A DNA stretch of 64,000 bases, from positions 138,796,397-138,860,396 of the forward strand of contig CM097887.1 of the NCBI GenBank assembly GCA_044892525.1, written 5' to 3'. The DNA comes from Schmidtea polychroa. Taxonomy: Eukaryota. The notes under the pieces are model-generated. The model was not told the origin of the DNA. It did no database searches and was given only the letters and a program-made list of their open reading frames with translations. Position numbers and translations under genes: made by a program. Positions within the stretch are counted from its first letter, which is position 1. The number at the start of each line of letters is the position of its first letter. Shown one piece after another: positions 1 through 64,000 of the stretch.

Positions 1-2056
1 ACTGGTGTCATTCCAGAGGGGATTTATACTCTAACTTCGTGGCTCGGCATGACCTCCAACGACCCCAATTCGTTCCAATACATGTATATACGTGCCAGGC
101 TGTAGGCCTGCAATCGCCGAGGGTTTTGGACCTGACGATGAAAGAGGCGCATAAGTGTATGATTGGCTGGGATCTCGCTTCAAAATCAATGATAACCGAC
201 GTTCTCACTCAAGCCCTACATCTTTGTAGCTAAATAAAAAATGAAACGAGGTTTAAATAATGATAATTTATTATTCAATACAAAATCGTCCTAACTTCCA
301 ATCTCAGAAAAATCAAAATCAAAATTTTGGTATAAGAGTAAGAATTGAAAAGTGACGAAATGTGTTAGTTTATATACCCTGTTTTGGTGTGCAAGCATGC
401 TGCGTACAGTGATGTAGTTAAACAAATTAGAATTATTTTAATTTTAGAACATTCGATTTTTAATTTTTATTAATTTTGATGGCGATTTTGACGTATTAAT
501 TTTTGTTTTTATTTTTGAAATTTTATTTTTGAATTATTTTTTATTAAATTTGCCTCCGTGATAGATTTGGTATTTTCAGAACATTCCATACTAAATTTAA
601 TATATTACTTATTTATAAATTTTTTTTTGTGAATTTTTTTCTAAATTTTTATATTTTAAACTAAAATATTTATTTTTATAAATTTTATTGGGTCGTTTGG
701 CTGCCATGATGGATTTCGCCAATTTTAATGGATTTTTCTGGATTTATATTCAAAATTTTATATACATATATATATATATATCTCCCTTTTGACCTTTTCA
801 TATACAGACACGCATTTTGAATCCTTAATTGCATAATATTCATAAAATTTTAACAAAATTACATATATTTTGTTAAAAGTTTCTAAAATATCTTTTATTT
901 ATTGTCCGTTGCACACACACACAGTCACTTGTCTACCCCCAAATTATGTTTGTATGACTTGTATATAAAACTATATAGTGTGTGGGCGTATTTGTTGACC
1001 TACACAAAATTACTGGGAATTTTAGAGGGGTATCGTCAGCAGGAGTGATTGATCCAGCGGTGGACAACAGAATTGCCAATAATTTTCATAATGAATCCTC
1101 TTTAATACACCACATATAAATTAAATGTATAAAAATCGCGACTTAATGAGTTTCGTTTAGAAAAAACCTATTTTTTCTATTAAATATTTTGATGAAATAA
1201 ACCAAACGAATAGAACATTAATTAAGTTTCATTTTAGAGCAAATTGGGTTTGTTTAGTCGTATATATTTTAATAAAACTTACAGAACAATCTTAAAGTTT
1301 TATTTATTTATTATATATCATATTCAAAATTCTGCTACCAAGAATCCATGAAAATTTATTTTAATAATAATTACAATATTATTATTAGTGAAATGAGAAA
1401 TATCTTAAAGATATTTTATAATTATATTTATATGTTTTGATGTTTATCTAACTAAGATGTTTATAATTATATTTAAAAATAAAATAATAATCCTCGGAAT
1501 TTCTGTATACTATATTCTTAAAATTTAACTCTAAATCGTCTAATTAGTCAGATTTATTAAATTATTATACCGTTTAATTATCGATCTCATTTGGCAAGGA
1601 ACTATTGATTAATGATTAATATGTTGATCAGTTATTTTGTCTGAGCCGATTGATCTGCACCACATGCTAAGACAAGTAGTCTATTGTATCGATGGAGCTA
1701 CTGTATTTATTATGGAATTAATAATGTCGCATCAAACTCAGTCAGAGACCTTGATATGCTAATGATTTTAAGTCATGGCTACATCAGGTACAGTTTGGCG
1801 CTAGTGATTGCACCTATGTCGTACATCCTGGTAGTTGCAATTTGATCTTGTTTTGATATCGAATGATAATAAGTAGCAGTAGTCAATGGATGGTAAAATG
1901 AATTATTAATTTTCTGAGACATTGTTATCCATCTCCGTCATTATCCGGAGACTTGGCATACATGGTTTTACAACTAAGTATTGGTTGACACTTCTTATGC
2001 ACACAAAGTGACTTTCTATAAATGGTGTTTATATTTCTACAAAAAACACATACATC

Positions 2057-2823
2057 ATGGATATTTCGAAACACCTTTTGTTAAATCAAAATTTTTTGAA
2101 TCCGAATCTTGATCCAATGATGGTATATTAAGATCTTTGTTGACTTTGATTTTTATTAGTATATATATCTCTATTTAGATTCTCGATACGTATCGAAGTT
2201 TCATGCAATTACAAGAAATATATCAGTATTTGAACCAAAATAATGAAGCAACCAACATCGTTGAACAAGATTTTTGTAAACCTTGTCAGCAACAAGAAGC
2301 ACTTGATTTAAGTGTCAGAAAAACTGACCAAATCAACCAAATAGCAAAAGTGAATGTGAAAAAGTTTAACCAAAAAATTAATCCTAAATCTGAACGAGAA
2401 CATAGAAAAGAAAATGTTAACGTTATAACTTGTGCGATGTGTAAATACACATTTCTTACAATGAGTCAATTGAATCGGCATTTTGGAATGTATCATGAAG
2501 ATTTCGTAATTAAGTATTCTTATAATTTACAACACAGTCGAAGCAAATTGACTTTCCAAGCACACCTGGCTAGTTTAAGGTGTTTGAATCAGACAAAATC
2601 AATTGATAAACTCCAATGTCCATCTTGTCAATATCGGGCTAAATGGCCGACAGAGTTAGAAAAACATGTAATGGTTCATTCTTTTGGTAGACCGTTTTCA
2701 TGTTATATTTGCTCAAAATCATACAAATGGATTTGGGATTTAGGCCGTCATTTTCATAAAAATCACAGTCAGTTTGACAACCCGTATCGGAAAACAAGCA
2801 GAGTCAAATCAAAAGTTGTTTAA
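2057..2823 (+). CDS. Host C2H2 zinc-finger protein, two exons (2057-2122, 2179-2823)
   Basis: Three C2H2 fingers (CAMC..H..H, CPSC..H..H, CYIC..H..H). An upstream ATG exon of 22 codons joins in frame through a 56-nt GT..AG intron (2123-2178). Confidence 0.85.
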
Positions 2824-3124
2824 ACTATGATTTATTATTAGCTAAATATAGACTAAATTAACTACCTCATTTAATGTTACAAACATAAAATAAAAAGAAT
2901 CATTTAGTTGTTTCAGTTGTATTTTTTTGTTACTTGAGAAATATTAAATGTTATGGTTATCTTTTAAGTTTGAAGTTTTTTTATATAATAAATCATGAGA
3001 TTATAAACAATCTATTAAAATTTTTGTTTTTATTTCGATTTTATCCTTTTGAACATGAACCTATTTTCAATAAATTTTTATTAAAAATTTGTGTTAAATA
3101 AATGTAAATATTGATTTTGCTCTA

Positions 3125-3201
<77 letters not shown>
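3125..3201. repeat. (AAT)n microsatellite, about 25 units
   Basis: Perfect trinucleotide run visible in the sequence. Confidence 0.98.
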
Positions 3202-3202
<1 letters not shown>

Positions 3203-4089
3203 CATTTTGTTTATTTTAAAAAATGTAGACAGTTTCCTATATTAACAATCAGATAATTTAAGTGACTATTAATGGAAATATTGATCTCAGATTTTATTTT
3301 TATTGATTACACTAATTTATTTAAAAATGGATATTTTTAAATGAGGAAAGTTAATAATTTGATAATTTTATATTATGAAATATACATGTTTTCAAAATTA
3401 AAACTTTGAAAAGTTGTAATTCATATATGCGCACTGAAACAAATAAATCGTAAAATATAAATTGGTGTTCCATATGTACAGTTGTTTTTATTACCTAAGG
3501 TTTTTTTCGGGTCCTTGTACCATATAAAATAATATAGTATATGGAGAGTTTACTGTATTGATAAGTAAAGATAACTTATCAGTTATTTGCATCACTAGAA
3601 CTACCACCTTTAAAGTATATTTAAAAATGTTTAAATTTACTACCATTTCTGAAAACTTTTATTCAAATAATGTATTTCATTAATCCTTCTTTTTAAATTT
3701 AAAGATTCTAAAGATATATAAAAATCTAACTAGCAAATGCATTTAGTTAAACTGGGTCTATACTAAATCACATTGAAGAATAAACTGTGCTCATTTGTCA
3801 TTTTTTAGTTTATATTACATATTTTACTATAATTGTTAGAATGAAAAATCAACTTTATTTTTTGTTTTAATATGTAAAATAATTCACTTTTGAGTTATTT
3901 TAAATATTTTTATTTATTTATAAAATATATTAAAATAAGCTAACAATTTTATTAATTTCATTAATTTTTAGTGCCTTAATTTAGAGTCATAAAGTAATAG
4001 GACACTCTGGTAACTTAATGTTGATGAGAACTTATTACAACCACTCAAAATTTATTTTATAATAACTTATCCGTGCACATTAAGCATGT

Positions 4090-4217
4090 NNNNNNNNNNN
4101 NNNNNNNNNNNNNNNNNNNNNNNNNNNNNNNNNNNNNNNNNNNNNNNNNNNNNNNNNNNNNNNNNNNNNNNNNNNNNNNNNNNNNNNNNNNNNNNNNNNN
4201 NNNNNNNNNNNNNNNNN
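4090..4217. other. Assembly gap
   Basis: Run of N. Confidence 1.
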
Positions 4218-4289
4218 TAACGAAAATTGATTTATCTTTTTAGTTTTTGTTATTTCCTTATGTTATAATATTAAATAGAATAATTAGTT

Positions 4290-5351
4290 TAAATTTACGA
4301 TTGTGTTTTCATCTGAAAAGATGATTATATATTCGTCAAAACCGTCTTTCAGAGAACCCATCAAAATTGATGACGATCTGATTGGAGCTCACCTGAATAA
4401 AGATTTGATATATTTAGACCCAGTTATACTGGTCAAACGGTTCGAGATTTATTTATACTACGGATGTATCAACTGCAACATGTTGAATTGCAGAAATATT
4501 GCGGTACTTTTTGATTGTAAAATTGACATTGTTACTGGAGACATTGACTATTTCTTTCTTGAAATTAAAAACTGTAAATTAAGTAAACTTTTACCGCCAA
4601 TGATTTCTGACAACGGTTCCAACTCACTCCTCCCCCTATTCGAGGTATCTTGACTCTGTAATTGATAAATTTATTGATGAAAGTAAAGGTCTTGGTTATA
4701 AGTAGTGTGTTTTCACACGTTCAGTATTTATAGACCTTTAGGCGATAAAGAAAGTAATAAAGCCAAAGTGTTTACGTTACCTGGCATATGTGTTAAATAT
4801 CAATCTCACAATGATTGTTATAAAAATAAAAATTGCTCTTTCTGTAACTGAAACAAGAAAAGAACTAAAAATCACCAGTTGTCTATTTTAAAAAATTATA
4901 GAACAGCTTTGAGTAACAATGATGACAAACGTCAATGGGTGGGGAGAAATAAAAGTTTCGCTTTTGGTTATTATTTGATGAAGATGATGTAAATCAGTGA
5001 ATTCAAAGTTGGAGAAAAAAGCAGATTTCGTAAATTAAAATTTATTTATATTTATATGACCTGCTTAATTTTAACTTGACCTACTTTATTTAAATTTTAA
5101 ATAAATTAAATGATCTACTTTATTTAACTTTAAATGGACTATATAGTTTTGAATAAAGACTAGTTTTAAAAATTTAACTATATGACCTATTTAATTTGAC
5201 CTTAAATTGGCTCTAAAACGACCTTAACCTACATAATTTGACCAAAAAAATTACCTCATACGATCTTGACCTAATTTCAAAAAATGTTTTTTACCTTTAT
5301 ATTTTTTCGACGGTGTTTGACCTAAATAGGAGAGCCTCACGTCCTACTACT
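4290..5351 (+). mobile_element. Polinton/Maverick right-end remnant: polB C-terminal fragments plus terminal repeat
   Basis: SEKMIIYSSKPSFREPIKIDDDLIGAHL is paralogous to the polB at ~11060-11160. It is followed by TGACC-rich subterminal repeats and ends in CCTACTACT, the reverse complement of an AGTAGT-type Polinton terminus. Confidence 0.75.
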
Positions 5352-5379
5352 TACAAAATGTAACGGACAAAAAAAAACT

Positions 5380-6030
5380 TGAAATTAAATTGCCATATCT
5401 CGATAGTCTGTTCGATATAAAGAAAAGGGATCACCGGGGAAGCTGAGAGATGGTGTCTTTTAAATATTACATATCTCGACAACTGTGAGATAATATAAGA
5501 ATTGAATAGGGCATAAAGAAATAGACGGGGGAAAATATCTAAGCTGAAGTCAATATTAATAAGTGCCAATAGATTGTAGACTATAAAATGAAACAAAACT
5601 TGAATTTAAACAGAAGTTGAAAAGTGAAGACAGTTTTAAAGAAGAAAAACAGATATAATTTATAAAATAAAATAAGAAAAAAAAATAGTTGTAATAATAA
5701 AAATAGAGAGAATAAAGCGAGAAGATAATCAGACGTTTGGAGAAACAATGTTAGGGAAAAAGAAAACAAAATAAATTAAAGGAAGCCATCGAGTATATAT
5801 CGAGGGAGTTTGATTAAATGATCAGTTTTATGGTTATTGATTGGACTATTAGCCTATGTATGTTGTAATAAATCTGGAATATAATGTCTTGAGTTGTGGA
5901 TCCTCTGTGGAATTGTGTTAGCAGAAATCAAATCGATTGTAATTGTGAGACAATAAATATTGGTAATATAGAAAGTTATCGTTATTGTTGATATTTTAAG
6001 ACACGCTTGGAGTCAGATTGGCAGTTATCA
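5380..6030 (+). pseudogene. Decayed LTR-retrotransposon gag-like remnant
   Basis: Lys/Glu-rich broken frames. Shares GACACGCTTGGAGTCAGA and a VCCNK.G motif with the 58630-59480 remnant. Confidence 0.45.
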
Positions 6031-6311
6031 ATTTTAATTTCATCGACAATACTCAACAATATTTTTAAAAAAAGACACTAGGTAACATTGAATAAATTAT
6101 ACATCACTTAATACTATTGAATTGTTAGTGAAAAATCAATTTTCAGAAAAAATGAATTAATAATGTACAATAAAAAGTTGCTAAATTTTTTGAATTTGCA
6201 TTATTAATTATATTTTGAATCGAAATGCACCCTAGGTTGATAATTTCCAGTGAACGAAGAAAACATAATTTAAAGGTGATAAACCTAAAATATTTTAGGA
6301 ATGAGCTAAAC

Positions 6312-6495
6312 CAGTGTTTTTCAAACTTCAAAAGCTCATGGAACCCTTATGTGAAATAAATTTATTTATGGATAGATTTTATTTGTTTTTTATGAGAAAT
6401 TAAAAATTTTTATTGATAATTTTTTGGTGAGAAAACAAGCAATTTCTTTTAAATTATTGATTTTTTTTCCTCGGAACACAGTTTGAAGACCACTG
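6312..6495. mobile_element. hAT (Charlie/MER5-like) MITE
   Basis: TIRs CAGTGTTTTTCAAAC and GTTTGAAGACCACTG; imperfect 8-bp flanks AGCTAAAC and CGCTAGAC. Confidence 0.75.
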
Positions 6496-9400
6496 CGCTA
6501 GACAATAAAAAAAAATATCCAAAATTTTTGAGTATTGCTCTATCAAATTGTTTAAATTTTCAAAAACAAAATAGAATTATAATTCCTATTTCACTTGAAA
6601 TTAAAATCTTTTCCAGTTCATAAAAATACCATCTTTACACTGAAACACGGCAGATTAACAAAAGTTTCGGAAATTAACTAACTTTATTTAATGTTAGTTT
6701 GTAAAACTTAATACATATCGCATTCCACGTTAACACACAAACAATCTGTCCATTTGAAATTAAAAGCAAGACATTATTATTTGAAAATCGAATAGAAAGT
6801 CTGCCATTAGATTAGATAATCTGCATACTGATCTCAAATTTAAGTCTATGATTTTCAGAATCACTCCAAGAGAACAATGATGTTTGTGCACTAACTGAAT
6901 TGAAATAAATGTATTTGATTCCTATTATTTATGCAAATTAAATATTAAATAAACTTATAAAAGCTTTATCCGACAATTGCGTGGGCTGTTATTTGAATTT
7001 ATAATTTTGTAATATTATACGACAATAAAAAAGTTTAATTTTTCTAAATTCTTGAAGAAAGGAAATATTTATAATGAAAGAAATAGTAAAGCAGATTGAA
7101 ACGTCCAAATTTATCCTATGTGCAAAGTGAGGATTGATTAGAACGGCATTTTCGAATCATTTTATTTGTTTCCAAAAGCTTGGTGTTCCTATTTAAACCA
7201 AAAAACGTACAAAATTCAGATTTTAATTGGGATCTTTTGAAAACATTTGGAGAATTTACTAAATATTTAGATCAATTTCTCAGTCATTATCTCAAATTCC
7301 CAGGATTTTCATGTTATATGAGTAGATGGATTGGGCAACACAAAACCAAGTCACCGCAAAATCAGGTCACCGCTGGACCACCTTGGTAGAAAATTTTAAA
7401 AAAAAATTTAAGGTCAAATTTTAAACAAAGACCTAGACTCATTGGATGACTCGTTAAGGTCGTTGAAATAAAGATGGTGGGTTTCAAACATTTTACCCTG
7501 TCGTGCTGTTTCCAGCGTTACCTAGAATACAATTACAGTTCTACCACTTGATACCAGTTGAGTGATCAACGTTGGTACTGTATCAAGGGTTTAAGTACCA
7601 GCAAAAAGTGAGCATGCTCCGCATACTATAATTGTCCAGTACTCACTTGGGTTCACGGACTGCCGAAAGAAGGCCTATCTCGATTTCCTGGGTCCCTTCG
7701 CTTTTAGATTGTGTTGCCGAATTGCAGGTATTTATCATAGTGTTAAGTTGCGTAATTTACTCTCCTCCTCCTGACCTCTCTTTCTACTCTGCTGAGGTTG
7801 ATTGAAAATAACCAGGACCAAATTTAAATTCACTAACTTCAAACATAAAAAATACAAAATTTAGATTCCCTTGATTTAAAAGGTTTACGAAAACAAACTA
7901 AAAAAGTTATTGATTAAAATTTCAAACCTACTAAAACACATTTTAAATTCTCTTGATTTAAAAGATTTACGAAAACCAAATTCAAATCAATTAAATCACT
8001 ATATTGTTCTAAACGTTATTGATCAAAAATTTCAAAAGAATTAATTTACTAAATGATCATATTGTTTTAATCGTTTATTTAATTTAATGATGCTCTAATA
8101 ATAATTTATGCTTTTCAAATTTTATGTTTTGAGATTTATTTTATTATGTAACGAAAATATTTTCTAGCCATTCACCACCGAAATCAATTATAAGGGCTGA
8201 AGCGTAACGCTTAGAGCTTTGCTCGAGCCTCTTACCATTCTTCTACATGTAATTGCAGTAGGTGGTGTTATCAACACAGAACGTCTGGTGTAATTTTTTA
8301 GTTGTTTATTTATTTACCTATTTTTAGGCACTAAAAATTCCTTTTAATGGGTTGTCGATTTTGATACTCCAGTTCAGTTTCTAGGTAATTGGACTTATTG
8401 TTAATGAGAATTATCTGATCAAGTGGTTCAAGTGCTCTAATATCAGCCTAAGTCGTCCTAGATATATTAAAAGATCAGGCTCTCGGAACAATTTATTGTT
8501 AGATTTCTGCTTCATGTGATACAATGCAAAGAAATGAAACTGGGCTACTTTGATATTCGATTTTATTTGATGATCTAATCCTGCCGACTAATACTAGTGA
8601 TACTGTGCAGAACTAGCTGTTGAGATCGGCCGGTAGGGCCTGGTGGTGATTTTTTGGTCTGAGTAAGTTCAGGTCCGATTTGATCGTACTGTATGATAGT
8701 GTATGGGGTCATTTTTCGTGGTCGATGATGATTGGCCATGATGAAGTGGCCATGTGTTGCTTAATTTTAACGAAACTATACTATATAATAAGTAAATGTA
8801 TTTTCAAAAATGTATTTGTTTCAAAAGAATAACTGATTTCAAAAGCGATCCAAAAGAATAACCGAAGAAAATCAATTAAGGTCTTTCTTTTTGTTACTTA
8901 ATAAAAGTTTAACAATTTTCCGCGAGGTAGAATCCTCTTATTGCCATTTCGGGTCATCTTTTATCATCTCCAAACGTTTTATATGCTATTTGAGTGATTT
9001 CCTTTCACTAGTTGGAACATATTCATCGTTGATTCTGGTTCTTGCGATTGTCATTTCTCCTGCCTTTTCGTCTTCGGTTTTTAATTTTCATATAGCTTCG
9101 TGTTTTATTTCTGGTCTATTATGAGTAGATAGATAGGGGTCCCCCCTAGGAGAAATCTTTAAAATTCTTTTCAAGGTCAAATAGGTCAAGGTAAAATTTT
9201 TTAATGTAAAGTTCAATTTTTTTAAAATTTGAAATTTGAGAGTTCCCGCCAAGAGATATTATTATTTGAAAATAAAGGTCTTTGAAACACATGGATTATT
9301 ATTATATATACTCCGAGTTTATCCGACAAGATATTCTGTCCCTCCTATGGGTATTGTTCACAAAGGTACTTGCCACACTCACAAGGTTATTACTATTATT

Positions 9401-9754
9401 ATTATAACTATTATCAATATTATTGTTGTTAAAATGTCGAAAAGAACATGTTGGCTCTGATAAACTCGCTCTGGTATTGAGCATCATATTCTTTCTAAGC
9501 ATCAGCTAAAAGCCTTTGACTTGATTCCTCATATAGTAATAACTCATGTTTGGGGATAACGGCAAGCATAAAGACCGATTTATAGTGATTCGTGTCCATA
9601 TTTCCATGCGTCTGTTCCAGTTTTATTGTTCGAATATATAGAAATTCATATTTGGATAATGGATCAACTATCCACTTAAAGTCAATCATTTCTGAACATT
9701 CAATTGATTTGAATTTATTAAACTTCATTTGATCAAGATTTAATTTCCATACGA

Positions 9755-10018
9755 TTAATCACATAAATCCACACTTACAAGGAATGAGTTAGTTTCGTTG
9801 ATTAATTTCGTTATTGATTCTGAATGTCCATATAATATATCACTATGTTTGCCATCTTCTAAACTCCATACAATTATAATATGATCCATTCGACCAGTGA
9901 ATGCAACTCTCGATTTATTGTCACAAACTTCTGACAAAACAACATTCGAATAACCACTCAAAACAAATTCATCATATTCATTATCCTTAGCATTTTTAAA
10001 ATCCATATCATTTTCCAT
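9755..10018 (-). pseudogene. WD40-repeat fragment carried inside the mini-Polinton
   Basis: FTGRMDHIIIVWSLEDGKHSDILYGHSESITKL matches the WD40 W..GH repeat pattern. Confidence 0.6.
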
Positions 10019-10227
10019 TTCGAGATTAAAAAACGAATTAAAAAAAATCTTATTTTCAAAAACCTACAGAAACTTACAAAATTGAAACAACTTGACATAA
10101 AAAATCCAAAAATTCGACCCAAAAATAAAACTCGATATTAAATCTCCAAAATTACACTGATCGCGTCTGTGTACGCATACAAAAAAACAAACACCATCTT
10201 CGAATCCAACGCGCACACAGACGCGAA

Positions 10228-10467
10228 NNNNNNNNNNNNNNNNNNNNNNNNNNNNNNNNNNNNNNNNNNNNNNNNNNNNNNNNNNNNNNNNNNNNNNNNN
10301 NNNNNNNNNNNNNNNNNNNNNNNNNNNNNNNNNNNNNNNNNNNNNNNNNNNNNNNNNNNNNNNNNNNNNNNNNNNNNNNNNNNNNNNNNNNNNNNNNNNN
10401 NNNNNNNNNNNNNNNNNNNNNNNNNNNNNNNNNNNNNNNNNNNNNNNNNNNNNNNNNNNNNNNNNNN
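10228..10467. other. Assembly gap
   Basis: Run of N. Confidence 1.
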
Positions 10468-10639
10468 TAAGCCTTTTTCATTAAATACATTATTTGCAGC
10501 AAAAGGCTTAAATTATCATATTACTGTTTTAAATAATAAATGCTGCTACCAAGAAATCATCACTTTATATTATTATATAAAGTAATAATAATAATTATTA
10601 TTATTATTATTATTATTATTAAGATTTACAAAATTATTA

Positions 10640-13080
10640 TTAGTTTTCATAATAAATTAAGACATTAAAAGATATATTAAATACCGATAAATTCGATAAC
10701 AATACGACATCTATATTAATATCATTGTCATCATTGGTATCATTGCCATCATCATTGAAATCTGGACTTAGACCTCCGAATAATGGACGAATTTCTGAAA
10801 TTACTTGATCAACACCTAAGGCATCTATTCCTAAATAATGCCCAAATGCGAAACTGGAATTTTGCCCCACCCATAATCGTCTGTCATCGTTGTTTGACAA
10901 TGCAATCTTGGTATTTTTAAACGTAAGAAGCTGGTGATTTCTTGACCTAAACTCTAAACGATTTTTAGCCAATTCTATATACTGAAGAGTACATCCGTAG
11001 TTTAGACAAATCTAACACTGTTTGACCAATCTAGCTAGGCCTGTCTAAACATATAGAATATTAATCCAGATGAGCCGCAATCAGATCATCATCAATTTTG
11101 ATAGATTTTCTGAAAGTAGGTTTTGAAGCATATACAATCATCTTTTCAGATGAATTGCATAGCCTCAAATTCATCCGTTTTTTAAGATTTTCCACGGATT
11201 TCCCATACAGACTATTGTTAAATAATTTATACAGATCTCTATATAGCTCATATATTGAATTGTCTCGCAAATTTGTGTTTTTGTCTATGTACGATTTAAA
11301 AATGGGTGTATGTGTGAATTTAATTGCTCTATGTACAGTTTTAATTACAGACCACAATTCTATATACAACTTGAGAAGCCTCCAATGAAGAACATGGTTC
11401 TTCTTTGGCCAAAGCATGAGCATCAGCTTCTCAACTTTCGAATTAGGTGGGCACATTTTTTCCGGAGCAATCGGAAAATCATTCAAAAACTCATGCACAC
11501 ACTGAGGGATATCGATATCCACTTCCATAGTATATCCATATGGAAGATTTTCAATATCCTCATTCATACATTTATTCAAGACAGAATCAAGATCATCATA
11601 CACCCATTCAAAGTCAGCATACGGTAGCTTTTGGCTTAAGGCCCAACCATACAAGTTATTGATATCAATATACAAGAGTTCTTGTGTCTTCAGAACTTAC
11701 AACATAATGTTTGTTAACAAATGTTAACCCACCCCGTATCCCTCATTCATGGAAATTAAACATTTCGATGTCCTGCAAAAGTTCAATGGGTTCCGTTAAT
11801 GTCATGATCGCTGAGGCCAATGACATACCGGGAATTCCAAAGAAATTAAGAGGTTCAAGACCATTGTAAGCAATGGCCTTTTCACGGAATTGTTGAAAAT
11901 AATCTGCAAGGAAAAACACGTCTAACTTCAGGTAGGTTAACATGTAATCTAACATGTTGTTGCAGTTTTGCTGAGTCCAAATAACTTGGGCTTATGCATA
12001 CGGAATCATCATTAGACACGGAATCCCAGATAGGAGGTAATTCAAGAGTCGATTCCAGAACCTCAAGCGATGTAGCGAAGTCATAAGGAAAGATACCTTT
12101 GGCTCGAACAATGGCGTCATCAAAAACAGAAGAAGTTAAAGGCAGATCGGAAAGAGTCTTAACCGCTTTTGCTAAAGATGAATTAACAAACTGCATGCTG
12201 TCAATAAAACGAACAGGCAATTTGTTAATATACGCAATTTGAGAGATGAATTTTTTTGTAGTGGTCGGAAAAATATTTAATTCCCAAGAAGGAAAATTAT
12301 TGAGACCGTACTTCAAAATAAGATAGGTAGCTGTTTCTGAATTCGTCGAGAAACATTATCTTTCCTACAAGCAGCACCTAAATACTTACCTGTAAAGTGA
12401 CAATGGTCCCTAACTCTATCTTTAATAAATTTCTTACAAAGATAGCAGGTTATAGATTCTCGAAAGACACGTTCTTCAGTGAAAGACAAGGTTTGCATGG
12501 GCTTTTTCCCATTAATTTCGTAATATGGCATGACAATTTTGACCGCAATTTCCTCCACCTTACGCAAGAAAGACAATACACAATCATCACCAACAAACTC
12601 ATAATAAATCTTGTGTTATTATAATTATTAATTAAACTTGCTGTTATTGGCAAGTGCTTTTGATGGTGAATTATATCTCCTGGTAAAATTGATTCAAAGT
12701 CTGCATATATCACGAATAATGGGGTTATGGTCTTCGCATAATTTTGAAAAATTAAATTTTTCTCTTTAGGTAGGGTATATAAAGTAGTACCTATTTGGTT
12801 CTTACTGCATAGTGCTACATGTACGTTAAATGCTTTTCATGTCGAAAACCATTGAGACAATGGGGACACCAGTTCACTCTAAATTTAACACTACATTCAC
12901 TGCTATCATCAATTACATTTTCAGAAGGCGTAGCTGGGGTCTTTTTATAAATTAAAACATTTATTGATAAATTTAAATCACTATTTTTCCTTTCAAATTT
13001 AGGGATGTCGCACAATTTCATTGGACAATCAGAAATGGGGTCAAAATTTAACTCGTCAAGATAATTTTCATAGGAACTAA
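10640..13080 (-). pseudogene. polB: Protein-primed family B DNA polymerase (Polinton pPolB), frameshifted
   Basis: Motifs in order across several frames: YADFES, RDHCHFTGKYLGAAC, RFIDSMQF, KGIFPYD, YLKLDVFFLAD, DINNLYG, KLFNNSLYGK, ALSNNDDRR. Confidence 0.93.
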
Positions 13081-13341
13081 CTCTATTCTACAGAATATCT
13101 TGTCGGATAAACTCGGATATATATAATAATAATCCATGTGTTTCAAAGACCTTTATTTTCAAATAATAATATCTCTTGGCGGCAACTCTCGAATTTCAAA
13201 TTTTAAAAAAATTGAACTTTACATTAAAAAATTTTACCTTGACCTATTTGACCTTGAAAAGAATTTTAAAGATTTCACCTAGGGGGGAGGGGGTATGTGA
13301 TCCAGCGGAGTCCTGATCTAGCGGACCCCTATCTATCTACT

Positions 13342-13725
13342 ATTATGCACTTCAACACTAATGCAAATGGACAATTTGCACGGTGTGTACGGTGCATTCT
13401 TTTAGGTGTTTCTCCTTTTTCCCATTCCGCCAGTTTTCCATTACAAAATTCAAATGTCATCTGATCTGGTACCTCTGGTGTTCCTGAAAAATAAAATCCA
13501 TTAGCTGCTAGTGCTCTGCTCTGCTCTTCAGTGAATACGTCCTGGTGTTTGAATGATAGGTACCTCTGTTTCTCACATTTGAAGGGTTCGTTATCTTTTG
13601 GTTCATATATTATCCTTATCAAATTTCCCGGATTTCGATAATACATATAACCCGTTGCCTTATTTATACTAATTTCCATATCTTTTGACTTCCCTTTTAA
13701 TGATTCGTCGTCCTCTCCTTTCCTC
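13342..13725 (-). pseudogene. BIR (IAP-type) domain gene remnant
   Basis: RYLSF..LAANGFYFSG..FCNGKLAEWEKGETPKRMHRTHRANCPF fits the BIR consensus, but the first zinc-ligand Cys is replaced by Phe. Cut by the mini-Polinton at its 3' end and bordered by gypsy sequence at its 5' end. Confidence 0.75.
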
Positions 13726-13727
13726 AT

Positions 13728-15810
13728 GATAATTGATAACGGTGTTGCAGCATATTTTGATGATGTTCTGAAATATGGAAAAACTATCAAAGAACACAAT
13801 AGAAATTTGGAGGAGAAGTTTTCAAACTAATTAAATCAGCAGGATTAAGGATCAATCCTAAGAAGTGTAGTTTTTTAAGAGTGAATTGATATTCTTGGGC
13901 TATAAAATTTCAGCAGAAGGAATATCCACGAATAACAATATGACAAAGAAAATTATTAAGGTTGAAATACCGAAATGCAGAAAACAACTACGTTCATTTT
14001 TGAGATTAGCAAATTATTATCGCAAATTTGTTCCAAATTTTGCTGAAATAGCCAAACCGTGGTATGAAGCTACAAAGGGACATGATAAAGATATTAAATG
14101 GAATGACAAGTGTGAAGAAAGTTTCCGAAAACTTAAACAGGTATTATCGAGTGCACCAATCTTGGCGTTTCCAAATAAGGTCGAATTGGTGCTGTTCTAA
14201 GTCAAGTTCAAAATGGTTGTGAAAAAGTCATATCATATGGTTCAAGACTTTTAAGTGCTCACGAGAAAGGATACTGTGTAACTAGAAAAGAACTATTAGC
14301 AATATACGAGTACGTCCTATATTTTCGGCATTATTTATATGGAAAGAAGTTTGATATACGTACGGATCATAAGGCTTTAAAGTTCTTAAAATCAACTTCG
14401 AAACCAATAAGTCCAAAATTCCAAACATGTTTGAGTGAGTTGTCAGGTTATGATTTTGATTATAAAATATAGGAAGGGTGAAAATCATAACAACGCTGAT
14501 GGACTATCGAGGATATTGTTAATTTATTGCTCACAATGTCAAACCGAACACGAAGAAGGAAAACTTGAGAAGAGCCGGATAAGATTTTTAAACGTTATTA
14601 CTTCAAGTAATTTAAATATGCAGTTATATATTGAGAATCAGGAAGCAGATAATTTGTTGTCTACAATAAAGAAATATGTACTAAACCCGAGTCCCGAGAT
14701 ACTTCACTTGATTCGGGATTCAAAAGATTGGATCAGATATTGGTAAAAGACAATATGTTATTAATAGTAAATGATGATAAGCAGAAGATAATAATTTCGC
14801 AGAAGATAGCGTCACAAGTCGTACAGCATAAGCACAAAGAACTCTGTAATTTAGGAGTTAAGGAAACAACAAATTATATGAACGATTATTTCTTTTGGAT
14901 AAACATGGTAACCGATATACGAGATATTATAAAAAATGTGATATAAGCATGAGAAGGAAAGTTTTGAGAAGTAAAACAGCTGAAAATTTAATTTCTAGGG
15001 TAATAATGAATTCGATGGAACAAATCGTAATCGATATTGCTCATATGAAGGAAACCAGAAACCGTACCAGTTATTTGGTAGTAATAATTGATCAGTGCAG
15101 CAAGATGGTTAGTTTAACGCCTACTCCGAACAATGACGAAAAGATTGTATATCGTGTACTTTTACACAATTGGATATACAAATTCGGTAAATTAGCTTAC
15201 ATTGTTTCGGGTAGAGGTAAGGTTTTCGAGGGAAGTCAAATCAAAGGGCTAGTTGATAATTTTAACATCAAATTTTACTTCGCCATATGATCATAAGTCT
15301 AATGGTTTAGCAGAACGGGTAATACGAACAGTTCGTGATATGATCGTGACATTTTTGAGTGATGGTCAAACTGGAGGGTGTTGGGACGACATCATGCCAA
15401 AAATTGAATATTCCCTAAACTCAACAACACAGAATTCTACGGGATTTACGCCAATGGAAATACTATTTGGAAGAAAGGTTAATATACATGGAAAGAATTC
15501 ATTCATAGATCTTAATCGAGAACAAGTATTATTGACAGCACAGAATAATGTTATGGTAGCGGCAGATAAAATGAGATTAAGAGATGCAGATAAGAAATGT
15601 CATCGGCATTTTGAGGTGGGTCAAAGAGTTCTTGTAAAGATGGATAAAAAAATAGAGATCAAAACATGGTAATTTGTTCGAGGGTCCTGTAAAGATTCTT
15701 GGTTTTCCAACGGAACACTAAGTTGACCTAGAATATCCAGATGGGAAAAGATGCAGAAGAATTGAATGGCTGAAAGAGTATCACAGTTCATAAAGAAGGG
15801 GAAAGTGAAG
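13728..15810 (+). mobile_element. Decayed Ty3/gypsy pol fragment (RT end, RNase H, integrase) ending in a PPT-like tract
   Basis: AYFDDVL, FLGYKIS, LANYYRKFVPNF, ELLAIYE..TDHKAL, YRKGENHNNADGLSR, SNGLAERVIRTV; many stops; AAAGAAGGGGAAAG at ~15797. Confidence 0.92.
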
Positions 15811-16789
15811 ATATTTAAAATGATATATTGTTTAAATATTCAGATTTTATAATAAATATATATTTGAAAATAACGTGTTAGTTTAATGACTTTTAATGAA
15901 ATGTTACTAAGATGATAAGAAATTAAACGAAAAAGAGAAAGAAGATTGACAATCCAAGGAAAAAGATGGAAAACGAATGCCAGTAGAAAACGAAATAAAG
16001 CAATGCCTAAAAGAACTAAGGAATCAGAAGGGAAAACGAAAGAAAAATCGAATTTTGAAAAACAGAGGGTATGCCTACTTGCAATGCAGAAAGAATTAGA
16101 AAGATGAATGCTATTAATGACTATTATATTAGCAACAGTCAACTTAATGACAGCGCAATATATATTGAGAGATCGCAGAAGACACATAACGAAAACCTAT
16201 GCAACAGCTATGACAACAACAACAACAGCGGTAGAAACAAAAACACCGATATCAAGAGAGGAAAACAAGCACCACCGACAACGATGGGAAGCTCAAATGT
16301 GATTACACACGCCAAACAAAGAAGGGATGTCAACAGCAGCATCTAAAAGTAACAAACCAAGACAAGATACCCATAAAAGAACTATGTGTACAGAAAACAT
16401 ATGACGATGGTAATAGAATCAAAACAACCAGATGTATCACGGAATGGTTATAGCAAGGTGGCAAGATAATCACCGGACATTTTCCAAAGCTGCTGCTGCT
16501 GATCCTTCTACTCGTCGTCAGATCACAGAACATGCAGCCAATGGATAAATCAAGTTCAAATCAACAATTACGCTCGGATAATAGAAACTGCACCATCACA
16601 ATTGAATTTCTAAACAACCAGAAATCAGGATAGTCATATTCAATGAAATGTAATTCCATTACTAAATTCGCAAATACCAGATATGCTTTGTACAAAAATG
16701 TGGAATCCAATAAATATATTTTTTCCGATTATTATTATATTCTTATTATTATATAACAGACAGTTTGGCCAAATAGGTATATTATATAG

Positions 16790-17709
16790 CAGGTCTCGGC
16801 AACCTACGGCCCGCGGGCCTCATGCACCGATATAATTTTAGGGAAAATAAACAAACTTAGAGCGTGACTGTGCCGAAACGTGGGTGGTGACAAAAATGCT
16901 CGCTAACACAAGCATAGTAAATAGCTAATTTACTGAATGAGTATAATCCCACCGACTTCAAAAGAAAGATTAATGAGGAAAACCGCGAATTTAATGAAAA
17001 GTTGTCATTGTCATTTTCCTACTTTGAAAACGTTTTTAAACATAGAAGACAAACAATGTCCTCCGGATATTTTTATTGAGTCACTAAAACTACTGGAGGA
17101 GAATTTTTGTCATCAGTTGCAAGATTTTTATGCAAAAGAAATAGACATTAATATTTGAAAATCCTCTTAAATTTGATATTGTAAAAGCACCAGACAATTA
17201 ACAACTAGACCTAATTAATTTGCAATCTAACAAGGTATATAAAAATAATTTTGATGAAAATAATTTAATTGCATTTTATTCAAATCTACCAGAAAACAAA
17301 TTTCCCAATTTAAGAAATTTTGCAAAATCAATGATTTGTATTTTTTCAAGCACTATTTATGCGAACAAACATTTTCTAGAATCAATTTAATAAAATCATA
17401 ATATAGAACGAGGTTGACGGATGAAAATTTACAGCACTTGTTAAGGATCTCAGTATCCCAAACAGAACCGAACTTAAATGAATTAACAGAAAATATTATA
17501 AAACAAAAAGCACAATGAATGATAAATGAATAATAAATGAATAAACTGAAAAATTTGCTATTTTCATATTTATTCTATATTTATTTTTAATAATATTTAT
17601 ACTCGTTTATGGTATGAAAGTGTTATTTAAGATACATTTGAATGTGCGGCCCAGATAAAAAATTAATTTTGATAATGGCCCGTCGTCCGTAAAAGGTTGC
17701 CGACCCCTT
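16790..17709 (+). mobile_element. Internally deleted hAT transposon (Charlie/SPIN-like) with transposase C-terminus
   Basis: TIRs CAGGTCTCGGCAACC and GGTTGCCGACCCCT. Broken frames give FPNLRNFAKSMICIFSSTYLCEQTFS..YRTRLTDENLQHLLRIS (hAT dimerisation domain). Confidence 0.88.
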
Positions 17710-20049
17710 ATATATTATTATATATTAGTTAGATAATTACATACGTTATTTACATAATTATATAATCAAATCACTTGACATTTTGTATTTAAGTTTGGAC
17801 CCGGGTGATTGAAAAGTAATTAAAAAATAACTGCACCGTTGGTCAAAGAAAAAGTATCGCATGACCATAATTTTACAAGTTAATAGGTAAAGGCCTTAAC
17901 GTATTTAACGTAGCTCGATGTAGTAAACTACTTTGTTAATATTTTGTAAATTAAAAAATCCTTTTTAAAATTACTTGCAAAATGAATACAAAAAAGGTAC
18001 ACTTGTACAGAAAATGTATAAACAGTATTTTCCTTTGGTTGGCAGTGTACTCTTATGGTTTCTCCTCACACCTAACTGCTTTATAAACTTAGACATGCCC
18101 GGCTTAAAGCAGTGGACATGTCCAGAATATTCTGATATAGATTCCTCGTTCGTGATAAGGAAGTTTTCATCTAAATATTATGTATTGAAATTTATAGTTT
18201 TTGCATTTATGTTTCCCAAATTTAGTGGGTTAAAATATTTTTTAATTAGATTTTTGATAACATAAAAATATGCTTTTAACCAACTGCGATATATTTATTT
18301 TTATAATTAATAAATTAAAACATTTATTATAAAAATAAAAATTTATTCTAAATTTTAAACTTATCTAATAGATGTGGGAATATTTTCAAAATCAAAATGA
18401 TGACACTTTGGTATTAAAATTGGTTTATCTTCTCTTTAAAGAACAACTTCAGTTTTTGTAAAATTATTAGAAATGAAAATTTTTGAAAATAAGAATATAG
18501 AGATAAAGGGGAAAAATCGAAAATATTGGAATTGATATCTTGTTATTACTGTGTGAGCTCAAAGTTGATTTTGATATCTTGAGTAATTGAGGAGATTGTG
18601 GAGATGCAATTATTTCTGCTTTTTGTAGTACCGACAATGGAAGATTATGCTGAATTTCTGGATAGTTTCTGTTAATCATCAACTGCAAAAGTTTCGCGGA
18701 TAATACGCATTCCTGAAATAAAATATCTTTAAATAAAATCAAGAATTCTTTTAAAATAATTTATTTTTCATTAAGATAAAAGTCAAATTCAAATTATACA
18801 GATTATATACACATTAGACCCAGAAAAAAATTAATTCCTAATAAAAAAATAGGAAAGTCATAGTAACATTTAATTGATTCCGATTGGCTGAATTTTTGCC
18901 AAATAATTGGATGTCGCAATATATTCGAGAACAGTCTAAATTTTATTTTATTTGACAACTTAATTTAATGTGGCATTAGCAATTCTCTAAATGAAAAAAA
19001 TATGACTCCTTCTTTATTGACGATAAAAATGAACATGACTTAACCCTAACCTTGATGATCCATACACAGATACAGTGGAATTAAAAACTGATGAAATTAA
19101 TGAACTTTTACTTGTAGTGAATCTAACATTGCATTTGAAAGATTTTAGTATTGGACTATTTTAAACTTATTTTCTTATCATTAATTTTATTTATAACATT
19201 ATGCACCAAAATATATGTATTAGATGAGCGCAGTAGATCTATATCATGATGTGAAATCCAAATACAAGATAATATTCGGCATTATTCATTTAGGAATTTA
19301 ATATTACAATATTTATACATATGGTTTTGGGTCACATTTTGGACAATAATAAAACTATATTTAGCAAGTTTAGACCTAATTTCAAGGGAATTACGTAACT
19401 TTTAAAACTAAAAATTTAATGAAAATTACAATGAATAAAGAATCTATGTTGAAGTTGTATTTACGAATCATGACCCATTCAAATATAAATTATAAAACGA
19501 AGTATTATAAGATGGAAGAAATGATAATTTCAAAAAGATTTCAATATAATGACAAATTCAATACAATGACTGCAAAGAAAGCTATTTTAGATGTGCACTG
19601 AAATATTATTCATATCAGACAATTTAATTTTATTAATTTGTCTTGCTACCCCAAAATTATGAATTAAAATCAATAAAGAAATATATTTTTATTATTTTGA
19701 TATTTATATGATCCAGTTGGATGCATACTACTTTGAAACAAGTCGCGGGTTTCGGCCCTGTTAAACCAACAATATATATTTAATCGAAGGATCTTTAAAT
19801 AACAAATTTTAATTTCACAGAAACCGCAAACTCCAATTATTAAAACAAATATACATATATATATATATACACAAATATATATATATATATAGTTTCAAAC
19901 AATTTTTTCATATTTTTCTTAGTTTAAGCTGTTCACGCTTTCTTTTGCCATATAGAAAATCTATTTTTAAGCTGCCTGAAATTTGATCAATGTCTGAAAC
20001 TGTAGTGTAATAAGTTTTCTTTTCTTTTCGCAATAAAATGCCTATTCTG

Positions 20050-20830
20050 ACTAATCAATAAGTTTCGCTGTAGCCACATTCGTGCACGTCCTGCAACAAT
20101 AATCACCTCTTTTCTTTAGTCATTTGATTTAACTTGATTTTTTTTATTTTCCTTTCTTCTGACTTTAATTTCCCTTTAATCATACTGTTGAATTATTCGT
20201 CCCTACCTGAGTTTGAGCTCCCTTATATAATTGAAATAACTGCATCGATTAATGGCGTTTCAATAAGATCGTCTTCCTTTGACAAGCTTTGCCTCGCGGC
20301 CCTTTTCATCTTTTCTCCTTTGAAAGAAATGATTAATTGTCCTATCGTGCGTCCCTCCTGTGATAACCTTTTACCCGTTTTCCAATTACTCATATTTTCA
20401 TTATAATGGTTTTCCCGAATCCATTTTATTTACCTTTTTCAGTAAAATAGGGTTTTCAATAATTAATAAATTACCAATTAATTAACGAATTTCTGTCTTT
20501 GTACATTTTCTTGCATTTCGACTCTTTCTGAATATATTCTAATGAATCCGTTCTCATCGTGATCTTTCTTATCATCTCCATTCCATCTGACCCGTTATCC
20601 AAATTTTATTTCGATGATTTCTTGCTTTTGAATTTTCAATATTCCTTTTTTAATTTATTTGGAAATTTTAAATTTAAGAACCCCAACAAAAATATGTTTT
20701 TACCTAAAATTATAAATAGTTATAATTATTTATCGCATCGAGGTCTAAGTGGATTGAGACTGGTTGATATCTCATCTAAAAGTTCAGTTAAATTATTTCT
20801 TTCTTAAATAGTTTTGATTCAATTTGGAGT
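20050..20830 (-). pseudogene. Decayed LTR-retrotransposon-like coding remnant
   Basis: Purine-rich broken frames similar in composition to neighbouring gag remnants. Confidence 0.3.
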
Positions 20831-21299
20831 GATGACGTCTTCGTAATTTCAAAATATAATGTGAAACAGTATCCGGTTATGCATAACTATTTTAAAAATC
20901 CGGTTATGTTATTAAAGACTATGATAAAAATATTGATTAAGGGAAATTTTATGAGCAGGAATTACAAGTTATCCTATTACATACAGTGCTCAGAATCCAG
21001 AAATTATTGAAAACTAAAAAGATTAGTAAGGATAAACAATACTGTGTCAAATGTCATGGATATCAAAACTCATCATGGATATCATAAAAAGATCTAGTAA
21101 AGTAAATTTCTATATTATTTTACCAAGCAAAAGCTGTCCAAAACAATGAAGCAAGTAAATTTATTATAGATCTTCAAAATTCAATACATTTACACGGCGA
21201 TTGGAAAGTAGCGTTGTTAAATTTCACGTTTGTGTATGTGTTGGGGTTGGATCCGATAAAACGATAGCCATAAGGCCTAATTAGAGAAGAATAATAATT

Positions 21300-22200
21300 A
21301 ATATAAATAAGGAATTGCTAAAAATAGCATAAAAATGGTAAAAATAATTTTGAAGCACAAGCTAACAATGCCAAATTTGACAACGTTCTTCTTAAAACAT
21401 GGCCTTGATAATGAAGAAGAAAACGTGAAATAAAAAGATATGAAATTACTGAAGATTTGCTGAAAGTAAAATTATCGAAAGAAGATTTAAGAAATGATGG
21501 AGAGCCAGTACAAAAAGGTCCAATGGCAAATAAATATATTAAAAGAATTTTACATAAAATATATGATGAAAATAAATCCAAGATACAACAAGTTTCAGCC
21601 GTAGGAAATACCTCATACGTGTCAGTTGTGAAAAACGGTCGATACAATAATAATGAGAAAAGAAATAATTATGGAAATCAGTGTAATCAAAGTGATAACA
21701 AAAATGAATATTCAAAATTACAAAGAAATCAATTCCAAGGACGAGCAAATTATCAAAGAAATTTCAATAGATATTTTTTAACAAAAATGGTGCTAATGTA
21801 AGTTGATCGAATCGAAAGAATGATACTAATGTTCTTTCAAAAAATAATTGTCAAAACTTCAAAGAAAATGAAACTAAAGAATTTGATTGAAAAACGTAAG
21901 AAGAGTAAGAATTCATATAAAATTCCACCGAAAACTAATTACACAGAACCAATGAAGTTTCAATTATCAAAAAAAAACTTAAAAAATTCAAAACATCTAG
22001 AAAAATATAAATTCCATGGAGCTTACCATATTTTACTTCATTACTTAAGGCTCCAAAAATAATTAAAAATGATAATTTTACAATCATTCCAAACATTTGT
22101 GACATTATAATGAAAATTGTACATGAAAAAGTATATATTAGCAATGCAAGGAAAGAAATTTGGAGTAATTACTGGAACGAGTAACATGCGAGGCGTACTA
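21300..22200 (+). pseudogene. Decayed gag-protease remnant of an LTR retrotransposon
   Basis: Asn/Arg-rich gag-like tail followed by a degenerate aspartic-protease-like FFDKNGANVS segment. Confidence 0.45.
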
Positions 22201-23697
22201 ATTAGATTTTTAAATTCTATAATTAATATTCAAAATACTCAGTCTAAAGGTATTTTGAATATATTTATTTTGTATGAAAACAAAATTTTTAAATTTAAAA
22301 TTTAAAATTTAAATTGAACTTGATTTTTTATAATAATTTAAAAATACTAAGGTTGGCAGTCTTGCATTTGAGCATATTTAAAATTAAGACGCATTAAACC
22401 TTTCGACGATAATATTTAGTCATTAAAACAAAACAATTAGAATTATGCCTGATTCATGTTATACAGTATTGAAGATATAATGAGCCTGATAAATAAATAA
22501 ATAAAAATTATTACTATATAAATCTGTATCTCTGCAACAGTACTCTTGTCATAGGCGCTTGTATGGTTTATGATTCATGGAAAAACCTTATCACTTACAA
22601 CCAGCTGACTATAATTATTAGAAGCAGCTAGAATATCTTATAAATTATTTTTTAAATCAGGTTCAAAAGATAATGTCATAATTCCAAGTATTTATTTAAT
22701 GAAATATTGTATAATTTTCAAACAAATTTTCAGCGTTGAATAAAATATTTTCAAAACCGTTTATTAAAATTTAAATATTTAAAATATATTTATTTAAAAA
22801 TTATTTACTAATAAAACTTCTTTTAAAAAACTTATTTAATTTTTCAATTTAAAAATTATTTTAAAAGTTATTTTAATAGTCCATTATTTATCATTTAAAA
22901 TTATTTTAATAAATTATTGATATATTTAATTCTCAGCTGAAAACACCTCACAATAATAAATATGCATTAAATGTTAATCTTATCATCTACTTGTTTAACA
23001 TATAATTTATGGCGTTACCAAGAAAACATCATTTTAAACTTAAAATCTAATAATTATTTCTAAGAATAATTTGATATTGAATTTAACAATTTATCAAATT
23101 AACACCAATCTATAAGATAAATAAAAATAAATTTTATTATAAGATCAAGAATAAAATCTTCAAAAAATGATATTTGTAATTAGCACTTACTGCTATTAAA
23201 TGACCAATTCGTTCTTCATTTGACGGTGACCAATATTTGTAGGGAAACTGATTATGTTGCTCGTTAGATCGCAATAAATTGATTTCCAGAATAAATGTGA
23301 AATAAAGATCATGAACACTATGAAATATCAAACGACAATGCTTGAGCCCAGTAGACATTTTCATAAGAGAATTAAGAGAGGATATTATTGATTGAATACC
23401 ATCAACAAAATTCTGATTTATGATTAAGACAAGTTCATTTTTGTTAAACTGGATCAATAGCTTATATCCTAAATTATATTTTTAATTTAAAATTGAAGAA
23501 ATATAATTAATTTCCAGAGTACAATTGTGAGAAAGTAAACTGCAATAGAAAAGAGGATTAAGTTTAATTAACAAATAAATTGTGAATCTCTATAAACCAA
23601 TGTTAAGCAAAATAAATCAAGAATCAACAAACTCTTAAATGTAATGTGCCTCGTTCCCTCGCATAAATTCTTGAGCGTGTATGAAAACTAAAATTAG

Positions 23698-24072
23698 GGT
23701 ACTTCCGTGTTATCTTACCCCCAAAAATTAAATTAAAAAAGAACACATACAATTATTATATTTATTTTCTAAATCACAGTTACAAACTCAGCAAATGTTT
23801 GTAAAGAGTTTGTAAATGGTCATCCAGGTGGCCAGAAAACCACAATGTCGTTGAGAATAGTGTCGAACACATCGGCACTGTTGCTTAGAACACGTTTGCG
23901 CCACATAAACTCACATAATCACATAATCACATAAATCACAGATAGCCTTAATAAATTCATGTTCAATAATGTTCAATAACGTCATCAATAATGTATTCTC
24001 TCATTTTTTATATTGTTATTTTAATTGTATTTTATAATTTGATTTTTGGGGGTAAGATAACACGGAAGTACC
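23698..24072 (-). mobile_element. Merlin/ISXO2-type non-autonomous element
   Basis: About 30-bp TIRs starting GGTACTTCCGTGTTATCTTACCCCC; perfect 8-bp TSD AAAATTAG (23690-23697, 24073-24080); interior encodes LCEFMWRKR..VFDTILNDI (Merlin transposase C-terminus). Confidence 0.85.
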
Positions 24073-26299
24073 AAAATTAGTTATTTGAAATTATTATTTT
24101 TATCAAAAGATACGTAATCCGAAATATAGTGTTTGGTCATTCTATTATTGACAATCTTATGTAAATGCGACCTATAAACTTTGTTCATAATTGCTCTTGA
24201 TCCTTCAAAACAGTGCTGTCTAATAAAATAAATTTGGAAACACAATTCAAAGCCAAACATCTCACTAAAAACATGCTTGAAAGTTTTATTCATTTTACTT
24301 TTATTGAATTATTATTGAGCAATGAACTGTATAATAGTCTAAAACTCTAAACTTTAATGTTATAAATAAATTTTATAATACATGTTATAAATTTCAGTGG
24401 TGTTTAGTGATCATTCCATTTCAGTTTTGTTTGCGGCTCCCGGCTTTTATAGAATTTTTTTAGTGCCCTAATGTGTAAGAAAGGTTGGACAGGTTTTATG
24501 CATCACTCAAAATAAATAAAATATTTAAATTCAACTAAATTGAATTAACTATGTATTTTTAAAAGCTGTGCATAATATTTGAAGTGTTATAGAAATTAAA
24601 ATTAGCTTTGTAATAGTTTCCAAGCAATAAAACATAAATCTTTATAATTTATTTACTTTTTAATTGATCAAGTAACCGCAAAGTGTGATTGTGAAACCCA
24701 ACAATATATTTAAATTAGCCAAACTTATCAATGGTTTGGAAGAAGCAGCAGAAGGATACTGAGTTCTAAAAATTTAGGATTTATCAAATTGTGCTAACTC
24801 ATGTTTTGGAAAATAAAAACGAAAAGTCATCGGATGAGTTATACTTTTTGTGAAAAAATTCCATATATTTTTAATAGTTTTTTCCCAAACACAGAGTGTA
24901 TTTTCTTTACTCTGTCATATTATTTTTTTCAAAAATTTTGCTTTTCCCATATAACAAAGATCATGAATCATAATTTTATTGAAATTTTTTCCATCTTCAC
25001 TTGATAAAGAAATCTTTTAATTTCCCCAAAAGTCAAGTATTCCCTATATATTATGGTCACAATTTTTAGTGTGTAGTTAGAGTCGTCTGTGCTTTATTCA
25101 ACTTTGCACTTTAGATTTTATTCAAACATAATTTAACAGATCGGTAACATCATGGAGAACGTGTTGAACCATAAATTCCAAGGTTTCATAAAGGTCAAAG
25201 GTCAATACGGTCAAAAGCCCAAAAACCTAAAATTTTTATTACCATTTAAAATTTTTATTTACCAGTTGAAAGAAGAGATATCTATCTAACGACTCTGCTG
25301 ACCATATAATGTACAAATAATAAAATTAAATTATGTAAAATGTATTATAATAAAAAACAAATAGTTTAAATAAAAAGAGTAAGCTAGAAAAACATACCGA
25401 TACAAAAAATTACAAGAAAGACGATTCCAAATTTCAAAACGATTGCGCAATACGGATCGATCATCAATCCACATTCAAATACAGTTCAACATTCAATTTC
25501 TAATTCAATTACAGATCATACAAATTGTGAAAATAAACTTATATCTCGTCGATTTATTCATTTAAAATGTGTAACGTCACAACGGTGTCAGTAGAAAGAA
25601 ATTGAAATCTTACAAACTAAAATTATTGATCACTATTTCATTATTTACAATTATACTAAATTATTAATTCATATTTATAATATCCATAATTTTAGTATTT
25701 ATACTGACCAACTATATTTAACCGATTCTACTACACTCGACAATGAAATAGAATTTGGATAATAATAATGAAAATTTATGCGGATTTAGAAATAAGGTTA
25801 ATTTGTTAGCGATTATGATTTTACCGAATTATTTCCATTTTCCCTTTGTTGGGATTTGATTTATCGGCAGTGAGATTCTGTTATAAGGAATTTTACTGCC
25901 TTTGTATTTTATTTACTAAAAAATTGGGATTCATTTATCAAAAATGGAATGAATAGCTTTCTTTTTGTTTTAATAGATACAATTTTTGTTAGTTATTTCA
26001 AATTATATATTTCGAAATTTTAATTAATATCTTTTTGTAAATTATATTTTAAAATTTAATTAAAAAACCCATTAATATGTTATCGAGTAATAATGGCGAT
26101 CGGCATGGTTTACAGGTGATTTCAGATTTTGTCCCGGTCTCAGAATAAAAATAAGCAATAAAAACAATAATGAATATTGTTTAATAATAATAATAGTAAT
26201 AACGCAATGAATTTTTGTGTTATTTGGGAATTTCATAAAATTAGGAAAAGTCTTTTGAGAGCTTCGATATTGGTACCAAAAAAATTAATTTAGTTTATT

Positions 26300-27450
26300 T
26301 TTTTTTTGAGGTACTCCCGTGGTAATTTTCGGACTGACTAAGATAATTGACGACATAAGATTTTTTATTTATAAATGCAAATCTATTTTTAAATTAGTTC
26401 AATTTTATTTCCAGCGTCTTCGTATCACATTTGTAACAAACCAACGTTTCTTCTCTCTCACATCTCATTGCATTGAAAAATATAACGTCCTGTTCTATCA
26501 AGGTGGCCCTGTCAACGCTGGTTGTTGGCTGATTCACTATCATTTTCCTCTTCAATTTAGACTTTTGTTTAATTAATAATTCTGGTTCCACTTTTAATTC
26601 TGCTCTCTCTTCCAAAGTTGGTAATAAGATCGTACAGGCTTTTCCCACTACGTACATTGAGGACTCTGTTGCAATTTGGTACTATATAGATATATCCATT
26701 TGCATTTATGTATCGTCCTCACATTCCATCTGACTTGTAAATGCTTAATTTCTTGATTTATATTCTGCCAACAAATACATTTTAGAAATAACTTTGCGTG
26801 GTTATACAATGTGATCTTTCCATTGATTTTCTGCCTCCTTATAGATCAGTCGAATTCTCTTCGCATCTTTTTTGACCGAATGAAATCTAGTTTGTGTTTC
26901 TCCACATATTTCTTTCATCAGTGTTTGGAGTTTAAACCATAACCCCTTTTTCGTTATTTTCAGTTTTTCGAATATTGGTGTTGCCGCCAAGTCTCTTATA
27001 CGATATAGCTTTCATACACAGATTTTCAAATTGCAAGCTTCTGAATTTTACGCATCTCGCGTATTGGTCTGATTGATTTCTGAATGTTGCCTCATTTATC
27101 CCATGACAGAAAGAAACATAATTTTGGATCATCCTTGGCGCCAATAAACTTATTTCCTCACTTTCCAATTTTTATTTACAATCTCGATTTTGCAGTTGAT
27201 AACGTTCATTTTAATTTCTTCTCTAACTTTGAAACTAATTTTCTCGATTAATTTTTATCCTTATTGTCCAAATGAATAGTTTCATTTTCCTGTCATCTGT
27301 GCGTTACCAGTTTTGTATAATCAAATTGTTTTCTATTTTGAACCTTTGTTTGCTCTTCATTCTATGATAGTTATCGTAGATCATCATGGTGCTATCTTTC
27401 TAAAGTTCCATTTTTTTCTCTAAAGATATTTGAAATTAGTTATCGTAATT
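26300..27450 (-). pseudogene. Decayed gag-like region of an LTR retrotransposon
   Basis: Broken frames downstream of a putative LTR at ~27475-27767. Confidence 0.4.
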
Positions 27451-27474
27451 TAAAATTTCCGATAGTAAAATTGT

Positions 27475-29360
27475 CAGCTAGTACACCAAGATTATCACCT
27501 CCAATTAACGATATATAAATAATTAGATTTAATAATTGTTAAGACTTTGTTTTATTAAGATTTATAAGATTTATTTATACTAAAAACTGATTATCCCTCC
27601 GAAGGAAATAATTATATTGTAAGTATCTTGAGCCAAATATACAAATGCAAACATAATACTATAGCGCACCTTTGAAATTCAGACATACGTTACGTTATAT
27701 TCACTCATACAAATTGAACATACAATAATATTATTTCAAATAGGTATTATTTACAGTTATCCTACATCCCTTCGTTTTAAAATGTTTGATCCATTCAACA
27801 TTTCTAAGTTTCGATTTTCCTCAAATCTATCTTCATTTTTATTTGCCACTAGTCTTTTAATCAAAACAACATTCCCGGCATTAAAAATTCGATTTGGTCT
27901 TACTTTATTGAAAAAAAATTCATCTTACTTATTTACTTGTACTCGTTTTCGTAACTCTAATCTTTCTGATTTACGCTTTTCAATTAATAATTATAGTTCG
28001 CTATTTTCATAACGCTCTTTGGCATTATTTTTCCCAAAATTAATTTGAGCAGGACTTAATTTAGTAGTTTTCTAAATTGTCAAATATAACATATATTCAA
28101 CTTCAGGGAAGTATTTCGACCTTGTTTTGTCCGTTCTTTCTTTTAGGCAAACCTTTTTGGCATCTCTAATAATTATAAATTGATTTCAAATTTTTCCATT
28201 AGCTGAATGATGATACGAACTTGAATATACTAGATTAATACCATGTTTCTCGGTATTAATGATTTTCCTATTGATTTTCCTTTATCACAATGAATACTCC
28301 TTCAAGCATCCAAATTTCAAAATCCATTTGTCGTAAAATTATTGCTGCAATTGTCTTTTCATCTTGCTCAGAAACTGCACATAAAGAAATATATTTATTA
28401 AATTGGTCTATAATTGGCAAAATATACTTCTTTTCATTCAAAGTCAATGAAAATTGATTCAAACAAATAAAATTCTGTGGGTTTAATAAGTTTCTCTGCT
28501 GTTCTTGTAGTCATATCTTTTCTTTTTCGACAATTTTCGCACTACTCGACTATTTGTTTAATAAATTACTGTCTGTTTCTCATGTCAAATTTCCTAGAAA
28601 TATATTCGTGGAATTTATTTACCCCAGCATGACACAAATATTTATTGGTGTTCAAAAATTCTTTATTTCTTTCGTCTGGAATGAATAATGTCATTACTTT
28701 CTATAAATTTTGTTTCTTTCCCGATTATCTATTTTGATATTTATTATTTCTTTAGAATCTTGTTGCCAAAGTTTTCAATCTACTTGACACTTGAGTGCTA
28801 GAATCTTTGTCTTTAGTTTTCGTGTTTTTGGTTCTTCGTGAATCGTTTGACGCTATATGCACGTATCCCATTCAGTTCTTGTAAACCAGCGCATCTGGTT
28901 TAAGAATGAGTTTTATCTTTATAATATTCCATTTCAATGTTCAGACCACTTAATTAATTGATTCATGTTTGAATTTGAGGTGTGATTGGTCTTCAACATA
29001 TACGTTATTGCCTTATGATCTGTCCTTTGTTTAAACCTTTTACTATATAAATAATGTTCGTAATGTTCGTTAAAATAGATATTGACTAATAATTTTTTCT
29101 GAGTGATGAAATAGACTACTTCATGTTTGTTCATTGCGTGCGAACCATATGAAATTACTCTTTCTTTGACATTTTCATCTAATTGCGATAAAACTGCTCC
29201 AATTCTGTCGAAACTGGTATCTATGTCCAAAATAAATTCATTTGTAAATTCAGGGAATACAAAATTTGGAGATTTTACTTATACTTTTTTTAATTCTGGA
29301 AAGGCCTCTTCGCACTCATTTGTCCATATAATTGTTGTCTGATTTACACCGCACAATCTT
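27475..29360 (-). mobile_element. Decayed Ty3/gypsy pol (RNase H, integrase) with PPT and probable LTR
   Basis: DIDTSFDRIGAVLSQ..ISYGSHAM..TDHKAI and ILPIIDQFNKYISL; purine tract followed by TGTAGG at ~27767. Confidence 0.85.
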
Positions 29361-29633
29361 TCAAGTGTTTTTGAATACATACTATAATATAAAGTTCATG
29401 AAACAGAGAACTCATATATTGAAGAACCATCGAAGATAACCTCATAGCTGATTCCTCTTCTGATACAACTGTTAAGACTCCAAACACGACTGCTTTGCAC
29501 CCCATTCTTAAGAAAGCAAAACAAATTATTAATCAAACGAAGAAAGTTACATACGGCACCTGCATTTGCGTCCGGTTTTCAAATCAGAGGTCAAACATGC
29601 CAGTCAGACTAGCCAGAATCAATTTTGAATTAC

Positions 29634-29762
29634 NNNNNNNNNNNNNNNNNNNNNNNNNNNNNNNNNNNNNNNNNNNNNNNNNNNNNNNNNNNNNNNNNNN
29701 NNNNNNNNNNNNNNNNNNNNNNNNNNNNNNNNNNNNNNNNNNNNNNNNNNNNNNNNNNNNNN
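29634..29762. other. Assembly gap
   Basis: Run of N. Confidence 1.
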
Positions 29763-30038
29763 ACTTTTTTTTGAGAGGTTTTGTTTTGCTAAAATTTGGG
29801 CCATTGCTAATAGAATGTGGCCGACGCCAATCAATATTGGACATCCATGTAAACTATTGTCTCCTACTCTTTCCTATGCCACAAGTTCATTGTTCAGTGT
29901 GTCTTTAGCAGATTATAAGGGACGACGTGTGACTTCATCTTCTTTGTTTTTCAAGTAAGTTTCTATTTGTGCAGTAATATTTTTATTTTATAATATTAAT
30001 GCATTTTTATTTTAATTTTAGAATTAATTTACCGCAAC

Positions 30039-30240
30039 ATGGAGAAAAGAAAATACCAACGAAAAGCAATTTCATTAAAAAGAAAAATTAAAATTTTAGA
30101 TTCCTTGCAAAAAAGTGATAGAATATGCGAGATTGGTAAATATTTCAAGTTAGGGGCAATCAAGAAAAATTAAATTGCAATAAGAAAATCGATCATTAAT
30201 GGCACTAAGTTAAGCTCAAAATTTTTCTTTCGAACACTAT
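30039..30240 (+). pseudogene. Tigger/pogo transposase N-terminal HTH remnant
   Basis: MEKRKYQRKAISLKRKIKILDSLQKSDRICEIGKYFKLG resembles the CENP-B/psq HTH start of pogo-family transposases. Confidence 0.65.
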
Positions 30241-31306
30241 AAAAATATATTGGTTGTTTTAGAGCAACCCTGGGTATTTGCAGTATTAAATTCCAAATTT
30301 CATTGCAAGTTGTCTTTCCATATTTTACCTGTAGGACATACATTATATGCCATTACATATCAGTAATTATGATATATACTGCATATTTCCATTTCAGAAT
30401 GCCAAGGAGAATCTATGTGCAAATGTATACGTTTTTACGGAATTTGTCGTAAATGAATAAAAATGATGATACTGATAATAACATAGAAGAAGCGCTAATG
30501 AAAACAAAATTTGTTAATATGGACATCGATTTTGAAGTTTTTGATCTTGAAGTATTTGTCGAGGATCAAAAAATTCTTGTTGATCAGACAATTTCACGAT
30601 CAAACTGAAACATCACTGACATACTTCAAGAAAATGTTTACTGCTGAGATCAACAATCAGCTGGCAGATCACATTCCTAGCAACAAAAACTATACTCATG
30701 AAATCGATAATTATTTCACCACATTTCACGTTATCATGCTAAGAGAGTGTATTATAATAGTAATATTACTATCCAAGGTTACTTTAAAGCAACAAAACTT
30801 AAAGGTCTCCTTGTTTTAAGATTCATTGTAATAGGATCTCTGATTGTACTAATACGTATTTTGTGCGCCTTCCAAGCTGAGAAGGAACTAAAATATGGGG
30901 AGTAATGAGTTAAATATATTCTAATTAGTTAAAGTATATTTATCCTAACTTTGATCCAAATTTTTAGTATTGCCACATTAACGCTATAATAGGATATAGT
31001 TATTTTTTTATTTTCATTTGAATTTAATTGAATTTTACAAAACTTAGTCTAGTAGTTTTTAAGACATTATTGCCTTCGTAGAGAACGAAGGAGAACGGTT
31101 GGAAATTCTATATTCGACTGCATTTCACTTAGTGGTGATTCAACTTCAATTTGTTAGCTTAGTGATGACATCCATTTAAGAATAAAATAATGTTACCCAT
31201 CGAGTAATAAAAATATACAATTCAATTTAGTTTTTTAGTGTCTTTGTTTGAAGTTGAAATTGTGTTTATGTAAAAGTTGAAAATTTGATGATAACATTAA
31301 TTTTAA

Positions 31307-31605
31307 CCACTTGCGCTATGATTTAATTTTCGGTAGCTGAGCCGCGCTCTACTATATAAAGTATCGTAAGGCATCGACGCCTCACCGCGTCAGCGAGCTC
31401 AGAGGTTTGACCAGTGCTTAGCGCGAGGGTAGGGTCTTACATAAAAGATTTACACGAATATCAATAATTATCGGCCTGTCAGCCGACGTTGCAAACACGT
31501 CGTTTTTGTTTTTGCGACAAATACTATCGACGTGGTATACACGTCACTTTCAGTTCAGAAAAAAATCATCAAGACGTGCCTGGCACGTCAATATAGCGCA
31601 AGTGG
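31307..31605. mobile_element. piggyBac-like MITE
   Basis: 13-bp TIR CCACTTGCGCTAT / ATAGCGCAAGTGG flanked by TTAA on both sides; GC-rich interior. Confidence 0.85.
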
Positions 31606-32275
31606 TTAAAGCAACTTTTTTATAAAATATTTCAAGGATAGTAAAAATTTAAATATTGAATATTTTTATGAAATCTTTACCTGAATCTATATATTTCCAG
31701 ACTTCATTTTTTCCTTTCCGATTATTACAAGTGATTTTGAGATTTGTACACTGACATTCTTTATTGGATAACTTCAATAATTTGCAATTCAAACTCACTG
31801 AATCATTGTTAAAGTAACAAGGCAAAATTTGACAACTTTCTCCACATTTACACACCATTGGACATTTGGAAGATGATTCAATTCGAATCAGGCCTTTGTT
31901 TGGTAAATTATGCTTTGATACAATTAAACATGGATCTGAAATTTGAGATTCTTTAAATAATAATCTTAAAATTTTAATTATTATTCAATTTCATAAGTAA
32001 ATAGTGTCATAAATGTCTCAACTTTTGGTTCCTCCTCCCTTACTACTTACTAAATAATAGTAATCGACAAATTTCAATATTATATGTAAATAAGTTATTC
32101 TTAAGAAATTTCATTTAATATTATCAACTACAAAATCAATAAATTTTTTTGTGAAATAACTAAATTATTAAATCCTTTAATATCTTGAAATTTATATTAT
32201 CGTATAAAATCATTAATGACTGTTACCATTATTATTATACTCATAAAATCATTTTATATTGCCATTTATACATAT

Positions 32276-32320
32276 TTTTCACTATATATTTCGATAGAAT
32301 CACTATCATCATCAGGTTAC
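32276..32320 (-). ncRNA. Candidate degenerate minimal hammerhead ribozyme
   Basis: CTGATGA, then stem GATAG/CTATC, then GAAA and palindromic ATATAT. One extra U before stem II and a weak stem I. About 470 bp downstream of a Penelope-type endonuclease. Confidence 0.3.
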
Positions 32321-32788
32321 CTGCATTCACGAGGGACGAATAACTATACAATATCGATAATTTATAAACAATTTATTAAATATATAAATTTTTAAATTAT
32401 AAATAAAAAATTTAAATCATTATTTTCAAAAATAATTTTCAATAATTGCTTTAATTTATCAAATATTTTTAATTATTTTAAAACAAACGTTATTTTTTAC
32501 TTTTAAAGTCTTTAAATAAATATTATTTTAATTATTTTTTTGATTATTTTTTAACAAAACTATTATTCAATGTACATCAACTATCAAAAACTTAATTTAA
32601 AACATTCAACATACATGTATTCACTACATTCTGCATATTGATTCTATGATTAAAAGTTCTTATCAATAATGCTTCACATATCACACGCACAAAACAATTA
32701 TCAAATTTTTTATAAAAAAAAATTTATCAAAATCGTGAAAATTTTTATCAAAATTTTTTATCAAAATTATCAAAAATTCTTAATTCTC

Positions 32789-33118
32789 TCATACAAACTT
32801 TATTATGATCCTTAATATTGGACACTCCCTTCGGTCGACAATGTTTTGCACTCGAGTACAGAGATGACGGGAAATCTCTCCAATGTATGTGGCATTACAC
32901 CCATTACATGTGAATTGATAAACGAGATCCGAACACAATCCAACCGGCGTTTGAGATTTACTAACAAACATACTACGTACTTTGCACGATTTCGAAACAA
33001 TTCTATAATTCAATTTACCCAGCTGTTTACCTATCTTTCTTTTGAAATCTTTATATCCTTCCGAATACGGCAATACCCTCGTATATTTTGGCTCATCTTG
33101 TTTGTTACTAATACTCAT
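32789..33118 (-). pseudogene. Penelope-type GIY-YIG endonuclease remnant
   Basis: LVYQFTCNGCNATYIGEISRHLCTRV, preceded by a VLPY motif typical of the Penelope RT-endonuclease linker. No RT nearby. Confidence 0.8.
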
Positions 33119-33893
33119 TACATCATTCGTAAGTCTTTTTATTTTTTTATTTTTTCCCTACTTTCCCCAAAAAAATAAAAAAATTATAATTCTTACAAAG
33201 ACTAAAACTCTACTATTCTAAGTGTCTTTATATAATTTCATATTTTTTACAACAACTTTATACCCTATAATTTCATACTCGTATAACTAGAAAATAAATA
33301 AAAAAATTAGAAATTTGCTTATATTCTATACACCTAAAAAATAAAAAAATATAAATTCACTTATTTATGACTAGTCAAACAAACCCAAACAAATTCAACA
33401 ATATCAAAATAATTTTATAATTTATAATTCTACAATTATAAAATACAAAATATGAAAATTATTAAATTGCAGGAATAGCTGTAATTAATCTAATTACAAA
33501 TTCTCAAAATATACAGAATCTGAAAAATCTATATCTATAAATGAATGAGATAGAAAATAAAATTTTTAATTTAATGAACGAGATTGATAGACTTTAGAAA
33601 TTCATCACCCGAGGACAAAGTTAAATATGATGAACGTTATTATGCGCTTTGTCCTTAGATGATTAAACTCATTATTAAGGAAGAATGCCCTGACACCGAG
33701 TATAATAATAAAATAAATGAGTTTAGAGATTTAACAATAGAAGATAAAATCGGAAAAGTTGAATATATTATTTCACTTTATTCCCACAATTATTAAATAT
33801 CTTAAAAAATAAAAATTAAGGAAAAGTTATATTGTTTAATTTTAGAAGCAAAGAAAATAGAAATGAGATTAAATAATGGTTATATTTCATTAA

Positions 33894-34583
33894 TTGAACG
33901 AGTCCGAGGAAATAAATGATTTTTACATTTTATATTTTTCAAAAATAAAAATGGAACATAATTACAAAAATTATAAAAGATACTGGTATTGTAATATTTG
34001 TAATTTTGACATAACAGCACAACACAAATTAGATCATGTAAAACCAAAAAAACAGGTAAATAATACAACACTTTCTAATTATGTTAATAAATACAACAAG
34101 ATAAAATCACCAACACATCACCCTAGATTTGCTTTTGAAAAGTCCTTTAGTGGAGGTCACCTAGAATTTGCAAAAGCAATCCTAAAACCTTTTACAACTG
34201 AAAAATATCCAGGAGAAGGACATTTATTTTTTCACAATTATACTGGACCTGGAACGTGCCTAGATATAAGATTAGATGAAAATAATATTCCTAAACCTGG
34301 ACAAGAACCTGTTAATAGAGTTGATGCAGCAGCTTTAAAACATGATATAGCTTATAAATCAACAGATATAAGATCGAGACATTTAGCTGATGTTAATTTA
34401 ATTCCTGATTGGAACAAAATTGAAAATCCAACATCCAAAGAAAATATTCAAAGATTTCTAGTTAAATTAGCAATAAAAGGAAAGATTGTTTTTGGAGAAG
34501 GGCTCTGCTCGGCGGTTGAAGGAGGAGAGCTACACTTGAAAGAAAAGAAGACGAATTGGTTATTCCAAATGAATCTCAAATAA
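33894..34583 (+). CDS. Parvovirus-type phospholipase A2 domain protein of a Polinton/adintovirus
   Basis: NYTGPGT Ca-binding loop and DAAALKHDIAY catalytic HD motif. Confidence 0.85.
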   Translation: MNESEEINDFYILYFSKIKMEHNYKNYKRYWYCNICNFDITAQHKLDHVKPKKQVNNTTLSNYVNKYNKIKSPTHHPRFAFEKSFSGGHLEFAKAILKPFTTEKYPGEGHLFFHNYTGPGTCLDIRLDENNIPKPGQEPVNRVDAAALKHDIAYKSTDIRSRHLADVNLIPDWNKIENPTSKENIQRFLVKLAIKGKIVFGEGLCSAVEGGELHLKEKKTNWLFQMNLK

Positions 34584-35370
34584 AATATGCTGATGAGCTA
34601 CATCATGAATTTAGAAAAAATAAAAGGTTTTGACAAGTTGTAGTTTTTAATAAAGATGATATTTAGTCTGCTAATTTAGTTTTTATGCCAACCGAGTCAT
34701 CAGATCCCGAAAATTTCAAAATGATTTTAACGGTTATAGATTTATATACAAAATTCGCTTTGCAAAATGTCTAGAAACAAAAACAGGATATTCTATTAGT
34801 AAAGCATTTGAAAATGTATTTGAACAATTTCGAAGAATTCTAAAATATTTATGTACTGATTAAGGAACAGAATTTTACAACAATGTATTTACAAGTTTTT
34901 TAAATGAAAATGATATAAAATTATATTCAACAGAAAACGAAGGAAAAGCAGTAGAGTAGTTGAAAGATTAAATAGAACCTTGAAGAATAAAATGTAGAAA
35001 TATTTTACTGCTATTGGAAAAATGGAATAATGAATTGCTACAAAAGGTGGTTATTGAATATAATAATAGTGTACATGGTTCTATACAATCAACACCTCTA
35101 AATGCAAGTATAAATCCAGATAGTATAAAAGAAATAAATATGAATCATCATCGAGGTGATATCCCGGGTTCCACTGTTGAAAAAAAACCAATATTTAGGA
35201 TTGATGACAGAGTAAGAATATTTAAATATAAAAATGAATTTGAAAAAGGATACACTGCAAAATAGACAAACGAAATATTTTTAGTAAATAAAATATACCA
35301 TACAAATCCTACAACTTATGGGATTATAGATGAAAATAATGAAGATATATTAGGAAGATTTTGTATTTAA
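34580..35370 (+). pseudogene. Polinton retroviral-type (rve) integrase
   Basis: ILTVIDLYTKFA, TENEGKA..VERLNRTLK, YNNSVHGSIQSTP, RVRIFKYKNEFEKGYT; stops and frameshifts. Confidence 0.88.
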
Positions 35371-35399
35371 TTTAATTCTTGAAATTTCTTAAAATAAAT

Positions 35400-36160
35400 C
35401 TAGGATTATTTCTTCCTTTTCTCTATCTAGATAGATATATGTAAACATTTCTTTCCAATGATTAGTTATATATTGATTAAATTTATCTTTTCAGGTTAAA
35501 TATTTGAAAATAAATCATTATAAATCATATCTGTGTCTCGTTTATTTAATTTAAAATATATAAAACAATTGGAATTGTTTCATATTGAATTTTTATCCAA
35601 ATCATAAAAAGTTTGAGATATATAAATTACATTACAGTTGTTGTGTCTTCCTTTAGTGAAATAACTTTTTTGAATTTCTTGATTTTTCATATTTACCACA
35701 TCATCAAATATAACCAAATTCTTTTTATTTTTAGATAAAAATCACAATGTATTACATCTTCTGGTTTATTTGAAAATACAACATTAATTTTATTATTCTT
35801 TCCCCCTTCATCCATGTCACTAGTAAGAATATTTTCCCTGTACCATTCTACCATTTCGAAAGGTTGAACAATTTTATCAGGAAATATATTTTCATTTTCA
35901 AACATGTTATTAATACCTTGCTTTGTTAAACCTTCTTCGAATCCTATTTTAAATAATTGTACTTCTAGTTGATTTATAGTTGTAGAATAAAAAGTATTAA
36001 ATTATGATAATATATGAAACAAACTTCCAACAATATTTTGAACAAGAGTGCATTTTTACCACATCCAGATGATCCAACAATTAATAATCTAAAATTATTA
36101 GGAAAAATCTTGTTGATAAATTTACTTTTGTTTCGTTTTAAAACATGTTAAATATTTGCC
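35400..36160 (-). pseudogene. Polinton packaging ATPase (A32/FtsK-like)
   Basis: FRLLIVGSSGCGK Walker A, a Walker B-like IFDD region, and a HNNCNVIYLSQ-type motif in broken frames. Confidence 0.8.
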
Positions 36161-36249
36161 ATTTTATCAAGTTTTTTTATACGCTATTTTTAAAAAGTAA
36201 AAAATGGAACAGGAAAAAATCAAATCAAAACAACTGTTTAATCGTCCTT

Positions 36250-36775
36250 TGAAACTTGGTTCTTAGTATAATCGTCCGCGTTTCTCGATGAAGCAACTCG
36301 TACACTTCATCAGCCACCTCATAATCTGACAGACAACTGAAACCTGTATTATTAGCTGCGGTGATTTTCTTGACTTGTAATTTCTCAATCTCTGCCTCAT
36401 TTGCTAGTGGGGACCACTTTGTTCAAATTGATTCTAAATACTCGTTACACACTTGTCAAAACTTTGATCTGAAAACATGTAATCTGACGAATCGGATCTA
36501 AAATCCTGCGGCAGCAAACCACCAAATAAATTTGATATTAGTTGGCCAAAAACACTATTAAAGTTATCAGGATCTCTTGGAGTCATAAAAAAGGAACCAC
36601 CAGTTTCGTTTGTAGTATTTCCAACAGGAACATGACGAATAATATGAGAAACATTCAAGGCATCATCATTATTTTCCATTGAGTTAAAACGACTAATATG
36701 AAATGCATTCAAGGCATCATCATTTTTTTCCATTGAGTTATAACGAATAATATGAAAAATCATATATTTTCCCAA
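36250..36775 (-). pseudogene. RNF115/RNF126-like RING ligase fragment inside the Polinton
   Basis: DYMFSDQSFDKCVTSI..NQFEQSGP..ANEAEIEKL..CLSDYEVADEVYEL parallels the pre-RING segment of RNF126/115; the RING itself is decayed. Confidence 0.55.
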
Positions 36776-37007
36776 CAGGACAGGAATTCAAAAAATTCCA
36801 ACAATCAAAAGAAAATTCAAATCCATTCCAAAAAAAATCTAACTCGAAAACAACTCACAATTCGAAAACATCCAACAAAAACTCTGAGTCGAAATCGATC
36901 CAAACTCTGACAATATTCACAATTGTCCGCGTCTGTGTGCGCACACAAAAACCTCCAAAAACACAGACGCGAGCATCGACAATTAATCACAACAGAAAAA
37001 AAGAACT

Positions 37008-37244
37008 TTGGAATTTAATCAATTCCACAACAGATCCGCGAGTGTTGTTATAGGTGATAAAAAATATTGGATTGGAAAAAATGTTAAAAATAAAATAAAA
37101 CAAGAACAAGAGAAAAACGGGGGACTTTTAACGTTGACAGCATTCATTCCTGCTATAATAGCAGTTTTATCAGGTGCAACTGGAATAGCTGGAGGAATTG
37201 CTATAACAGTACAAAAATCCAAAGAAGCTCAAAAAAGGGATTGA
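37008..37244 (+). pseudogene. Polinton small core/pX-like protein
   Basis: KNGGLLTLTAFIPAIIAVLSGATGIAGGIA: a GG protease-site-like motif followed by an amphipathic stretch. Confidence 0.5.
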
Positions 37245-37399
37245 AAAACCCAATTAATTTATTTATTGAATTAAGAAAATTTGTGGGTGCTAGAAAAGCA
37301 GGACATAATAATGTTCAACAAGATATAAACACAATATCTAAAAAATTATTAAAATATAAAATCATTAATTTTGAGAAATTTAAAAAATATACTAGAAAA

Positions 37400-37996
37400 T
37401 CGCAGTGAAACCTAAAACGCAAGCCGGGATACTGTAAACCAAATGAACTATTCAATATTAGATTTTCTCAAAACATTTGGAATTGATACAAAACAGATTT
37501 CGATTTGAAAGACTATGCTAATTATTTAAATTTAGCCATTAAAATTTTGATGAATGATGAATTGTACAAAATCGAAAAAACAAAAAGAAATGATTCAAGC
37601 TTGAGTAATGTAATAATTAATTATCAAAACTCTGACAAGGATGGATCTCATTGGTTTTGTTTTCATCAGGAGTAAGGATCGGGCTCACACTATCTTAAAA
37701 ATGAAAAACCTTCGATTTATTTTGATTTGTATGAAATTAAACCTACTCAACAAGTTGATGAATATTTAGGAGATTATATTTTTAATAATCTTCAAGTTCA
37801 ACTTGATGGTACAAAAATATGTGGAGTTTTGAGTTTGTATGTTTTGTATAGATTCAACAGATTAAATCGACCTGTGAAACCCTTCGTAAATAATCACGAG
37901 ACAGGAGAAAAAAGAAAAAGAAGAAATAAATCACTTGAAAAAAAAGGTTTTACAACTATAATTCAAGAAATTTATAATGAATTGATCATTTTATAG
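37400..37996 (+). pseudogene. Adenain-like cysteine protease of the Polinton
   Basis: NYQNSDKDGSHWFCF (His), YFD, QVQLDGTKICGVLSLYVL (Gln, Cys). Confidence 0.8.
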
Positions 37997-38039
37997 TAAA
38001 AATGGAGTCCGCGACAGTGAGTTTAAAAAAATGGAAAAC

Positions 38040-38775
38040 ATAATGTCTACAAAATATTCAAGCACACTATGTATCAAATCAACCAAATCTGATTTTAATC
38101 TAAATTTTCCAGTTCCAATAGATTTAAATTCTGAATATAATTATGAATTGGGTTTACTATAGTTTAGTTGTTATAATACAATTTTTAATATTAATAAAAA
38201 TAATATTAAATTTATTGTGATGACTGAAACTGGTCAAGCCAAGATATTAACAATTGAACCTGGAGCTTATGAAATAAAAGAATTAAATGTGGCTATTTCA
38301 AAATCTACCAATGGAGATGTAGAAATTAAATTAGATTTTCCAACTTCAAAATGTATTTTAACAATTAAAAATTTACTAATTGTATTTAATGATACTTGTT
38401 TCTTTCATACGGTTTTAGGGTATGAAAGTAAAACATGGATATTTTGAAGCAGGAGTACCTCCGCAATTTATAAAATCAAAAGAAAAATCTAGAGATATTG
38501 TAAAATTTGCAAATACATCATCAATAAATGTTACATGTGATTGTATTTCAGGTTCACATATTAATGGAATAAAAAGTAATGTTTTGTACTCTTTTCCAAC
38601 TAATACAGTTTCTATTGGATATAAAATTCTTGAAAGCGTGAATCCACCAAATTATTTACCCTGTAGTAAATAGTGTTTAGACTCGATTGGTTTTAAAATT
38701 ATTGATCAAAATGGTAATTTGATTGATTTTAATAAGGAAGAGATTTGCATGTATTTACATCTTAAACAAGTTTAA
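38040..38775 (+). pseudogene. Polinton minor capsid (penton) protein
   Basis: FPVPIDL..IEPGAYEIKELN..INVTCDCISGS..VLYSF..GYKI..IIDQNGNLIDFN pattern. Confidence 0.75.
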
Positions 38776-39199
38776 TAATTTTACTATAGAATTTCACACT
38801 AAAAATGACTTGGGTTCCTTGTAAAAAAGGAGGTGGAACAATTGAAAATATTGAATAAGTATTATCTTTAACAGAACATAAATATGTTAATGAAAAATGT
38901 GATGGAATTAAAGGAGATTTAAATATGAAAGGAAATAAAATTTTAAATATTGGAAATTTAAATGAGATTAATGAGATTGCACGTATTTGAAATATAGAAT
39001 CAAAGGTTGATACTTAGCAAAAAGATGTTGAAGGATTGAAAATGCATTCAACTTATTGATAGTATAATTAATGTTGGTGATGGATCCTCAGTTGGAAATA
39101 TTAAAATAATTAAATCTAAAGGCATAAGGAAATTAGAAGAAAATAAAAGAAAACGAAGAAATTATTAATCAAGAAATTATTAAACAAAAGAACATTAAA

Positions 39200-51200: not shown

Positions 51201-54200
51201 TTTCACGATTTAGCTTACAATCGTTTAGTATCACTTCTTGATACATATCTTGCATTTGTCCTTGCAGATCATGATATAAATAATCTACCTTATTATTTAT
51301 ATAATTCGTGATTTTGATATCCTTTACATGTAGGACCTTGGAATTCCGGATATATTCTCTTGACAGGAAAATTCCTTTATAGTTCGTCTCGTATACTCTT
51401 TTCCCACATTTAGTCTTTTTATCTTTTCGGACAAATCGAATTGCTTCCGTCTTGTCTTCCGATATTAACACTAGAGGTGTGTTTTCCTCTCCGATATCTT
51501 CCTTCTCTTGTTTGTTGATTTTCTTCAGCGTTTTTGCTTTATCCCAAACCTTTTCTGGATTCTGGGAGTCCCGATATTTAGTTCCATTTAATTTTCTAAA
51601 AGGAATTTTCTTGAGGAAAGCCAACTCACAATGATCTCTCATTTGTTCGTAAATTATCGTAGTGGTTCCCGTTTTACAACTACCGAACTTGGCATTGCAT
51701 TGCGGATGTGCCATTAATTTTCCTGTGGCCACATCAAATGTTCCCTCATATTCTCGTAGCTCCACTGAGTAATCTTCTATGTCTACTACATAGGAAACCA
51801 GATTGCTACCGCGAATTTTCTTTCTACCTTCGCAGGTTCCATCTGAGGCAATTGTTCCTCCTCGAGTGATTGTTATTCCCAATGTTTTCCCTATTTCTGC
51901 TGAGATTGATACCTCGTTGTCTATCCTCACGCTTCCTTTTCGAAATGCATCTAAGCAATCTTCGGGCATTATGTTTACCGGCCTTGGTATTAAGGTTGCG
52001 GATAGAAAAGCAGAATAGCTATTACTACCGCAATAATATTCGAACGTAGCTCTCTGAACTCTACATTCCTTTATCGTGGTTCTATAAAATTCACTCTCTT
52101 GGTAGACATAATATTCTACCTTTTCCCCTTGATGAACCTTCTCGGGATACGCCTCTTTGCACTCGATTGCATCTACTAGTGAATATACCCGAGATAGTTT
52201 AGGATTTCCACAGTCAAATACTGTTAATGAATTTGTTTGTTTTAATATGCCCATCATCACTAGGAACATCAGGATCATGCTTGTCATGTTTCCGGTGCCC
52301 GGACTACCATTATTTATGGCTTCTTCTACGACTTCAAATCGCGGTTTTGGAATTATTTCCTTTTCCCAAAATTTGTTTACGGTCATCCATACCTCTAGGT
52401 AATAATCTACCATTTCGACTATTCGATCGATTTCTCGTTCTATAAGCCTTTTATCGTCCCCTATCCGGGCTAAGGCATTTTGGATTAACAATGATAAAGA
52501 TGTTACCACTTTCCCTCTTGTTAACCCTTGCTGCACGAATGCTTCTATGGCCTCCTGGGTATCTCTTGTTGATACATCTTTGGATACTCTGTCCATTGTC
52601 TTCTTGACCTCTTTTGTTATTTTCTTTACTTCGATTCCCTTGATTTTTGGAATTCTCCATTCGGGCCTGATAATCCCGATCATTTGTTGTATATGTTGCC
52701 ACAATAACGACCTTTCTGACGTTGTCTCATCTCCCGCCTGGTCGTCCATTTCTTGAGCTATCCCTGCTAATGTTTTTAACTGAATTTTCCGGATCGTTTC
52801 CGGATTTAACTGCTCCTTGGGTGGAGGTTTCATTTGATCCTTTCTAGGGCGTCCTCGTGCATCTTTTTTCACTTTCTCCGGAGGTTTTTCAGTCTCCAGA
52901 TTTGTTACTGCTTGTGACGTAGTAGCTCCTATGTTTGTTTCTCCTGGATTTAATCTGACGTATTCTGAGAAGTAATCTTCCTCATCAATGTCCACCATTG
53001 GACAGGGATTAATTTCCTCTAATCTTATTTCCTCAATCTCTTCCGCAATTTCGTTTGCTATATCTGGCAGTCTCATTAATGACCACTGGGACTCTGGTGG
53101 AGTTACTGGGATGATCATTACCGTGGTTGTTGCCAGCGGTAGACAACCCACATCCACTAAATATTCATCATCATCCACCTGCCTGCCATGGACCATTATC
53201 AGGAATATACCTGTAGTTTGATCGGTAGCAATTACATCTCTCCTCAATATTTTAACCTTGATATAGCAATTATAAATCATTGTTAATGGTTCTTTTCCCA
53301 TCATTCGCACGTCTAGATTAATGTTGCCTTGTCTATCAGGCTGACTTCGGATAGCTTTCCCATTTTTCTTCATCAGCGCTTCAATTTGCGTCTGGAATGG
53401 GCTTGTTTCCTTTACCACTGGTAGTATAAGTGGAATTATTGCTTCCAACAAATCTACTGGTATACGCAATACTAACATCCAGTCAAGTATTTCCTTTATA
53501 GTTTCTCCATCTCGTGGAGATTTCTGCAATTCCAACCCTAGTCGCTGGGTTAATTGTTGGGTTTCTTCCAATCTCTCTATTTCCATTTGAGTAATCAAGA
53601 ATACGCTATCTTGATCCATTACTGCTACTGGCTTCTGTGCTCTCTTTGCTGTGAGCTTTGTCACTCTACCTGGGAGTATCCCGTTCTGTAGAAGTGTTTG
53701 ATTTGCTTCTAATTTTATTCCACATAAGTATAAGTCATATCCTTGATGCTTAATACTTGTCAATGTTTCCTTTAATTTATCGGCTCGACTTCTTACATTT
53801 ATATCGAGATTATACTCTTTATCCTGTGGGAGTTTTATATTGAGCTGGACATCTTGGAGATCCCACTCATGTTCCAAGAGTTTTCCTAATTTCCTTAGGA
53901 TTTTGTACGTGTCGTTATGATACTTTGGATCATCTTCGACCTGCGATATCAGTTTTACTACTGTATCGATTTCGTGAATTTTAATTTCTGTTTCTCCCAA
54001 TTTTCCCAATTGTCTGGCCAGCTTCTGCTGGTACTCATATCTGGAATCCACCAGTTTTAAACATTTTGTTAGGGTATCCGACCCTTCTTTTACCTTTGCT
54101 TTCCCTGGCAAGGTTCTATCGAACTCGCTTAGTATGGTGGCCATACTAGGTTCATCATCGGAACTCTCCTCTGATTCCGTTTCCTGAAGGTCCTCTCTAA

Positions 54201-55332
54201 CGGAGTCCTTTTTTCTGAGATACTCATCTCTTCCAACTTCCACCATGAAGATGGTGCCTTCTTGGTTGGTCAATCTAGCCAACCTATTCTTTTCTTCCTG
54301 GATTTCCATTTCCAGTTGTTGCAGATACGTTAACCCTTGATCCTGGTTAACCATGAAAGTTGTCTTAGACTTGTTCACATTACCCTTATCGGTATTTTTA
54401 TTGAACTGACTCGTGTTTCCACTCTGGTTCTGAGGACATGACCTCATCATATGTCCGAATTTCCCACATCCGTGACATTTTATCTTTCCTGATGAATTTA
54501 CATCATCTCTTTTGATTGTACTAAAATTATTGCTGTTCTGAGGACTTCTAGTCTTGCAGACCGCAGCAACATGTCCCTTTCGCTTACATTTTTCGCATTG
54601 CAAATTCTGCACTCTACAATTTTCCGCACTGTGGTTATTCCGTCCACATTTGGTACATTGTATACTTTTACGATTGTCCATAATTTTCCTACTGGTACAA
54701 TCTTTCACTATATGCCCTTTTCTATGGCAATTGAAACACTCTACCGGTGTTCTTTCACTGTTTACCAGGAACATGGTTGACTTTTCCAAGCTGCTTTCAA
54801 TTACGACAGCTTTCCGTGTCAATTCGTCAAAATCATCGCTAGTATGTAATATTAGAGCGTTCCTCATTGTAGGAGTAAGTCCTGCCCATAGCTGATCCTT
54901 AACTAACAATTCTGTTGGCTTTGCCCATGTGGTTTTTGGTCCAAATGCTCTTTCAGCAATTAAAGATAGCTGGTGTGCAAATTCCCCCACATGTTCATTG
55001 GAATTCTGTTTTCGATGGTAAAATTGTTGTCTAAATATTCTTCCCGCATCTCCGGGCAATATTCGAGCAGTCATTTGTTCTCTCATTTCGGCCCATGTTT
55101 TCGGTACTTGAGCAACTGGTAATGCCATAATGTCATTATATTTTTCTCTTGCCAGCCCCTTCAAATATATAGGCAGCCTTTGTATCATGATATTATCTGG
55201 ATAGGCATAAGCTTTGGCCATCTGATAATATTCAGACATAAACTCTGGGAATTCTCCCGGATCACCGCTGAATGCCTTTACGGGCAGAGCGGGATATCTG
55301 GCAAATGCATTTACATTAGCTTCCTCTGCCAT
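45271..55332 (-). CDS. Gag-Ubl-Env-PR-RT-RH-IN-membrane protein polyprotein (3353 aa)
   Basis: Four CX2CX4HX4C; signal plus Cys-rich glycoprotein plus TM (52287-50424); DSG protease (49687-49695); YIDD (48436-48447); TDAS..ELEALA..TDHRPL RNase H; HHCC, D..D..E and GPY integrase; second signal and TM. Confidence 0.97.
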   Translation of the reverse strand: MAEEANVNAFARYPALPVKAFSGDPGEFPEFMSEYYQMAKAYAYPDNIMIQRLPIYLKGLAREKYNDIMALPVAQVPKTWAEMREQMTARILPGDAGRIFRQQFYHRKQNSNEHVGEFAHQLSLIAERAFGPKTTWAKPTELLVKDQLWAGLTPTMRNALILHTSDDFDELTRKAVVIESSLEKSTMFLVNSERTPVECFNCHRKGHIVKDCTSRKIMDNRKSIQCTKCGRNNHSAENCRVQNLQCEKCKRKGHVAAVCKTRSPQNSNNFSTIKRDDVNSSGKIKCHGCGKFGHMMRSCPQNQSGNTSQFNKNTDKGNVNKSKTTFMVNQDQGLTYLQQLEMEIQEEKNRLARLTNQEGTIFMVEVGRDEYLRKKDSVREDLQETESEESSDDEPSMATILSEFDRTLPGKAKVKEGSDTLTKCLKLVDSRYEYQQKLARQLGKLGETEIKIHEIDTVVKLISQVEDDPKYHNDTYKILRKLGKLLEHEWDLQDVQLNIKLPQDKEYNLDINVRSRADKLKETLTSIKHQGYDLYLCGIKLEANQTLLQNGILPGRVTKLTAKRAQKPVAVMDQDSVFLITQMEIERLEETQQLTQRLGLELQKSPRDGETIKEILDWMLVLRIPVDLLEAIIPLILPVVKETSPFQTQIEALMKKNGKAIRSQPDRQGNINLDVRMMGKEPLTMIYNCYIKVKILRRDVIATDQTTGIFLIMVHGRQVDDDEYLVDVGCLPLATTTVMIIPVTPPESQWSLMRLPDIANEIAEEIEEIRLEEINPCPMVDIDEEDYFSEYVRLNPGETNIGATTSQAVTNLETEKPPEKVKKDARGRPRKDQMKPPPKEQLNPETIRKIQLKTLAGIAQEMDDQAGDETTSERSLLWQHIQQMIGIIRPEWRIPKIKGIEVKKITKEVKKTMDRVSKDVSTRDTQEAIEAFVQQGLTRGKVVTSLSLLIQNALARIGDDKRLIEREIDRIVEMVDYYLEVWMTVNKFWEKEIIPKPRFEVVEEAINNGSPGTGNMTSMILMFLVMMGILKQTNSLTVFDCGNPKLSRVYSLVDAIECKEAYPEKVHQGEKVEYYVYQESEFYRTTIKECRVQRATFEYYCGSNSYSAFLSATLIPRPVNIMPEDCLDAFRKGSVRIDNEVSISAEIGKTLGITITRGGTIASDGTCEGRKKIRGSNLVSYVVDIEDYSVELREYEGTFDVATGKLMAHPQCNAKFGSCKTGTTTIIYEQMRDHCELAFLKKIPFRKLNGTKYRDSQNPEKVWDKAKTLKKINKQEKEDIGEENTPLVLISEDKTEAIRFVRKDKKTKCGKRVYETNYKGIFLSREYIRNSKVLHVKDIKITNYINNKVDYLYHDLQGQMQDMYQEVILNDCKLNREIVRNRLAISIVNPELVTPMLLEDGMFGRIMGEAIYSYECKPVEVQLARFNQCTLELPVSYQGKLRFVMPVTRKLLEENAKPQPAICNPAISPLYKINDMWISLPERKPSTQRVETLEVTKLKDNLEFQSLDELAKGGIYTPDDIEEARWTLLFPQIRDRGITEIIRTIYHDNLIRPDYNLLFGPEHYKEAAKNVMMKIWGRFTNFGIFVAGCSGIYAIFVILKLIITQLMSTYSIFKIGGWSWKLLLGLCPMCAEFALFKHHRKEIKEIRQKHLVKHEVIGTEMEEYSSYRDDNNSKGGGNGGSRETSSRSNQSRKQNYNKKPNQQQRKSRFKEYLPPYDQSKEIYVRKQSSEGEYDSSDQKFNIRSPRFKRSPRYVQLPTLRSLPSAPNEGREHSRETTLRTGRHQWKIGEDTIFNNLTCSTLPELPKVHYPKEALESIKAKIKEYNPQLSDPELLEAEQTRANTIGISHDTILMVNNPVNLDKKPMIKIRVNRHTVNAVIDSGADGTIIEAKLLNHHELQSLKPAGVKLTGANGSSLNVIGSLSCQIKLCDQELHHDIIVMRSLPAECLLGMDILKRLRGVVFDCASGLLIRARGKKRKIYNDDTAYIDHTTIIPPRAETVCFVATSNNWEGEVVFEPNEKFSEKYNIPVTHSVGLIVNGRIPIRVANLDIKPLYLYPDTRVGRIWKQNEPQATGEGSILTVKAEERDPDIEYYDAPTANSKVLTRKENIQVNMLLRKYDQVFAKHEYDLGKTNLLEHEIVLTNTKPIKLRPYRIPFSLEESVDKQVKLMLKHGIIRHSKSPYQSPMIVVAKKDGSVRLCNDYRMVNEATCKDSHPLPLLDYIYGRMRNARFFSVMDAQKGFYQIKLKDETIPITAFSTSMGHYEYNVMPFGLTGAPATFQRAMNLMLMDVHHAMVYIDDVIVFSPNLEKHLEHLEDVFKRLINANMKVKPTKCKWAEPEVVYVGHIISRDGVKPDPANVEKVKNFPEPKTVKHIKGFLGLVGYYRKFIRNFSVIAFPLTQLEGKNVKFVWGTEQQEAFDMLKEKLINPPILRFPDFERQFLVMTDASTRGIGAVLGQRDDLGDEYAIAYASRGLKPHERNYAVIELEALAIVYAITQFRTYLWGRKIIVYTDHRPLQWLTKHTMDTSKLVRWALILQPYDIEIHYRKGDHNGNADALSRMDQEEEAEDVKEGRLEGTIFTLTREANRLADLMEAQKADEEINVIRQALEAKYVPTEFTKYWEKNKDKFVLEEGLVKYSDVRDNVVMVPKKYREALMLQYHDGALGGHLSSRKTLSRLKQKYFWPSMKQEVKTWCQTCKICITRRNTGKKPHVPMKPMPVPSTPMEMTAMDVLGPFKESNSGNKYILVFCDYLTKWPEAYPVPNHKADTIARIFVEQIVFRYGVPTKLLTDRGADFMSNLLKGINDYFGVLKLNTSPYHPQTDGLVERFNGTLANMLASYVNSGQTDWDIHIPSCLFAYRNAVHEGTGETPFYLMYLRQSKMPVDLLFFPKATQYLDQQDYLMEMRERMQEAWARAGLSIKYNQEASKDYHDRKAKDHGILVGDQVMLESHYNKKGLSPKLMRNFKGPYEVLRTTDTNLILQLVANRKAEPIMVHANRCKKCEISTKGASGNPKVKAPDKQVKPNTTEEPQEHRYPLRSRGVPKSVTFLLIISCMMTLAMAKRDRKAYFQPMAMQVEHLHFIRTYHGISILTTCDNATKFNLHFYNKYLRVRQLDSEEKEWELYDLKAETDYKLHIAASRLYRNGWYTYHVSNWILRTADFTNRISISYGRDKVKFSQRINREEKVKISILDGSSTRGTLWLDQNSPSQERYLNQSVEYSVLVIYYSPRKREDDRWFEVFEEILPLKQPVITEIPPKVVRENMVIHPTMWQHLRQLPPIKQISCPTTPNLTNCCDCNAITNFNTGYILKVPIGVWITVSAVLSLVTTLIAMGIWTKLYFRQAIRAYDGVLMSQL
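50424..52287 (-). other. Class III fusion glycoprotein domain (chuvirus GP / herpes gB-like Env)
   Basis: LTVFDC..ECRV..YYCG..DGTCEG..DCKLNREIVRNRLAISIVNP..GEAIYSYECKPVEV..LPV..GGIYT..LLFP..WGRFTNFG plus TM: the motif series of chuviral-type glycoproteins. Confidence 0.88.
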
Positions 55333-55410
55333 TTGATTTTCCAGTTTTACTCTGGCTCTAGTTCCTAACGCTATTTTGTTTTAATTCAATATATACCCGC
55401 TGATAATTTT

Positions 55411-55428
55411 ATCACGTCGGGCTCACCA
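55411..55428 (-). promoter_or_regulatory. Primer-binding site complementary to tRNA-Trp
   Basis: TGGTGAGCCCGACGTGAT three bases inside the 5' LTR; one mismatch to the canonical tRNA-Trp 3' end (..ATCACGTCGGGGTCACCA). Confidence 0.85.
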
Positions 55429-55431
55429 AAA

Positions 55432-56419
55432 TGTTAGGTTCGATGGGTATGTCTTCGAACTAACACAAAAATGCTCTATCTGACTCCACGTAAATAATTT
55501 ATGCGCGTAGGTATAAATAAACAAGAAATATGATTTAAATATTTATTTTTCAACTAAAGGATTATTCACACGTTTAAATAGATATATATATATATATATA
55601 TAGGTACACCACGCTGCTTTCTCTAAGTAAAGAAATCGGTTATTCAAACCGCCCTGAAGAGTGTTACTAAGTATCAAGGCTGGCCCTAAATGCGCCAACA
55701 GCCCGATATAGGTGAAAGGAAAAAGAGAACGGGACAATCACCGAAATTTTCGCTATAGAGTTAACCCAGAAATTGGTTAACTCTTTTCAAATAGTTATTG
55801 ATAACGACACAACACAAAAATACGTGCTGACGTTATGATATCCCTTATTTGAAATTACTTTAATTTGTTAAAATATAAACCGATTTGAAAACTACTTATA
55901 ACTATTTAAATAATGATAAATACTAACTGATTTAATATCTTTACCAAATAACGTTATAATAGATAATCCACAAAATTAGCTTTCGATCCAATATTTTCAA
56001 TACAAATTCTTCACTTAGATTGTCGATAAAACCAAATTTCCCAAAATTCCAAAACTTGACGCAAATTAGTTGGTTGCTAAAAATAGAATTGACTTTTTCT
56101 TCTCTAATTTCAGACACTGTGGTTTTCTGCCTTCTCACTTCGTCCCTGCTTCTAATTTTTATCTATTATTTATACTAATTTATTTTACGTAATTCTATTA
56201 ATAGTAATTGTTTAATTACTATTTTTATTATATATTTTAAATAATTTCTATAATTCTATTTTTAGTAATTATTTATTACCAATTATATTTTAGTTTTAAT
56301 TTTAGTATTTACTTTCTATTTTTGGTAATTTTAAAATACTATTTTTATTTTAAACCTAACTTTGGTAATTAATTATTATTTTATTTATTATCTAATTTCG
56401 AACGTTCATTTCCGGTTCC
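55432..56419 (-). repeat. 5' LTR (988 bp), outer 15 bp missing
   Basis: Matches the 3' LTR up to CCGGTTCC; the terminal TACTGAACCCCAACA is absent. Confidence 0.95.
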
Positions 56420-56509
56420 GGTTTCGGCAATTTCTATCATATATCTAATGATTATTCCATTAATATCTATTTCTTTTTGATTATTTCCATTTTTTTCTTT
56501 GATAGATTC

Positions 56510-57602
56510 TGTTGAGTTTTTATTTGTAAGTCGGTCCTTTCTCTGACTCCTCGTGTTCTTATTTTACCAAATCAATGAAAACTCAACACAAAATAACTTT
56601 ATTTGATTTTTATCACAATTACAATTTGTCACTATTTGCACCTTTCTCTCACTTCAAATTTATTTCGTTAAGGTACAGAACCAAAGGGGCAATTACCTTT
56701 TCTTGTACGAGTCTAGTTTCTTTATAATTCACAAATTCCTCTTTTGACTTGCTCATTTCTAAGCTCTCCTTTTATACTGTGTCTTTTATACTGTGTCTAA
56801 TTATCTAGCAAATTCAAATTAATTGTTTCCCCGGGCACCCTAAGTAAATTTTGAAAGGTTTGACAATTATTTTAATTTATTTACCCTGCAATTATAAATC
56901 GAATTATTATTACCTTATCTGGTGTCTCGGGTCTCACTGCGCATCGGGTTTTCTTCAGTGCTCGGGTTTCCCATGGGCTCGGGCTTTCCATTGGCTCGGG
57001 CTTTCCATTACAGATTAATTAATTTTAATTAATTTGTTTTTCCTTATTAACTTTTTCTATGATCACCCTATTACATTTTTATTGTGCTTTCTAACCTCGT
57101 CTAACAATTTGGCATTCAACCATACCCAATATTGATTTTTAATTTTCATTAAATTTTAATTAATTTTGTACTTATATTGATTTTACCAATTTTTGTTCTG
57201 CTTTCTGGTACCACGTGAAATTTATTTTGTTTTTGCTCTAACCCCAACAATTCTTTAAGATAGTGCCGTAAGTCTTCAATGGAGAAATTGCACACTTTTT
57301 TGTAATATCTTCTAGTGTTTCGAATATAATTTTATTCATATCCATTTCTTCATTCATTTGATGATATTCTAGGTCATAGTTATCTTTTAATTGGTCTTTA
57401 ACCAATCTTTAACCAATGCTGCTCTTCTTTGTTTTCTTTCCTTTTTCTTTTTTTTGTTGTTTTTTTCTTTTTTCTTTTCATTTTCTTTTTGGGTTTCGTT
57501 TTCTAGTTCTTTTATAGAGTTTTTAGTCTCATTCATTGTATCTTCATTTTCTGGTATTATTTCTTCCATTGGTTGCAACCAGTCTATTTATTGACCAAGC
57601 CT
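56510..57602 (-). other. 5' part of the unidentified antisense insert (decayed ORF starting MEEIIPENED..)
   Basis: Lys/Glu-rich ORF start about 35 bp from the 28S junction; many stops; 17-bp tandem repeat x3 at ~56962-57010. Confidence 0.55.
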
Positions 57603-57723
57603 GGGATAACTGGCTTGTGGTGGCCAAGCGTTCATAGCGACGTCGCTTTTTATCCTTCGATGTCGGCTCTTTCTATCATTGCGAAGTAGAATTGACAAAG
57701 TGTTGGATTGTTCACCCACTAAT

Positions 57724-57759
<36 letters not shown>

Positions 57760-58160
57760 TGTTAGTTTTACCCTACTATATAATTTGTCATGATAATAGT
57801 AATTCTGCTCAGTTCGAGAGGAACCGCAGATTCGGATCACTGGTAAATGTGCTTGATCGAAAGGTCAGTGGCACGAAGCTACCATCCGAGAGATTAAGAC
57901 TGAACGCCTCTAAGTCTGAATCTCGCCTAAAAATCATGATATTTTGTGCCATCCTCGTAATGAGGCAATATTATTATTCATTAACGCAAGTTAGTGGATG
58001 TGGCTTAGCCATATATTTAAACTCTAACCATTCTATGAAAATAGTTTGTATATTTGAATCATTTTTAATGATTTAGGTAAATCATTTGTAGACGACTTAC
58101 TTTACGGTGGGGGAAGCGTAGGAATTCGAGTGGTTATATACTGCGAGATTTCGAACTTCA
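57603..58160 (+). rRNA. 28S: 28S (LSU) rRNA fragment, right part, reaching almost to the 3' end (pseudogenic)
   Basis: GGGATAACTGGCTTGTGG..CTTCGATGTCGGCTCT..GAGCTGGGTTTAGACCGTCGTGAGACA..sarcin-ricin-like TCGAGAGGAACCG..AAATCATTTGTAGACGACTT. Confidence 0.96.
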
Positions 58161-58620
58161 TTTTGAATTAAAATATTTTAAACAAAATACAAAACCGGTG
58201 TAAAAGGTGGTGTTTTACCAGAATTACCAGATGGGGAAATGGAATGGTCTAGAGAAAATAATTATGAAAAATCAGTTGAAGGTTCTGGAGTTGGATATAT
58301 TTATGAAGTGGATTTGAATTTTCCAAATCATTTAAAACATAAAACTAGATAGTTTCCATTTTGTCCTGAGAAATTAAAAGTAAAAGATGAATAGTTATCA
58401 CCATGGCAAAAAGAAAATAATCTTCATAATTAAAAGACAACAGAAAAATTAATTCAAACTCAGCTTGATAAAAAATATTATATTGTTGAAGGAAGAATAT
58501 TGGATTGGTATTTGGAAAATGGAATGAGAAATTGTTCATAGAAAATTAATTTTTAGAAAATCAAAATGGTTAAAACCATATATTGAATTAAATGTCAATG
58601 CAAGACTTGAAGCTAAAAGA
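58161..58620 (+). pseudogene. polB: Polinton pPolB, continuation after the nested insertion
   Basis: FELKYFK..GVKGG..LPDG..GYIYEVDL..FPFCPEK..SKWLKPYIELN continues the N-terminal part that ended at GLRCTD (40956). Confidence 0.85.
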
Positions 58621-58629
58621 AATGAAGAT

Positions 58630-59480
58630 AAAATATTTTCAGAGGATTGTGCAGGTGTACATTTTGTTGGGTTATTGAGTTGGTGATAAAATTAGAATTC
58701 TTACTCTGACTCCAAGCGTGTCTTTGACTGACCCACAAATAACAATTAGCATTGGAAACTTTATTGAATATCACAAATATTTTCACACTGATACAATTGA
58801 CTCAACAAGCTAACTATTATACCGTGCTTATTACAACACTACTGGTTGTTCCCTTATTTTGACTTGGTTTTACTCGCCTAACTTTATTCTATTATCAACT
58901 GAATAAACTCTTGCTAATTCTCTTTATTTCTGTTTTCTTTTTAGTTTCTCTGCTTCAATTTTATTCAAATATTTCTTCCAAATTGTTCTCTCAATGACTT
59001 CTCCGAATTGTTCGCTAATACAATTCTCCCACGTCTTCTTAATTTTATAACTCGTCCTCTCTATAGTTTCTCTCTTTTGCTTCTGCTGTGCCACTTGCTA
59101 TTATACCTCGTCAATTAGTGGCACTTCAGTTTATCTCCAATTCCACATTTTTTCCCCAACATGATTTCCTTGTTTCCCCTGCGACCGAGTTATCTTTGAC
59201 AGCTGTCGCACTATTTATAATTTTTTCATTTTGTGGCTCCGGCCTGTTTTTGTTTTGTTTCCCTTATCTTTGACAAGCTGTAGAGATAAGAATATTTTTG
59301 TTTTTCTTTTTTCCCGATTTCGAAATTCCTTTTTCTTTTTGTACTAATTAATTAGTACTGACCTTGGTTTTTATTTACATGTTTGATTTCTTTTGTTTCC
59401 TTCCTCTTTCTCATTTCTCATTTCTTCATGCTTTCGTTTTCTTTTCTGAGTTCCCATAGATCGTCCCGTTTGTCGTGACG
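58630..59480 (-). pseudogene. Decayed gag-like LTR-retrotransposon remnant
   Basis: Homologous to 5380-6030 (shared 18-mer and VCCNK motif). Confidence 0.45.
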
Positions 59481-59949
59481 ATCTTCCACAAGATAATTTA
59501 TTTATTTATTATGTTATTTTTTATTTAGGTATCCTCAACAATTTTAAAAAAATCATCAATTAAATTTGATAAATTCAATTATGTAGGTTTTGTAATTCTA
59601 GAATTGTGAAAATTAGTAATATATAAGTTTGTATATTGATGTACTTTGGATATAAAGAAAATATAAAAATTCATTTCGGAGACACTGATTCGGTAATTAT
59701 AGAATTATAGAATAATGAGTCTATTAATAAAATTTATAATAAAATTTACTAAAATCAGTTAATACAAAATTAGAAATATAGAGGATTTAGTGATTATAAA
59801 CCTGGTGAACACAAAACAACCACCTAAAAATATTTTTAAAAATTGGTTTGACAAAACTCTAAATGCCATTATTTCCAAACTTCTCTCAATAAATAAATGA
59901 ATTTATATTCCCATAAAAATATAATGATGGAAAAATAATAAGTTTTACT

Positions 59950-62900
59950 CACCATTTTCATCATTTATTGCAATATTGTTATGTTTATTTTCACGCTTTT
60001 GACTTGCTGCTTCATCTGAAAACAATTTTTTAAAGACCTGATGGCATTTCTCATTAATTATTACTTGGGAAAATGCAAACTGGCTTTAATAACATATTTT
60101 TAAAAAACTGACAAATTTTTGTAGGATTCTGAGCCCACGAAATATTTTTGGATAAGATACGAGATATTTCCTTTGAATCACAACTGCATTCTCTAGTAAG
60201 AATGCTACCCCAAATGGTTCTGTATGCGTCAAGACAGCGAAAATAATTATTGGGGCATTTTAATGTTTCATTCATTATGGGAGAACATAGCTGATTGAAA
60301 ACTGTAAATGAATCTCTAAATTATAAAATTATTTTGTAAACATTTTGATTTTAGAAAAAAAAGAAGAAAATATTGATAAACCAAAGCTGAATGTCATAAA
60401 TTCTTTCATTTATAGAATAAATTATAAGACATTTATTGTTAAATTTTGAAATATTATTTTAAATAATTTCAATAAATTTTTATATCTACAGTACTGTTTA
60501 TCCTACTCCCACCATCATGTTTCTCTGCCATAACTTTTTAAATTTTCAATCGATCTTAAGATTTTTTTACAGAGGTTAGACATGCATAATTTACATGTCG
60601 TATACACATTTTACAGCTCAAATTGCATCCTGGTCAAGGTTTACGATAATATACGAAATTTACCTGATTAACCTAATCTTAATTATATTGGCACCGGCAG
60701 GGAGGTGCAAGGTGGTGCGCCACTTTTCATTTTCTAAACAATACAATACAAAATCTTTGAAATTTTAATTGACACATTAAAACAAACTTTCGTTCTAAAA
60801 AATTCATTTATATAATATAATATCAAAGAAATAAGTCTAAAACATAATAATAAAATAACTCTTGCAAAACAAAATAAGATTTTTAAATTAAACCTGTCAT
60901 TTATTTTTGTTATTTTCTAAAAATAAAAATTGTAATCTTCTTGGTTTCTCTGCAAACTTTGATAACATAGTTCTCCTCCCATAGACCTTGTTTTATTCTA
61001 CACCACCTTTCAAAAAATCCTGTCGGCGCCCTTGCCTAATTAAGATGCGATGTTTTAATGTTCGTAAGATTTTTAGTGTTGAATTTGTGGATATCCAATG
61101 AGACATGCAACTAAAAATAGACTTGTCATTTTTTGCCTATTCTGAGAAAACAGACCTTTCGTAAAGTATATAAGCACTTTATATACACTTTAAGTGCATT
61201 ATAACCAACAAAGGCCCAGGACACTGCATGCAAATTTCAAATGGGAAAAGCTATTTCTCTTTACAAGATAAAGCTTATATTCATGTAATATCGGAGAAAA
61301 ATTGAGATTAGCCAAATCTAAAGTTTATGAATGGCTGGCTATATAACCAGTCGTCAGTTTGGAAGGTATTATCTCACCAACAAACATGATGCTCTTTAAC
61401 AGTACGTCCTTTACGCGTAGACTTAAGCGGATAAGCACTAAGGATATATCTTTCAACGGTAAAGCATTCATTGTAAAGGAGCGGAATGAGGCATATCGTC
61501 CAGTACCAGCATCTGAGTTGAATTCAAAAAGAAAGGAATGAAGTTTTATTGGAACCTTCAAAATTTATCAAATTAGCAAATTGGCAAATAGTTAGAAAAG
61601 AACAGCCTTTTTTAAAGTTTGTAGAATGTAAATACATATTTAGAAGTAACTTTTGTTTTTTTAAATTTGATTAAATATTCTCAGATAAAACTTAAATTGG
61701 TGTGGACGGACTACAGGGACAATTTGAAAAATAACAATTCAGGGACTGCATTAGAGGCCGTCATACACCCAATAGGGTTATAATTGTTTAATGTATCCTG
61801 GTTTAGTCTTGCTTCTGGTTGAGAAGTCAGGTCCAGTGATTGTCTTTCAAAGCACCATGAATTCATATACATAATACATGAATTCAATACATAAATTCAC
61901 AAAGTATTAATAAAAGGTATTTTAAATTACAATATTGATTCTAAAAATACATCCTAATTCTATTGGTTGTGCAACAACAGATAACGAAATAAAGAAATGG
62001 ATTAAAGGCTTAAAGTTTTATTCATCATTAGAAATCGAATTTATAGATCAACCGAAATGTTACTTTTCAATACTACGTCCCATTTTATTTTTTCTATGAC
62101 TTTAATGCCTTTTCCCTTTGTCACTCCTGTCTCCTAGAATTCTCGTTTCTCCAAATTATCCTTTTTTGCTTTGCATATCATTTGGACCAATATTACCTCT
62201 ACCTAGATTTTCCTTTCAAACCTTTTCCTCCTATTTAACATTTATAATATTTTGGTTCCTTGTCACTGAACTTATTCATTAAGACCCTTGTTGCCTTTAT
62301 CTTCTAAGTTCTATTCTTCTCTTTTCTCCCATTTCACCTCAATTATCTCTTTTGGCTTCTTAGTAGACTCTCATAATACTATATCTGTCTACTATATCTA
62401 TCTTGGTCCCATAAGCCCCGCTGTACCCGAGATTTCAGTGCCTTCTTTACCTCCATTGACTCCTTGCGGCTCGTCTTAGTCTTGAAATCTCAAAAAAATA
62501 AGATAGGTCAATGGGACCAATATCTTTTTTAAATCCTTTCACCTACATTTCTCCAATCCTTTATTATTTTCCTTTTCACTTTTATTTCCCACTATTATAT
62601 GTTTATCAGGAAATCCTTTGGTCCCTCAAACCCCTTAAATCCTCTATGGCCATGTGGTTAAATTAAACCTTTCATGCCTTTAATTCCATTCCCAGATGGT
62701 TTTTGATTCCTTTTTCATCTTGATACAATTGTAGACCAAGACTTCCTCTTTCTCCAGTGCGATCCTTTTTCTTAAGGTGATCCCATTTCACTGAGAATTC
62801 ATTTTTATACCTTTGATGCCCTGAACACCTTTATACCAATATGATCCTTTCACTACTTCTACCTGTTGGTCCAGTTCCTCCCTTAAATTTTCTATTTTCT

Positions 62901-63760
62901 TCTATATATTTTCTTTTCATAGTTTACTTGAGTGACGTCAAAGTTACAACTTAACACTATGAATACTTTCAGAAAACTAAAATTAATTATAAACTCCACA
63001 AAATATACGCTGTTTTTCAAACCTCCTCAGGAATATTTTATAAATATTTTAATAAAATTTAAATTTGTTGAAGAAATATCTGTATGTGCAAAATATGAAT
63101 TTCAAATTTAACGGATTACCTCTTTAGAAAATAAAAAAATTAATTCTTGTCTTGTACTATAAAAAATACTGTATAGAAACTAGGAATTTGTTCATACCTC
63201 ATTTCCGTTTACTAAACGAATTATTTAGGTATTAAACACACTAGAGTTTAGTAGGAATTTGTATAGGACAATGTTACGAATCGAATGAATTATAAATCTT
63301 TGAAATCCGCTGAGAAGATTGATAAGAAATCAAATAATTATAGACATTATTTTTATATTCTATGAAATTAAAAGAATAACTAAGCATTTATATAAATAAT
63401 TTAAAATAAAAAAGACTTAAAATAAATTTACTTACAAACAAGCGGTATTATTTAGGCAAGCTTGCATTAATAGAAGACAATTTATAATTGGACGTTGACC
63501 TCTTTTTACACAAAATGGCTGGAACATTTGCTGTTGCCGATGACAAGGATCATTGAATGACGAGTGATTACATTGACATCTAATGGAATTGAGGCTTATT
63601 GTATCTGGCTTCGAATAAAATGAGCGCGTGGCTTCAAGACAAGCCGCATAATCTTGGCAAATACTGCAGTGTTTTTCGATCTCCATATATCGCTGTAAAC
63701 ACGCTGATGATTGTGTACAAAGTTGATATGAAGACAAGCAATTTGGAACTAAAGTCAATT
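59950..63760 (-). CDS. Host GDNF-receptor-alpha/GAS1-like Cys-rich protein, partial multi-exon model
   Basis: Exon ~63437-63760 has the GFR Cys pattern (C..C..C..C..C..CQC..C..FQPFC) and ends at a GTAAGT donor. Exon ~60070-60290 has YRTIWGSIL..CSC..CQFFKNMLLKPVC. A 49-nt intron precedes a further exon ending at GTGAGT. Confidence 0.7.
60688..61035. mobile_element. Degenerate MITE with GGCGCCGACAGG-type termini
   Basis: GGCACCGGCAGG on the left and CCTGTCGGCGCCC on the right are imperfect inverted ends. Confidence 0.45.
62100..62900 (-). pseudogene. Decayed collagen-like Gly-X-Y repeat
   Basis: Runs such as GGT GPT GRS, GIK GVQ GIK and GHR GFK GFE GPK GFP, broken by frameshifts. Confidence 0.55.
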
Positions 63761-64000
63761 AATTAAACCCATTATTATATTTTAATTGAATAATTTAAAA
63801 TATTTATCTAAAATTAAATTAAATAAGTTATTATATTTTATTATTTGCTGGATAATAATTTAAAATTAATTTAAGTTAATAATTTCTATATTACTAAAAT
63901 AGTAAATTATATATCACTAAATTTACCAAGGCCAATGGCCAACCTGCTATCAAACATCTGACTACATTAACTCATCTGAAATCGTATGTTATTTATCAAG

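Follow-up and report, generated by a model that had tools for sequence, protein, structure and literature searches.

The window is a 64,000-nucleotide stretch of genomic DNA from Schmidtea polychroa (assembly GCA_044892525.1, contig CM097887.1). The list of open frames and a comparison of the terminal repeats revealed an LTR element of 14.7 kb at positions 41693-56419, and all of its parts lie on the minus strand:

55432..56419, minus strand: 5' LTR, 3 mismatches in 988 bases against the 3' LTR, lacking the first 15 bases of the 3' LTR
55411..55428, minus strand: primer-binding site, a TGG-starting 18-mer directly after the 5' LTR, presumably tRNA-Trp-like
45271..55380, minus strand: single polyprotein frame of 3369 aa, Gag-linker-Env-PR-RT-RH-IN
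54391..55332, minus strand: Gag with capsid and CCHC zinc knuckles (Pfam zf-CCHC E 1.8e-7; Retrotrans_gag E 0.013)
50491..52227, minus strand: Env, a class III / Monjiviricetes-type fusion glycoprotein (PF24664 E 1.4e-85; TM at aa 1597-1626)
46681..49773, minus strand: Pol with protease, RT, RNase H and integrase (Pfam)
42985..45270, minus strand: second ORF of 761 aa, immediately behind the ORF1 stop codon TGA
41693..42695, minus strand: 3' LTR with a purine tract ahead of it

With LTRs, a primer-binding site, Gag and a class III Env ahead of PR-RT-RH-IN, this is an intact Ty3/gypsy element of the GAG-ENV-POL errantivirus type (HSV/gB-type Env), in which Env is located in frame between Gag and Pol. 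The element's own genome was searched with aa 411-827, and all 100 matches that were scored from 1480 candidates showed 88-100% identity. Several of them lie inside open frames of 3090-3369 aa. The element family is thus young and abundant.

The element is flanked by a direct duplication of about 90 bp of host DNA (41602-41692 and 56420-56509; no mismatches in 86 bases), which is not a target duplication of 4-6 bp. This long duplication and the shortened 5' LTR are likely due to an atypical, one-ended integration. The second ORF has an in-frame start after the stop codon of ORF1 (context TGA CAA TTA), and it is possible that it is reached by read-through. It gave no match in Pfam; its middle part is weakly similar to ISG20L2/DEDDh exonucleases (PDB match ISG20L2, E 0.019), and it matches the ORF after Pol in a related family, family D (E 3e-8). 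The polyprotein itself runs past the integrase with a piece of about 320 aa (aa 3050-3369; 45274-46230, minus strand), which lies between hydrophobic segments at aa 3057-3073 and 3321-3341, has no match in Pfam and in this resembles a second small membrane protein by its bounding segments. Upstream of the element, at 57557-57920, we recognized by eye a degraded fragment similar to the 3' end of 28S rRNA and next to it a decayed Polinton-like polymerase sequence.

The linker between Gag and Env contains the features analyzed here:

54238..54261, minus strand: candidate protease site before module 1 (aa 376), the best of 3359 8-mers apart from the training sites
53875..54090, minus strand: helical bundle H1 (aa 431-502), four helices in the predicted model, homologous to H2
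53638..53853, minus strand: ubiquitin-like domain Ubl1 (aa 510-581), beta-grasp, without Gly-Gly
53590..53628, minus strand: inter-module hairpin with a candidate protease site (aa 592), second-best non-training 8-mer of the 3359
53347..53589, minus strand: helical bundle H2 (aa 598-678), 48 bits with a profile free of sequences of this element, best shuffle 7.9
53101..53325, minus strand: ubiquitin-like domain Ubl2 (aa 686-760), beta-grasp, without Gly-Gly
52840..52857, minus strand: AT-hook motif RGRPRK (aa 842-847)
52738..52785, minus strand: helix ahead of the Bcl-2-like fold, which we take to be BH3-like; pattern recognized by eye in this element, family D and P0002
52351..52761, minus strand: diverged Bcl-2-like domain (aa ~874-1010)
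52228..52293, minus strand: hydrophobic segment with a hydropathy peak at aa 1030-1046, directly before the start of Env; predicted Env signal peptide and putative tail anchor of the linker

The domains of the linker and their order are almost certainly as listed. An earlier, sequence-only reading had recognized two ubiquitin-like domains without Gly-Gly, each following a helical block, and had taken them for a duplicated module. Both are beta-grasp folds in the predicted models and are connected to ubiquitin-like proteins by profile homology: a profile of module 2 matches ISG15 (E 1.2e-4) and the relatives match PF00240 (best E 1.3e-5), while the sequence of this element alone gave no Ubl match in Pfam. 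The duplication was confirmed by an hhalign comparison that ties in Ubl1 at 97.3% and by the homology of the two bundles, and none of 26 Ubl copies carries a Gly-Gly after the fold. The TFIIS N-terminal domain (TND) suggested for the helical blocks found no support in profile comparisons. Eighteen helical blocks compared with ten host TNDs (PF08711) yielded an hhalign probability of 0.5% (P 0.11) and a score of 12.2, which is higher than that of all 40 column shuffles (maximum 10.6) but lower than the reversed control (12.9), and there was no TND among the 22 PDB matches of the helical blocks at E<=10.

A single-sequence AlphaFold prediction of aa 351-1047 was unusable (pLDDT 39.5); in a later model the fold of the module was predicted with confidence. 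Structure-database searches with the modules were filled by matches of the Ubl domains, and the linker and H2 had no usable match in the ESM Atlas. A word-based homologue search with linker residues aa 400-800 produced 3351 candidates, none of them at E<=0.001; the relatives of the linker were found via Env and a full HMMER scan (14 matches). In a module tree of 22 rows 3 of 19 inner branches are starred and long branches meet, and the duplication may accordingly have happened once or several times. Atg5 and PI3K were rejected as relatives, because their likeness consists of two Ubls with helices in between (Foldseek TM ~0.2, rmsd 17-25 Å). The Ubls share the beta-grasp of type II ubiquitin-like domains (ISG15 repeats, ubiquilin, Rad23, UHRF1, SUMO-like) with an rmsd of 1.4-2.4 Å in most single-domain matches, and their best sequence-profile matches are ISG15, ubiquilins and UHRF1. 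They differ from these domains by the absence of Gly-Gly, by an Ile44 patch that is not conserved and by a family-specific acidic loop, with 7-24% identity in structural alignments. A cellular protein with the unit of helical bundle and Ubl was not found in the sequence-profile and structure searches.

The absence of Gly-Gly from all copies speaks against the Ubls being conjugatable type I modifiers. The sequence-only reading had further assumed that they engage the host ubiquitin system, and this has become doubtful. At the position equivalent to Ile44, counted like all positions from 41 to 61 without gaps from one anchor, Ile is present in 3 of 26 copies and an aliphatic residue or Phe in 10; Thr, Tyr, Glu, Lys or Asp are frequent, and about half of the copies are polar or charged (Tyr in Ubl1 of this element, Met in Ubl2). 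The Leu8/Ile44/Val70 patch was judged here on its position 44. Other ubiquitin positions are better kept: Gly60 in 26/26, Leu56 in 23/26, Glu54 in 22/26, Asp52 in 18/26, and Tyr55 and Gly47 in 17/26 each. The conserved surface consists of a family-specific acidic loop plus Tyr, Asp and Gly at ubiquitin positions 51-60. We tentatively favour, at somewhat less than even confidence, the interpretation that the Gag-Env linker is a membrane-anchored adaptor with such a family-specific surface and not a ubiquitin mimic.

Ubiquitin mimicry is the first alternative to be weighed. The Ubls would then act as a built-in, non-conjugatable ubiquitin which recruits ubiquitin receptors of the host (ESCRT for budding, proteasome or p97 adaptors) or serves as decoy for host enzymes. 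The fold is predicted to be that of true ubiquitin, and the conservation of Gly47 and the Met at position 44 of Ubl2 are in line with such a role. According to PMC2958808, budding can be brought about by fusing ubiquitin to the Gag of foamy virus, but only with L8 and I44 intact, and therefore the non-conserved Ile44 position argues in part against simple mimicry. The planarian element Burro, as described in its section of PMC6431247, also has MATH and BIR domains, which are linked to ubiquitination. For budding, however, late-domain-like motifs seem to be available already elsewhere in the polyprotein (YPAL at aa 29, LPPY at aa 1729, PSAP at aa 1779). On balance we consider mimicry unlikely.

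The AT-hook, which had been called canonical, stood up to the comparison with the relatives: its core is kept in 9 of 13 linkers versus 0.009 expected. No amino-acid change was found at aa 842-847 among the copies of the element family that were compared. The core is absent from families B and C, P0002 and P0009, and the AT-hook is therefore dispensable in some lineages. The Pfam profile PF02178 gave no match to this element at E<=1 and matches P0014 at E 0.027, which is under the cut-off.

Candidate protease sites were obtained by scoring all 8-mers of the polyprotein against four core Gag/Pol borders, which served as training sites. The three best of the remaining 8-mers are located at aa 376, 592 and 340. 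With a score of 14.2 the site at aa 592 is below the training sites (18.8-20.5), and its conservation in relatives was not seen by eye. A regular expression found 7 sites compared with a shuffle mean of 0.38, but since this expression was written with the sites already known, the numbers do not constitute a statistic.

These results bear on a second alternative, in which a piece of module 2 and AT-hook is released from the membrane and accompanies the pre-integration complex, which it tethers to AT-rich chromatin. A chromatin tether of this type is the p12 protein of MLV. The conservation of the AT-hook core far beyond chance would fit, as would the GC content of the host sequence around the element (~23-34%). 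Against it, the top 15 protease-like sites include none from the stretch that separates the AT-hook from the hydrophobic anchor, 4/13 linkers lack the motif, and the motif could equally be a nuclear-localisation signal or an RNA-binding patch; we regard this alternative as quite improbable. Extremely unlikely, and close to refuted, is the idea that the Ubls are processing spacers cut by host deubiquitinases to free downstream proteins: the mechanism is described for ubiquitin insertions in the polyproteins of BVDV and CSFV (PMC8310069), and BVDV polyprotein fragments were among the viral fold matches of the modules, but the lack of Gly-Gly speaks against spacers of the pestivirus kind, the Ubls are both joined to helical bundles, and module 1 has on either side a site similar to the borders cut by the element's own protease.

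The Bcl-2-like domain downstream of the AT-hook had been missed in the earlier reading. A profile of six relatives without this element detected aa 874-1006 at 24.1 bits, whereas the best of 500 shuffles reached 9.2. A six-row profile including this element matched 105 PDB sequences, and 59 of the 60 matches listed are named Bcl-2 or Bcl-xL; the top match we take to be a schistosome Bcl-2 homologue. The relatives match PF00452 with E values from 9.5e-6 to 5e-3, none of them reaching the curated (gathering) cut-off, and the segment of this element has no Pfam match of its own. Canonical Bcl-2 proteins carry the motifs NWGR in BH1 and W-x-x-x-x-G-G-W in BH2. Neither is present here: TRGK replaces NWGR, and the BH2 segment reads WMTVNKFW with loss of both glycines. 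In families B, C and D the GGW of BH2 is kept and NWGR is not. The profile evidence thus points to homology with the Bcl-2 family over BH1-BH2. A complex prediction of the domain with a host BH3-like peptide, in which the supplied alignment remained unused, gave a score of 0.01. Like viral and cellular Bcl-2 proteins, the domain has segments similar to BH1 and BH2 and, C-terminal to them, a hydrophobic anchor. In contrast to these proteins it is embedded in a retroelement polyprotein, and its tail is apparently identical with the signal peptide of Env.

Further genes of these types occur in the genome. A multicopy Polinton/adintovirus-like element with a small Bcl-2-like ORF was found at L055, L056, L057, L059 and L067 (e.g. 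L056:4206-4661, plus strand, and 3078-3545, minus strand); in this element, ORFs identified by eye as TBP-like and ATPase-like adjoin the Bcl-2-like ORF. Many BIR ORFs of ~392 aa are present as well. Host genes of the Bcl-2 family and genes containing TFIIS-N are clustered as near-identical copies (L036-L042 at G000:C4, ~89.9-90.8 Mb, and L069-L075), which reflects either amplification or a duplication in the assembly.

Two modules are found in this element, in families B and C of the same genome and in P0002, P0010 and P0014; a single module is present in family D, P0003, P0004, P0011, P0012 and P0018. The order of module or modules, AT-hook, Bcl-2-like domain, hydrophobic segment and Env is common to the related families, apart from the missing AT-hook of B, C and P0002. 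P0003, P0004 and P0018 contain one module and the AT-hook ahead of Env and have no Bcl-2 match in Pfam, which suggests that module and AT-hook form the more constant unit and that the cargo is modular. These three also show three or four aspartic-protease-like stretches each, and P0003 and P0004 in addition C2H2 zinc fingers between Env and RT. In family D, a second element follows ~3 kb after the ORFs of the first one (L083:7460-9601; L048/L083, G000:C2:60014600-60031000), which suggests a tandem array. An RT-RH tree of 7 rows, built without an outgroup or Burro, joins this element with P0002 at 85/91 only.

Selection was analyzed at two levels. Between two subfamilies of family D, dN was 0.145 and dS 1.76 for the helical part and 0.129 and 1.07 for the Bcl-2-like domain, while the Ubl gave pN 0.234 and pS 0.77; the dN of this Ubl (0.28) equals that of the unstructured linker following it (0.278). 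Among 14 copies of the element family, the ratio of shared synonymous to non-synonymous variants was 8/0 for U2, 11/1 for H2, 4/4 for U1, 3/3 for H1, 2/0 for the AT-hook and 19.5/10.5 for the Bcl-2-like domain; these copies were selected by their top scores for aa 411-827, a choice that shifts H1 to U2 towards low dN. The modules also stay in frame across families that are about 20% identical in the linker. The proposal of accessory cargo between Gag and Env is therefore upheld, as the domains are kept across families with dN far below dS; the cargo is under purifying selection, and module 1 of the element family is less constrained. That the domains are neutral passengers, i.e. captured host fragments decaying without function, is extremely unlikely: Ubl1 is the most eroded part and the number of modules differs between families, but the conserved frame, the low dN and the confidently predicted fold contradict it, and for module 2 and the Bcl-2-like domain the selection counts refute it.

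Part of this cargo is known from Burro/GYPSM1 of planarians. Its section in Arkhipova & Yushenova 2019 (PMC6431247) describes one polyprotein with Gag, a Ubi2/SUMO-like domain, a BCL2-like domain, an in-frame mononegavirus-type Env and PR-RT-RH-IN, and its authors propose that it meddles with host apoptosis and ubiquitination. The element analyzed here likewise has Ubl, BCL2-like domain and in-frame Env between Gag and PR. It is smaller (14.7 kb with an ORF of 3369 aa, compared with >30 kb and 4873 aa for Burro), and no Pfam match was obtained for MATH, BIR or ankyrin domains, which are features of Burro. On the other hand, it possesses an AT-hook and two Ubls, each joined to a helical bundle; the Burro section of that paper mentions none of these features. 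In its layout it works like the Burro linker and falls outside the definition of Burro. A Burro copy for direct comparison was not found: a BIR search gave ORFs of at most 400 aa and a dUTPase search one gene with a short ORF. The cargo had been called unusual for a gypsy polyprotein; this applies to gypsy elements in general, but the combination of Ubl, BCL2 and in-frame Env has already been published for Burro (PMC6431247, Burro section).

Compact GAG-ENV-POL errantiviruses with HSV/gB-type Env were catalogued in Platyhelminthes by Chary & Hayashi 2026 (PMC13524379). They have the same gene order and Env class as this element, and 4 of 6 Smed errantivirus rows span 14.5-14.9 kb. By eye, the Env segment printed for Smed_errantivirus_4 shares about two-thirds of its residues with the Env of this element, and the segments of Smed errantivirus _2 and _1 are similar to those of families B and C. 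A 9-residue Env motif of this element had no match in supplementary file 3, and the exact family could thus not be located in it. In the main text of PMC13524379 the terms ubiquitin, AT-hook, BCL, Burro and accessory do not occur, and the linker cargo is thus not described in it. Troyka was rejected as a relative, as it has CG termini and no envelope according to PMC12440569. We found no published account of a duplicated module of helical bundle and Ubl, of a conserved AT-hook or of a Bcl-2 tail used as signal peptide; Jurka 2007 and Grohme 2018 may hold more detail. The kind of cargo is therefore known from Burro, while the duplicated module, the conserved AT-hook and the shared anchor are apparently undescribed.

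For the favoured adaptor we propose the following mechanism. The hydrophobic segment after the Bcl-2-like domain would serve as internal signal peptide of Env and, once cut, as tail anchor of everything upstream, and it would provide the Bcl-2-like domain with a tail anchor as present in cellular Bcl-2 proteins. Cleavage by signal peptidase would leave Gag and linker tethered to the membrane beside Env, in place of a retroviral matrix protein. Because module 1 lies between the sites at aa 376 and 592, a soluble module-1 protein is proposed as product of the element protease; the remaining protein of module 2, AT-hook and Bcl-2-like domain would stay membrane-bound. The unit of helical bundle and Ubl would bind a partner via its family-specific acidic surface at positions 51-60. 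Nucleic acid, either that of the core or chromatin at the nuclear envelope, would be held by the AT-hook, and the Bcl-2-like domain on its tail anchor would influence the death of the producing cell. A more far-reaching version, which we consider possible rather than probable, is a matrix-like leader of compact Gag-Env-Pol gypsy elements for control of the host, composed of a helix+Ubl domain that is duplicated in some lineages, the AT-hook and a captured Bcl-2 whose membrane tail has merged with the Env signal peptide. In that case a single cleavage would release the mature fusogen and, at the same time, a tail-anchored regulator of apoptosis by which Gag is also held at the budding membrane.

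Taken together, the Ubl/Bcl-2 cargo of the 30-kb Burro giants is also present in several compact, recently active Gag-Env-Pol families and is under purifying selection in them. The analysis defines small foldable pieces that can be tested singly, namely the module of helical bundle and Ubl, the AT-hook and the putatively tail-anchored Bcl-2-like domain. Should the anchor model prove right, it would account for the coupling of Gag to an in-frame envelope in a gypsy element that has no matrix domain. It would also offer a way in which an endogenous virus-like element might control cell death in its host.
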